From positions 391,194 to 455,193 of the forward strand of contig CAWHXP010000002.1 of the NCBI GenBank assembly GCA_963833425.1: 64,000 bases of DNA, read 5' to 3'. Source of the DNA: an uncultured Methanosarcinaceae archaeon. GTDB taxonomy: Archaea; Halobacteriota; Methanosarcinia; Methanosarcinales; Methanosarcinaceae. The position numbers were made by a program, and so were the translations under genes. Numbering within the stretch: position 1 is the stretch's first letter; each line of letters begins with the position of its first letter. The notes under the pieces are model-generated. The model searched no databases, was not told the origin of the DNA, and was given only the letters and a program-made list of their open reading frames with translations. Below, in pieces: positions 1 through 64,000 of this stretch.

Positions 1-690
1 GTTGCAGCTGTCAGGCTGGGTAGAAGGATTTTCGAGAACCTCAAGAAAGCAATCAGCTATACTATTTCTGTACATATCCATATTCTGGACTTGCATTATT
101 CCCTGTATTGTTTATTTTGCCCTTGGTTCTATTACCCGCCCATATAGCATTCCTTGAACTGATAATCGATCCTGCCTGCTAGACTGTTTTTGAGGCTGAA
201 CCTGAAGAGAAAAACATAATTCATAGACCACCTGAAAATTTGAAAAAAAAGCTGTTTGGAAGTAAGAGCCTAACCTTAAGTCTATTGCAGGGTACAAGCA
301 TGTTTGTAGGGGTGATTGCTATTTTCATTTACGCATTACATACTGGAAAGGGTGAAGTTGAAGCACGTACGCTTACATTCACTACCCTAGTAATTGCTAA
401 TCTTACATTAATTGTGGCAAATCTTTCCTGGTCGCAGAGCCTGATCAAAACATTACGTTCAGAAAACAAAGCATTAAGGTATGTGCTAATTGGAGCGTTA
501 TCAGGGCTTTTTCTGGTTCTAATATGCCATTTCTAAGAAGCCTATTTCGCTTCTCATTGTTGCAAGTTGATGACTTATTGACTGTGTTTATTGTTGGAAT
601 TTTAAGTATTGTGTGGCTTAGATTATTTAGGAGCAAGATAAAAAATAATATTTTAAACAGTCTTATTAACGACAAGGCTGCAATAAATTC
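1..690 (+). pseudogene. C-terminal part of a cation-transporting P-type ATPase, frameshifted
   Basis: Frame 1 starts VAAVRLGRRIFENLKKAISYTISVH (post-hinge motif). Later fragments EARTLTFTTLVIANL and PFLRSLFRFS lie in different frames. Confidence 0.8.
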
Positions 691-1387
691 AAATTTGCTA
701 AGAAAAAGTAATAGGAAAATTATGGTAGTCCACCAATAATGAATTGATGTTTATCCAGAAAGGTCACAAACTTGCACTTTGCATCTTATTTACCACAGGT
801 TTAGGGTTTGGTTTTTGGACTATTTTTCAAATTTCATGAAAATACGATAATTTGACGCACTTCGCATGTTCAACATCCAGGACGGAAACTATTTTTCGAT
901 CAATGGGAATTTAGTGTATCAGAATCATCAAGGCCAACAAATCATATAAAATAAGAATACATATAATATATTATAAAACGATATGATACACGGTTCTCTT
1001 AAAACTAAGTTCAATTCTAAAAACTAAATAAGATTTTCCATTTCAAGATCAATTTATATATGAATTTGGGATTGATTTCCTATATCCATTTAAGAGCAAG
1101 CCTGTCTATTATCTAATTGAAGGGATTAATTGAATTTTGAGATAGGCGCATATACATGAAAATAATAGTTATAATTTATATTATAAACAGCAAGCTCTTG
1201 GCCAGGTTTCGAAGTTTTGCAAAGTACCGGAGAATCAATAATATCAAAATTGTCTGGAACACATTTGAAATTCCATTTTTGACATCACCGTCAAGCACTT
1301 GAAAGTTTTAACCAGCCAGCTTGAATGCACACTTCAGATAGTTAATTAACTTTATCTATGACTATTTTTAAAGAGATTGAGTCTGTT

Positions 1388-1860
1388 ATGAAAATAGTGA
1401 AATTAATTGCTGGAATGTGATTCTTCGGATTGATTCCGGTTATCGGGTTGACTATTGCAGCTTGCATTCTGTTTATTAAAGGCGGCATTGATCGGGTTAA
1501 CTTGCTGATAGAAATGATTGCTCAAATAGAAAAGACAGGTACAAAAGGTATTATTATTGTTGGTATTGTGGATATTGTTCATTTCTTTCTAATTGGCACA
1601 ATACTTTTCCTCACTTCACTTGGTTTCTACCAATTGTTTTTTCAGGTGCTTCCTTTACCAGAGTGGCTGAAGATGAATAGCATCGGAGACATGGAATTGA
1701 GTTTAGTAGGTCTTACTTTAGTCGTGCTGGGGGTCAACTTCCTGAGCGTGATTTTTGAACAGCAAGAAATCAACCTGGCTGTCTATGGAATCTGTTAGTC
1801 TTTGCCTATAGAGCCCTGTCTTATTTTATGAAAATACGTTCTGAGATAAAAAATAAATAA
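1388..1860 (+). pseudogene. YqhA/UPF0114-family membrane protein, interrupted
   Basis: ATG at 1388, in-frame TGA at 1418, then IVDIVHFFLIGTIL...LPEWLKMNSIGDME, and a premature TAG at 1796. Confidence 0.7.
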
Positions 1861-2072
1861 TCGTGAGCGATCGATGGCAATCGAGGAGGTATTATCTAAA
1901 ACTGGTGAATCTGCTCATACCAGACAAAAAAAGAGATTGAAGCGAGAATAATCAAATTATTCACTAAATTAAAAAGGGGAGATCTGGATGTATATTTTTA
2001 TTTTACAAAATCCATGAAAGTTCTAAGAAATTTTAGGAAGGCGCCCATCAATACAATAGCCATCCATATTAT

Positions 2073-2163
2073 AGAGGATTTAGATAATCTCTGATTTTCA
2101 CGATTTAATTATATACCATTTTATAAGCATAGGACAAAATTTAGAGATTTATCGAAACGTCCT
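2073..2163. repeat. 91-bp inverted-repeat (MITE-like) element
   Basis: AGAGGATTTAGATAATCTC...GAGATTTATCGAAACGTCCT. Confidence 0.75.
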
Positions 2164-2605
2164 TGATTTTTGCCTATGTTTTTAATAACTGGATTATTCT
2201 ATCGTAATAGGAATATACAATTTTCTACAGATTGCATCCTAGTAAATAAAAAAAGTATTAAAAAAGCAGAGTGAAATTTGATAAGTTATATTACTATCTA
2301 TTTTTAATTTTAATTAATTCGAGAAAAATATTTTCTCGAAATCAGTTTTAAAAACGCACATTGCCCAATGCACCTAATTTTTATGTGAAGTCTATAAGTC
2401 TAATTTATTTAGTCTATTTGGCTAAAACTCCAATATTGTACAAGCTATTGGACCCTATTAATTAATTCCAAATATTTAGTCATAGCCTTCTATTGCCCCA
2501 TCGGATTAAGTGCCAAGCTTCTAAGTTGCAGGTTAATTCCAATGTTACTAAGTAGCTCTTTTTCGAAGAGAACGTCACGAAAGTAAAATCTATTAATTCT
2601 TATAC

Positions 2606-2633
2606 TAAATAAATAAATAAATAAATAAATAAA
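2606..2633. repeat. (TAAA)7 microsatellite
   Basis: Seven perfect TAAA units. Confidence 0.95.
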
Positions 2634-3697
2634 ATAGATTTATGATTCATTTTTTATCGAGGAATTTAGGGATTCGATGTTTTCTTTGATAGAGACGTTG
2701 TGGACAAAGCCAGATCATTTAAAGATCATTTAAAAATGATAGTTTTCTAACAATTCTTGTTTCAATTTGTTTACTTATTTCAACAAACGCTTTTCCAGAA
2801 TTGTAAAATTGTAGGTTCTGTCTCAATTGAAAATAGATATCATAAGGATTTATTGGGATTTGCCTATGCTTTTCTTTATAATTCTTTCATTTACGGGAGT
2901 GTAATCGATGAAAACTTGTAAATTTTATGGGTTGTGTAACTATTTAATTTGCAAAAACATAGTCAAAAATCTAGGTATATTAAAAAATTTTAAACAGAGA
3001 CCCATCTCATTTAGTCTTTTCAATGGCAGTTAGGTTGTTCGATATTATTTGGTTGATACTATTTCCAGTAATAATCTGAATGCAATTTCTCATCTTTTTT
3101 GTTCCGTGTGTCATTATGTGGAAACTGGCAATGTTTCAATGGATAAAAACGCAAGGTATTTGTTATACTGAAAATTCAATATTGAAAACTTCAATCAATA
3201 GTACAATGTTTTATTAAAAAATATGTTAATCTAAACAATATCTTTAGAACTAGAATTGAATAGAAGATACATTTAATAATATCTAAATATGCTTCATGAT
3301 TCTGCTTTATTCATACGATCCGAAGTCATATCTTTTGTTTTGTTTTTTGATATTTTCATTTCTCCGAAGAAATATTCTCTTATGTTAAGTATTTTTATGA
3401 GAAAAATTAACCTCTTCCTATAATTTTCCAAATGATAATAGCAATTCAATATTATATGTAAGGATCTATGATCAGAAACAAGACTTCCTTACATGCTAAA
3501 TAACTTGACAATTAATAATCACATGTGTAAATTGATATTGAAACTGTGGGTAATGATGGTTATGCGTAATATATTTATCGTAACCTCTCTAAATATATTG
3601 GATGAATGATTACTTAGCTAAATAATATTCCACAGTGTTCGATCGATGGAAACATGAAAAATGTATCAAAATAAGCAAAATTTTGGAGATGAAACAA

Positions 3698-4042
3698 ATG
3701 AATCAACAAAAATTGTCCAGAATAAAAAAAACAATTAATATCCTGATAGCTGTACTCTTCATAGTAACATTAACAGTTACTTCAGCAAGTGCATGTTCTA
3801 GTAAGTCGGTCAAAGACTCAAATTCGGTTGATATCACTGTCCCGGATGAATCTGATTCGGTTAATCACGGAAATCCTGTCTACTCAAATTCGACTAATTA
3901 TGGAAGCCCTGTCAAATCGAATCCGGTTAATTACGGAAATCCAGTCAACTCAAATCCGGCTAATTATGGAAGCCTGAGCAACATGAATCAGGTTACTCAC
4001 AAAATCGTTGATAATGATCTTGCTTCGAACAGTTGGGTTTAA
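3698..4042 (+). CDS. Small secreted protein with 11-aa Asn-rich repeats; leader resembles those at 53122 and 55567
   Basis: GGAG RBS at 3685. Signal-like MNQQKLSRIKKTINILIAVLFIVTLTVTSASA. Repeats SVNHGNPVYSN/STNYGSPVKSN/PVNYGNPVNSN/PANYGS. Confidence 0.7.
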   Translation: MNQQKLSRIKKTINILIAVLFIVTLTVTSASACSSKSVKDSNSVDITVPDESDSVNHGNPVYSNSTNYGSPVKSNPVNYGNPVNSNPANYGSLSNMNQVTHKIVDNDLASNSWV

Positions 4043-4647
4043 TCACGGAAACCTTGAGGCCGATACTAACATTTGAATTTGAACGATTGTCAGCTATAAG
4101 ACCTATTAGGTTCCACAAAAAAATATTTGAAACAAGAAATTTTTATCATTTTCTGGGTTTTTGATTGATTGCATTTATTTGCAGTGTCATTAATTGCACA
4201 TTTTATCAATCCCAGAAAATATTAAAAATCTCTGGAACAAAGAACCTTCATTTTATAGTCCGCAAAGTAAAAATTAATATTTCAAAAACTTAGACTAATG
4301 AACTTATCTATAAGTTTATTCACTGGTATTTTCACAAATTTGCGGTAAATTCAAAGCTTAATTTTTGTTCTATATGGATGTTAATATGTTTTTTATGTCG
4401 AGAAACCTATAGTTAGGATCCTAGAAAAAAATTGTGATAAGAGAGCGATAACCTGCTTTTCGCAGATTTTTGAATATATTCCTTGAGGTATATTCTGTTT
4501 TCAGTTGACTTGAAGAATCGAAACTGATTTATGCTAAAAAATAAGAATCGGTCTAAGAATAGATCAACATGACAATATATGTTCATGGAATATAGGATAA
4601 TATTGCATTATTCTTAGAGTTGAATCTAGATAAAATTTAACCTAACT

Positions 4648-6430
4648 TTGTTTTCTATAGTGGTACTAGGTACACTCGCATTTTCAAATGCTTCTGCCTC
4701 TTACAGGACTGATGGGAATAATAACTTATGGATTTCAAAAACGATTCCATCTGGAAGTTCCATAACCTTTAATCTAACTAAAACAGCGGGTTTTTCTCCA
4801 AATGGTAACGCTGTATTTCCCACTTTTTTTGAAGATTTTACGTCGTCTTCAGCGATACAATATGACTGCATAGTCACGCAAAAAGCAGGATTGTTGACAG
4901 GAGCTGCGGACGTGCCTCTTATATTGTATAATCATAAAATTTATGCGACAGGTGGCTATGGGTCATCATCTTCTTTTAATACTCAACAATGAACAAATTT
5001 ATGATTTGGCTAGTGATTTTTGGATGCAGGGTGCGACAATGCCCATCGCAGCATGGGGTGTAACAACAGTAAATTATGCAGATAGAATTAACTGTTATGG
5101 TGGTAACAACGATAGGTTTGGGATAAATTCAATTCCTTATCTCCAGATTTATAATATTACAACAAACTCTTGGACCGTAGACCCAGTTCAAATGCCTACT
5201 GCTATTTCCCATCAGGGTTTGATGTCTGTTACAGATGACACGAATACCTATCTCTTACTAGGTAACTATTTTTATAAACACATCATAGATACCGACACTT
5301 ACACACAACTGGCAAATTGTCCGGTTAACGTTTCGTGGGAGGGATTAGCATATTATCCAGCTACTAATAAAATATATTTGCTTGGTGGACCCTAAATCTT
5401 TCTGGAAAGGCGGGAAGTAACGGAGTATATGTTTATGACATATCTTCTAATTCGTGGTCTAATCCTCTCTCTAAGGCACCGTATTCGGTATATGGGCATA
5501 CACGTGAGAATATATTATATGGAGATAAAATTATTATGGGTTACGGTCAGGGGCCTTCAAGTATATTTCATTCAGAAATTTATTATTATAATATTACAAC
5601 TCATTCATGGTCACAGAGATTTGCTTTAGGTTTACATCCCAGGGATGGGGTGGGAACTGCTATTTCGTGTAGTAGTTTATATGTTATAGGAGGGAGGGAC
5701 ACAACTTCGGATAATCATGGAATTACATATAATGAAAAAATCGATTTGAAACAGTTAACAGCAAATTCCCATATTGTTCCGGATCCATGTAAATGGAACT
5801 ATAAACAAAATACCGATCAAATGGATATCAAAAATAGCATCCTAACCATTACAGGAAATCCTACTAACTACAATTATGGTGAAGAGTGGATAATGGCTAA
5901 TCAGGGATGTATTGAAAATAGCACTTTGACAATTAGAACTAAGGTGGGGGTAAAAAGCCACTCACAGAGTTGTCAGATATGCAAAATTGGGTTAAGCACC
6001 GATTCGTTGGCAACTATTCAAATGACCTTGCATCTATTGATGGTACCCATTATCTAGAATCAGGCGGGTCTACTTATGAATTCCATAAAATAGGATCGTC
6101 TTGGTTTGGAACTTGGCACACGTACGATATTTCGAGAACTGGAAACCAAAGATATTCATTATAGATGGGAGTAAAGCTTATAGTTCGAATGAAGATGGTG
6201 TAGGAGTTGTGAGATATCCTCATATCTTCACGAGGCAATCAAAAGAAAAAATATAAGTTGATTATATGTTCATTCATCAGTATTCTGCGACTCCTCCAAA
6301 AGTAACAATAACTCCAATACAAAACTATTATCAAGTGAGAGTTACAAATTAAGGTGCTTCGGATTTAATAAATTATCAACTCAAATTATCTTTTCTGGGG
6401 ATAGTATCACGAAATGAATCGTGGAACACA
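4648..6430 (+). pseudogene. Secreted kelch-repeat (beta-propeller) protein, several frameshifts
   Basis: Kelch motifs KIYATGG, RINCYGG..IYNITTNSW, KIYLLGG..VYDISSNSW and LYVIGG, with frame switches near 4985, 5391 and 5970. Confidence 0.8.
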
Positions 6431-6441
6431 GAATATATCCC

Positions 6442-6532
6442 AGAGGATTTAGATAAACATACGATTTCAACAAATTGATTATATCGGCTCTATAAAAAAC
6501 CAACTAAAAATTGGGATTCCTCAAAATCCTCT
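6442..6532. repeat. 91-bp MITE-like element
   Basis: AGAGGATTTAGATAAAC...CAAAATCCTCT; interior similar to the copy at 18701. Confidence 0.75.
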
Positions 6533-7008
6533 CAAATATATTTAACTTTGTAGTCGCTACATGGATGAAGAGAGAAAATGAGCATAAAATAAATAGCCAA
6601 ATGTTAAGCCTGCCCAAAATAAGTGTCTAATATTTGTTTTTATGTAATAGGTACTTCTGATCACTAACTGATTAATATCAAAAACATTATCATTAACTGA
6701 CAGGTAAATTAAATTAGTCAAACTAAATTTGACCATTGAATCTTAGTAAAGATGACTATTGATCTTTTTTTATATGTGTAATAGTTACGGAAATAAACTG
6801 GAATTCAAGAGGAGGGTGTTGATGATATAAAATGTACAAAAACTATGTAGATGAATTAAATTGTCATTACACAAGTTAAGCTCTTTGATCTTTATATCGC
6901 AAGATCTTTTCGGATTCCTAGAAAGTTTTATGCTTAGAGAATTTCGATATACACCTAAATTATATCATATGTATAAAAAAATACAAATGATTAGTGAAAA
7001 CTAGAAGT

Positions 7009-8208
7009 TTATAGAAATACCCTATGTTTATCCATAACTTTCCTATACATTCGTGCCTGAAACCCGTGGTATTTTGCAAAACCTTCGGCATCCTTCTGGT
7101 CAATCGTCTGGCTATCAAAGGAAACAAGGTCTTTGGAGTAGAGAGAGTTTGGAGAGGAGCGAGCAAGGATTGTGAGGGCGCCTTTGTAGAGCTTTACTTT
7201 CACGGTGCCAGTGACCCTTTCTTGGGACTTGTCGATAAAGGCGTTGAGGTCCGCAAAAAGGGGGTCATCTATCAGGCCGTAGTAGGCCATTTCAGACCAC
7301 TGTTCTTCAACGATTTTCTTGAACTTAAGTTCTCCACGGGTGAGTACAAGTTTTTCAAGGTCTGCATGAGCAGCAAGAAGAACGGTTGCAGCTGGATGCT
7401 CATAGTTCTCTCTGGCTTTAAGACCGAGGACACGGTCTTCGATCATGTCCGTCCTACCTACCCCGTTTTCACCTGCAATTTCATTTAGTTTCTTAATTAA
7501 GGTGTAGCCACTGAGTTTTTCGCCTTCAAGGGAAATTGGGAATCCTGCTTCAAAATATATATCAAGAGTCGTTGCTTTTTCAGGGGCTTTTTCCGGGGAT
7601 TTGGTCCACTCATAGATATCTTCGGGCGGAACAAAAGATGGATCTTCAAGCATGCCACCTTCTATACTGCGACTCCATATATTTTCGTCAACACTCCAGG
7701 GTTTGGATTGGGTGGCTTCTATAGGGATTCCGTGCTCTTTTGCATAGTTGATTTCCCACTCACGGGTCAGGTTCATCTCCCTCATAGGGGCGATAACGTC
7801 CATATCTGTCTGGCGGAAAATGACTTCGAAACGAAGTTGATCATTGCCTTTTCCTGTACAACCGTGAGCAAGGGCTGAGGCACCTTCTTTTTTGGCAACC
7901 TCTACAACCTTTTTGGCAATAAGAGGACGGGCAACGGATGTGCCCATCACATAGCCTTCATAACTCCCGTTGGCTTTGATTAGGGGGCAGATATAATCTT
8001 TTATAAATTCTTCCTTTGCATCAATCGTGTAGTGTTTATTGCTAATCTTCTTGGCTTTTGCGTCGGCTTTCCTTATTTCCTCTACAGGCTGACCTACATC
8101 CACAGAGATTGTGATCACTTCGTCATATCCATATTTTTCCTTGAGGATTGGAATGCACACAGAGGTGTCAAGTCCTCCAGAATATGCAAGTGCAACTTTT
8201 TTTACCAT
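7009..8208 (-). CDS. argG: Argininosuccinate synthase
   Basis: [21 protein letters not shown] and SVDENIW motifs. Confidence 0.98.
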
Positions 8209-8631
8209 GCTTTTACTACTCCTCTTAATGGATTAAAACAAATGAGATTTAAATCAGATTTGAATTTAATGTAAATACCTAAGGATGAGAAAAGCTATCC
8301 TTTTTGATTCAGATATATGTACAAAATTTTTTCATAACTCCAGATTATGACTTCTGAGTAGAACTTCAATTCTAAATTGTTGATTAGAACCGCTGCTGTA
8401 ACTATTCGACTTTGGAAAAGCAAAATCAGTATATTCCTTAATTAATATTTTAAGAAAATCTTTTTGTAGATCCATTTTTTTTAATTGATTATATTAATTA
8501 TGTTTTCCTGTTTTGCTGGTTGGTATCTACATGCACTGGAAGATCCAAAATTGTATCGCTTAGATTATTTGTTGGTACATGAATAGTTACCTGCTACTTA
8601 AGATTCAATTCAGAACTTCTTGATTTTTGAT

Positions 8632-11600
8632 CTATTCTGCTGGCTCTAATTCGCTTTCGTGCTCCATCTCTCTGTGGTACTCGTTGATTGATTTGATCGT
8701 AAGGTCCTGGCCTTTCTTCATGGTCTCGATCGCATCGGCAGCAGCTAATGCTGCCTGGATGGTTGTAATATATGGAACCTTGAAGTCCACCGCTGCCCGC
8801 CTGATCCTTGAACCATCCCTTCGGGACTCTTTGCTTGTTGGGGTGTTGATGATAAGGTCAACTTCGTCCCTGCGCATCATATCTATGACGTTCGGGCTTC
8901 CTTCGTGAACTTTCTTTACCGTATCCATGAAAATCCCATGCTGTGCAAGGTAGCTAACAGTGCCACTTGTGCCCATTAGCTCAAGGCCTGCTGCATGAAG
9001 TTTTCTTGCAACTTCCACAAGTTTGGTCTTGTCGGCATTCCTTATAGATAGGAAAACTTTTCCAGTAAGTGGAAGGAGGTTATCTGCTGCAAGTTCTGCC
9101 TTGTAGTACGCCCTCCCAAAATCGTAGTCAATTCCCATCACCTCTCCAGTACTTTTCATTTCCGGGCCAAGAACAGGGTCTGCTCCTGGAAGCTTGTCAA
9201 AGGGTAGTAGGACTTCTTTAATGGAAACGTGTTTGGGCTTCGGCTCATCCGTATATCCCATACTTTTTAAGCTATACCCTGCAATCACTTTTGCTGCAAT
9301 CTTTGCAAGTGGGATTCCTACTGCTTTTGAGACAAAGGGAATTGTCCTGCTCGAACGCGGATTTGCTTCAAGAACATAAACATTTCCATCTTTTTCTGCC
9401 ATCTGGATGTTGATCAACCCTTTTACCCTTAGCGCGAGTGCAATCTTCCGTGTATAACTCCTTACCATATCAAGCACTTCAGGCGATAGGGACTGGGGAG
9501 GAATTACACAGGCTGAGTCTCCGGAATGTACTCCTGCTTCTTCAATATGCTCCATGATTGCGCCGATAAGTACGTCTTTCTGGTCGCAGATCGCGTCAAC
9601 ATCAATTTCGCAGGCTGCTTCAAGGAAATCGTCGATAAGGATCGGGTGTTCTGGAGAGACCCTCACAGCTTCTTTCATATAACGTTCAAGGTCAATTTCG
9701 TCATAAACGATTTCCATTGCTCTCCCACCTAGAACATAGGAGGGGCGCACAAGGACAGGGAAGCCGATCCTTTTCGCAACCTCAATTGCTTCCTGCTGAG
9801 ACGTTGCATACCCACCTTCGGGCTGCTGGATCCCAAGTTTCTGCATCAACATATAGAATTTTTCCCTATCTTCGGCAAGATCCATATCTTCAGGGTCAGT
9901 GCCCATGATGACAGTATCAAGGTATGTCTTACGCTTTAATTCTCGCTTTAGGGGAAGTGCAAGGTTCACCGAAGTCTGTCCTCCAAACTGCACCAGTACA
10001 CCATCAGGCCTCTCACATTCAATTACGTTCATGACGTATTCCATGGTTAAGGGCTCAAAAAAAAGCTTGTCAGAGGTGTCAAAGTCTGTGGAAACGGTTT
10101 CAGGGTTGTTATTGATGATATGGGTCTCAATACCCTCCTCCCTAAGCGCAGTAACTGCATGAACTGTACAGTAATCGAATTCTATTCCCTGGCCTATCCT
10201 GATAGGCCCTGCACCAAGGATGAGGATCTTTTTCCGGTTGGTCGGGTTTATTTCACATGTATCTGCGTAAGTGGAATAATAATAAGGAGTTGCTGCCTGA
10301 AACTCGGCTGCACATGTGTCCACCATCTTGAAAGTGGCCACAATGTTTGCTACGCGCCGGATGTCATTGATTTCTTGTTCGGTTTTGCCAGTTAGTTCTG
10401 CAAGGCGCGTATCAGGAAATCCCATCTTTTTTGCCTCATGCAGGAGCTCAGTAGTGAGTCCTTCCATCCTGATACACTTTTCCATGTCCACGATCTTTTT
10501 CATCTTTGAGATGAAAAAAGGGTTGATATTAGAAAGTTCTGCAATTTCCTTTATCGACATTCCTCTCTCAAGCGCATTGAAGATGACAAAAAAACGTTCA
10601 CTTGTGGGAGTCTTTAGAAGAGTCTTGATTTCCAGCTCTTCCCAGCGCTTTACACCTAGTTGGTTGTCTATATCCAGAGACTTGAAAGCCTTCATCAGAG
10701 ACTCTTCAATTGTCCTGCCTATAGCCATGACTTCTCCAGTGCTTTTCATGGCTGTTGTCAGGGTTTTGTCTGCAGTTGTGAATTTGTCAAAAGGCCACCT
10801 AGGAATTTTCATAATTAAGTAATCTAGAGCCGGCTCAAAGGAAGCTGGAGTACTCTTGGTTACATTATTTATAATCTCGTCAAGAGTCATTCCAATTGCA
10901 ATCTTTGCGGTTACGCGGGCAATCGGATAACCTGTAGCTTTGGACGCAAGGGCTGATGATCTCGAAACCCTTGGATTGACCTCAACAACTCTGTAGTCCC
11001 CTTCTTTTAAAGCGTACTGGATATTGCATCCACCTTCAATCTTAAGAGCACGGATAATTTTGATTGATGCAGTCCTAAGCATCTGGTGCTCTGCATCTGT
11101 CAGGGTCTGAGAAGGGGCAACAACTATTGATTCTCCGGTATGCACCCCCATTGCATCGATGTTTTGCATGTTACAAATCATGATACAGGTATCGTTTGCA
11201 TCCCTCATGACCTCGTACTCGATCTCTGCCCATCCGAGAACGCTTTCTTCGATAAGCACCTGGGAAATGCGGCTGCGCCTTAGTCCGCGTTCAGAGATTT
11301 CCAGGAGTTCTTCTTTTGTATGGGCAATTCCGCCTCCGGCCCCACCCAAAGTATAAGCCGGCCGAACAATTAGAGGTAGGCCCAGTTCCTCTCCAGCCTC
11401 TTCAGCTTCTTTTATGGAGTTAACTGCACGACTCAAGGGGACTTTTTCTCCTATCCTGAGCATGGTCTCCTTGAAGAGTTCCCGATTTTCTGTATTTTTG
11501 ATAGCTTCAACAGGAGTACCAAGTATACGGATTCCATATTTTTCAAATACTCCCATTTCCGCAAGTTCACTTGTGATATTTAAGCCAGTCTGTCCGCCTA

Positions 11601-11871
11601 TACCTGCGATTATCCCGTCGGGTAACTCTTTTTCTATGATTTTTTCTATAATTCTGGCATCAAGGGGTTCGATGTAGATAAAATCGGCCATCTCTGGATC
11701 GGTCATAATTGTCGCAGGGTTTGAGTTCACAAGAACAACTTGCACACCTTCTTCTTTTAAGGATCTACAAGCTTGGCTGCCTGAAAAGTCGAACTCTGCA
11801 GCCTGGCCAATAGTTATAGGGCCTGAACCTATAAGCAAAACTTTCTTGATATCCCCCCGTTTCGGCATCAA
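8632..11871 (-). CDS. carB: Carbamoyl-phosphate synthase large subunit
   Basis: IGSGPITIGQAAEFDFSG, duplicated ATP-grasp domains, C-terminal MGS domain. Confidence 0.98.
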   Translation of the reverse strand: MMPKRGDIKKVLLIGSGPITIGQAAEFDFSGSQACRSLKEEGVQVVLVNSNPATIMTDPEMADFIYIEPLDARIIEKIIEKELPDGIIAGIGGQTGLNITSELAEMGVFEKYGIRILGTPVEAIKNTENRELFKETMLRIGEKVPLSRAVNSIKEAEEAGEELGLPLIVRPAYTLGGAGGGIAHTKEELLEISERGLRRSRISQVLIEESVLGWAEIEYEVMRDANDTCIMICNMQNIDAMGVHTGESIVVAPSQTLTDAEHQMLRTASIKIIRALKIEGGCNIQYALKEGDYRVVEVNPRVSRSSALASKATGYPIARVTAKIAIGMTLDEIINNVTKSTPASFEPALDYLIMKIPRWPFDKFTTADKTLTTAMKSTGEVMAIGRTIEESLMKAFKSLDIDNQLGVKRWEELEIKTLLKTPTSERFFVIFNALERGMSIKEIAELSNINPFFISKMKKIVDMEKCIRMEGLTTELLHEAKKMGFPDTRLAELTGKTEQEINDIRRVANIVATFKMVDTCAAEFQAATPYYYSTYADTCEINPTNRKKILILGAGPIRIGQGIEFDYCTVHAVTALREEGIETHIINNNPETVSTDFDTSDKLFFEPLTMEYVMNVIECERPDGVLVQFGGQTSVNLALPLKRELKRKTYLDTVIMGTDPEDMDLAEDREKFYMLMQKLGIQQPEGGYATSQQEAIEVAKRIGFPVLVRPSYVLGGRAMEIVYDEIDLERYMKEAVRVSPEHPILIDDFLEAACEIDVDAICDQKDVLIGAIMEHIEEAGVHSGDSACVIPPQSLSPEVLDMVRSYTRKIALALRVKGLINIQMAEKDGNVYVLEANPRSSRTIPFVSKAVGIPLAKIAAKVIAGYSLKSMGYTDEPKPKHVSIKEVLLPFDKLPGADPVLGPEMKSTGEVMGIDYDFGRAYYKAELAADNLLPLTGKVFLSIRNADKTKLVEVARKLHAAGLELMGTSGTVSYLAQHGIFMDTVKKVHEGSPNVIDMMRRDEVDLIINTPTSKESRRDGSRIRRAAVDFKVPYITTIQAALAAADAIETMKKGQDLTIKSINEYHREMEHESELEPAE

Positions 11872-12977
11872 ATTTCACCCCCTAGGACTTTTACAACCTT
11901 ACTGAAGAACTTTTCCTCTGTATCCATAGGTCCTGCTTGAGCTTCAGGATGGAACTGCACACTGAAGATATCCAAGTCTTTATGAGAAACTCCTTCAACT
12001 GTTTTATCATTTGTGTTAATATAGCTTTCATATAGCCCAGTCCCATCCAGAGAGTCAGCATCAACCGCATATCCATGGTTCTGAGAGGTTATGAAAACTT
12101 TGTTTTCCACTAGATCTTTTACTGGTTGATTCCCTCCTCTGTGCCCGAATTTCAACTTATACGTCCTTGCTCCCATAGCAAGGGAGATAATCTGATGCCC
12201 GAAGCATATTCCACAGACTGGAATCGTGCCTGCAAAAGCTTTTACTGCATTAATTGCTTCTATTGCCTTTTCTGGATCTCCAGGACCGTTTGAAACGATA
12301 AGGAGATCTGGTTCGTAGCTTGCAATTTCTGTGGTTTTTGTAGTCGCTGGAACAATTGTAAGGTCGATCCCTCTTTTATGCAGGTTGTTTATTATATTGC
12401 GTTTTATCCCAAGGTCAACTATAACTGCATGTTTGTGCCTACTGCTACCTTTCCAGGCACCATTTGATCCAGGAATAAAACGAGGTTCTCTGCAGGTTAC
12501 GAGGGAAATCAGTTCCTCGTCCGTTATCTGCGGAAAGTTCCTTGCCACAGAGACAGCCTCTTCTCCGTCATCATTGCCAGTGATAAGGGCTGCACGCATT
12601 GTTCCGCGTTCTCTTGTCCTGATGGTGAGCATGCGACTGTCTACGCCTTCTATTCCTGGTTTTCCTTCGTCTTCTAAAAATTTATGGATGCAACGTGTTG
12701 ATTTATAATGATAAGGATCTTTACATGCCTCTCGAACAACAAGTCCCTCCGCATGAATGTTATCTGATTGGAAACGCTCCCCACTGACGCCATAATTCCC
12801 GATTAATGGATAAGTAAACATTAAAATCTGACCCTTATAAGAAGGGTCTGTCAGAGCCTCCTCATATCCTGTGAATTGAGTGGTAAAGACAAGTTCACCA
12901 CAAGCCGTCCCTTCAACACCAAAACCAGTGCCACTGATAACTGTTCCGTCTTCTAAGCCTAGTACTGCTTTCATCAT
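11868..12977 (-). CDS. carA: Carbamoyl-phosphate synthase small subunit
   Basis: MKAVLGLEDG, SNGPGDP, GICFGHQ, SVQFHPEA. Confidence 0.97.
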   Translation of the reverse strand: MMKAVLGLEDGTVISGTGFGVEGTACGELVFTTQFTGYEEALTDPSYKGQILMFTYPLIGNYGVSGERFQSDNIHAEGLVVREACKDPYHYKSTRCIHKFLEDEGKPGIEGVDSRMLTIRTRERGTMRAALITGNDDGEEAVSVARNFPQITDEELISLVTCREPRFIPGSNGAWKGSSRHKHAVIVDLGIKRNIINNLHKRGIDLTIVPATTKTTEIASYEPDLLIVSNGPGDPEKAIEAINAVKAFAGTIPVCGICFGHQIISLAMGARTYKLKFGHRGGNQPVKDLVENKVFITSQNHGYAVDADSLDGTGLYESYINTNDKTVEGVSHKDLDIFSVQFHPEAQAGPMDTEEKFFSKVVKVLGGEI

Positions 12978-13964
12978 CTGAACCTGCGAGTAAATGTCAT
13001 AAGACATGTATAAGTTTTACGATGACTTTCAAGATTCCCTACATTAAAAGTATTCTTGAGTTTATTATGTGTCCTACATTCTGTCGATGTTAACACATGT
13101 AGAATTTGTTTGCTTATTTGCTTCTTATTCGTTGAAAATTAGAGAATTTTAAAGTTGTTGTATATTGAGAATAATGGATGGCAGTCTTATTATATATCTG
13201 CAGAAAGTGAAAAGATATATATTTCAATATAAATATATATCATCTTAATATTGTTTATCTGCTATCTTAGCAGCTTTGTATTATTGAAGATTTCTCTAAA
13301 GTTAGAATTAACAAGAATTCGTGTTCTTGTAAAGCAAAAACACTATTATCTTAAGATCAGCTGAAAGTCTGGTACAAGCAAAATCGGACAGTAGAAATTG
13401 GAAGTATTAAATAATAGTAAAATGATACTATTATGATTATTGAATGCAGTAGGAATATTGTCTGAAATTCTTAATCTTAAAATGAATGAAAAAATTGACA
13501 CCATACATAATGAATTAAAGCCATAATATCATGGGATGTAAACCAATGGTAGAAGTGTCAGAGAATTATACCTCTGAGTCTAAATGGAGAGACGGTTCCC
13601 AGAAGATTTTGGTAGGCGTGAATATAGGAAAATTAATGCAGTTTCAGAGAATAAAAATGAGAATGTTGAGATAATAGTCAACGATGCGGATGAGGTCAGG
13701 GGAAAAATTCTATCAAAGCTTTCTTTGTTTAGAGAAAGAAATGAGTCATCAATTGGTTAAGATTTTCCATCCGAACTCAACCTATTTTACTAAAATGTCC
13801 TTCATCTTTCATTTTACTTTCTGATAAATTGTAGCTGGATTTATCAAAAACCACTACCTTTCGGCGATTCTATAGCTTTTTGATTGATAAGAGTCTGCAT
13901 TTGCATCATGTAGTTATTATTCATTGATTTGATCCCATCTAGCTCTTTTTTCAATTAAGGCGTT

Positions 13965-14100
13965 AATCTCAAATATGCAGATCTAGATGCTGAGAAAATT
14001 TATAAATTGCTATTGGCACCAGTTGGGTACTGTTTCTAAGAAGATCACATTAAAAAGCTCATTAACGAAGAAGCTACCACTTTAAAAATCACCACCCTTC
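13965..14100 (+). pseudogene. Possible caspase-like (peptidase C14) N-terminal remnant
   Basis: Translates NLKYADLDAEKIYKLLLAPVGYCF*EDHIKKLINEEATTLKI, matching the L.YA..DA.......L.NEEAT...I pattern. Confidence 0.5.
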
Positions 14101-14139
14101 TCTATTTATTCCAATAAACAAATTGGAGTCCAAAATTCT

Positions 14140-16796
14140 ATGAACTCCGAAAACACAAAACCAGTCATCTTTCTAGCTTTCGCAAATGAACACGAGGACG
14201 AAGTAAGATATCTGCGCAACTTGCCGGAAGAGGCACGGAATACCCGCCATGTTCTTGATTTTGCTAGCAGGAATGGATTATGCGAAATAGTCGAACGTTC
14301 CAATGCCACTTTGCGTGATATATTGGACGTATTTCAGGATCCCTTATATTCTAATAGAATTGCTATATTCCATTATAGCGGTCATTCCAAAGGCACCAGC
14401 TTTTGCTGGAATCTGAACAGGGGGCGTACCACTGCCGCACATGCAGGAGGCTTGGCTGCATTTCTGGGGCAACAGGATGGCCTGCAACTAGTCTTTCTCA
14501 ATGGTTGTGCTACTCAGAAAAGGTACAAGGGTTGATCTATGAAAAAATCTCCATGGTCATAGCCACGTCTTGATCCATAGATAACCAGGTGGCTATGGAA
14601 TTTGCGAGGTGCTTCTACAAGGGCCTTGCTGGAGGGGCTAATGTCCAGAGAGCCTACAACGAAACTAGGGCTGCGATTCAGACAACACACGGCGAAGGCC
14701 CGCGAAACCTGTATTTTGCGGGAGCAGAGCCGAGGATTTAGTTGAAGACCGCTGGCCATGGGATTTATACTGTTGCCCTGGGGCTGAATTAGAAGTTCAA
14801 TGGAGTCTGCCGGAGGCCGTTGGTAACCCTCTCTTTGGACTACCCCCGGTTCCAGCGCAGGATTTGCCACCCAGCCCCTTCCGTTACCTAAGTTGGTTTG
14901 CCAGAGAACAAGCATAAATTTTCTTTGGCGGGGTTATGAGATTCGAGATTTATATCAACGGGCGACTGATCCTGATTCAGAGCCGATTATCCTTTGTTAG
15001 GACCAAACTGGGGTAGGCAAATCTTCGGTGATAGCTGCCTGTCTGCTTCCTCGATTAGAGAGAAGCCATGAAATTTGTTATCTGCGTCGAGACTTCAAAA
15101 AAGGCTTGTTGGGAACACTACTGGAGGGTTTGTCTGAAAAGCAAGGTATGACTTTGGCTGAATCCTGGTTTAGATAGAGAGGGCCAAACTGGAAAACCAT
15201 TAGTCATCATCCTAGACCAGGCTGAAGAGGCGTTCACTCGCCATAATCCTGATCTGCACAATGAACACCCTGATTTCTGGAAAGCTTTGGAAGCCATTTT
15301 CGGAAATCGAAGCCTACGACCCAAGGAAAACTGATATTAGGCTTCTGTAAAGAATATTTAGTGGAGATAGAAAAACAGCTCACCGATCGAAAACTGCCAT
15401 TTTCCAGGGTACTTCTAGAACAACTCTACCAAAGAGGCATTATCGAAGCCGTTAGTGGAACAGCCAGGAGCGGATGACTGCAGCAACATTATGGGCTTAA
15501 GATCGAGCCTGGTTTGCCGGATTTGCCGGACATCATAGCTAATGACCTGTTAGAGGACCGTGAATCCACCATTGCCCCCATCCTTCAGATTCTGCTCACC
15601 AAGATGTGGGACAAGGCCAAAGAAAAGGATCATGAGCACCCTGTCTTTGATCGAGAACTCTACCAGACTTTAAAGAGAAAGGGGATCCATCTGAAGGACT
15701 TCCTAGACCAACAGCTTGTTGCTCTAAAAGAATGGGACCCTGAAGTCGTTAACTCAGGGTTGGCCCTGAATATACTGGAATTTCGCATCACACCTTTGAG
15801 AACAGCGGAGGAACGAACTGAAGAGCAGCTCCGGCTGACATATAGACACCAAAGCCAAGTCATCAATCCTCTAATCCAAAAATGTGTGGATTTATACTTG
15901 CTTGAAAGGCTGAGCAAAGCTGTAACAAATCGCTTATTCCATGCTACTCTAGCGCCATTGGTTCGACAGCACTTCACCGCCTCAGACAGCCCGGACAGAG
16001 AGCGAGGCGTATTCTTGAGAGCCGTCCTGTAGGTTGGCAGGATGACCAACAGGGCACCCCTCTGGATGAATCTGAGCTCTCCATGGTTGAAAAGGGAAAG
16101 GACGGGATGCGAGCCTGGAAAACTGCCGAAGAACGATTAGTGAAAGCTAGCAGGAAGAAACGGGATAAAAGTAAAGGAGAAAAGCGGTTTTTACGTGGCG
16201 TGGTCATTGGTGCTATATTTGTGATAATCTGTCTAGCTGTAGCTACAACCTATATGTGGCAGAGCGCGGAAGCCAAGACGAAAGATGCTCGTGCTTTGAA
16301 TTTAAATTTACAATCCAGCAGTCTCTCTAAATATCCTAGAACTCTGGAAAAAAGCATTCTTCTTGCTATCGAATCATTTCGAATTCGTAGAACATTAGAT
16401 GTGATCAGTTAATACGTCGGGGATTATCACTCATACCTCATAGCTTTGTATCTTTGAATCATAATGCTTCGGTGAATAATGTCGTGTTCAGTCCTGATGG
16501 AAAATACTTCGCTACAGCGAGTGTTGACACAACCGCGCGTTTATGGGATGAATCTACAGGTAAACAAATTTTAGTTCTGAACCATGATGATTCGGTGTTT
16601 GATGTTGTATTCAGTCCTGATGGAAAATACATCGCTACGGAGAGTGTTGGCAAAACCGCAAGGTTGTGGATATGTCATACAGACGATCTTATAAACGAAA
16701 CCAGCAATCGTTTAACCCGGAATCTCACACCAAAGGAATGGAGAAGGTATAATGGGTGATGAACCTTATCAAAAAATATTTCCAAATTTACCATAA
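14140..16796 (+). pseudogene. CHAT protease + nSTAND1-type NTPase + TM + WD40 protein, many lesions
   Basis: HYSGH and LVFLNGC (CHAT dyad); PFRYLSWF..IFFG; Walker A QTGVGKSS (15004); Walker B VIILDQAEEAFT (~15203); TM ~16195-16260; two WD40 repeats (VVFSPDGKY..TARLW); LTRNLTPKEW tail. Confidence 0.85.
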
Positions 16797-17846
16797 AATG
16801 GTCGTGTCTGTGAGTCATTGAGCAACTATTAAAAAACTAGCATACCATCTATGTTTTGGAGATTATAAAGAGATTTTTGCACCACAACCCGTTTATTAGG
16901 GTGAATAAAAAAGTATTTTTTCACTGTGTTTATCCAGTTCTGGATTAATTGAAGCCCAGATAGTTTTATGATATTGATATCCAATGTTATGTTTTTCGTA
17001 GTACTTTGGGAATTCTTTCCTTAAACTGGTTGTGGTGCAAAAAATCTGGTTTTGTTGCAGAATCAGTATAAAAACCTTCACAATTAGGAAAGTTAATCAT
17101 TCTTATCACCGGGAAAAATGGTACTCAAAGGCAAGAATTATAGTATAAAATTGCTACCATTCGGGCAAATTGGAAGGTAAAAGCGAAGAATTTATAGAAA
17201 AATACAGGGATTACTACTTCAAAATGGCCGAAGAATCACCAAACTAGAAACTTTTCCATCATGCCTACTTTTGGGCAGCTTTTTACAGTTAACTGAGCAT
17301 AAAATTATGGTTGGGTTTGATAGTGTGGAGATTTTGGAGCTAACTAATTTACCCCAGTTATATATTTGCATTTCATCTGAATTATCCACATATTTGACTA
17401 TTAATAGAAAAGTCATTTAATTTTAAATCCGATTACTTTTATGTCAAAAAGTGGCCTACCCTTAATTACTTTAGTAGAGATTACCGATTTAAATGGTGGC
17501 CACAAGTTGGATGGAAAGAACTAGATACTAAGCGATTTGATGTCTTAAATAAATAGATCACGGCTTCAAAGTTGAGATGGATAAGTTATGGGATTGAGAG
17601 AAACTAGTTTTTAAAAACAGCTAAGCATAATATAGTCTTAATAGTTTCAGACAACGAAAGGATTTTAAAACTAGACTTTTTAGAAAGTCATATTTAGTTA
17701 TCTTGATACTTCAATGTGATAAATCGAAATTATCTATTATTTTGAAACAAAATCAATTGAGATCTTTATAAAGACCAACTGCTATATAAGGAGTATTGTT
17801 CCATAAATAATATGGAAAAAACGGAAAGAAAAAAGAGGAGTTAGGA

Positions 17847-18338
17847 ATGAATAGTAGTATTTTCAGGAAGATTATGGTTGCAACTGATGGTTCAGAACTA
17901 ACAAAAAAAGCAGTTGATTCAGCAATTGAAATTACAAAGTTAAATGATGCAAAGCTTTATGCTGTACATGTAATCGCTCCGGGAGATTTTTCGATAACTC
18001 AAAATGAGCCCAAAGCTTCGATAACACAAAATGAGCCCAGAGATGCAGAATGGAAAAAGGAAATGAAAGAGCATCTTGCAACACAAGGCAGGGAATCTAC
18101 GGCTTATGTAGAAAATTCCGGAAAAATTGCAAGTATTGCAGTAGAATCCGTAATTCTTGAAGGAAACCCTGCTGATGAAATTATCGACTTTGCAGAAAAA
18201 AACGACATCGATCTTATAGTTATGGGTACACTTGGAAAAACAGGGATAAAGAGGTTCTTACTCGGAAGTGTAGCCGAAAATGTGGTTAGGCACTCAAAAA
18301 AAGCAGTACTTGTTGTAAGGGGAGTAACGGCCAAATAG
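17847..18338 (+). CDS. Universal stress protein
   Basis: KIMVATDGS, DLIVMGTLG..LLGSVAENVVRHS; internal 27-nt tandem duplication (SITQNEPKA/SITQNEPRD). Confidence 0.95.
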   Translation: MNSSIFRKIMVATDGSELTKKAVDSAIEITKLNDAKLYAVHVIAPGDFSITQNEPKASITQNEPRDAEWKKEMKEHLATQGRESTAYVENSGKIASIAVESVILEGNPADEIIDFAEKNDIDLIVMGTLGKTGIKRFLLGSVAENVVRHSKKAVLVVRGVTAK

Positions 18339-18700
18339 GAAAAAATAGTTATGATTTTTACCCTCTATAGGTCAAAATAGGCTAGTTTAGGAAGCTCACA
18401 ACTACGGAAAAGTCCATCATCAAAATTTTTAATCGATTCAATAGTCTTATCGCTGATTTTCTGCAAAATCATAAATCTCAAAGATTCATAGAGTAGAAAT
18501 TGTGCATAAAAGTTGTTAACTGATAAAGAATAATTCTATCAAAATTATAACTTTTATACAAGTATCACCAAAGCATCATTTCACTAGCAGAGGAGAGTTA
18601 ATCACTTATTTCAAATTACTTGCGCCCTGAAAAAACGAAAAGCAAAAAATCATGTTGAAATTTCTTGTAAAACTCTCGTTTGTATAGTATCATTGGTTAT

Positions 18701-18791
18701 AGAGGATTTCGATAAACCTCTGATTTCAACAAATTGCTTATATACCGTTTATAAACTATCTACTAAAAAGTGGGGTTTATCGAAATCGTCT
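18701..18791. repeat. 91-bp MITE-like element (best-preserved copy)
   Basis: TAT|AGAGGATTTCGATAAACCTC...GGGGTTTATCGAAATCGTCT|ATA. Confidence 0.85.
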
Positions 18792-18807
18792 ATAGTAAAG
18801 CATAAAA

Positions 18808-20474
18808 TTACTTGGTCTTCAGCCCAATGGATGTCAGCGTCAACTTTAACCCTTGTTAGTATGTAATTTTCAGCTACTTCTGTGCTAACCTTGCCACTAA
18901 CAGATGCGGGGTACCCACCTTTCTAATAACGTATATTCTTTACAATAGTATTTTTCCACCACTCTTTTTGAGTTTTCTATAATCTAATTATCGTCTCTTG
19001 TGTCAATTATAGAATGATCGCAAGAGTGCTGACTTGTGGCTAGCTCTTAAAGAGTAGATGGATGTTATCTTTGTCAGTCTCCATTTCTAGTATTTCAAAA
19101 TCGATCTCCATTTCAATGTCATGAATTAGCTGTTTGAATTTTTAGTCAATCGGTTCTAGTATCTTTTTCGACACTTGCAGTGATACATTAACAAAAATTT
19201 GCTAAGATTTTTTTGTTCACACTCCGTGTTTATAAAAACACATCTGTATCGTTAAATAGATTACGTATTTTATGATAAAAGCATTCGATTTTAGGATATA
19301 TCCTATAGTTGACCTATCTAACTAACTTGCTCAACATATTGATAGTTATAGGCTCGTCTATATTTAGGGTTTAATCAGAAAGTAAAAACATATGAGCAAA
19401 TTGGGGAATCAATTTCTAGGTTTGACTCAAACAAACTAATTCCGAATTTAAAAAAGCAAAATCTGTGGCTAGAAGGAGTCAATTCCTATTCACTTCAGTT
19501 TATGACTAAACAGGTAAAATCTGCATTCACTAGATTTTTTAGAGAAAAAAAAATGGTTTTCTTAAATTCAAACCAAAGAAGAGTCCGATTCAGTCATTCC
19601 GATTCCACAACACTCAGTGTGAATTTTGAAAACAATGCTATTAAGCTTCCTCAGATTGGAGAAATAAAAGTAGTTCTTCAAAAACATTTGAAGGAGAATT
19701 AAAAACCGCGACTATTCCGAAATCTTGCCCGGGAAGTATTGATCAACACTTTACTGGAGGATAGAAAAGAACTTCCAGTTAAACAAGTGTTTTCTGAATC
19801 TACGACTTGGTGTAGACCTTGGGATAATAGATTTTACTGTTATGTCAACTAATTAATAGATCGAAAATACTAAGTGCTTAAAAAAACTCTATGAAGAGAC
19901 TTAAAGTACTCAAAAAAAAAAATGGTTAGTCGAAAATAGAATGGTTCTAAAAAGAGAGAAAAAGCCAAACAAAAACTTGCTGTACTTCACGAGAGAATAA
20001 CAACTTAGAGAAATGATTTCCTCACAGACTCTCTTTTAAATTTGTTAGTGAGGACCAATCAATAGCTTTTGCCACTCTGAATTTTAAAGGCACGACTAAG
20101 AGTCACCATTTAGCACAGTCTAAGGTGATTCGTCGTAAAGCAGTTTTGTAATAAAATTAGAATATGAATCAGGATGGTCAGGAAAAATCATTTTTATGAT
20201 AGGTAATTTGAACCATCATCCAAGGTCGATCATATTTATGGAACCATAATTTTAAGCTAACACTAAAGATAGAGAATGGAAATATCCTTAATGCAAGACA
20301 AAATATGACAGAGACATTAATGCTGCAATCAACATCAACAAATTTTATCTCATCGATAAATATTTAATTGTGATCTGACATCTGTGGAACGCGGGGAATA
20401 GACTTGGGACTTGTTCCCAAAAGAGAAAAGGAGAACCAAGAAGCCACTTAGTCTTCATCTGAGTGGTAGTGCAA
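18808..20474. mobile_element. IS605-type element: divergent tnpA (-, ~18850-19245) and tnpB (+, 19272-20378) pseudogenes
   Basis: TnpA EILEMETDKDNIHLL; TnpB start MIKAFDFRIYP and end DRDINAAINI; right-end hairpin GCCACTTAG..CTGAGTGGT. Confidence 0.9.
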
Positions 20475-20820
20475 TTTACAGGTAATGGTTATTATGCACA
20501 ACTTCGAATGCCAAATCTAGTGATTTCCTACCTAAATAGCAAGTTTTTAGCATAAAAATAACACTCTTAGAAGCTTTGTGTCTTACAGAATACAAATGTA
20601 TTTGGAGACCCTTTATTATCCTCTCAGTTTTGATTGGTTACGGTCAATTACCAGTGAAATTACGAGTACATTTGAACATCCAAAAAAATATTAAAAATAC
20701 TTATTTTCATATTACTGAGGTTCAAAAAGTTCTCAAATCAAAAAGTTCCATGGCTTTGTTACTTCACGAATACCAATGCTATTATATTTCTTCCATATAT
20801 AATATAATAGAGGGTTTTAC

Positions 20821-21312
20821 ATGGAAGCTGTTAATTTTCAGAAAATAATGATTGCTACCGACGGTTCGGTCCCCTCCGAGTTAGCTGCCGACAAAGGTAT
20901 AGCGTTTGCTAGATTGAGTGGAGGGACGGTTTACGCAGTCCATGTATTGTCAAAAGCTTACTTATCTGCTATGGATGGGAGTGCCTATCCTTCTTTTGGT
21001 ATGAATCCTGATTGGGAATCGATAAAGGAGGCTTTTCAAAGACATGGACAGCAGGCTTTGGATTATGTAAAAAATTTAGGAAAGATTAAAGGAGTTAATG
21101 TCGAATCTATCATGCTTGAAGGAAATCCCGCAGACGAGCTTACCCGGTATGCTGAAGAGAATAAAATGAATATTGTTATTATGGGTACTCTCGGAAAGTC
21201 AGGAATAGATAGATTTCTTCTGGGTAGCGTAACAGAAAATATTCTCCGCCACTCGAAAGTTCCTGTTATGGTTGTGAAGGAAAAGTATAAGCCATGGGCT
21301 GAATGCAAGTAA
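20821..21312 (+). CDS. Universal stress protein
   Basis: KIMIATDGS, IMGTLGKSG..LLGSVTENILRHS. Confidence 0.95.
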   Translation: MEAVNFQKIMIATDGSVPSELAADKGIAFARLSGGTVYAVHVLSKAYLSAMDGSAYPSFGMNPDWESIKEAFQRHGQQALDYVKNLGKIKGVNVESIMLEGNPADELTRYAEENKMNIVIMGTLGKSGIDRFLLGSVTENILRHSKVPVMVVKEKYKPWAECK

Positions 21313-21657
21313 ATTATAAATTGTAGATTCCTCCATTGATCCAATTTTACATTTTTTTAAACTCTATAGATTCTTAGTCTCACCATGAGTGATTGATCTA
21401 ATTCTAAAAAATAGATACTTTCACAGTGTTTGAAGAATATGTAGAGAGGTTCTATTGTATATTGTTTTCAATGACTACTCCCACAGCAAGAATTATAATA
21501 TTTTAGAATAGTAAACTTTTTAATATCTCATAAGATCGTAAAAATTTACTATTCATTGTTATACTTGCACTATACATCTAGATTTTCTCAATACTTACAT
21601 TATTTATTAGGATAATCTTTGTATTTACATTATTTATTATGTTAATTTTTATATTCT

Positions 21658-21748
21658 CTATATATTTTTTATAACTTCTGATTTTAATTAATCATTATAT
21701 ATTATCCATAAACATATGAATAAATTAAGGAATTTATCGAAATCCTCT
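21658..21748. repeat. MITE-like element with a degenerate left end
   Basis: Right end AATTTATCGAAATCCTCT|ATA. Confidence 0.6.
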
Positions 21749-21829
21749 ATAGCCCTAGTTTCTCTAGAAATTGTTTTCTGCATTAGGTTTCTAAAAGTTT
21801 GCTCTGGTATTCTAGAAATTCTGATTTAG

Positions 21830-22270
21830 TGACTTAAAAAGAAACGTAAAAGCCTTTTTTAGTTGTATGAGAAAATCTTCATCTAATTTTACATTATAAA
21901 GCTCTCTCACTTTAGATAGCTTTTAATTGAGAAATTGAGAGCTCCTGCAAGGTTAGCTCCTTGAAGTTTAGTTTTTCTAAGATTAGCTCTCTCAAGGTTA
22001 GCTCCGTGAAGATCAGCTTTTATTAAATAAGTTGCTCTAAAATTAGCTTCTTCAATGTCAGCTTCATCAAGGATAGCTCTCCAAAGCTTGATCCTTCAAG
22101 ATCGGCCATAAAAAGATTAGCTCTTTCAAGGATAGATCCTTCAAAGTTGCTACTTCAAGGTTCGCCCCTTAAAGATTAGCTCCTCTAAGGTTAACCATAA
22201 AAAGATTAGCCATCTAAGGTTAGCGCTGTCAAGGTTGATTCTTTTAAATTAGCTTTCAAAAAGTTAATTT
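21830..22270 (-). pseudogene. Pentapeptide-repeat protein remnant
   Basis: 15-nt periodic GCTAAYCTT (ANL) on the minus strand, e.g. ADLHGANLERANLRKTKLQGANLAG, broken by indels. Confidence 0.8.
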
Positions 22271-23232
22271 CTCCAAAACCAATAAATCAATAACCTCTTC
22301 CTGTTACCACGAAATTTTTACTTCATTGACTTTTTATCAATTGTAAACCGTAATCAACGGCAATTCAAGTGTAGCTAACAAATAGTACACGCAGGAGTAT
22401 CTGAAAATATCTAAACTGTAGCTGGAAATTACATAAACTAAAATATCGGTAGCAAAAGTTCCATTGCAGAAATGAAATATCAAAATGTTTGACTATGTGC
22501 CTGTAAACTCAATGATGTCATATCATGCAAAAATACACTTCCCATAGCATGTTAGTTACCCATTCAATGCGAAAAGTATTATAATTTCTTTAATACCCAT
22601 TAAAAATCCAGGTTTAACTCAATTTCCTCAGACACCCTTATCTTTTGAAAAATTAATAAATTCGGCGACTCTAAAATAGATCTTGTGTGGGCTAGCATAC
22701 TTTTCCCCCATAGCCATTGAATGTTAACTTTACCTTGAGCTTATCAGTGGCGTCTTCCTTGATTATATTTGTGTCTAGAAGCAAGGGAGCCAATATACAA
22801 AGCAGTGGGCATCCTATATTATAATCGTGAAAATGAGGCAACAGTTAGTGTCAGAATTGGAAGCATAAAAGCTATTGGATTGAAAATGAACCGATTTGTT
22901 TAAAATAATTAAATTTATGGTGGCAGGAGACGATCAAATTTGCTCACTTGCTCATAAATCAGTTTCAATCATCCAATTTGCAAGATCAGGATTTAGCGGG
23001 AATGATACATCTAAAGCGAAAAAATGAAGTGAAGACTCAAATGATATCATGGAATTTATTGGTGCATCATCTGAATATTTGAAGTGCTCCTCATACAAGC
23101 AGAACTTGAAGAGCTTGATTCTGACATGAGATATCTACAAATCTTCTTGAAACTGCAAACCTAAATGAAATTATAGCAATTGAAGATATGTGAAATGGAA
23201 AAGAAGTGAAAACTCAATATAATAGATTGTTT

Positions 23233-23559
23233 TCACTTAAAAAATATTTTTTCTTTATTTTTCATTCTCTGAATCTCGTCTTCAAGTATTTTTATTCTTG
23301 ATTCAAGTTCTTGCATATCTTTTCGAGTAAACATGTCTGCTTTTGAGATTGCGTCCTGAATTTTGTCAGAAATTTTTCTTTCAAGATCAATTTTCTGTTT
23401 TTTGCTTTCTTCAAGCACATCCTGAATAACTTTTTTGCCCTCTTCCTTACTGATGGTTCCTTTATCTACCAAATCCTTTACCATTTCATCTATTTTTTCT
23501 TCGGTCATTGCCCAGAGGCCAGCTCCTATGAGCCCAAGTTTTCTGACTGATTCTCTCAT
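23233..23559 (-). CDS. Phasin-like / PHA synthesis regulator-family coiled-coil protein
   Basis: LIGAGLWAMTEEKIDEMVKDLVDKGTISKEEG...TRKDMQELESRI. Confidence 0.8.
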   Translation of the reverse strand: MRESVRKLGLIGAGLWAMTEEKIDEMVKDLVDKGTISKEEGKKVIQDVLEESKKQKIDLERKISDKIQDAISKADMFTRKDMQELESRIKILEDEIQRMKNKEKIFFK

Positions 23560-23791
23560 GTATAAACACTGCCTTATACTTATTAACCTGAAAAGAAATA
23601 ATTTAAAAATAATCAACCCGATATGGTCATAATGATGTATTAAAAGTTCCTCTTATTATCAAAATCTTATTTATATAAATATATTCTAGCTGGATACATA
23701 TTCATCGAAAGCCATTCCTTAAACTAAATTATGAGGATTTCGATAAACATCTATACATTTGAAAATTGGAGAGTTTAAATATATTAACCTT

Positions 23792-23880
23792 AAAGAATTT
23801 CGATAAATCCTTAAATTTAGTCATATGTTGTAAAGAGGATACGAATTAATCACAAAAATCAGAGGTAATCGAAATTTTCT
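23792..23880. repeat. MITE-like element (reverse orientation), with an extra half end at ~23732
   Basis: AAGAATTTCGATAAATCC...AATCAGAGGTAATCGAAATTTTCT. Confidence 0.7.
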
Positions 23881-24003
23881 ACAATAAGTTAAACATCATT
23901 AAATTGATTTTTGATGGATTGAATGGTCATAGATTTTCTTTTTAAGCTCAATACTTTCTTTGCATTAGATGAATCTGTTATTTTTCATCGAGTAAATCTA
24001 TTA

Positions 24004-24927
24004 TTATAGTTCCATCTGTGAGATTATCTTTCGAATAGCTTCTGATGATTTTCTGAGAATTTCATTTTGGTCTGGATCTAATTTGAGTTCAAAAATGTTT
24101 TCGACTCCAGAAGCTCCAAGTTTCACTGGTACTCCGAAATAAATCCCCTCCTGGCCGTATTGCCCTTCCAGATAAGCACAAGCTGGAAGCATTCTCTTTG
24201 AGTCTTTAATCACAGCTTCGGCCATAGACACGATAGCTGAAGAAGGTGCATAAAAAGCACTTCCCTGTTTCAGGAGTCCTACAATTTCGGCTCCTCCATT
24301 TACTGTTCTCTCTACCAATCTGAAAATCTGATCATCTGAGAGCAGGTATGTGAGTGGAATTCCCGAGACAGTAGAATATTTTGGGAGAGGTATCATAAGA
24401 TCACCATGGCCCCCTATAACCGTTGCATGTACATCTTTTTTCGAACACCCGAGTTCTTCTGCAATAAAGCTCGCAAAACGTCCTGCATCCAGAACCCCGC
24501 TCATTCCGAATACTTTTGTTACCTCAAATCCTGTTGATTTCATTGCTACATAGGTCATAATATCAAGTGGATTTGTAACATTTATTACTATAGATTTGGG
24601 AGCATATTTAGCAATATTTTTAGAGATTTCAACAACTATCTTGGAGTTTATTTTAATCAAATCTTCTCGACTCATCCCAGGCTTTCTGGCAATTCCTGCT
24701 GTAATTATTGCAAGATCAGAATTTTCAATGTCTGAGTAATCGTTACTTCCCAATATTTGGGTATCATAATCTTCTATTGCACCTGCTTGCATGAGATCAA
24801 GAGCTTTTCCTTGCGGCAATCCATCTACGACATCCACCATGACAATTTCACCAAGTTCAAGCTCAGCTAGTCGCTGGACTGTAGTTGCTCCTACGTTTCC
24901 TGCACCAATTACGGAAATTTTAGCCAT
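24004..24927 (-). CDS. mdh: Malate dehydrogenase (LDH-like)
   Basis: GAGNVG, ARKPGMSREDL, NPLD, GGHGD. Confidence 0.95.
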   Translation of the reverse strand: MAKISVIGAGNVGATTVQRLAELELGEIVMVDVVDGLPQGKALDLMQAGAIEDYDTQILGSNDYSDIENSDLAIITAGIARKPGMSREDLIKINSKIVVEISKNIAKYAPKSIVINVTNPLDIMTYVAMKSTGFEVTKVFGMSGVLDAGRFASFIAEELGCSKKDVHATVIGGHGDLMIPLPKYSTVSGIPLTYLLSDDQIFRLVERTVNGGAEIVGLLKQGSAFYAPSSAIVSMAEAVIKDSKRMLPACAYLEGQYGQEGIYFGVPVKLGASGVENIFELKLDPDQNEILRKSSEAIRKIISQMEL

Positions 24928-24977
24928 TAAATGCACTCCTGTATCAAATTATTAATTCCAAGATATTCTTAATCATC

Positions 24978-25069
24978 AGAAGAATTAAGATAAACCCTAA
25001 TTTTGGGCTGGATGTATATAAGACCAATATAAATAATTTGCTAAAATCGGAGGTTTATTGAAATTATTT
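24978..25069. repeat. MITE-like element (reverse orientation)
   Basis: AGAATTAAGATAAACCC...AATCGGAGGTTTATTGAAAT. Confidence 0.6.
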
Positions 25070-25424
25070 TCTGTCCACATTACCCTCAATATTTCTTTAA
25101 TTTGCCTGTCCAAGATTCATATTACTGGATAACTATTATTTAATATTCATTATTTGTTTTTATAATTTAAAATTATTTTAATCCTATCAGGCTTGAAAAG
25201 TTGTTCAGCTTTTGATAACTATCAAGCCTACCGAAAATAAGTGAGAAGGGATCTATTTTTACGCAAGAGAGGCTTTTGATTACTGACCGAAAGAGAACAA
25301 AAAAGTGATCTATACCATAGAGCTAGATCATACTTACAAGCTCACACCTTTCTAAAAACAAATGAGTATGTTCACGCCACTCTTTTGATATAAAGAAATT
25401 ATGCAAAAAGAAGTACTTTCATTG

Positions 25425-25670
25425 CTCAATGCTTCTTTTTTCTGGTTTCTGGTATGATCTGCATCAATCTTGAAGGATAATATTTTATTTCAGCTCCAAC
25501 GAAAAGATATACTTGATCGCCATCATTACAGATTACATCAACTCAAAACAGTGCCTTTTACTAATTCAAAAGCAGATATATTTCAAATAGTTAACCATAA
25601 CATTGTCTAAAAGAGAATTTTTGCGATACTCAATACAAAAACCACGTGTATATCTTATTTTTATAGACAT
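25425..25670 (-). mobile_element. IS200-type tnpA remnant
   Basis: FCIEYRKNSLLD..VNYLKYICF and DGDQVYLFVGAEIKYYPSRLMQII. Confidence 0.7.
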
Positions 25671-25887
25671 GATTTGCATGGCTAAGTCCAATTTATAGCT
25701 TAAAGGTAGCTTAAGTCCATGTTCTTCAGATGTACACAAAAATTCTATATATTTTCTCAATATGGCAATAGCTTAAGAATTAATCTAATTTTCGATGAAT
25801 AATCGTAAGCAAATAGGAGACAAATTCTACAATTGTGCACATCAATTGAATATCAATTTTATAATATAAAGTTAAGGAGTTTTTATT

Positions 25888-27129
25888 CTGAAGCTGGCCT
25901 TTAAAGGTGGGTGCAGGGAAATCGGACGTTCTGGTTTACTCGTAAATGGGGAAATCCTGCTTGATTATGGAATAAAAGTAGGAGGCATACTCGAATATCC
26001 TCTCAACGACATTGAGCCGAAGAAGGTTCTTGTTTCACATGGACATCTTGACCACTGTGGGGCAGTGCCTAACTTAATGTACCAGAATCCAGAGGTTTAC
26101 ATGACCCCACCGACTGCAGAGTTTACCAACCTTCTAGGGAGAGACACCCTCAAACTCGCGAAGACTACACTTCCAGGTATATCCCCTTTTGATCCTGAAG
26201 ATCTCCATCAACTTAGCCGCAGGACACGAAAAATTGATTATGGAGATACATTCAAAACAAACGGATATAGAGTTTGCTTTTACAACGCAGGTCATATCCC
26301 TGATGCTTCGGGAATCCACCTGGAATCAGAACGCTGAGAAAGTATATTCTACACAGGAGATTTCAGCCCGAAAGAAACAAGGCTTGTGCATGGTGCAGCC
26401 GAATTTCCTGAAGCAGAAACTCTTGTGATCGAGAGCACGTATTTCGAGAAAGACCATATCCCCCGAAAGGAAACCGAAGAAAAGTTTATTGAATCAGTCC
26501 AAGATACTCTGGAGAAAGGAGGCACTGCACTTATCCCTGCCTTTGCAATAGGTAGGACTCAGGAGATCCTGATGCTACTTGATGCACACGGGATCAGGGC
26601 TCATGTAGATAGTATGGGCCTGGAAGTATACAAAATACTTAAAAAATACCCTGAATACCTGAGAAATCCTGAGCTTCTTGACAGGGCTTTCAGACGTGCG
26701 GTTCCCGTAAAAGTACAGCAGCGGAATTTAGTCCTTAAAGAACCTTCAGTAATTGTCACTACAGCTGGAATGCTGGACGGAGGACCAGCTCTTTATTATC
26801 TAAGCAGACAATATAAAGATCCCAAATCAAAAGTCCTACTTGCCGGTTACCAGGTTGAAGGTACAAATGGACGGAGGGCCCTTGAGCATAGAATTATTGA
26901 AACAAAAGAAGAGGTCCTGACACTCAAGCTCAAAATAGAGCAGTACGACTTTTCCGCCCACAGCGGAGACGGTGAGCTCAAGAAGCTTGTAAAAGATTTC
27001 TGCAAAAGAGACACAATCAGAGTCTTTGTAATGCATGGGGACAAAACTGAAGTTTTTTCGCAATGGATTTCGGAGGAAATCGGCGTGGATGCATACGCAC
27101 CTTCAAACGGGGAGTCTTTTACCTTTTAA
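25888..27129 (+). pseudogene. MBL/beta-CASP ribonuclease (aCPSF2-like) with one in-frame TGA
   Basis: GGCREIGRS, SHGHLDH, AGHIP, YTGD, FSAH and VMHGD all in one frame; TGA at 26335-26337. Confidence 0.85.
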
Positions 27130-27199
27130 AGAAAATAAAAGGATATACAGGACTTCAAAAAACCTGCGAAACGCTTAAACCTCAAATAATTCTAATCAC

Positions 27200-27742
27200 C
27201 TAGGTATGATCCTGAATCCGAGACCCAGGAGATACACGCAAAGATAATCCTTCTGGCTGCACGGACTGCCACAAAAATCAAAGGATTAGACTACACCGTA
27301 ACTGCCTTTGTTGAAAAAGATGATATTGGTGCCCTTGCCCTGACAATGGAAAAGCTGGCAGATGAAAAAGGCGCAGGATCCGATTTCCTGAAAAGGGATG
27401 CTGCAAACCTCATAAATACCGGAGTCGCGATCCTTATAGGCGTTAAAACCAGCAGAGCTGCAGGTCTTAATTGCCTAGCCTGTGGATTTGAAACCTGTGT
27501 AGAGATGTTGAACCGACAAAAGGTAGAAGCAGAGTTTAAAGGTCCAAATTGCATGTTTAAGCATGCAGATCTGGAAATTGTTGTAGGTGCAGCTGTTGCA
27601 AAAGCCAAAGATTTTTGTATCGACAAGAGTTATGTACACGATTGGTGCAGTTCAAGGGGTATCGGATTTGAAAGATGATGATGTTGTTTTTTGGATTTCT
27701 CTGAGTTTAACAGGGAAGAATATTTTCTTCGATAGTAAATAG
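27200..27742 (+). pseudogene. DUF2148 ferredoxin-domain protein, frameshifted near the 3' end
   Basis: LLAARTA, GLNCLACGFETC, GPNC; tail GKNIFFD in another frame. Confidence 0.75.
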
Positions 27743-27976
27743 ATATTTTTAATAAAATAACCCGCAGTAGTCCATCCTAAACAGATTGTCTGACAATTTA
27801 ATTTTGAGATGAATAGATAACAAAAAAGCTCTTAAAACCTTTAAATTGAAAATATGGGTTAATTTATTACTGCTAAAAATTATCTAACAGATTCATCATG
27901 GTAGGAAGGGAGTTATCAGCTAAAAAAATATACTGGTAGGTTTCCCTTCCTAAAAAGTGGAGATCTCCCTATGCTC

Positions 27977-29170
27977 TTATTCCACACCAATCCGATCCAT
28001 GTGTCCAGGAGCCCCAGGATCCACCGGGGAAGAATGATTGAAGTAATTGGCTGTGACATTTACATCATCTAGAGAACTTTCATTTCTATTGACTCCGGCT
28101 TTCAGGACAGATAAATTATTGTTCCCTCGGCTATGAAGCTGTCTACTGTTACGCTGTAAGAGCTTGTTGGATCAATAGAAGTTCTATTAATCTTTATGCT
28201 GGAGATATTGACCTTCTTGCCAACGGGGGCACTTTTGTTCCATGTATAACTGAAGCCGTTTGAGACCTGTAGTAATACGCCTTTGTTGCCAAAAGATGTA
28301 TTGAACTGTTGATCCAGCAAATCTTCTATTTGAGTGCCTTTCAAGGTCATTGTGACTAGTTTATTCCCAAAGGGTTGGACGCTGAAGGCCTCACCATACG
28401 TGACATTACATGGCAGTTTACTACCATTCAAACAAATCAGGTTAGAACGAATGCCTTCCGGGTTTGCGAAAGCTACCACAGCACCGCCATAACTTAGGTT
28501 AGAGGTGTTATTGAACTGGGCATCGGCTATGAGATCACCAAGGGCGGATTCACCATGACCATAGATTCCTGTGTAATATTACCCGTGATGTTGCCGATCA
28601 CCGTGTTTGCAGTAGATTCAACCCGACGTTGGTATTCCATGACCAACTCGGCTACTCTGGAATCTGTAGGAGCATTCCTAGACACTATAATGTTTCTGGC
28701 ACTTTTTTTGATTACAGCATGTGTCTCATTGCTGATTACCAAATCGATGTCTGTGAGTACGCTACCCTGTGCATCGGCTTGTGCCACTATGCTATCGTTA
28801 ATAAGGGCATTGTAGGCTTGATGGGTGTGGCTGTGATGAATACATCTACTGCATGATCGGTGTTGTTGAGTACATCGAAGATGGGACCAATTTTATTCTG
28901 GATCTCGTTGTACAATCCTTTCTGATAGCCCCATTATGTATGAGCACCACTATGGTTTTCACGTCCTTTTCCTGTAACTCCCTGACGTATTTGTTAATGG
29001 TCTCGGATTCATTCAGGAACTTGAGTCCCTTCATTGCTGAAGGAAGTACCACATTAGGTGTATCTTCCAGGACAACTCCAATAAATCCTATTGGTACTCC
29101 CTGGACGTAGGTGACAGCGTCAGCAGGGAACACTGTGGCGTTTGTGCTCTAATTAACTATGTTCGGCAGC
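27977..29170 (-). pseudogene. 5'-nucleotidase/metallophosphatase, 5'-truncated and frameshifted
   Basis: VPIGFIG, KTIVVLIHNG and VAFANPEGIR..VQPFGNKLVTMTLKG in several frames. Confidence 0.85.
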
Positions 29171-29171
29171 T

Positions 29172-29312
29172 AAAAATAGATATTGCTACTATGGCACTTA
29201 TGGAAAGACAGAATTATACAGAATACTTCTGGGCAGCATTGCAGGAAATTTGGTCCGGCACTCGAAGATGCCTGTCATGATTGTAAGGAAAAAGTATGAG
29301 CCTCAAGACTGA
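29172..29312 (+). pseudogene. C-terminal remnant of a universal stress protein
   Basis: RILLGSIAGNLVRHSKMPVMIVRKKYEPQD*. Confidence 0.75.
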
Positions 29313-29327
29313 TCTAAAATAAATTAT

Positions 29328-29418
29328 AGAGAATTTTGATAAACTGAGGACTTTCGTCATAGGCTTATAAGTAGTATCCAAATAACTCAAGAAAATAGGA
29401 GGTTTATTGGAGTATATA
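29328..29418. repeat. MITE-like element, degenerate
   Basis: AGAGAATTTTGATAAAC...GGAGGTTTATTGGAGT. Confidence 0.55.
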
Positions 29419-29819
29419 TATACATATTTATATTTTCAAATAAATGTTTTTAGAATGGTATACATTTATCACAGTTTTTATATTTAGTGGTTTCACTGCT
29501 CATAGTTTTTTTGTGGGAAAACCTGTGTGCAGAACTCTTTTAATTCATTTATTAAATATGTATCTAAGCATTCATTAACCTTTAGGTTATTCTACTTGAT
29601 TTTAGACTTCAAATGCGTAAATTTATTAATTATTTTGAGACAATCGAAGGTGTCTATGGCTGATTCATAAAAGTTTCTTGTAGCAAATATAAAATACAAT
29701 TCAGCTTAAAAATGAGTAGATGGTCTCTCATATGTACGGAGCCATTCAAATGAAAAATTTCAGAGAAATTATCAAGGATTGTAACAAAATTACATATAAC
29801 TCTATAAATAACCTACTTC

Positions 29820-30717
29820 ACTTTTCATGATTTAACACATTGCCAATTGTATTACGTATTCGGTCCTTATCCTAACATTTCTCTCGAGATACCCTTTATA
29901 ATTCACGATTTCCGGTGCTCTCTCCACAAAACTAAGACCACCAAAATTTCGTTCCACGTATTTATACATAACAAGCTCGCTGTTTTCCCTGGGGATTAGG
30001 AATAGTTTTTCCCTCCGGCTTTTGCTGCCTTGGCTTTTTCGAGCACTCCACATATCGCGCCAATTTTACCTTTGCTATCAATAGTGCCTGTAAGAATAAT
30101 GCTGTTATTGAGTTTGATATTGCTATCGATTGCGGAAACGGTAAGAAGAGTCACGAGAGCACCTGCACTGGAGCCTTCAATACGCGGAATTTGATTTTTA
30201 GCATTAATACTGAATATAACATCACTTTTCGAAAGTGATTTCCCAGTTTTATTCTCAGCTAATAAGACTGCGGTGTTTCCTGCATCCTGGAAAAGTACAC
30301 CCATGAGAGGAGTTGTCTGGACGAGCACACGACCTTCTCCTGGCTTGATCTCAACAGAAACATCTATCAGAGCACCTTCTTCAGCAACTGTCGAATCTGG
30401 TTGTACGACCTCCAAGACAGCAGGTCCCTGTAGATTAGCGAATCCATTTAGGCATGTGGGACCAGTTTTAAAATTATTTTTGAGTTCAAAATTTTTTTTG
30501 CGATGGGATTCAAATTGGGAATCATAAAATTGAAGCAACTTATTATTTTGATTTATTTTCGCTAGAATTTCTTCGCTTTCCTTCTGGAGATTATTTATAC
30601 GAGTCTGCATTTCGTTGATTTATTTTTTTCAATGGAAGGGGTCTCCTTAAATAAGACGGAGTAAGCATTTGAGACAAGCGAAAGTATCAACAGGAAGATG
30701 AGAAATTTAGATTTCAT
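29820..30717 (-). pseudogene. Lon-like (S16) serine protease without ATPase domain, frameshifted
   Basis: N-terminal hydrophobic segment from 30717; IEGSSAG, LTGTIDSKGKIGAI and EKAKAA; frameshifts near 30615 and 30005. Confidence 0.8.
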
Positions 30718-31124
30718 ATACCAACCATTATTAGTTTGCCGCAATGGTATTTATTCTTCTTTTTGATAGTTCTTTATACTCTTCGGAGGATGGATAATTT
30801 AATAGATTAATCGTACGTATATATCACATCAAAATAGATACCGATTACCGATTCTTGGTAGGCTGAATAATTACAAATAACTTTTGAATGGTGAAGTAGT
30901 CTCAAAAAACGATAGCATAGAAATCAATTGTAATTCTAAATAATGTCCAGAGACTTGCAAGAACATATTGATCAAATATACTAATATCGCTTCGTGTCTG
31001 TAAAAACTAGAGAAATTTCAGTCGTTGGAAAAGAAGATGGAAATGTTGATATTACTGAAATGATCTCATAGGAGATCAAGGTCTCAAAAATAAAATAGGA
31101 GAAAGTTACGATTTTCTGCTTGGT

Positions 31125-31275
31125 TTATGCCATTAAGCTCTTTCCGGAAAATCATATAGTTGTACGATCTGAGTCGGTGTGTATATGATCCCACCGACTT
31201 TGGGACTGTGAGCGTGCCTCTTTCATAAAAATATTGAACATGGGGACGTGCCTGTGGCTTGTCGTCAGGCCCAAA
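31125..31275 (-). pseudogene. Sedolisin/kumamolisin (S53) fragment
   Basis: Translates DDKPQARPHVQ...YTPTQIVQLYDFPE, the propeptide/catalytic-domain junction. Confidence 0.65.
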
Positions 31276-31777
31276 ATTTATGATTTATATATCTTTTTGC
31301 CGGATGAATCAAGTTCTGGCTTGCGTTCTGTGGCAGTATGTTTGTGCTTCCTACTTTTATTGCATACCAGCAACCATTAGTTCCGCTGGAGGTGGAAACT
31401 ACGCCGTTCAGTGCGTTTTCAGTAATATTTCCGCCATAGACTGTTTTATAATTATCAAAATCCCAAAGTATCATCCATCGCTCTGCATCCATTTCCTAGT
31501 GAAGTTTTGTGTCGGAATATTGAATGTGTTATTGCTGTTGAAAGTCATTTCTACTTGAGCGTAGCTTCCCTGAAACCAAAATCTTAATGAAGATTCCATT
31601 GTCCAACAATTGCCATATTTATCACCAGATATTTTATATTTTTATTACCCTTATTCATTTATTTGCGCCTGTTATTCGCAGAATTTTAAGTTTTTGAACC
31701 AATTTACTCCGGATAATACATTGTAAATATATTAAAAATGTTATGGGTTATTATAGCATCTTAAAGAATTTCGATAA

Positions 31778-31990
31778 TTTCCAAACGGGAAATAATACTG
31801 CATAAAATTATTTCAAACCAAAGGACGTTAAATATAATTATACAAAAAATAGTTTCCAAACGAATAATAATAACGCATAAAATTATTTCAATTCAAAGGA
31901 CAGTTAAATATAATTATACAAAAAATAGTTTCCAAACAAAAAATAACACCGCATAAAATTATTTTCAGTCAAAGAACAATTAGATATTAA
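31778..31990. repeat. Tandem repeat, about 3 x 75-76 bp
   Basis: Units start TTTCCAAAC at 31778, 31853 and 31929 and share GCATAAAATTATTT. Confidence 0.9.
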
Positions 31991-32329
31991 TAATGATTTT
32001 TTATTGATTCCAAAGTTTTCAGAATTTAGAATTAACTTTTTCCTAAAAAAGCAATATATATTTAACCTTAGATTAAATTCTAAGTTTTAAAGGTTTGATA
32101 AAAAAGATTATCAACACCATCTAATTAGCTCAAATTTTTTTAAATTTTTTATCGTGTCCTCGGGTAGTCAAACAAATCTGTTTAATAATTAGATCGCTAA
32201 TTTTTAGGAAACAATAGTTCCACTGTAAAAATAAAAATCTCATTCTTTTTGCCCATGTGCCCGTAAAATTAATCATTCTGTTACGCTTGAGAATATACTG
32301 CCTGTGACCTATCACATGTCGATTAAATG

Positions 32330-32585
32330 CAATGAAAGATAATCTCGCCAATGGGAAGAGTAAGCACGATTATGCAACGATTCCATTTAAAGATCTATTG
32401 AAATATCCTGGATCCAAACTTGCAGATGAAAATTGTCATTGCTATTTGTGGATTACAAACGAAGTTTGCCAAAGGGATTTTAATTATTGAAGCATGTGGA
32501 TTCCTATATAGCACATCTTTATTTGGGTAAAACCGAATTTCGGTATGAGAAATTATTTTAGGGGAAGTACCGAGCAAGTTAGCAG
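32330..32585 (+). pseudogene. MT-A70-family adenine methyltransferase remnant
   Basis: LADENCHCYLWITN, SLPKGF and IWVKPNFGMRNYFRGSTEQV in shifted frames. Confidence 0.7.
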
Positions 32586-33901
32586 AGAGCAGCAAAACGC
32601 ATAGCACACACTTTAGTGGCTGCTTTTATGGCATTTTTCTACTGCATCAAGGCCATTTGTAATTTTTCTGATTTGAGCTGGAAGCCTTACTATTGACACT
32701 TCCGGCGAAATTGTCAGTAATAGAGCATTAGAAGTCCTACAAAACTATCGTGCTATGGTTGAGAGCATTTCAATGGGTAAAATAGCAACCCTGTAGGCCC
32801 CTATTCCCGGATCTGCTGGTCCACCAACGATAAAATCTGAGACAAGAATCTCGACTAATAATCACTACTGTAGGTAAAAAAAGTGCTCTCAAAGCCTATG
32901 AGCATTCCTGAAATAATATTCGTTGCAGCTTCGGTTTCAGAGAAGGAGGCAATACTTTACACATATTTAGATTTGAAGATGGTCTCTTGACATATACCAA
33001 AATTTACAATAATATATTGAAGAATGAAGATTACAGTATCTCCACTATAAGTCGTATGGTTTTGAATCCACTATTTATACCTTCTGTTAATTTTTAGCTT
33101 TCTATAATTTTTGTGCATCTATCATTATTAACCCACAATAGGTAGACTTAATGCTCTCTTAAGATAATTAAAGTTGAATTCATTAGTCATCGATTAAAAA
33201 ATTTTCTTGTTTTCGTGCTATCTATTTGGACCAAAAAAATAGTCTCAGAATTCAAACACCAACTATAAAATCAACAATCGACCCTAATTTCATATCAATG
33301 ATTACAATGGAGAATTTTTGCGAAACCAGTGCAATTTATCATCTTTGAAAAAGGAGGTTACTACCAAGCTCTGATCTGATGAGAATTATTCAGAATGCAA
33401 AGTTGCAATTCTGCAGCTTGAAACCAAAGTAATCAAAGTTTGCTCTACAAATGTGGAGAGCAGTTCCATCCTCTATTTTCCTGGCAACACAAATGACTCA
33501 ATCAAGACTTACGCACTCAAAGTACAAAATTAACTGCAATAGAACATTTTGGTCAAATTCACCATTTAAATAGTAGGAGGTTTAAAGCTACCACTTTATA
33601 TATCTCTAGTAAACAAATCCGATATATATTATATTGACTCTCCGCCGTTTTTTGTGGGTTGAAAATAATGTTCCAGTTGAAAAAGTAACTATACAAAGAA
33701 ATAAACATCGATAATAAATGTGATTTTCCTAAATAACTATTTCAGAATATCACATATATTTTGCCGCATTTGGAAAGTGATTTAAAATACCCACTAGAAA
33801 TAATGAAGAACCTTATTATTTCTTAATCCGATACTCCAAATCACTTTATCTGACCTAACTAAGTTAGATGGTTAACGAAATTATTAGTTTCCTTGTTTGG
33901 T

Positions 33902-34969
33902 TTAGATTATCAAAAAAAAGCTTCCTCGGAAAGATTGAAATAAGTAATAACAGAAAAATACAACTATAAGTCCGACAAAAATAAAGCCAATAGCTTTAAT
34001 AATATCGAAACGTTTCTTCGGAACTTCTATAAGAGTATTGAGGGAAGGAATACTTTTCGGATATTTAAGATATTTAATTATTCCAGGTTTGTGCCCTGCT
34101 CCTATCACCACAACGACAGTTTTGTTTCCACCTGCAGCGATATTAAGTATATTTCCTGCAAGATATGCGTCCCGTTCGTCAATTAACACCTCTGCTGCTG
34201 TAGGGGCAAAACTCCTAAGTTCACTTACAAGGGTAGTTACAACATCCTGTTCTGTTATTTGATCGATGTCTATCTCATTTCCTTTTCCAATTCCTATAAA
34301 ACCATAGAGCAGGGAGATAATCATCCTGATTTTCTCCAGGAATTTCATCTTTCTCCAAAATCGCTGAAGAGTCACCTGGATATCTCGGTCAATTAAGGCA
34401 ACTTTAGATCCTGAAGTTTCAGCTTCCTCTATAGCTGCAAGCATCTCAGCGCCTGGTTTTACGCCCATGTCTTCACCTATCTTTTTCTGCATATAGGCAA
34501 GCACCCATTGGATGGTGTAGTAGTAGATTTTTCCTTCAAAAAGAATATCCTTGATCGGAACCTGGTTTTCCTGGACATTCCCTTTTATGGAATCATAGCG
34601 TCCCCTGCAGAGCTCGACAGCAACTATATCTGGTTTCAGATTTTTGATAGCGGCTCTAACTTCATCGACACTCTTTTCTGAAACATGGGCTGTCCCTATG
34701 AGCACAATTTTTGAAGGGTGACATTCATCCTCGCATTCACCTGGGAATTGAGAAAGCAAAGGAATTGAGATTTCCAAAGCTGAGTCAAGAAGCGTCTCTG
34801 TAAAAAATTCAGAGGTTATATTCGATTTTGCTTCAGTATCCCTGGGTTCTATCGCAGATGAAGGGAAAGAAATTTCATTTTTTCTTTGTATGTCAATCGG
34901 AGAATCAGAGGATTTAGACTTCTCGACAGAAATATAATTTTCTGCGGATTCGGTCACAAGTTTGTTCAT
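33902..34969 (-). CDS. TraB/GumN (PrgY-like) protein, probably C-terminally truncated
   Basis: LIGTAHVS, VAVELC, KPGAEM, LIDRDI, ERD and GAGH. Ends after the first TM helix; the usual multi-TM tail was not seen. Confidence 0.85.
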   Translation of the reverse strand: MNKLVTESAENYISVEKSKSSDSPIDIQRKNEISFPSSAIEPRDTEAKSNITSEFFTETLLDSALEISIPLLSQFPGECEDECHPSKIVLIGTAHVSEKSVDEVRAAIKNLKPDIVAVELCRGRYDSIKGNVQENQVPIKDILFEGKIYYYTIQWVLAYMQKKIGEDMGVKPGAEMLAAIEEAETSGSKVALIDRDIQVTLQRFWRKMKFLEKIRMIISLLYGFIGIGKGNEIDIDQITEQDVVTTLVSELRSFAPTAAEVLIDERDAYLAGNILNIAAGGNKTVVVVIGAGHKPGIIKYLKYPKSIPSLNTLIEVPKKRFDIIKAIGFIFVGLIVVFFCYYLFQSFRGSFFLII

Positions 34970-35929
34970 AGAATATCTCGACTCCTAATATGAAGGGTGG
35001 AAATTATAGTTAGAGTCACTGTTATGGTGATCTGTGATTTAGGGATATAAATTATCAATCTCTCTGCTATGACTAATTAGGAATATTGGACGAGGATACA
35101 TTACTTAAAAGATTGTAGGTCTTGTCCAGAGATGTCGAATTTCAAAAGAACGGATACATACTCATAATTTATATAACAATTTAAAGATACTCTCTTGCTC
35201 GCGGTTTCCAATAGCTCATATCAACTACCAAATTGGATTTTGTAGCATAAATAATTCAGTTCTCCACATAAAATAACCAGCTATAGAAAAATTTAATCGC
35301 AATCAGTTAATTAACTTATTGTAACTACTTGCAGGAATATTATATCTTTCTGCAGTTATATTTTTTTTAGTCTTTATTTCTATGATTTCACTTTAAATTT
35401 ATTCCTATAAAATAATTTGGTGACTATTTTGATAGGAGAATATAATATCAATAGCTTTCTAATTAATATGTATGGGTCAATCCTTGTGTACATACGTGAA
35501 AAGTAGAATATATCTATCCACGAATCACAAAATGTAAATTTAACCACAGAAATCATGGAAAACCATGAAAAAAAATAAAAGCAATTTTATCGTTTCTTTC
35601 TGTTTTTAATTTTGTGTTTAAGTTTAGTAAAAAACTTTCCATGCTCACTTATAAATATATTATTGTAACTATACTGTTTGAGAATACCTCATATGTATAG
35701 TTATTTTTGTTTCTATACATTAAGCAAATTTTTATGGGATTATTTCATTCAACTATCTACTATTAATTCTGTTTGTTGGTTTTTCCATCAGTTAATATTA
35801 GAAGTATCTATTGCGTCAAAATATATTTCAACAAATCGATTTTTGGTAGATTGAAAGTACATGTTTTTTGTAAATTTTTAAAGTGTTAATTTTTACTTTG
35901 GAGACTATAAAACAGAAGCTTTCAAATAT

Positions 35930-36535
35930 CCAAATCAGATAATATCTGGAGTTGACGTAATCGTTATGGTTAAAATGCTTTTTTAAAGCAATGAAATGAT
36001 CTTTCAGAATTTGAATTTGAGAAACAATATATTGATCGAATTTCTTTCAGAAAATTTCTCAGTCTGTCCTGAGTACATACCAGACAGTATCACGTCTGTA
36101 CATCCAGAAAAAAATTATTGATAACTGCAAAGAATAAGAAATATAGGGATAGTTTCGAAACAAAATTAATTGCTTTGGTTTGAAAATAAAAACGAGAATT
36201 ATTCTGTAAGCTACTTTTATCCATTCAAATTCTAGACATGCAAAAACGAGTTCCGAAAAAATCAAGTGATTTACATAGACAGAGGATACTTTTGAACAAA
36301 ATCAACATGTTATAATGTAAATGGAAAGAGCAGTAAAAGAACGTTTTCTAGGAATAAGAGATTTATAAAGGAAAGAGAATTATGCTCAAAAATATCAGAG
36401 GAAAGAATTTATGCAGTAACTAAAAAGATGTTCAAAGCAGAAAAAGTTTTTGTAACGACTGTTCAAATAGTGAGTTTAAAGATTTTGTGTACAGCTTTTT
36501 GTTATAATCTCCATCAATTGAGGACATTGAAATAA
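35930..36535 (+). mobile_element. IS5-family transposase remnant
   Basis: ERIYAVTKKMFKAEKVFVTTVQ..TAFCYNLHQLRTLK, with many indels upstream. Confidence 0.65.
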
Positions 36536-36989
36536 AAAGGTTTATTCAAGGATAGCGGAAGCTATTTTAAAATAAAAGAATAATGAAACAGAAAAGAAAA
36601 AAATAAATGTAAATTGGAATCGTCTGTGGTATTTTGTTCATCCTTACGTACTAATCAAGTTTTCAGGAAATCAAGTTTTCAGAAGAAATATTTTATTCAA
36701 CAATATATTTTTTTAGATCTAGTCGCAAATATGTCTATTTTTTTATAAACTTCGATACTTTATGTGGAAAACTATATCTCATTATTCCATTTATCTCGTA
36801 CTTTCCTTATTTCTGTAGTTTATATTTTGAGTAAGTTAAATGTGAAATAATAACCCATATTAATGATAATTTCAAAGATTCTGGAGGAAAAATTTCCTTC
36901 GAACAAAGTAATAAGCCTTGGAGAGCACAAAGGTTTTTTTTAGGAATCTTCAAGTTAATTCTAAAAAATCTAGCTGGAGAAGATGCATC

Positions 36990-37544
36990 ATGCAGGAAAA
37001 AATCAAGGAAATCGCGTATAGAGTCCGTGAACTACGGGAACTTTCAGAGATCCCGGTCAAAGAAATGGCAGAATATCTGCAGATATCCGATGAGACTTAC
37101 AATAAATATGAAAGTGGAATTGAAGATTTTCCGGTAAGTATCATTTTTGAAATTGCACACAAGCTTCACATAGACATGACTGTTCTCCTGACAGGGGAAG
37201 AGCCACATATGAATATTTTTACCGTCACAAGGGATAAAAAAGGGGCAAGCGTTGAAAGAAGAAAGCAGTACCTATACAAGAACCTGGCTGAGAAATTCAT
37301 CCATAAAAAAGCCGAGTTTTTCATAGTCTCAGTTGAACCCAAACCTCAGGAGATGATGCCTGAAACAAACTCCCACCCGGGACAGGAGTTCAATTATGTG
37401 CTCGCAGGTACTTTGAAAGTTTATATTCACAATAACGAAATTGTTCTGAATGAAGGAGATTCAATTTATTTTGACTCAAATTACGAGCATGCTATGGAAT
37501 CTATGGGAGAAAAACCCGTTAAGTTCTTGGCAGGTATAATGTAA
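36990..37544 (+). CDS. XRE-family HTH + cupin transcriptional regulator
   Basis: N-terminal [22 protein letters not shown] cupin motifs. Confidence 0.92.
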
Positions 37545-37673
37545 ATTTGATATCAGAAAGATGAAAACTAATGTAAAATATTATTCCTCGGAAAACCTTT
37601 GAGACTCAAAATATCCCTAGTTTTCAAAATGCAAAGAGCATGAGCATACAAGTAGATAAAACTGGTGTCAAAA

Positions 37674-39344
37674 ATGACTTCCTTACTGAGCCAATTTGTT
37701 TCCCAAATAGATTTTGAATCTTTTGAGGATTTCCAGAAAAATTTTAAAATTCTGGTTCCTGAGAACTTCAATTTTGCCTATGACGTTGTAGATGCCTATG
37801 CGAGAGATTTTCCTGATAAAATTGCCATTGTTTGGTGTGACGATAATGGGAGTGAGAGAATCTTCACTTTCAAAGACCTCAAGTACTACAGTGACAAAAC
37901 TGCAAATTTCTTCGCAAAACATGGGATCATGAAAGGTGACTATGTAATGCTGACCTTAAAGAGCCGTTATGAGTTCTGGTACTGCATCCTGGGATTGCAT
38001 AAACTTGGAGCCATTGCTGTGCCTGCAACCCATATGCTCAAAACACGAGATATAGTGTACCGGATCGAAAAAGCTGGATTGAAAATGATTGTCTGCATAT
38101 CGGAAGATGGAGTTCCTGAACAGGTGAACGAATCCCATTCTCATTGGGAAAATATCCCATTCAAAAAAGCAGTGGTTGGAGAAATAGATGATGAAGAATG
38201 GATCGATTTCAGGAAAGAACTTGATGAGGCTTCCCCTTATTTTAAGCGTCCCTCAGGTGAGTCTGCTACTACAAATGATGATATTTGTCTTGGTTATTTT
38301 TCTTCAGGGACTTCCGGTTTCCCAAAAATGGTGAAGCATAACTTTACCTACCCTTTGGGTCATATTCTTACTGCAAAATACTGGCAGAACGTCGAAGATA
38401 ACGGATTGCATTATACTGTTGCAGACAGCGGCTGGGGAAAATGCGTATGGGGCAAAATCTACGGGCAGTGGATAGCAGGTTGTGCGGTTTTTGTCTATGA
38501 CTACGACAGGTTTGAAGCCAAAAATATGCTTGAAAAAGCCTCTAAACACGGTGTTACAACTTTCTGTGCTCCGCCTACAATATATCGATTCCTTATCAAG
38601 GAAGACTTGACTAAGTATAATTTCAGTACTCTTAAATATGCGGTTGTTGCAGGTGAACCCCTAAATCCTGAGGTGTTTAATAGGTTCCTTAAATTCACAG
38701 ATATAAAGCTCATGGAAGGGTATGGGCAGACTGAAACTGTTGTTGCTATTGCAACCTTTCCATGGATGGAACCAAAACCAGGATCTATTGGAAAGCCAAC
38801 TCCTGGTTATAAGATTGAGCTTATGGATAAGGACGGAAGGTTATGTGAGGCAGGTGAAGAAGGAGAAATTGTAATCAACACAAAGGAAGGAAAACCTGTT
38901 GGGCTCTTCGTCCATTACGGAAAGGATCCTGAGAAAACTAAAGAAGCCTGGCACGATGGCTATTATCACACCGGAGACATGGCATGGATGGATGAAGAAG
39001 GGTACTTATGGTTTGTGGGAAGAGCTGATGATATTATCAAGACTTCTGGATATAAAGTAGGACCCTTTGAAGTAGAAAGTGCTCTCATCCAGCACCCTGC
39101 AGTGCTCGAATGCGCAATTACAAGCGCTCCTGATCATGAAAGGGGGCAGATAATCAAAGCAACAGTTGTGCTTACAAAAGAATACACTTCTGGAGAAGCA
39201 ATTAAAAAAGAGTTGCAAGAACACGTAAAAAAAGTCACTGCTCCCTATAAGTATCCGCGTATCATAGAATTTGTGGACGAACTTCCAAAAACAATTAGTG
39301 GAAAAATCCGAAGGGTAGAAATAAGGGATAGAGATCAAGTTTGA
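37674..39344 (+). CDS. AMP-forming medium-chain acyl-CoA synthetase
   Basis: [34 protein letters not shown]. Confidence 0.95.
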
Positions 39345-39574
39345 TAAGGAGATCATAATAAGGCAAGTTTATGAATTTATAACAAAATTAGAACTCTATA
39401 AAACTAAACCGTTTTTCCAGAAGACATCTACATTATTAGTCAGATAAGACACCTACATAAATAAAATTAACTTTCAATTTATTTTTATTCAAATTAAATA
39501 TTTAGTAGCTTAGTGAGAGGATATAAATTCACTTGAGAACTTCTAATAACTAAATTATTCATATTTTAAGCCGG

Positions 39575-39830
39575 TTTTATCCTATAAACTTGAAGTACGT
39601 CATAATATTATTTTGCTATAAAATAAAATTTCACATGGTTTTTTATAAATTATCGTAATTTTTTTAATACGGCGACATCATCAACTATTTGAAATACACT
39701 TTAAAATTAGTAAAATGTACCTTTTTGAGTTTAATGAAATCTGAACTAATGGTGATCATGTAAATTTTTTCGTTGGTGCTAGGCCAAAATATTCTCCTTC
39801 AAGAGTATGCAGATTATGACGAGAAAAAAG
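39575..39830 (+). mobile_element. IS200-type tnpA remnant
   Basis: TNGDHVNFFVGARPKYSPSRV. Confidence 0.65.
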
Positions 39831-40231
39831 CACATGACCAAACATATAGTATAATAATACTTGTTATTTCCAAATTTTATCCGCTATTTATCTATTATTT
39901 CTTATATTTGTTGACCCCTTTATTTCCACTGCAACTGCCCATTCACTAAAAAATATTGTTTCATTTAATTTGGTTTATTTTTTTCACCCGTGACATTTTA
40001 TGTAGAGTAGAACTTTCGGCTAGCACACACTGATTAATTATCATTAAATTTTTATTTAACCCCGATTTCTACTGCAAGTTTCCTCTATGTCAGAAAATTA
40101 GGTAACTGAAACCATAGGAATTCCTTAAAAGATAACCTCGGAAATCCCCGGAAATTCTATAGATATATATTTTCTTAAAAATGAGTTCATTTTCAGTGAA
40201 CCTTTTCAGATATCTTTAGGCTAGTTAATCT

Positions 40232-41122
40232 TTATTTTGTTATAACTTCACAGCCGTTCTTAGTGATCACTATCGTATGCTCTGCCTGGGCTACAAGTCC
40301 CCCTGCACTTTCAAGAAGTACAGGATAAGATTGAAGAATTCCTACCTTTGCAAGCTGGATTAATGCAAACTCCAATTTGTCGGATTCAAGCCAGCGTTTT
40401 GCAAAAGGTAGTCCTCTATATTCTTCCACCTGTTTCAAGATATTTCGGACTGCAGGCATACGGACCGGTTTTTTCCTTCTGAGGCTATATATCTCGGCCC
40501 AGTTTCCGTCGTGAATAAAACCTGCTCCATCAGTCGCAAATGGTTCTATTGCAAACACATCTCCTTCCCTAAGAATTACTCCACCTTCAACACGCTTGTT
40601 GGGAACAGAAGGTTCGTCATGAGCCTCATACTGGGAAAGCCCGTGACCTGTCAAGTTTATTATTGGGTTTAAGCCATAGCTGCGAATACTGTCATCTATT
40701 GCAGCTCCAATTTGTCCTGTAGTGATCCCTGGTTTTGCAAGGTTAATTGCTGCAGAAAGGGCTTCTTCGGCTGCTTTTAATATATCGGAGTTCCCTGATA
40801 AATCAACAGTAACAGCTGAATCTGCAATGTATCCATCTATATGAACACCAAGGTCCAACTTCACCATATCTTTTCCGAATATATCGGTGTCTCCAGCTAT
40901 TGGGGTTGCATGTGCTGCTTCCTCATTTCTCGAAATATTGCAGGGAAAAGCTGGCTTACCTCCTAACTCGATAGTTCTATTTTCCACAAGTTCTGCAACT
41001 TTTAGCAAGCTATTCCCAACTCTTACCATTTCTACGGCCTCGTCTCTGACAACCTTTAGGATCTTTCCTGCCTCTCTATATTTCTCGAGGATTTCTTGCT
41101 TATTGCTCACATTATCAGTCAT
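40232..41122 (-). CDS. map: Methionine aminopeptidase type II
   Basis: KLDLGVHIDGYIADSA, NLTGH, AIEPF, QAEHT. Confidence 0.97.
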   Translation of the reverse strand: MTDNVSNKQEILEKYREAGKILKVVRDEAVEMVRVGNSLLKVAELVENRTIELGGKPAFPCNISRNEEAAHATPIAGDTDIFGKDMVKLDLGVHIDGYIADSAVTVDLSGNSDILKAAEEALSAAINLAKPGITTGQIGAAIDDSIRSYGLNPIINLTGHGLSQYEAHDEPSVPNKRVEGGVILREGDVFAIEPFATDGAGFIHDGNWAEIYSLRRKKPVRMPAVRNILKQVEEYRGLPFAKRWLESDKLEFALIQLAKVGILQSYPVLLESAGGLVAQAEHTIVITKNGCEVITK

Positions 41123-41277
41123 GTTAATACCGTTAATCTCTTAATTGAATGTAATAGGTTTCTGGCCTGAATGAAATAATAAGGTCTAAGTATCTGATCC
41201 TGACAATCGTACCGCTAATTTTTGGTTAAAGCGAAGTTATATTCCAGACATAGACAGACTTTTTAAATTGTAAAACG

Positions 41278-42447
41278 TCATAATATAAATTTTTTTTCTA
41301 TTCCTGTAAGGTTCTCATACCCATTTTCTGTGACAAGCACCATATCCTCAAGTCTGATTCCTCCAGTTTGAGGGTAGTATAAGCCAGGTTCTATAGTAAT
41401 TAAATTACCTTTTTCAAGAATATACCCATTTTCTCCTACTGCAGGAAGTTCATGTACGTCCAGTCCAACGCCATGCCCTGTGGAATGAATAAATCCAACT
41501 TTTGAACCACTTCTGTAGGTATCATATCCCTTTTTCTCGAATGTGTCACAGACTGTATTATGTACATCAGCTGTAGATATGCCTGGCTTAATCATTTCAA
41601 GCCCTTTTTCCTGAGCTGCGATTACAGCTTTGTACATTTCTTTTAATTCTTTTGAAGCCACTCCATGAAGTACCGTTCGTGTCATATCCGCAAAATAACG
41701 TTCTCTCTTGCTCCTCGGGAAGATATCCAAGATAATTGGCGCATTTGCCCAGAGAGGACCATTTGTAGTACCATGGGGATTTACTGTATCTCTTCCACAT
41801 GAAACGATAATTTCTTCTGCTTCACACCCAAAATCAAGCAATGTATGGTCAATGACTGCTTTTACTTTAGACCCGGTAAGTATCTGCCCTTCATGATACA
41901 AGTTTCCTTTTCTTTCTTCTGCTTTTGCTATCAGGAAGATCGCTGCTTTCATAGCTTTTTCTCCAGCCATTTGAGCATATTTTATAGACTCAATTTCTTT
42001 CGGTTTTTTCAGGCTCCTTATTTTCTTGAAAGGACTTTTCACAGGTACTATGGAAAAACCTGATTTTTCAAAGTAATTTGAATGAAATATCGGAAAATCG
42101 TAAGGCACTGCAACTTTTTTTACTCCTTCGCCAAGTAGCAAATCTGATATGCAATCCGCATAGGCAATATACATATCTTTTTTCTCCTTGATCTTCTCCC
42201 TGTAGTCAAAGTCCTGAGTTGTTGTTATAATTGGAATCCTTGACTCGATTTTTGCCCTTCCCTTTTCCATTTCCGAAATAAAAATTATTTCTTTTCCTGC
42301 TCTTGTCTGCAGATAAACAAACTCATCCGAAGATAGAAAATGGGTTACATAGTAAATATCAGAATTATGTATATTTCCTATCATAAGGTAAGCATCAGTT
42401 CCTGCTTCCTCAAGAGTCTTTTTTATGCTGAATTCTGACTCTGTCAT
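41278..42447 (-). CDS. Xaa-Pro peptidase (M24B)
   Basis: YFADMTRT, HSTGHGVGLDVHE, TIEPGLY, GIRLED. Confidence 0.95.
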   Translation of the reverse strand: MTESEFSIKKTLEEAGTDAYLMIGNIHNSDIYYVTHFLSSDEFVYLQTRAGKEIIFISEMEKGRAKIESRIPIITTTQDFDYREKIKEKKDMYIAYADCISDLLLGEGVKKVAVPYDFPIFHSNYFEKSGFSIVPVKSPFKKIRSLKKPKEIESIKYAQMAGEKAMKAAIFLIAKAEERKGNLYHEGQILTGSKVKAVIDHTLLDFGCEAEEIIVSCGRDTVNPHGTTNGPLWANAPIILDIFPRSKRERYFADMTRTVLHGVASKELKEMYKAVIAAQEKGLEMIKPGISTADVHNTVCDTFEKKGYDTYRSGSKVGFIHSTGHGVGLDVHELPAVGENGYILEKGNLITIEPGLYYPQTGGIRLEDMVLVTENGYENLTGIEKKFIL

Positions 42448-42971
42448 GCAAAGTAATTTTGCTTTATGTGGATAAAATTCTTATTGTCAGATCTTTTTCC
42501 GACTAACTTCACATTTTCTTTCTCTATTCCATTCGAATGACCTGTAGTCTGTGTTGGATGAAAGCCTATCAGAGAATCGTTATGCCACTTCCCACAGATA
42601 TATACACGAGTTACATCTATTAACTGGTGGCCAAATAGGCAAATAAATCTCACAAGTGTGTACATCTGCAAAAAGTAGCCCATAAGAACTATTCAGTAAT
42701 TTTCACAATTTAAGCAATTCTTTCAAGAAAAACTAGCTTCTCGAATCCCCCATATTTTTTGGAAACAACTTTTTACAGGGGTTCTAAATTGAATTCAAAT
42801 TCAACAAAGTTTAGGACATTTAGATTATAACTCAACTATTTCTAAATATATACAATAGCAACTGCAGATTATGATATTTGTATAAAACTTGAATAAAATT
42901 TAACAATTATCCCGATAAATAATCAAGTGGAGAAAAAGAATATGCACCTTAAACGATGCTCTTATTTATAT

Positions 42972-43436
42972 TTAGAACCTAACATCTTTGTTGATGATGA
43001 GCTGATTTGTCTTTAAATCGATGATTTTAATATTGACAATATCACCAGATATTGGCCCCGTCTCAAAAACATTCATGCCATCCGTATTAGCCAGCGAGAG
43101 TATTTTCATATCACCAACACTCAAATTATCGAGACTAGAAGTGTTAACTGAAGCAGATTTAGTTCCAAGTGATGCAGTAACTTTCGTTATTGAATCTCGG
43201 AAGTAAATTTGATCTCCGCCAAGGTGTTCAAGTTTTACAGATGCTATGCCAGTAGCATTAGCAGTATCATTTGCTTTAATATCTATGCTTGCCTGAGGTG
43301 CAGATTTGGTAGACCCCTGGCTGAAGACAGTAGAACCGATTGCAGCGGCGAGAATGACAGTTATTGCAACCATCAGGATGACACCGATAACCGGGGACAC
43401 TGCATCTTTATTCCCAAATAATTTCTTGAGACCCAT
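42972..43436 (-). CDS. Archaeal type IV pilin (DUF1628)
   Basis: Class III signal KDA|VSPVIGVILMVAITVILAA; LEHLGGD. Confidence 0.93.
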   Translation of the reverse strand: MGLKKLFGNKDAVSPVIGVILMVAITVILAAAIGSTVFSQGSTKSAPQASIDIKANDTANATGIASVKLEHLGGDQIYFRDSITKVTASLGTKSASVNTSSLDNLSVGDMKILSLANTDGMNVFETGPISGDIVNIKIIDLKTNQLIINKDVRF

Positions 43437-43750
43437 ATGTTTCTCCCTCCGGATTAAAGGTACTCAAACAGGATACCTGCCTGAAACTTCTAACAATTGT
43501 TATACACGGCTAAACTAGGTACAGTTTAATACATATTATTTTATAGTGTTGTACCCATTATCCATCATCATTATATGCATTTTTGCGGATTACATTAGAA
43601 TATTATTTATATAGTGTATTGTGGTTCTATTTCCAGATTATCTATTAATGACTTTAAGTGGTATATAATTATTTGCAGACAGTCAAGTTAATATCCAATC
43701 AATAACAATGTAACATGGATAATATAAAATATTGATAATGTGGTTTTAAC

Positions 43751-44242
43751 TTGGAGGGCAAAAAATATAGGGCACTTGGAGAGAATTGTCAGGCAGTTTC
43801 AGAAGTATTAGGACAGGTGTTCATGATAGCTATAGTAGTATTAGCTTTCTCGTCGATAGCAATTACTATATTTTCGGATGCTGTAGTCATAAATCCTCCT
43901 CATAAGCAGCATACATACATTTCTGAAAGAATTTACACCGATGCCGATATTATACAGATATTGCACAGTGGGGGAGAAGCCATTAACCTGAAAGCAATCA
44001 AGATCATACTCAGTGTCAATGGAAAGTTGGCTAAGTTTAATGTGTCCGATCCCAGTGTTAAGATTTTGAATTCGAGAGGTTCTGCGTCTAATAATGGTTT
44101 TCTGATGCTAGGTGACTGTATAGAAATCAATATGAGACAACTTGGAATTTATCTAAAGGATAACGATACAGTTAATATGTATCTCGTGAACACTAAATCT
44201 GGCCAGGTAATCCAGAGGGCGGAACTCCATGGGAGAAAATGA
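43751..44242 (+). CDS. Archaeal type IV pilin-like protein
   Basis: QA|VSEVLGQVFMIAIVV; ILHSGGE. Confidence 0.85.
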   Translation: MEGKKYRALGENCQAVSEVLGQVFMIAIVVLAFSSIAITIFSDAVVINPPHKQHTYISERIYTDADIIQILHSGGEAINLKAIKIILSVNGKLAKFNVSDPSVKILNSRGSASNNGFLMLGDCIEINMRQLGIYLKDNDTVNMYLVNTKSGQVIQRAELHGRK

Positions 44243-44293
44243 AAAAAGAAAAACAAGAGGAGATTCTATTTTAAAATCACACGAAGTCCCTTT

Positions 44294-45232
44294 ATGAAAA
44301 TCAGAAAGATTAGAAGCTGTGGAGAGGTCATTAAGAACTTATCAAACTCGGAATCGGCAGCATCCACAGTCATTGCTGCAGTACTACTGCTAAGCATCCT
44401 ATTTACCATATTTGCAGTAGTAAGAATTGCGTATGTTCCTGAATGGAAAGCTGATGCTGAACAGTCACATATGAGTGAAGTCCAGAAGGATATGACAGGA
44501 TTAAAATCAACAATAGATATGATTATTTTTCTTACGGCTACAAACACAAGTTATTCAGCCCGACCTCCCTTAACGATTCCATTTAGCATGGGTGGGGGAG
44601 AAATATCTATTCTAGAACCCTCAAAATCGAGCGGGACGCTGTCGGTAAATACAGAATCATACAAGATGACCATAATCCCAACAGTAGGTAATGAAACATC
44701 TATCAACTCTAGCATAATTACCTATCATTCTAACAATAGACAATTTGTGGATCAGGTTTTCAGATATGAAAACGGAGCTGTTATTCTTGTCCAAGGCGAC
44801 AGATCATTGATGACGCAGTTTCCATCATTATTCAGTATAAATCAAATTGGTGCACATAACTATAATGTTTTGATTCAAGCAATCAACTTATCAGGAAATT
44901 CAGATTCCATTTCTTCGGAGACATATACTTATTTGAGATTGACTGGAAATCACCCTAATACCATAGATTTAGGAAATATTAACTCATTTGACTGTATAAT
45001 TTCCACTAAATATCCGGATGCTTGGAAGTCGTATTTCAAAGGAAATCTCAATGAAATCTCTAAAGAAACAGGTCTTAAGTATGGCACAGATTTCGCACTT
45101 GACCCAAAAGACTACTCAGACAAGGTACTTTTAAAGTTTCTTGCTGGCAGCAAAAACCAAAACCATTACAGACTTTCGATAAGAGAATATGTTATCACAG
45201 CAGAAATTGGAGCAAGGAACAGTTTTAATTAA
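44294..45232 (+). CDS. Pilin-like surface protein with class III-type signal
   Basis: ESAASTVIAAVLLLSIL..YVPEWK; RYENGAVILVQ. Confidence 0.75.
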   Translation: MKIRKIRSCGEVIKNLSNSESAASTVIAAVLLLSILFTIFAVVRIAYVPEWKADAEQSHMSEVQKDMTGLKSTIDMIIFLTATNTSYSARPPLTIPFSMGGGEISILEPSKSSGTLSVNTESYKMTIIPTVGNETSINSSIITYHSNNRQFVDQVFRYENGAVILVQGDRSLMTQFPSLFSINQIGAHNYNVLIQAINLSGNSDSISSETYTYLRLTGNHPNTIDLGNINSFDCIISTKYPDAWKSYFKGNLNEISKETGLKYGTDFALDPKDYSDKVLLKFLAGSKNQNHYRLSIREYVITAEIGARNSFN

Positions 45233-45489
45233 TATTAATTGCAAACTTCCCTTTGCAAACAACAGTAGCAATGTCACCAAGAGTGATACTCAAAAGTCTA
45301 CAGTTCCACCAAAAAGCACACAGAATTGGACTAGATTTTTGGAGATGAAGTTTACTCGACTAAGCAAAATCTAATGTATATGTCTTCAGCTGCAAGATAT
45401 AATACAATATAGCTTAAAGTAAACAATGAAAATGGTAAAAATTCAAAGATAAGCAATATGAATATAACAATGTTTCTAGCAAAATCAGT

Positions 45490-45700
45490 TATATGCTTTA
45501 GCAGTAACGCTACTTAAAACATGCACATTCGATCGTTGCCTTTACTGGCACAAATCTATGAACTCCTACTTCATGTAGATAGAATTTTTAAAGATGGGAT
45601 ACAAATTCCCCAACTACGAATTCTGTACACACACACAATAAAGCTGGAAAGGATACAGTTAGCTTAAAAGTAAATAAAGAAGTTGGAAAAGTAAGTATCA
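45490..45700 (+). pseudogene. PKD-domain remnant
   Basis: Fragments AFSSNAT, VAFTG, SVHT and KAGKDTVSLKV. Confidence 0.5.
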
Positions 45701-46681
45701 ATGGAGGATTTACTCACAGTTTCGATAATTATTTAAATTCTTGAATTCAGAATTTAACTGACTGGTTCAGATATTCATTAAAAGTCCACCCATTTTCATG
45801 ATCTTTTCAGAAAAATAATGCTGAATATATATTACTTCTGAGGTGCTGAGAGTCACGAATTACTTGTCCTTAAAGCGGGGACGAAGCAAACCCTAACACC
45901 TTCTTATTTCCGTTTATACTTCTAAATTATTGCTTTGTTGTAAAATGAGTTTTTTTGTCATCAAGGTCACAGATGGTGCTATCCAAATCTTAAAGGGCTT
46001 TGATATATTTTTTAATTAAACAGCTTTAACGATAGCTATTGCAGGATCATCTATTATATAGTATGGGTGCCTAATTATCGATACAAATATCCTCCATAAG
46101 CGAATTAAAGAAATTGTATATCTATCTTTACCCCTATTTGTGTGGAGCAAGGCTATAAATTCATGCTATGGAAGTAGTAGAATCCCGAGTTCTTCATTCC
46201 TGGAATTCCGTCCACACGACTTTCTGCTAGAGCAGTTTAATACTTGAAAGGTGGTAGCTCTTCCAGACTTTTCAAAGTTCATCCTTAATTTAAAAATTAT
46301 ATCGTAATGGGAGTCGTATAGTCATATGGTAATTCTATCGATCCGTTTGAGTTGTGGCAGCTGATATAATAAACACTATATTCTGGAATATGAGAGAGCC
46401 TAAAACAGAGTTTTAATCATCTAGATCAAATGAATAAGTAAAATAAGAATCGATGATTTATGAATTTCGATGAACTGAGTGGGGATTAGAAATATGTCTC
46501 ATCATTTAGCGCGTATGACGCAAGCAATTCGATTTGAGCTTTTTATTCAAATAACATTATATTTGGTTTTAATTAAGCCTCTCGAGCAAGGCACAATTCT
46601 AAGCAACAAGTTATTCCGCTTGAGCATAGCGAAAAGAACATGTTGCTGCTGAAACAAAACTATGATGGCTCAACTCGACTT

Positions 46682-47257
46682 CTAGAGAGTATCTTTCGTA
46701 CTTTTGACGTCTTTGCCTTCTATTTTTACTGCACGTTTCATGGCATAGGCAAAAGCCTTGAAGAGAGCTTCGATTTTGTGGTGGTCGTTATCTCCATAAA
46801 CACTTGCATGTATCGTAATTTTTGCATTTGAGGCAAGAGTATCGAAGAAATGCCTCACCAGACGGGTACTGAACTGTCCCACACTGGGCACAGCAAAGTC
46901 AGCTTTCAGGACAAGATATCTGCGCCCACTTATATCCAAAGCAACGTCAGCAAGAGCCTCATCCATTGGAATTCTGGCTTCCCCAAAACGAGCGATTCCT
47001 GCCATGTTTCCAAGCGCTTCTTCAAGAGCCTTTCCGAGAACTATCCCTGTATCTTCCACTAGGTGATGCTCGTCTACGTAAAGATCGCCCTCGGAACGAA
47101 TCTTAATGTCAAATTCTGCATGGCGCGCAAAGGACGTAAGCACATGATCAAAAAACCCAATTTCTGTGCAGATATCTGCAATTCCTGTACCGTCGAGATT
47201 CAGTTCAAGTTTGATATCAGTTTCTTTTGTCTTGCGGGATATTTTGCTTGTTCTCAT
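46682..47257 (-). CDS. hisB: Imidazoleglycerol-phosphate dehydratase
   Basis: [26 protein letters not shown]. Confidence 0.97.
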
Positions 47258-47386
47258 AGAGTATCAAATTCTCTTAAATTAAATAAATACCTCGTATTTA
47301 GCAGCTTTTTGAATTCTGATCGTTTATCCCGGAAAATCAAGGTAATGAGCTAATTGCTCAGCTGGAAGAAAAAGACAGGCACCTAA

Positions 47387-48133
47387 TTATTCATCCTTTG
47401 TAGACTCAATAGCTTCTTCAAGAGAAAATCTGCCTGTATAAAGAGCACTGCCGATCACAACCCCAAATGCTCCAGTTTTCTTCAGAATTTGTAGGTCGTG
47501 CAAAGAACTTACTCCCCCAGATGCAATTATAGGGATGGTGACTGATTCAACAAGTTCCCTTGTAGGGACAGGATCCACACCTTGCATAAGACCTTCAGTA
47601 TCTATGTTCGTAAAAAGCAAACTTCCTGCACCTAGCTCCTCAAACTTTTTGCCCATTTCCACAGAAGTTTGCGCGCACTCCTCAGTCCAGCCTTTGATTG
47701 AGATTTTTCCGTTCTTTGCGTCCAGAGCAACAGTTATATGTGCGCTTCCAAAAGAATTGACAAGCAGTTTTACAAGTTCCGGATTTTGGATGGCAGCAGT
47801 TCCAAGAATTACTCTTGAAACTCCTAGTTCGAGGAGCGCAGCTGCATTTTCAAAGTTTCTAATTCCTCCTCCTACTTGAATACAAACGCCTCTCTCCCTA
47901 CATGCCCCTACTATCTTTTCAATAACGTGAGTATTTTTGCGTTCTCCTTCTATTGCACCGTCGAGATCTACAAGGTGCAGGCACTCTGCCCCTTTGTTAA
48001 CCCAGTCTAAGGCAACTGAAAGAGGATCATCTATAGATATAATTTCACTACCAGGTACTCCCTGCACAAGCTGAACACACTTTCCCTTTCTAATGTCCAC
48101 CGCAGGGATCATTACAAAAACCAAGAAAACCAC
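47387..48133 (-). CDS. hisA: ProFAR isomerase
   Basis: IPAVD..GKCVQL, HLVDLDGA, QVGGGIR, ASGG. Confidence 0.96.
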   Translation of the reverse strand: MVFLVFVMIPAVDIRKGKCVQLVQGVPGSEIISIDDPLSVALDWVNKGAECLHLVDLDGAIEGERKNTHVIEKIVGACRERGVCIQVGGGIRNFENAAALLELGVSRVILGTAAIQNPELVKLLVNSFGSAHITVALDAKNGKISIKGWTEECAQTSVEMGKKFEELGAGSLLFTNIDTEGLMQGVDPVPTRELVESVTIPIIASGGVSSLHDLQILKKTGAFGVVIGSALYTGRFSLEEAIESTKDE

Positions 48134-48192
48134 TTCTTCAACACACTTATCTGTAATCTCCCCATGCTCTCATGATTGTAGATATTTTCTTT

Positions 48193-49062
48193 TCATGGCA
48201 TGATTCTTTCAATTGGTACAACAAGGATGTCTCTTGCACCTACTTTTTTCAGCTTATTTACAATGGTAAAGATTAAGTTTGCATCGACAACTGCATGAAC
48301 TGCGAGAATCGACTCTTCAGGAGATTTGCTGGATTCAACCTTCATGACAGTAGGTCCTGACATGCCAGGTAGAACTTCTTTTATTGCCTTTAAAGAGGCT
48401 TCAGGAACATTCATCATGAGATATCGCCGTTCTTTCGCATTAAGCACGCTTTCGAGTGCAGTTTTGATATCAAAAATTTTGTCTTTTGTACGTAGGCTCT
48501 CTTTATTAGCGATCAGATAAACTGTTGAGGAAAATACGTTGTCAATAGCTTTCATGTGATTGATCATCAGAGTTGTTCCGGAACTTGAAATATCTACAAT
48601 AGCATCTGAAATTCCTACATGTGGGGTTATCTCACAAGCGCCGCTAACCTTTATGATGTTAATATTAACTCCCAACTCTTTGAAGTATTGGTCAGTGATC
48701 TTCGGAAATTCAGTTGCAACTTTCTTACCTTCAAGGTCCTGAGCCTTCTCAAAATTAGATTCTTCGAGCACAGCTAGTACAAGGTTTGATTTTCCGAATT
48801 TAAGGTCTAGAAGAGTCTCAACATCTGCTCCTCTTTCCGTAATTAGGTCTATACCTGTGATACCAACGTCAGCAGCCCCATCTTGTACGTACTCTGGAAT
48901 ATCGCTAGCTCTGGCATAGAGAACGCTGATCTCCGGATCTATTGTTTTTTCAAAAAGTTTTCGGCTTTCGGTTCCCCCGCTTATTGGGAACCCCGCATCA
49001 CGGAAAATAGATAAGGCGGGTTCGTGAAGGCGTCCTTTATTTGGTATTACAATGCGAATCAT
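48193..49062 (-). CDS. hisG: ATP phosphoribosyltransferase (long form)
   Basis: PNKGRL, DIPEYV, DAIVDISSSGTTL. Confidence 0.97.
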   Translation of the reverse strand: MIRIVIPNKGRLHEPALSIFRDAGFPISGGTESRKLFEKTIDPEISVLYARASDIPEYVQDGAADVGITGIDLITERGADVETLLDLKFGKSNLVLAVLEESNFEKAQDLEGKKVATEFPKITDQYFKELGVNINIIKVSGACEITPHVGISDAIVDISSSGTTLMINHMKAIDNVFSSTVYLIANKESLRTKDKIFDIKTALESVLNAKERRYLMMNVPEASLKAIKEVLPGMSGPTVMKVESSKSPEESILAVHAVVDANLIFTIVNKLKKVGARDILVVPIERIMP

Positions 49063-50392
49063 CTACTCTGCCCTCTTATAAGTCATCTAGGGGGAATTTT
49101 TTTCCCTGAACGTGTTCATCCAAATGAAATGTTTATCCAAAATACTCTCTTACGATATAGACTTCACGGTAGATTTCACGGAAAACTGATGTGCTAACGA
49201 GATATATCCACTAATCCTTAAAGATTGACGCTTCACTTGAGCTGCATCTTAGTCCACTTATATACACTGTTTCCCCCACTTTATAAATATTTGTTTTATT
49301 TCCATAACAAAAAATTCTACTTTTGATTTGGGGATAAATTATGAAAATATCAAACAAATCGAAGTCTATAAGTCTATAATAGCAAACTTTTTCATGTTAA
49401 CAGAGATTTTTACGTTTCTGTCGTGTATTAAGTACCTAAAACTCAATATATTGATGACGGGATTTATCATACTATTATGCAATTATTATAAAGATAGTAA
49501 CTTCTGTAAATACTGAAAGTAAATCTTTGAAATCAAACTCTTAGATTAAATCAATATTGTTGATCAAAATGAGATTCCATAAAGTCTCATAGAAAGAATT
49601 TTGAAGAACAAAAGAATATTTCTAAAATAGTAAAAGATTCCTTAGACCCCACAAAACTTATAGAATGATGGAATATAAAATCTCGAAATCCGGGTTACCG
49701 TCCCAGTTCAAGATTTTTAGCTTATAAGTACGAATTTATAGGTAAACATTTGAAAAAAATCGATTAAATATGTACTTTCAAAAGTTTTACGCTTATGGAA
49801 CTAGAAAATAAATGCCTCTTTAGAAAATAACTATGGATTACGATTGTGGAAATGTTATTAGCCGAGATGGTAATAGTTCAATCAATATCATGAAATGTTT
49901 CCTACCACAGAATGCTTTGTAAACAATCTATTAATATTTTGTTGATAACCTTCGACAAACAAGCTTGTTGATGGCCAAACAGAGCGTTATTTCAAATAAG
50001 AGGACTAATTATTTTGAAGGAGCACCTGCCTCGATGCGTCAGCAGGGGGATGGAGAGTTCACTAAACATAGAATCTTGAGTTGCATACCCACTTACTGCA
50101 GATGTGTACAAGACTGTCATCCATTTTTTTTCAATATGACAGCAGCTTAGAATTGATCTAATTTTCACTGAATAATAGTGGACAAACTGGTAAACAAATT
50201 TTAAATAGATGTACATATGCAGAATATCGTAGATATAAATATCTGATAAGTTTTCTAGCAAGATATGAGTTCGTATAATACTAAGTGTTAAAGAAGGCAG
50301 AATTATAACGTTAATTGACCGAAAAATAGTAAAAGAATAACATCAACAGTACTAATAGAACTACTGTTAATTTTAAAAAAAGAGGATCTGAA

Positions 50393-51589
50393 ATGGCCCG
50401 AAATATAAAAGTCGAAGAGCTTTTGCGAACTCCGATTGAGAAACAACAAATAGAGCTTGTAGAACGCAAAGGGATAGGGCATCCTGACAGTATATCAGAT
50501 GGATTGGCAGAAGACGTAAGCCGCGCACTATGTAGGGAATACATCAGCAAATGTGGGGTTGTACTCCATCACAATACCGATGAAACTCAGATTGTAGCTG
50601 GAAGATCGTGTCCCAAATTTGGGGGGGGAGAAGTACTGCAGCCAATATATATTCTATTGGTGGGCAGAGCTACAAAAGAGTTTGAAGGTGTCGAACTTGC
50701 TACCGAGTCTGTAGCTCTTCAAGCTGCAAGGAAATACCTTAAAAATACTCTTGTGAATGTTGACCTTGATAGAGATGTAATCATGGACTGCAAACTCGGA
50801 ACAGGTTCTTCAGACCTAAGGGATGTATTCAAAAGAGACAGGGTTCCGATTGCAAATGATACTTCCTTCGGTGTTGGACATGCTCCGTTTTCTGAGCTTG
50901 AAAATCTTGTCTACAATACGGAAAGGCAACTTCTCACAGACCTGAAATCTCGCATTCCTGGAATCGGAGAGGATATGAAGGTCATGGGACTTCGGGATGG
51001 AGAAGATATAACCCTTACAATATGCAGTGGCATGATTGGGAAATATATCGACGACTTGAGTAGTTATATAAGCATAATTGAAGAGATGAAGGATTATGTA
51101 GGGGGACTTGCAACTCGTTACACTGAACGAGATGTGAAAGTTTTCATTAATACAGGAGATAACCTGGAAACAAGTAGTGTTTTCCTTACGGTAACCGGAA
51201 CTTCAGCTGAAATGGGGGATGATGGTTCCGTTGGGCGTGGAAACCGCTGCAATGGCTTGATAACACCAAATAGGCCTATGAGTATGGAAGCTACAAGTGG
51301 AAAAAATCCTATCAACCATATCGGGAAAATTTACAACCTTTTAGCGACTCAAATCTCCCATGATATTATAAGAAAAGTTCCAGAAGTACAAGAAGTCTAT
51401 GTTAGACTGCTGTCCCAGATCGGAAAACCCATTGACAAGCCACTTGTGGCAAGTGCTCAGATTATCCCTAAAGAAAATGCATCCTTTGAAAAGGTTAAAG
51501 TGGAAGCTGAAGTTGTAATTGATGACTGGTTTTCCAATGTGACAAAGATTACAGAAATGGTGATTAAGGGGGAATTAAACACTTTCTAG
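50393..51589 (+). CDS. mat: Archaeal S-adenosylmethionine synthetase
   Basis: [35 protein letters not shown]. Confidence 0.97.
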
Positions 51590-51769
51590 ATGCCATTACT
51601 ATTTTCACATAAGTTTTTTATATTTATGATGTTAGAAATATCTCTTTTTCAGTCGATTATCCCACTACTTTCTGTAGGTATGGCAACTTCTTAGATAACT
51701 GTTATTGACTAACTTATTTAGATTTTAAGCTACCTTTGCTCCAAAAAATAAAATGTTTCATGCAAACAT

Positions 51770-52184
51770 ATGTGTCTGTAAAAGGGTATATTAGATATTA
51801 TTTTAGTACGAATTATCGTCAAAAATTTTGTTAGGACAATGGAATCGTCAACTGCTTTAAAAGTACTTATACAAATTATTTAAGTTCATATATGCTTTTA
51901 TGCATGGTATATAAGTTACTTGTAAAAATCAGAGATTTGATCGAAATCATATGAAATATATCTTTTTTGAAATTGGTAACTGTTTGTTTTGTGCATGGTA
52001 TGTCGGTACCGACGTGATCATGTACATCTTTTCATTTGTGATGAACCAAAATATCTTCTTCAAGAGCGATGCAGATAGTAAAACTATCACATCAAGATAA
52101 ATCTTTAAAGAATAGTCTGAGATTAAAAAAAATTCTGTTTTGTGAACTTTGGAATGTTGAAGATTACATCGGAACTGTTTGTAG
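51770..52184 (+). mobile_element. IS200-type tnpA remnant cut by IS6
   Basis: DHVHL, ICDEPKY and SRAMQIVK fragments; EDYIGTV ends at the IS6 inverted repeat. Confidence 0.65.
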
Positions 52185-52852
52185 GGTCCGTTGCAAAAAT
52201 CTCAGAATAAGCACGTAATTATACGGATGATGAACAAAAGTCAAAATATCCGAGAAAAATGTATCAATATTACAGAACTATTCCAAATAATTGATTGGTG
52301 TATTTAGCTTCATTAAGACCAGAGTAATTTAGATTCTTGATTTGTCCTTTTTTAATCATATTCAAAGCTTCAATTCCTTTTAAAACCTTACTCTCAGAGC
52401 GAAAAGACTGAAAGCTTAGCATTGGAGCAATTATCCGTTTGATAGACCTATGATCTTGTTCTACAATGTTATTCAAATACTTGACTTGTCTAATTTCAAC
52501 CCTTTTGGACAACTTCTTTTCATTTTTCAGTCCATCTATAGCAGAGGGATAAGCCGGATTCTTCAACGGTTATTACTCTTGGAATTTGATTATGATTAGA
52601 ACTCAAAACTTTCTTAAAGAATCTCTTCGCTACTTTTCGATTTCGTTTTACACTTAACATGAAATCAATTGTATCTCCATTTGAATCAACTGCTCGGTAA
52701 AAATATTTCCATTTACCTTTTACTTTGATATAAGTTTCATCAACTCTCCATGATCGTTTGTTGGTCTTAAATGTCTTCTTATCTTCTTTTCTATTTCAGG
52801 AGAATATTGATGCACCCATCTCATTATAGTACTGTGATCAATTTGAATTCCT
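52185..52852 (-). mobile_element. IS6-family element, truncated and frameshifted transposase
   Basis: End GGTCCGTTGCAAA; WRVDETYIKVKGKWKYFYRAVDS; KYLNNIVEQDHR. Confidence 0.9.
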
Positions 52853-53121
52853 CACAAATAATAGTTTCTTACTTATATTTCGCTATACATTATATTCTCT
52901 GAATAATAATACTCTGATGGTACAATTAAAAAACAATTAAATCGGCAAATAATATAATAAGTAAATTTAAAAAATGGAATAGTCCTTCAAAAACTAAACC
53001 AGAGAATCAATTGGTAAATCAAAATTTATTCAGTGCACTTGCCGGTTGGAAGTAAATTGAAAAACTAATAGTCTTAAAAAAAATTGTATCAAACGGAATA
53101 AAAGTTGGAGTGTATACAAAT

Positions 53122-53478
53122 ATGGGGAAACAAAAATTTGACAGAATGAAAAAAACACTTAGCATTCTCATGCTAGTCTTTGTAGTAGTGCCATTGACAG
53201 CTGTGGCAGTGAGCGCAGCTTTTGGTAACGGTGGCGGTCATCACGGTGGTCACGGCTTTGGCGGCCGAGGCGGCTTCGGAGGCTTTGACGGCGGCTTTGG
53301 TGGCGGCTGGGGCGGCTGGGGTGGACCTGGTTTTGGCTGGGGCGATCCATTCGGATTTTATCCACCTGCACCCTATGGAGCAGGAATGGGAAGTTGTGCC
53401 TGTGGACCTTATGGATGCTTCTGTGCTCCTGACTACACGTACCTTACACAGTGTATCATAGCCGACAACGGCTGGTGA
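53122..53478 (+). CDS. Small secreted Gly/aromatic-rich, Cys-containing peptide (copy 1)
   Basis: GGAG RBS; signal peptide; GGPGFGWG.PFG.YPPAPYG, CACGPYGCFC, IADNGW. Confidence 0.85.
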   Translation: MGKQKFDRMKKTLSILMLVFVVVPLTAVAVSAAFGNGGGHHGGHGFGGRGGFGGFDGGFGGGWGGWGGPGFGWGDPFGFYPPAPYGAGMGSCACGPYGCFCAPDYTYLTQCIIADNGW

Positions 53479-53818
53479 AAGTAAACGGCTGTTTCGCCAA
53501 TGATCTCGTTAGCTTGTTCTGACTAGCTGAAACATGAATTAACCTATCTCGGAAAGCTAAATTTGCTAAAAAAATAGGATTTAAGCATTTGATGTACAAA
53601 ATCATGTGCTATCCATGTTGTGGCACCAATTAATCACAAATGCAAAGTTTAGCGAGACGAGCATGGAAGAAAAATGGGAGGCAAAAAAGAGCTTTTTGTA
53701 CTTCCTTTCCTCCGTGTTTTTCGTGATTATACAATTCCATATGACTTTAATATCTAATATTCCGAAATTTCTGATAAATCCCTGAATTTTGTCTATATTT
53801 ATAAACAGTATAATTTAT

Positions 53819-54807
53819 GGCTCTGTAGAAATCCTTAATTTGATGCAAATTGTTTCTATAACTTTTTTGTTTATGTTACATACTATTAATTTAATTTTAA
53901 TCTCTTTCACTTGATAACGGAATTCCCTTGCACTCAGTGTTTCTCCTAATTTTCTTTAAACTACAGAAAATATAGTCTCCACAATATTTCTTTGATTATA
54001 TTTAATTCTGTCAAAGATCAGGTTCAATTGTTTTCTATATTTTCCTCTTATTCTCTTCCTTTTTCTCTCTCTTACAAGTATAATTGAATCTGCTTTGATT
54101 TCTTCTCTAATTATAGAAAGTATTTTTTCTGAATCATATCCTATCTATTACATAACAATCAGACTTTCTATCCTATTTGATTGCCTTATCAGAGCATTTG
54201 CATGTTTGATTTCATGGTCTGCTTTTTGACTAATTTTCCATCCCAACATTACCTTTTTACCGGTATCTACTGATATTGAAGTTTTCAGGAAGCTTCTTCG
54301 AAGCTTCCTTGTCCCTCTGGAATAATAATAACTTGCATATGAACTCGTAAATCTTGTTGCATCGTTCGCTGCAACAGAGACATTTTCTCCATATGAGTAA
54401 AACAGCTTTAATATCCTTGACAGAAGAAGGTTACACAGAGAGGAGGGAATCCTGGTTACAAACATTTGAAGGGTAATGAAATGTGGAATCTTATCAAGGA
54501 TAAGTTTTTCTTTTAAATCGTTTATAAGGTCAATAAGTTCTACAAAATCTCGATAATCTGTACTATTCAATAAAATCAGTATAAGAAGCTGATGCTGGGT
54601 ATAAATGTGTTTTGAATACTTGCAGGAATGAAGCTTCATTCTCGAAGACTGAACGGTTTCGAGGTTGGTATCAACAAATTTAATGTACTTATTAAACTTC
54701 AATATGAATGTTACTTCGTTTTTAGTGAAAAAATAAGAAGAATATTATAACTAACTATTTATAATATTATAGTATAAAAGTTCAATTTAGAGCATTTCTA
54801 CATAGCC
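53819..54807 (-). mobile_element. IS5-family element with decayed transposase
   Basis: TIRs GGCTCTGTAGAAAT / ATTTCTACATAGCC; 7-bp target duplication AATTTAT; ORF with YTQHQLL and KTSISVD. Confidence 0.9.
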
Positions 54808-55566
54808 AATTTATGTATAATTCATATGCAAATTACGGAATATAGGAATTTATCAAAATTTTTTCTAGCATCCACGAATAGTCGATTAAAAAATTTTTTT
54901 GAATTCACATCTTTAAGTTCGAAGCAAAATTTATCCAACTTCAGAAGATACCGAATAAAATAATAACTTTTCCCAATTTAGTATTAATTATTCTTTTAAA
55001 TAATGATTGTAGAAATAAACCAATTTATCATGATTTGCCATTTTCACTGAAGATGATATATCGCCTAGATTTTGAAAAATATATGCAAATTTATAACTCA
55101 TTTACCAATTTGCATTAGATATGTTGCCAAATATAATATAAAATTGTATTTTATAAAGCTACATATAGTAACAGTGTATTTTTCAAAGTAGTTTTACTGA
55201 AAATAGTGATTAATTATGAAATAATACTTCATTATGAAATAAATATAAGATACTTGTTTATATAAATTCAGTTTAAGTCAAAAATTGTTTCTGCTAAATG
55301 CTAAATATTAGTTTCTTACGTATACTTCGCTATACATTATATTCTCTGAATAATAATACTCTGATAGCGCTATCTGAAAACATTTAACTCGGCAAATGAT
55401 ATAGTATGAAAATTAAGCAACTGAAATCTACTAAAAAAAATCAAACTAGACACTTTGTTGGAGAGATACTATTCGTGCGATATACTTGCCGATTGGAAGT
55501 AAATTGGAAAATCAGAAGTCTTCAAAAATAGTATCAAACGGAATGAAAGTTGGAGTGTATACAAAC

Positions 55567-55905
55567 ATGGGGAAACAAAAATTTGACAGAATGAAAAAAA
55601 CACTTAGCATTCTCATGCTAGTCTTTGTAGTAGTGCCATTGACAACTGTGGCAGCGAACGCAGCTTCTGGTTCTGCTTATCATGGTCACGGTAGTCATGG
55701 TAACGGTGGTCATGGCCACGGCGGTTCTGGTCACGGCGACTTTGGCGGACCTGGTTTTGGATGGGGCGGTCCATTCGGATATTACCCACCTGCTCCCTAT
55801 GGCATGAGCGGTGACAACGATGTCGTATGCGGACCTTATGGATGCATGTGGAACCAAGATACCCACTATATTGTGAAGAATACCATAGCAGAAAATGGTT
55901 GGTAA
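55567..55905 (+). CDS. Small secreted Gly/His-rich, Cys-containing peptide (copy 2)
   Basis: First 26 codons identical to copy 1; GGPGFGWGGPFGYYPPAPYG, CGPYGC, IAENGW. Confidence 0.85.
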   Translation: MGKQKFDRMKKTLSILMLVFVVVPLTTVAANAASGSAYHGHGSHGNGGHGHGGSGHGDFGGPGFGWGGPFGYYPPAPYGMSGDNDVVCGPYGCMWNQDTHYIVKNTIAENGW

Positions 55906-56170
55906 AAATAAATGGTTGTTTTGCAAGTTATACTCGATAACTGATTGCTGACTAATCGAATCATGAACTGATCTGTCTAATAGATCTAAATTGGGTACGA
56001 AATAGGACTTACGCATTTTAGGTACAAAATCCAGTACAGTATACATTGTGATTTGAACTTATATTTTAGGCAATTTAATTTTTATTGCTACCTATTTTTT
56101 AGTTCATTGGCGTAAGTCCTATAGACTGTAAAACTAATTATAAAATATAATTGAATTTATTTCAATCGAA

Positions 56171-56790
56171 TATCCCATAACAAGCTACAGGGATATAACC
56201 TAAGTTATACTGTTATTAACCAATCGTCTGCAAATACACACAAGAATGTTATCTCTTTTCTCAATATAGCAGTAGTTTAAAATTAATATAATTTTCAATG
56301 AATAAACATAGGTAAATAGCCAAACAAACGACTCAAATAGGTACATTTGCAGAATGCCGATTATTAGCTAACTGAAATCTATTTTAATATGCCTTTGCAT
56401 TATAAAAATGGAACTACTTCATTCGAAACATTGAATCCATAAAATAAGATATTCCGTGGTTTATGGTTGTGATTACGTATATTTTTTTGTTGGCTGGGAA
56501 CCAAAATATACTACTTCAAGAATTATGCAGATTAGAAAAAGTATCAGAGAAAAAAAAGTTTTAGAATGCTGGGATTAAAAAGTCGCTATTTGTTTGTGAG
56601 CTATGGAATGAGGGAAGTTACATTGAAACTTTGAGTGATTACACAACTTCCGATGTAATCAGGAACTATGTTGAAAATCAGGTAACCGGAAAAATGAACA
56701 TATAAGAAAATGAAAATATTTGATCCGGAGTAATTTTCTCTACCCCAGAGAAGTTGTGCACCCAGTTGCTGACGGGTGGGTACAGTACCA
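56171..56790 (+). mobile_element. IS200-type element remnant with degenerate end hairpins
   Basis: TATCCC..CAAGC..GGGATA hairpin at 56171; EPKYTTSRIMQI; ELWNEGSYIETL..TTSDVIRNYVENQ. Confidence 0.7.
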
Positions 56791-56861
56791 CAACTTTGAT
56801 TGCATTTCTGATAGGTTATTGTCATTCGCTTTTCTATCCTTTTGATGATTTAAAAGACTTC

Positions 56862-56952
56862 AGAGGATTTCGATAAACCTCTGATCGTCACGAGTCATTT
56901 AATATGCTATCCATATGTAAATAACAAAATAGTTGGGTTATCAAAATTTTCT
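56862..56952. repeat. 91-bp MITE-like element
   Basis: AGAGGATTTCGATAAACCTCTGAT...GGGTTATCAAAATTTTCT. Confidence 0.8.
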
Positions 56953-57159
56953 TCAATGCCATTAGATCCTTTAATGTCAATTTTGATTCCATGATTTCTG
57001 CCTATATTCAGAGATATCTTTATATTTAATGCCTCATCCATCTATATGCTAATCACTGTGCTATCTACAATTAAAATAAACATAAAGGAGAATATTCGAA
57101 TCATCAAGCACTCTATTTTCTACAAAAACGAGCATTAAATTTATAGGCCAAAGCGTACA

Positions 57160-57826
57160 AATCACTGTGTTCTCAGCCCAGTAGATGTAAGCGTCAACTT
57201 CAACCCAGGTTCTGTATGTAAATTCCGGCTGCTTCTTTCTAATATTTTCGATAGAAGAAGCTAAATATCCATCATTCTAATAACGTATACTCTTTCCAAT
57301 AGTATTTTTCCAAATATTATTTTTGAATTTCCCATAGACTAATTGTTGTCTCTTGTTTCAGCTTTCAATGAGCTCAAGAGTGCTAACTCTCGGTTTGAAC
57401 TTAATGGGTAGATAGATTGGTCTTCGTCAGGTTCAATTTATAGTATTTCAAAATCTTCTTCCTTTTCAATGCCATGAATTATCTGTTTGAGTTCTTAATC
57501 AATCGGTTATAGTATCTTTTTTCGATACTTGTACACGGAGATAATGTAATAAGTAACAAAAATTTTCTATGTTTTTATGTTCGTATCTTATTTACAAAAT
57601 ATATATTTTTGTTAAATCCTAGTAAGTATTTTATGACGAAAGCATTTAATTTTAGGTTACATCAAACAATTGATCAATCTAACCAGTTTAAGCTACATTG
57701 GTAGTTGTAGTTGTCCATAATCAGCCTCTGACATCTGCGGAATGCGGGATGGGCCTGAGGACTCGTTCCCAAAAGGAAAGAAATGAACCAAGAAGCCACT
57801 TAGTCTTCAGCTGAGTGGTAGTTTAC
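57160..57826. mobile_element. IS605-type element, same family as 18808, with tnpB almost wholly deleted
   Basis: tnpA pseudogene (-). tnpB start MTKAFNFRL at 57633 is joined at ~57727 to the right end TGACATCTGCGGAA...GCCACTTAG..CTGAGTGGTAGTTTAC. Confidence 0.85.
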
Positions 57827-58304
57827 CAAATAACAGGCACAGATAATCCAAAAGGCTTCTCAATTTATTCTTTTGACCATTATTCCATCATAATTTTAAG
57901 CAGTAAGAATTTCATTGATTTAGTTTTTTAAAACCGTTCCAAAACTAATCAGTGAATTGCCATCGAAGACTCAAATGTAACTTTGATCACGGATGTCAAA
58001 TTGCCTCTGTAGTAACTTCACTGACCAAACAAATTTGATGGTCGAAATTAAAACAATAGAGTTTCTATAGATATGATGATGAAATTTTAGATTTTAAAAA
58101 TTTGTTTATATCATAAAAATGTGATTTTGTCGCATCTGAATCAACAAGTGATTTTTGGGTTCCGGTTTAGGATTCATTGATACAGCATCTTTTTGCGATC
58201 TTTCGAACGTGCGTGAGGTATGAAGGCATTTATGCACAAATAAAACATATCAATATAGTTTCAAAATTATTGCAAAAACTTCATTGTATCAAAGTCTTGG
58301 TGTT

Positions 58305-58570
58305 GAATTCTGTTGCAAGCAATGGGATCTGTTAGCGCCACCACTCTGTAAAAAAGTACAAATAATTATTCAAAATTGGTTATATAAATTAGATTAGATT
58401 ATTTTTCTTATATTTTTTCCTGAAATTTTCAATATCTTTTGTAACGACATCGAAGTTGTACCACGATCAACAGTTCCGATATAATCTTCATAATCCACAT
58501 TTCATCACCACATAATTGTTTTCGACCTCGAGTTATTCTTTAAAGACATTTCTTGCTTTGATATTTAATA
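58305..58570 (-). mobile_element. IS200-type tnpA 3' remnant
   Basis: ARNVFKE, EDYIGTVDRGTTSMS; nucleotide similarity to 52090-52180. Confidence 0.55.
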
Positions 58571-58797
58571 TATAGGATTTATATTCCCCTTCTATTTTCA
58601 CGAGTAGTTACATATAATTCATAAAAAAATGAATATATCATTTATAAGAAAATGACTAAATTTAGATGGTTATCTAATTCTCTTTGAATACAAATTTGCA
58701 ATATCTTTAGAATATATTGTCCAGGCTGTAATTATTTAATTTATTCACTTTTATCTCACTTTTCATTGATTCGTTTCTTCTTTTTGTTTTCGTCTTC

Positions 58798-58817
58798 CAC
58801 AAAGGATTTATATATTA
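58798..58817 (+). promoter_or_regulatory. Candidate BRE/TATA promoter of the rpl3 operon
   Basis: Purine-rich CAAAGGA followed by TTTATATA. Confidence 0.55.
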
Positions 58818-59470
58818 GATGTGCTATTTACAGGCAATGCACATCAAAGTTTGAAGTTTCAAGCACTTTCGTGTTTGAAATTATTAAACAAAATCAATGT
58901 GTTACTTAATGCTAAGTTCCTGGAAGCTTCCGGGAAATTGGGTTTTGCCGTTGATTAGGTAAAATTTTCTGTATTTGAAGATAATTCCAGTGAGAAAAGT
59001 CGGATCAACATGAGTGTCAAAGGGCCAATGCTTTGAAACGCCCGCTTTTAGCGCTATGAATGCGCCTAAAATCGCACGAAACTGTTAGGTTTTCGATGAG
59101 TTGCGGTTGCAGTTGTTGAATGCTGAAGTTTCAAGTAATATTACTGGTTACTGAATGCTGAAGTTTCTAATATATTGCTAGATGTTTCAAATCAGGGCCG
59201 AATACCTGGATTAGGGTCTGCCAGGATCGTAAAATCGGTCCCTTAAGCGTATGCTCCTGCAGAGGCTGTGGGAAAGGGCCGAATGCAGATGCCTGAAGGA
59301 ATTAGGGTACCGGAAGTATAAAGCTCTGGTCTGCTCGAGGCTTTTTTTTGCCAGGCAGGTCTGAAAGATATCCCTCCCTACCTGGTAGCGTTTGGGGAAT
59401 CCAGTGCGTTTTTCTTTTGTCACTTTGTTGAGTCGACCGGAGGGGCTGGTATTTAAATTGAAATTTATGG
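58818..59470 (+). ncRNA. Candidate long structured 5' leader of the r-protein operon
   Basis: No credible ORF; several stems and a twice-repeated AGGGCCGAAT...ATTAGGGT motif. Confidence 0.55.
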
Positions 59471-59479
59471 AGTAGAAAT

Positions 59480-60493
59480 ATGGCAAGCATACACCGACCA
59501 AAACGAGGTTCACTCGCATTCAGTCCACGAAAAAGGGCAAAAGGCCACATTCCACGGTTCAGGGCCTGGCCGGAGGCTATAGGTGAACCAAGGCTACAAA
59601 GTTTTGCAGGGTACAAGGTTGGAATGACACACGTAATCATGGTTGATGACACAAAGAACAGCCTTACACAGGGCATGGAGATTTCCGCACCCGTGACTGT
59701 AATTGAAACTCCCGCAATCAGGGTTGCAGCCATCAGGGCGTATATAGAAGATAGTGTAGGAGAGAGGGCAATCGCTGAAGTGTGGGCAGCAGATCTTGAT
59801 CCTGAACTCAAGCGTAGGATCCATATCCCAAAAGCTGAAAATTTGGTTGAAACCCTTGAAACTATTGAGAAAATGATTGAAGAAGGTAAGGTAAGCGATA
59901 TCAGAGCTATTACATATACTCTGCCAAAGAGCCTTACAGGCATTCCTAAAAAAGTGCCCGATATTATGGAATCCGGAATCAGCGCAAGGGATCTCAATAC
60001 TAAATTCGAGTATACAAAGTCAATTCTAGGCACCCTCGTAAGAATTACCGATGTTTTCAAAACTGGAATATTGGTTGATACAGCCGCGATTACTATCGGA
60101 AAAGGTACCCAGGGTCCTGTCAAACGTTGGGGTATCCAGCTGATGAAGGGCAAGCACTCAAGACAGGGTAGCCTGAGACAGATAGGTACTCTTGGTCCAT
60201 GGCATCCGGCCCACGTTTCCTGGAGAGTCCCGCAGATGGGTCAGATGGGATATCACCAAAGGACCGAATTCAACAAACGCATCCTTAAGATCGGATCCAA
60301 TGCATCAGAAGTCACTCCAGATGGCGGTTTCCTTAACTACGGTCTTCTACGAGGAGATTATGTGTTGATCAAAGGTAGTGTTCCTGGATCTTCCAAGAGA
60401 CTTATCAGACTCAGGGATCCAATTAGGGCAAAGAAAGTTGACCTTGGAGAACCAAATATCGTCCATATAAGCAGGGAATCAAAACAAGGGTGA
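59480..60493 (+). CDS. rpl3: 50S ribosomal protein L3
   Basis: [33 protein letters not shown]. Confidence 0.99.
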
Positions 60494-60499
60494 AGTAAA

Positions 60500-61261
60500 A
60501 TGACTAAGGCAAAAACTATAGATCTTACAGGAAGGGTTATCAGGGAAATTAAACTCCCATCCGTGTTTGATACGGACTATCGCCCTGACTTGATCAAAAA
60601 GGCAGTGCTTGCAGCACAAGCAAATAGGCTTCAACCCTATGGTCCCCGTCTCTATGCAGGGATGGAAACTTCTGCAAGGTCCTGGGGTTCTGGAAGAGGC
60701 GTTGCTCAGATTCCAAGACTTATAAACAGCAGCAGAGCTGCAAGAGTCCCACACGCTAAAGGCGGAAGAAGAGCCCACCCGCCAAAACCCCAAACTGACA
60801 GGAGAGAGAAGGTAAGCACCAAGGAACGCCGCTATGCAATCCGCTCAGCAATCGCAGCAACTCGGGATCCTACTCTTGTAAGCCTGAGGGGCCATATCTT
60901 TGAAGCTGAGCTCCCTATTGTTGCTGAAAAAACGTTTGAAGATTTGGACAAAACAAAGCAGGTAATAGACTTCCTGCAAGTTGTCGGGGTCTACGAAGAC
61001 GTCATGAGGGCAAAATATGGAAGACATATCAGAGCTGGTCGCGGGAAGCTCAGAGGCAGGAAATACAAACATAAAAAAAGCATCCTGATTGTTGCAGGGG
61101 AAGATTCTCCTATCCTGAAGGCTGCAAGAAACTTGTCTGGGGTAGACGTTACAACAGTAAATTTACTGAATGCCGAACTTCTCGCACCTGGCACTCATGC
61201 AGGACGCCTTACTATCTGGACAGAATCTGCAATTGAGAAACTGGAGGTTGTATTCGAATGA
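60500..61261 (+). CDS. rpl4: 50S ribosomal protein L4
   Basis: [28 protein letters not shown]. Confidence 0.99.
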
Positions 61262-61506
61262 GTTTCATTGACTATCCTTTTGTTACTGAAAAAGCGATGA
61301 TGTTGCTTGATGAAAACAAGCTCCAGTTTGTCGTTAACACTAGGTCAAACAAAAAGCAGATCGTAGAGGATGTTGAAAAGCTGTATGGATTTAAGGTAAA
61401 GTCCGTACGGACAATGACCACCATGAAGGGAACGAAAAAAGCAATCTTGGCATTCGAAAAGCCTGAGTCTGCACACGAGATTGCAACTCGGATAGGACTC
61501 GTGTGA
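61258..61506 (+). CDS. rpl23: 50S ribosomal protein L23
   Basis: [16 protein letters not shown]. Confidence 0.98.
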
Positions 61507-61513
61507 GGTGTGA

Positions 61514-62233
<720 letters not shown>

Positions 62234-62236
62234 TGA

Positions 62237-62659
<423 letters not shown>

Positions 62660-62670
62660 GGTGAAAGGGA

Positions 62671-63126
62671 ATGGCGAGAATCGATTATTCAGTCAAGGGA
62701 GACCCTGAAATAACCTCTAAGGCAATGGGTTCAGAATTGCACATTTCATCTAAAAAATCTCGAGAGGTTTGTTGTAAAATAAAGGGCATGAAGATCGCTG
62801 AAGCAAGGACGTTTTTAGAGGATGTAATTGCTTTGAAACAGGCAGTACCTTTCAAAAGACATCACGATGGAACAGGACACCGAAAAGGTCCCATGGCTGC
62901 CGGCAGGTACCCGGTCAATGCTTCAAAGGAAATTCTCAAGGTTCTAAAAAATGCAGAAAGCAATGCCGAGTACAAAGGCCTTGAACCCGCAAACATGTAT
63001 ATCATCCATGTTGCAACTCAGCGAGGAAGGGTAATTCATGGATTTATGCCAAGGGCCAGAGGACGGGCTACCCCAAAAGATACCGAAACCGTAAATATCG
63101 AGATGATCCTTTCTGAGGTGCGCTAA
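62671..63126 (+). CDS. rpl22: 50S ribosomal protein L22
   Basis: [22 protein letters not shown]. Confidence 0.99.
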
Positions 63127-64000
63127 TGGCAATAGAAAAAAAATTCGTTAATGATGGGTATGTCAAAGCCTCCATGGGCGAGTATTTTGCAGAGCAGCTG
63201 AACCGAGCTGGATATGGTGGTATGGAGCTTAACAGGACCCCAATGGGCACTCAGATTATTATTTATTCCGAAAAACCGGGAATGGTGATCGGGAAAGCTG
63301 GGAAGGTTATTCGAAAACTTACTCGGGATGTTGCAATCAAATACAATCTTGAAAACCCGCAGATTGATGCCCAAGAAGTCAAGAGACCTGAACTTAACGC
63401 CCAGATGATGGCTTCAAGACTTGCAGCTTCAATTGAGAGAGGGTGGTACTTCAGAAAAGCCGGTCACAACACTCTTCGTGCAGTCATGAATGCAGGAGCT
63501 CTCGGATGTGAAGTCGTAATATCAGGAAAGCTTACAGGTGCCAGGTCAAGAGTTGAAAAATTCATTAATGGATACATAAAGCACTCCGGAAATCCTGTTG
63601 AAGAGGTAGTAGACGAAGGATTTGCGGTAGCAATCAAAAAGCTCGGCACCCTTGGCTGCAAAGTCCGGATCATTCAGCCAGGTGTTGTCCTTCCTGATTC
63701 ATACAGGATTAAGGAGTTAAACGAAATTGTCGCTGAGCAGCCATCCGAAAAACCGGCTGAGAAACCCACTGAGGCTCCTAAAAAGGAACGCACGGCAAAA
63801 TCCAAAGCTCCTGCAGAACCCGAAAAAGCAGTAGAAAAAGTAATAGAGGAAATTGAAGTTGCAGAGCTTGAAGAAGCTGAAGAAAAACCCCAGACTGAGG
63901 TGTCTGAAGACTTTGAAGAAGTTGAACTTATCTATGTAGAGGGCTCGGAAGAAGTCCGCAGACAAGTCAATGGCGTCTGGCAGCATAAGCATGAAAGCTA
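63126..64000 (+). CDS. rps3: 30S ribosomal protein S3 (runs off the window; acidic C-terminal tail)
   Basis: [33 protein letters not shown]. Confidence 0.98.

Follow-up and report, generated by a model that had tools for sequence, protein, structure and literature searches.

Plant class II glycine-rich proteins and the shepherin precursor are built of three parts: a signal peptide, a glycine-rich region with aromatic residues or histidine, and a short cysteine-containing C-terminal domain. Conotoxin-like superfamilies are multigene families in which a conserved signal-peptide module precedes divergent mature parts that contain cysteine. NikK and NikL are accessory extracytoplasmic components of the Nik/Cbi ECF nickel/cobalt transporters.

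Haloarchaea and Sulfolobus are the only sources of the archaeocins described in the accessible part of PMC4609331. Methanogens have a high demand for nickel and cobalt, and the acquisition of these metals in sulfidic habitats is treated as still open in the available sections of PMC10617489, which also give general background on CbiMNQO in methanogens. The part of PMC4158269 at hand deals with other expansions in Methanosarcina only.

Here we describe two genes, A and B, in a window of 64,000 nucleotides (the whole stretch of DNA analysed) from a peat-type Methanosarcina. They are intact tandem paralogs that lie in repeated cassettes. What do they encode? A preliminary description likened the invariant leader and variable core to those of RiPP or bacteriocin precursors and of secreted toxin or signalling peptide families. 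We think it rather probable that A and B encode Sec-exported, lineage-restricted proteins with a variable arm and a conserved C-terminal module, and that B is a mosaic.

Two cassettes and a restricted family

Gene A (53122-53478, plus strand) encodes 118 amino acids and is of type 1, with five cysteines. Its predicted signal peptide is encoded at 53122-53217, a Gly/Phe/Trp-rich low-complexity arm at 53218-53343 and a conserved C-terminal module at 53344-53475. Gene B (55567-55905, plus strand; 112 amino acids) is of type 2, with two cysteines, and divides into signal peptide (55567-55662), Gly/His-rich arm (55663-55770) and C-terminal module (55771-55902). The proteins are 59% identical over 119 columns. 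The first 26 codons (78 nt) are the same in both genes, the first difference being GCT versus ACT at codon 27. In this, as in the cysteine counts and the conserved blocks GPGFGWG.PFG.YPPAPYG, CGPYGC and terminal NGW, we agree with the preliminary description. The upstream and downstream matches that it noted are real, and the repeat extends beyond the lengths given there. Positions 52856-53081 and 55303-55528 are 75% identical, 53079-53226 and 55524-55671 are 95% identical, and two shorter pairs (53311-53378 with 55735-55802; 53401-53423 with 55828-55850) are each 87% identical; downstream, 53572-53622 matches 56000-56050 at 75%.

Both genes follow a conserved 5' module that may comprise a promoter, a long 5' UTR and a ribosome-binding site. 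Copy A of this module (52842..53121, plus strand) was aligned with the upstream DNA of 24 other family genes; the alignment shows blocks around -275 to -230 and -85 to -60 that are kept, together with GGAGTG..ATG. Copy B (55287..55566, plus strand) is 94-100% identical to copy A in the ~100 nt just upstream of the ATG. The module also lies upstream of other exported-protein genes of the same genome. RNAalifold predicted no pairs in the 5' region, and a candidate stem there (TCGGCAA/TTGCCGA) was rejected because it did not stand out from shuffled sequences, whose values were as high in 27 and 39 of 500 cases. We also discarded a sigma-70 promoter scan, a model unfit for an archaeon. A tRNA search found none, and Rfam gave only a sub-threshold sR20 match in the window, at 58465-58512.

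The 3' flank of cassette A (53479..53805, plus strand) is non-coding and collinear with relatives at 76-80% identity. That of cassette B (55906..56143, plus strand) is ~70% identical to A's and 30-44% identical to that of a paralog on contig C12, and it is collinear with the second cassette of the related loci L048 and L050. Within the flank of A, a 59-amino-acid hydrophobic ORF (53606-53785) was considered as an immunity gene and ruled out by stops in L048 and L050. The antisense ORF 55618-56046 (minus strand), which has counterparts in six loci, is taken as a shadow of the Gly-rich frame; conservation tracks the plus frame.

Upstream of A lies a degraded IS6/IS240-type transposase fragment (52270..52660, minus strand) specific to the source genome. 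Its segment 52270-52566 covers just positions 66-139 of the 139-position Pfam profile DDE_Tnp_IS240, and in the locus alignment L048, L049 and L050 have nothing that corresponds to 52183-52845. The cassettes are separated by a genome-specific insertion (53805..54808) with no counterpart in the syntenic loci. It holds an ORF of a repeated element (54148-54702, minus strand) that has no Pfam match and dozens of genome-wide tblastn matches, many of them fragmented. The dead IS elements first reported thus hold in part, as a partial IS240 fragment and this fragmented repeated element.

The tandem pair follows metK in L048, L049 and L050, and rpl3 comes next in L048 and L049; the L050 stretch compared ends before the rpl3 position. 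Comparison of the loci places the origin of the metK-rpl3 pair before the split of at least four species. By alignment, A and B are members of a multigene family of small Sec-exported proteins that is restricted to one lineage: of the 59 Methanosarcina genomes, five carry it and a sixth has fragments. Only 12 matches occur among 1.84 billion representative proteins, and the only database name is 'hypothetical protein'. No Pfam match exceeds the threshold (best E 0.054, 14 bits versus a cutoff of 28.2), and there is no significant match in NCBIfam (best E 0.23) or to a PDB sequence profile (best E 0.062). The best ESM Atlas score, 0.89, is to unnamed clusters; BA14K, at 0.79, is a lead only. 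Our literature search found no paper on the family. With databases and literature silent, the initial proposal of an undescribed archaeal secreted family stands.

In four metatranscriptome libraries from two studies there are contigs over 53107-53704 and 53409-53846, although cover alone is no proof of transcription. The contigs carry near-identical sequence with in-frame deletions of 3 and 9 nt in the Gly tract. Positions 53912-55600 are almost uncovered in the same four libraries; this stretch is largely genome-specific or poorly conserved, so the gap is uninformative. The shares of the listed runs are small (0.06-0.07) and no evidence of habitat.

Leader, arm and C-terminal module

Judged by its residues, the family leader is a Sec-type signal peptide, the generic export signal of the genus. 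It is 32 residues long and runs from an n-region through a hydrophobic core to a cleavage-site motif. The assignment to Sec and signal peptidase I rests on residue criteria: a charged n-region, an h-region of ~12-16 residues and small residues at -3 and -1. The n-region, MGKQKFDRMKK, has a net charge of +4, and the mean Kyte-Doolittle hydropathy of the h-region is 2.3-2.5. At the cleavage site, position -1 is Ala in all 25 genes and position -3 is Ala in 19, Val in five and Thr in one. In the AlphaFold2 model residues 4-31 form a helix. The RR pair of a Tat signal is missing (the n-region reads ..FDRMKK..), and so is a lipobox, position +1 never being Cys (Ala in A and B; Gln, Arg, Asp and others in relatives). 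A PGF-CTERM/archaeosortase signal is absent too, the proteins ending in ..IA[DE]NGW without a hydrophobic stretch.

Leaders of this type are common. The source genome has 65 matches at E<=10, only three of them full length, and the 57 that we inspected include dozens of unrelated ORFs. Four of five that were scanned had Pfam matches: two BD-FAE alpha/beta hydrolases, a cupredoxin and a pentapeptide-repeat protein carry this type of leader. Leader-only matches occur in 47 of the 58 other genomes of the genus.

The best-conserved part of the protein is not the leader; it is the C-terminal 44 residues, and only the glycine-rich middle is variable. In this 44-residue module 15 residues are invariant: YPPAPYG, the CGPYGC loop, one Tyr and the C-terminal Trp. 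Pooled over 25 genes, in 300 pairs that are not independent, the C-terminal module has a dN/dS of 0.32 and the signal peptide one of 0.48. These values indicate purifying selection and, with ORFs open in 25 intact homologues of five genomes, uphold the earlier claim that the genes are under selection. AlphaFold2 confidence is low (pLDDT 54 for the full protein, 53 for the module), and the sole features of the models are a short helix and, at CGPYGC, a hairpin.

Could these nevertheless be dispensable, fast-turnover ORFs without a specific function, open by chance and gene conversion in an IS-ridden region? Their surroundings are an AT-rich gap with few genes and remnants of IS elements, relatives carry several broken copies, the source genome holds a dead 5' module at C3:277617-277923, and most of the genus lacks the family. 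Yet 25 copies in five genomes are intact and the tandem pair holds a syntenic position in four species. The invariant residues of the module, with its dN/dS of about 0.3, the conserved upstream module and ribosome-binding site, and the RNA-library contigs over gene A all speak against this reading, which we regard as highly improbable.

The low-complexity arm consists of Gly with Phe/Trp/Tyr or His and is built of 9-15-nt repeats: units of 9 and 12 nt at 53253-53321 in gene A and of 15 nt at 55680-55736 in gene B. It is predicted to be disordered. Some relatives have quite different polar stretches in its place, and in the family alignment arms and C-terminal types are shuffled among copies. 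Type 1 carries C-x-C-x4-C-x-C, and many members have His-rich arms.

Copy B as a mosaic

How can A and B share a leader to the letter and differ so much beyond it? A tract in cassette B (55655..55922, plus strand) resembles not copy A but the paralog at G000:C12:80735-81067, which adjoins nifH on its contig. In a three-way alignment B is 84-98% identical to the C12 paralog inside the tract and 40-86% identical to A, while on both sides B is nearer to A; its flanks and leader are 94-100% like those of A. Informative sites put the breakpoints between 55627 and 55655 and at about 55920. Over the coding regions, B is 89.8% identical to the C12 paralog and 70.0% identical to A. The alignment thus identifies copy B as a gene-conversion mosaic. 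Its mature part was apparently overwritten from the nifH-side paralog, a direction that we infer from the flanks only. The identical leader and divergent core of A and B would then exist because B is a mosaic, not because of selection on a hypervariable core.

In relatives, tandem copies agree at 92-100% in their coding regions and mostly at 57-83% in their flanks, although in the L049 pair 200 nt downstream are identical too. Orthologues across species are 86-87% identical. The pattern points to gene conversion confined to the coding region as what keeps tandem copies alike.

These results bear directly on the bacteriocin hypothesis, according to which A and B are secreted antagonistic peptides (archaeocins) or RiPP-type precursors, the leader directing export or maturation of toxic, diversifying cores. 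The genes are multi-copy and restricted to a subclade, with shuffled arms and C-terminal types and frequent pseudogenes. The low-confidence model has a C-terminal hairpin bounded by Cys, and there is a weak, below-threshold Pfam match to 'Fungus-induced' (E 1.3). Gly/His-rich antimicrobial peptides of eukaryotes, too, resemble the Gly/His-rich arms of the family. The leader, however, is a Sec signal common to enzymes, the mature proteins are acidic, and the C-terminus is the best-conserved part and under purifying selection. The 28 loci examined have no modification enzyme, ABC exporter or immunity gene as a recurrent neighbour, and the ORF downstream of A is not kept as an ORF. We likewise find no maturase between metK (50393-51589) and rpl3 (from 59480), as first reported. 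With the divergence traced to a conversion mosaic, we do not read A and B as a RiPP or bacteriocin leader and core, and consider an antagonistic peptide quite unlikely. 'Conserved leader, variable core' can stem from a generic signal peptide and gene conversion, and is by itself no sign of a RiPP or bacteriocin.

Candidate roles and known systems

On the reading that we prefer, a Sec-exported family with a variable arm and a conserved module, cleavage by signal peptidase I would release acidic mature proteins of 80-86 residues that work extracellularly at the envelope. Their C-terminal module would serve for docking or binding, and their arm would be flexible and quick to evolve. What might such a protein do?

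It may be a structural or adhesive protein of the envelope or matrix, its aromatic C-terminal Cys-loop anchoring it to envelope glycans or the S-layer while the arm self-associates. Mature A is 37% Gly and 21% Phe/Trp/Tyr and is acidic, not cationic (K+R 1, D+E 4), and the arm, predicted to be disordered, evolves by repeat slippage. The near-identity of tandem copies in relatives fits amplification of an abundant product, RNA-library contigs of two studies cover gene A, and the source genome has dozens of other small exported ORFs rich in Gly, Trp, Tyr, His and Cys. Presence in five of 59 genomes, plus the fragments in a sixth, shows that it is not a core envelope component, however, and five of 31 distinct copies have stops or frameshifts. 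The resemblance to plant glycine-rich proteins is one of architecture, not homology. We hold a matrix role possible, if doubtful.

The other candidate is trace-metal (Ni/Co) capture at the cell surface, in which the proteins would aid NikM/PDGLE uptake components. A CbiM match lies within 4 kb of 15 of the 39 C-terminal-module matches in the five genomes, all 15 in the four sister genomes. In 11 of these CbiM is upstream on the same strand, at 1221-1456 nt in ten. The neighbours identified are CbiM (PF01891) and PDGLE (PF13190); three family-bearing genomes have 4-6 PDGLE copies and all but one of the rest 1-3. Besides another small secreted family, nif genes and metK, only CbiM and PDGLE recur as neighbours across the 28 loci. 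In other Methanosarcina PDGLE is followed by putative Q (311 aa) and O/ATPase (~276 aa) genes of the transporter, names given from length and sequence only.

In the source genome, none of the three family copies is near its eight CbiM loci, and no family gene lies downstream of its four nikM-PDGLE loci. The invariant potential metal ligands of the family are two Cys only, and members without any His (with QNSNTSSVGPMVGP and QNYNN... arms) also adjoin nikM. The association may reflect hitch-hiking, because all nikM-adjacent arrangements can be derived from one ancestral, then duplicated neighbourhood. A complex prediction for NikM, PDGLE and the mature family protein of L028 scored 0.02, which says nothing either way. 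Among specific roles we favour surface-associated metal capture, as a tentative proposal that we rate no higher than a matrix role. That the Cys-loop mini-proteins are at once Ni/Co capture partners and a branch of a modular export system seems to us unlikely.

Each family gene has its own conserved upstream module, an arrangement that counts against a metal role.

The neighbourhoods in the sister genomes, with exported proteins beside amplified Ni/Co capture genes, give a concrete, testable hypothesis. If it is true, the amplified orphan NikM/PDGLE capture units of peat and soil Methanosarcina would have a new class of secreted partners that capture Ni/Co or metal sulfides, and sulfidic, metal-poor habitats a protein-based route for trace metals. 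Throughout the genome, a movable 5' unit of promoter, UTR and signal peptide would recombine with interchangeable mature cassettes and so diversify the exported low-complexity proteome. The subclade has dozens of small exported proteins rich in His, Cys, Gly and aromatic residues, none named in databases. The family is a tractable entry to this small proteome: its module of 44 residues is conserved, its paralog types are distinct, and environmental RNA libraries contain nearly the same sequence.

How does the family compare with known systems? Like RiPP and class II bacteriocin precursors, halocins and sulfolobicins, as far as the accessible part of PMC4609331 describes them, its members are small secreted products in several divergent copies with a cleaved leader. 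They differ in their general Sec leader, in having no maturase, dedicated transporter or immunity gene, in conserving the C-terminus and in the acidity of the mature protein. NikK/NikL-type components are likewise small exported proteins, and in the four sister genomes family members are encoded directly beside nikM/PDGLE; the likeness lies in size, export and gene position, and the source-genome copies are not beside nikM. With plant class II glycine-rich proteins and the shepherin precursor the family shares the three-part architecture. It differs from them in its archaeal host and its C-terminal module, and we found no sequence relation.

As in conotoxin-like superfamilies, a conserved signal module is joined to divergent, Cys-containing mature parts. 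Here, however, the common module includes non-coding upstream DNA and precedes enzymes too, and diversity arises by recombination and repeat slippage, with dN/dS below 1. The Sec signal peptides of archaeal secreted proteins match the leader in their charged n-region, hydrophobic h-region and small residues at -3 and -1, and the same type occurs on ordinary exported enzymes. Compared with the usual Sec signal peptide, the family leader is unusually stereotyped: it is conserved at the nucleotide level together with ~280 nt of upstream DNA, and leader and upstream DNA precede unrelated mature parts as a unit.

Two paralogous genes between metK and rpl3

Are the two paralogous cassettes claimed in the preliminary description real? 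A repeat search of the window recovers them as paired stretches: 52856-53081 with 55303-55528 (75% identity), 53079-53226 with 55524-55671 (95%), 53311-53378 with 55735-55802 (87%), 53401-53423 with 55828-55850 (87%) and 53572-53622 with 56000-56050 (75%). Read from the conserved ATG, gene A (53122-53478) encodes 118 amino acids and gene B (55567-55905) 112; the proteins are 59% identical. The identical start claimed for the coding sequences extends over the first 26 codons at the nucleotide level, and the cysteine counts of five in A and two in B are likewise correct.

Both genes are islands with a GC content of 0.51-0.59 in DNA of 0.22-0.35. They sit within a gene-poor gap of 7.9 kb, with metK (50393-51589; AdoMet_Synthase; his genes upstream) on one side and the rpl3-rpl4-rpl2-rps19-rpl22-rps3 operon (from 59480) on the other. 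The gap also contains a shortened IS240-type transposase fragment (52270-52566, minus strand) and part of a repeated element, an ORF at 54148-54702 (minus strand); this element occurs dozens of times in the genome, in part as fragments. The stretches holding them, 52183-52845 and 53805-54808 respectively, are missing from the syntenic loci of relatives. A tRNA search of the gap region found none, and an Rfam scan gave no family above threshold there.

Other features of the window deserve mention. A short dispersed repeat at 58049-58290, which looks MITE-like, has many copies (74-81% identity) across most genomes of the genus. The ~750 nt immediately 5' of rpl3 (58730-59480, + strand) contain no plus-strand ORF of at least 60 amino acids, even with TAG read through, and have no match in Rfam; among the matches listed, identity is 75-87% in most of the 54 of 59 genus genomes with matches. 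The ribosomal-protein operon may have a long conserved leader here, or an undescribed non-coding RNA. Two neighbouring genes at 43751-45232 (+) have an archaeal type IV pilin N-terminal domain and DUF7289.

A conserved C-terminus behind a widely shared leader

Among 5.8 billion clustered proteins there were 55 relatives at E<=0.01, without Pfam domains and named only 'hypothetical protein'. We aligned 34 of them with A, B and the third paralog of the source genome; the 21 omitted were truncated, frameshifted or near-duplicates. The proteins are tripartite, with a leader of ~32 residues, a variable low-complexity arm and a C-terminal module of 44 residues. The arm is built from 9-, 12- and 15-nt tandem repeats and combines Gly with either Phe/Trp/Tyr or His; some members have a quite different polar arm (QNSNTSSVGPMVGP or QNYNN..PYGAPTLYQQNN). 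In a 22-sequence alignment the module has 15 invariant columns: Y-P-P-A-P-Y-G, C-G-P-Y-G-C, one Tyr and the C-terminal Trp. Type 1, which includes gene A, reads SCACGPYGCFC and has 4-5 Cys; type 2, which includes gene B, reads V[VI]CGPYGC.[WL]N and has two. Low-confidence AF2 models (pLDDT 54 and 53) depict no more than a signal helix followed by a disordered arm, then a hairpin in which the two Cys flank GPYG, and a short C-terminal helix.

On this alignment it is the C-terminus that forms the conserved 'core' and the middle arm that varies; the scheme of a conserved leader and a variable core is not supported. Pooled over 300 non-independent pairs from 25 intact genes, dN/dS is about 0.32 in the C-terminal module (pS 0.51, pN 0.23), so the C-terminus is not drifting; that the proteins have no specific function is very unlikely. 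The leader gives about 0.48 (pS 0.30, pN 0.16), and its low synonymous divergence fits conversion or nucleotide-level constraint.

The leader combines an n-region of charge +4 with a hydrophobic h-region. At the predicted cleavage site, position -1 is Ala in all 25 intact genes and position -3 is Ala in 19, Val in five and Thr in one. Neither a twin arginine nor a lipobox Cys was found in the leader, nor a C-terminal sorting helix in the proteins. By these sequence features the leader belongs with generic Sec signal peptides, and the predicted export and processing of the proteins are strongly supported. So is the view of family members as acidic proteins of 80-86 residues, in which a flexible arm changes fast and a C-terminal mini-domain is conserved.

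This leader also occurs outside the family. Protein A had 65 matches at E<=10 in the source genome (G000, with contigs numbered C), three of them full length and the others covering the leader, alone or together with a Gly-rich stretch. The 57 inspected were mostly small ORFs whose low-complexity mature parts are rich in His, Cys, Gly, Trp or Tyr, and Pfam scans of five leader matches revealed ordinary exported proteins as well (two BD-FAE alpha/beta hydrolases, a cupredoxin and a pentapeptide-repeat protein). At E<=1e-5, profile matches were found in 49 of 177 Methanosarcinaceae genomes and 47 of the 58 other genomes of the genus; among the matches listed, only the leader and Gly part are covered outside five genomes, apart from C-terminal fragments in G128, another Methanosarcina. 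An nhmmer search of the source genome with a 310-nt alignment of upstream DNA and leader placed this ~300-nt 5' unit before the pentapeptide-repeat protein gene (C7:122127-122404, E 6e-17) and, more weakly, before a BD-FAE esterase gene (C7:344461-344683, E 0.0027). A dead, shortened copy adjoins an IS fragment (C3:277617-277923). The results suggest a portable module of promoter, UTR and signal peptide. Other listed sites of the unit are C7:71371-71616 and C11:134258-134500.

The source genome also has dozens of small ORFs in which a like signal peptide is followed by a low-complexity mature part extremely rich in His, in Cys and Gly, in Gly and Trp or in Gly and Tyr (for example C5:220195-220386, C7:71702-72001, C9:2857-3003, C20:103725-103931 and C2:252599-252781). 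Several have a terminal Cys-bounded, Trp-rich hairpin-like motif (C.W.W....W.C); none has a database name.

Narrow range, duplication and conversion

Full-length family matches are confined to the source genome (three copies) and G129, G152, G153 and G157, also Methanosarcina; with the fragment-only G128 counted, the range is 6 of 59 genus genomes, and there are no matches in 15 other genera. One genome per species (185,579 species) yielded 27 relative-encoding loci in five assemblies, all titled Methanosarcina sp. or uncultured Methanosarcinaceae MAGs. The C-terminal-module profile had 12 matches at E<=1e-3 among 1.84 billion representatives, 10 of them family members or fragments. Of the other two, P0065 has the look of a repeat array that has been translated. 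P0062, 192 aa long and apparently unrelated, contains four CGPYGCACN-like motifs (C-G-[PG]-[YW]-G-C-A-C-N) with spacers ending in KR, as a precursor of several peptide copies might; convergence may explain its likeness to the Cys loop of the family. Copies per genome, counted as C-terminal-module matches with pseudogenes included, number 3, 8, 11, 7 and 10. Among 31 distinct extracted copies, five have stops or frameshifts and one has Tyr in place of the first invariant Cys.

A tandem pair lies between metK and rpl3 in G129 (locus L048) and G153 (L049), and after metK in G157 (L050), where the fetched stretch stops short of rpl3. These intervals are collinear with the window, and the duplication therefore predates these species. 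The relatives' tandem copies are both type 1, with coding identities of 95.9%, 100% and 92.4%; their flanks are mostly just 57-83% identical, except in L049, where the downstream 200 nt are identical too. Orthologous coding regions across species are 86-87% identical. The pattern is one of concerted evolution via gene conversion centred on the gene.

Copy B is a mosaic in a three-way alignment with A and the third paralog, which lies beside nifH (C12:80735-81067). Its 5' flank and leader are 94-100% identical to A and 72-88% to the C12 paralog; from codon ~30 to ~15 nt beyond the stop the figures are 40-86% and 84-98%, and in the 3' flank about 70% and 30-44%. Over whole coding regions, B is 89.8% identical to the C12 paralog and 70.0% to A. 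The C12-type gene is syntenic, adjoining nifH in L003, L029, L030 and L035. The flanks suggest that conversion ran from the C12 paralog into B. Module shuffling is general: across the 25 intact genes one arm type occurs with several C-terminal types, and vice versa, and neighbouring family genes have C-terminal types in common. Evolution through duplication, conversion and decay is strongly supported.

RNA libraries also contain the family. Some 6-7% of sampled words of 52842-56050 were present in five metatranscriptome runs from two studies, and contigs were mapped from four of the five. Gene A is covered by one contig of 596 nt (53107-53704), one of 337 nt (53107-53438) and further ones at 53137-53427, 53409-53846 and 53409-53793. 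They differ from the window by a few substitutions and, in the Gly tract, by in-frame 3- and 9-nt deletions, and thus derive from close relatives. Others have a type-2 core with a 3' continuation that, in our reading against the three-way alignment, resembles the C12 paralog's flank, and one spans B's own 3' flank (55866-56050). Such contigs record presence, not strand, ends or level, and may include DNA carry-over; they are consistent with, but not proof of, transcription of gene A with 5' and 3' untranslated parts.

Neighbours and possible roles

We clustered ORFs of at least 70 aa across 28 loci. No maturase-, ABC exporter- or immunity-like gene recurs among them; none of the defining features examined for RiPP and bacteriocin systems is present, and that reading of the preliminary description is not supported. 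An antagonistic peptide is improbable. The recurrent neighbours are a CbiM-type gene (12 loci), a 107-aa PDGLE-domain gene (10), another small exported Gly/Trp-rich family (6), nifH (4) and metK (3). Pfam identified CbiM (E 1.8e-58), PDGLE and CbiN, with ZnuA and ABC partners at one locus. A CbiM match lies at most 4 kb from 15 of 39 C-terminal-module matches in five genomes, against a chance expectation roughly estimated at a few percent; in 11 of the 15 it is upstream on the same strand, and in 10 the distance is 1221-1456 nt.

In four other Methanosarcina, nikQ- and nikO-like genes, named from length and sequence alone, occupy the site after nikM-PDGLE. PDGLE matches number four in the source genome, six in G152 and four in G157; the other 56 genomes have 1-3, except one with none. 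The subclade has amplified orphan nikM-PDGLE pairs that lack neighbouring Q or O genes (C3:441763-442818, C12:107696-108751, C10:67628-68674 and C10:107574-108609 in the source genome; loci L025-L047). In many loci a second small exported family (HGGGRWGW..C.WV.GNNW.CP..GMPYT), without match in a Pfam scan, is encoded upstream of nikM in divergent orientation (L028:1386-1715, L032:1365-1694 and L038:1554-1883, all minus strand; C10:106395-106673 and C3:443691-443966 in the source genome).

We infer that the family proteins have their site of action at the cell surface. A tentative proposal for their role is the capture of trace metals in connection with NikM/PDGLE, and an envelope or matrix protein is an equally possible one; the metal link is slightly favoured because no other idea has independent support from genomic context. 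It would also suit the His-rich arms and the type 1 motif C-x-C-x4-C-x-C, and outside a strict anaerobe cysteines would be likelier to be free ligands than disulfides. However, every CbiM arrangement is derivable from a single ancestral neighbourhood, duplicated later; His-less members also occur beside CbiM; and none of the source genome's three copies is near any of its eight CbiM loci. Some other role takes the remaining probability.

The importance of the family would be much greater were its tie to nickel/cobalt uptake confirmed. The family is undescribed but of a familiar general kind, the lineage-specific small secreted low-complexity protein. With no homology to either, its architecture is like that of plant class II glycine-rich proteins and its family organisation like that of conotoxin-like superfamilies.
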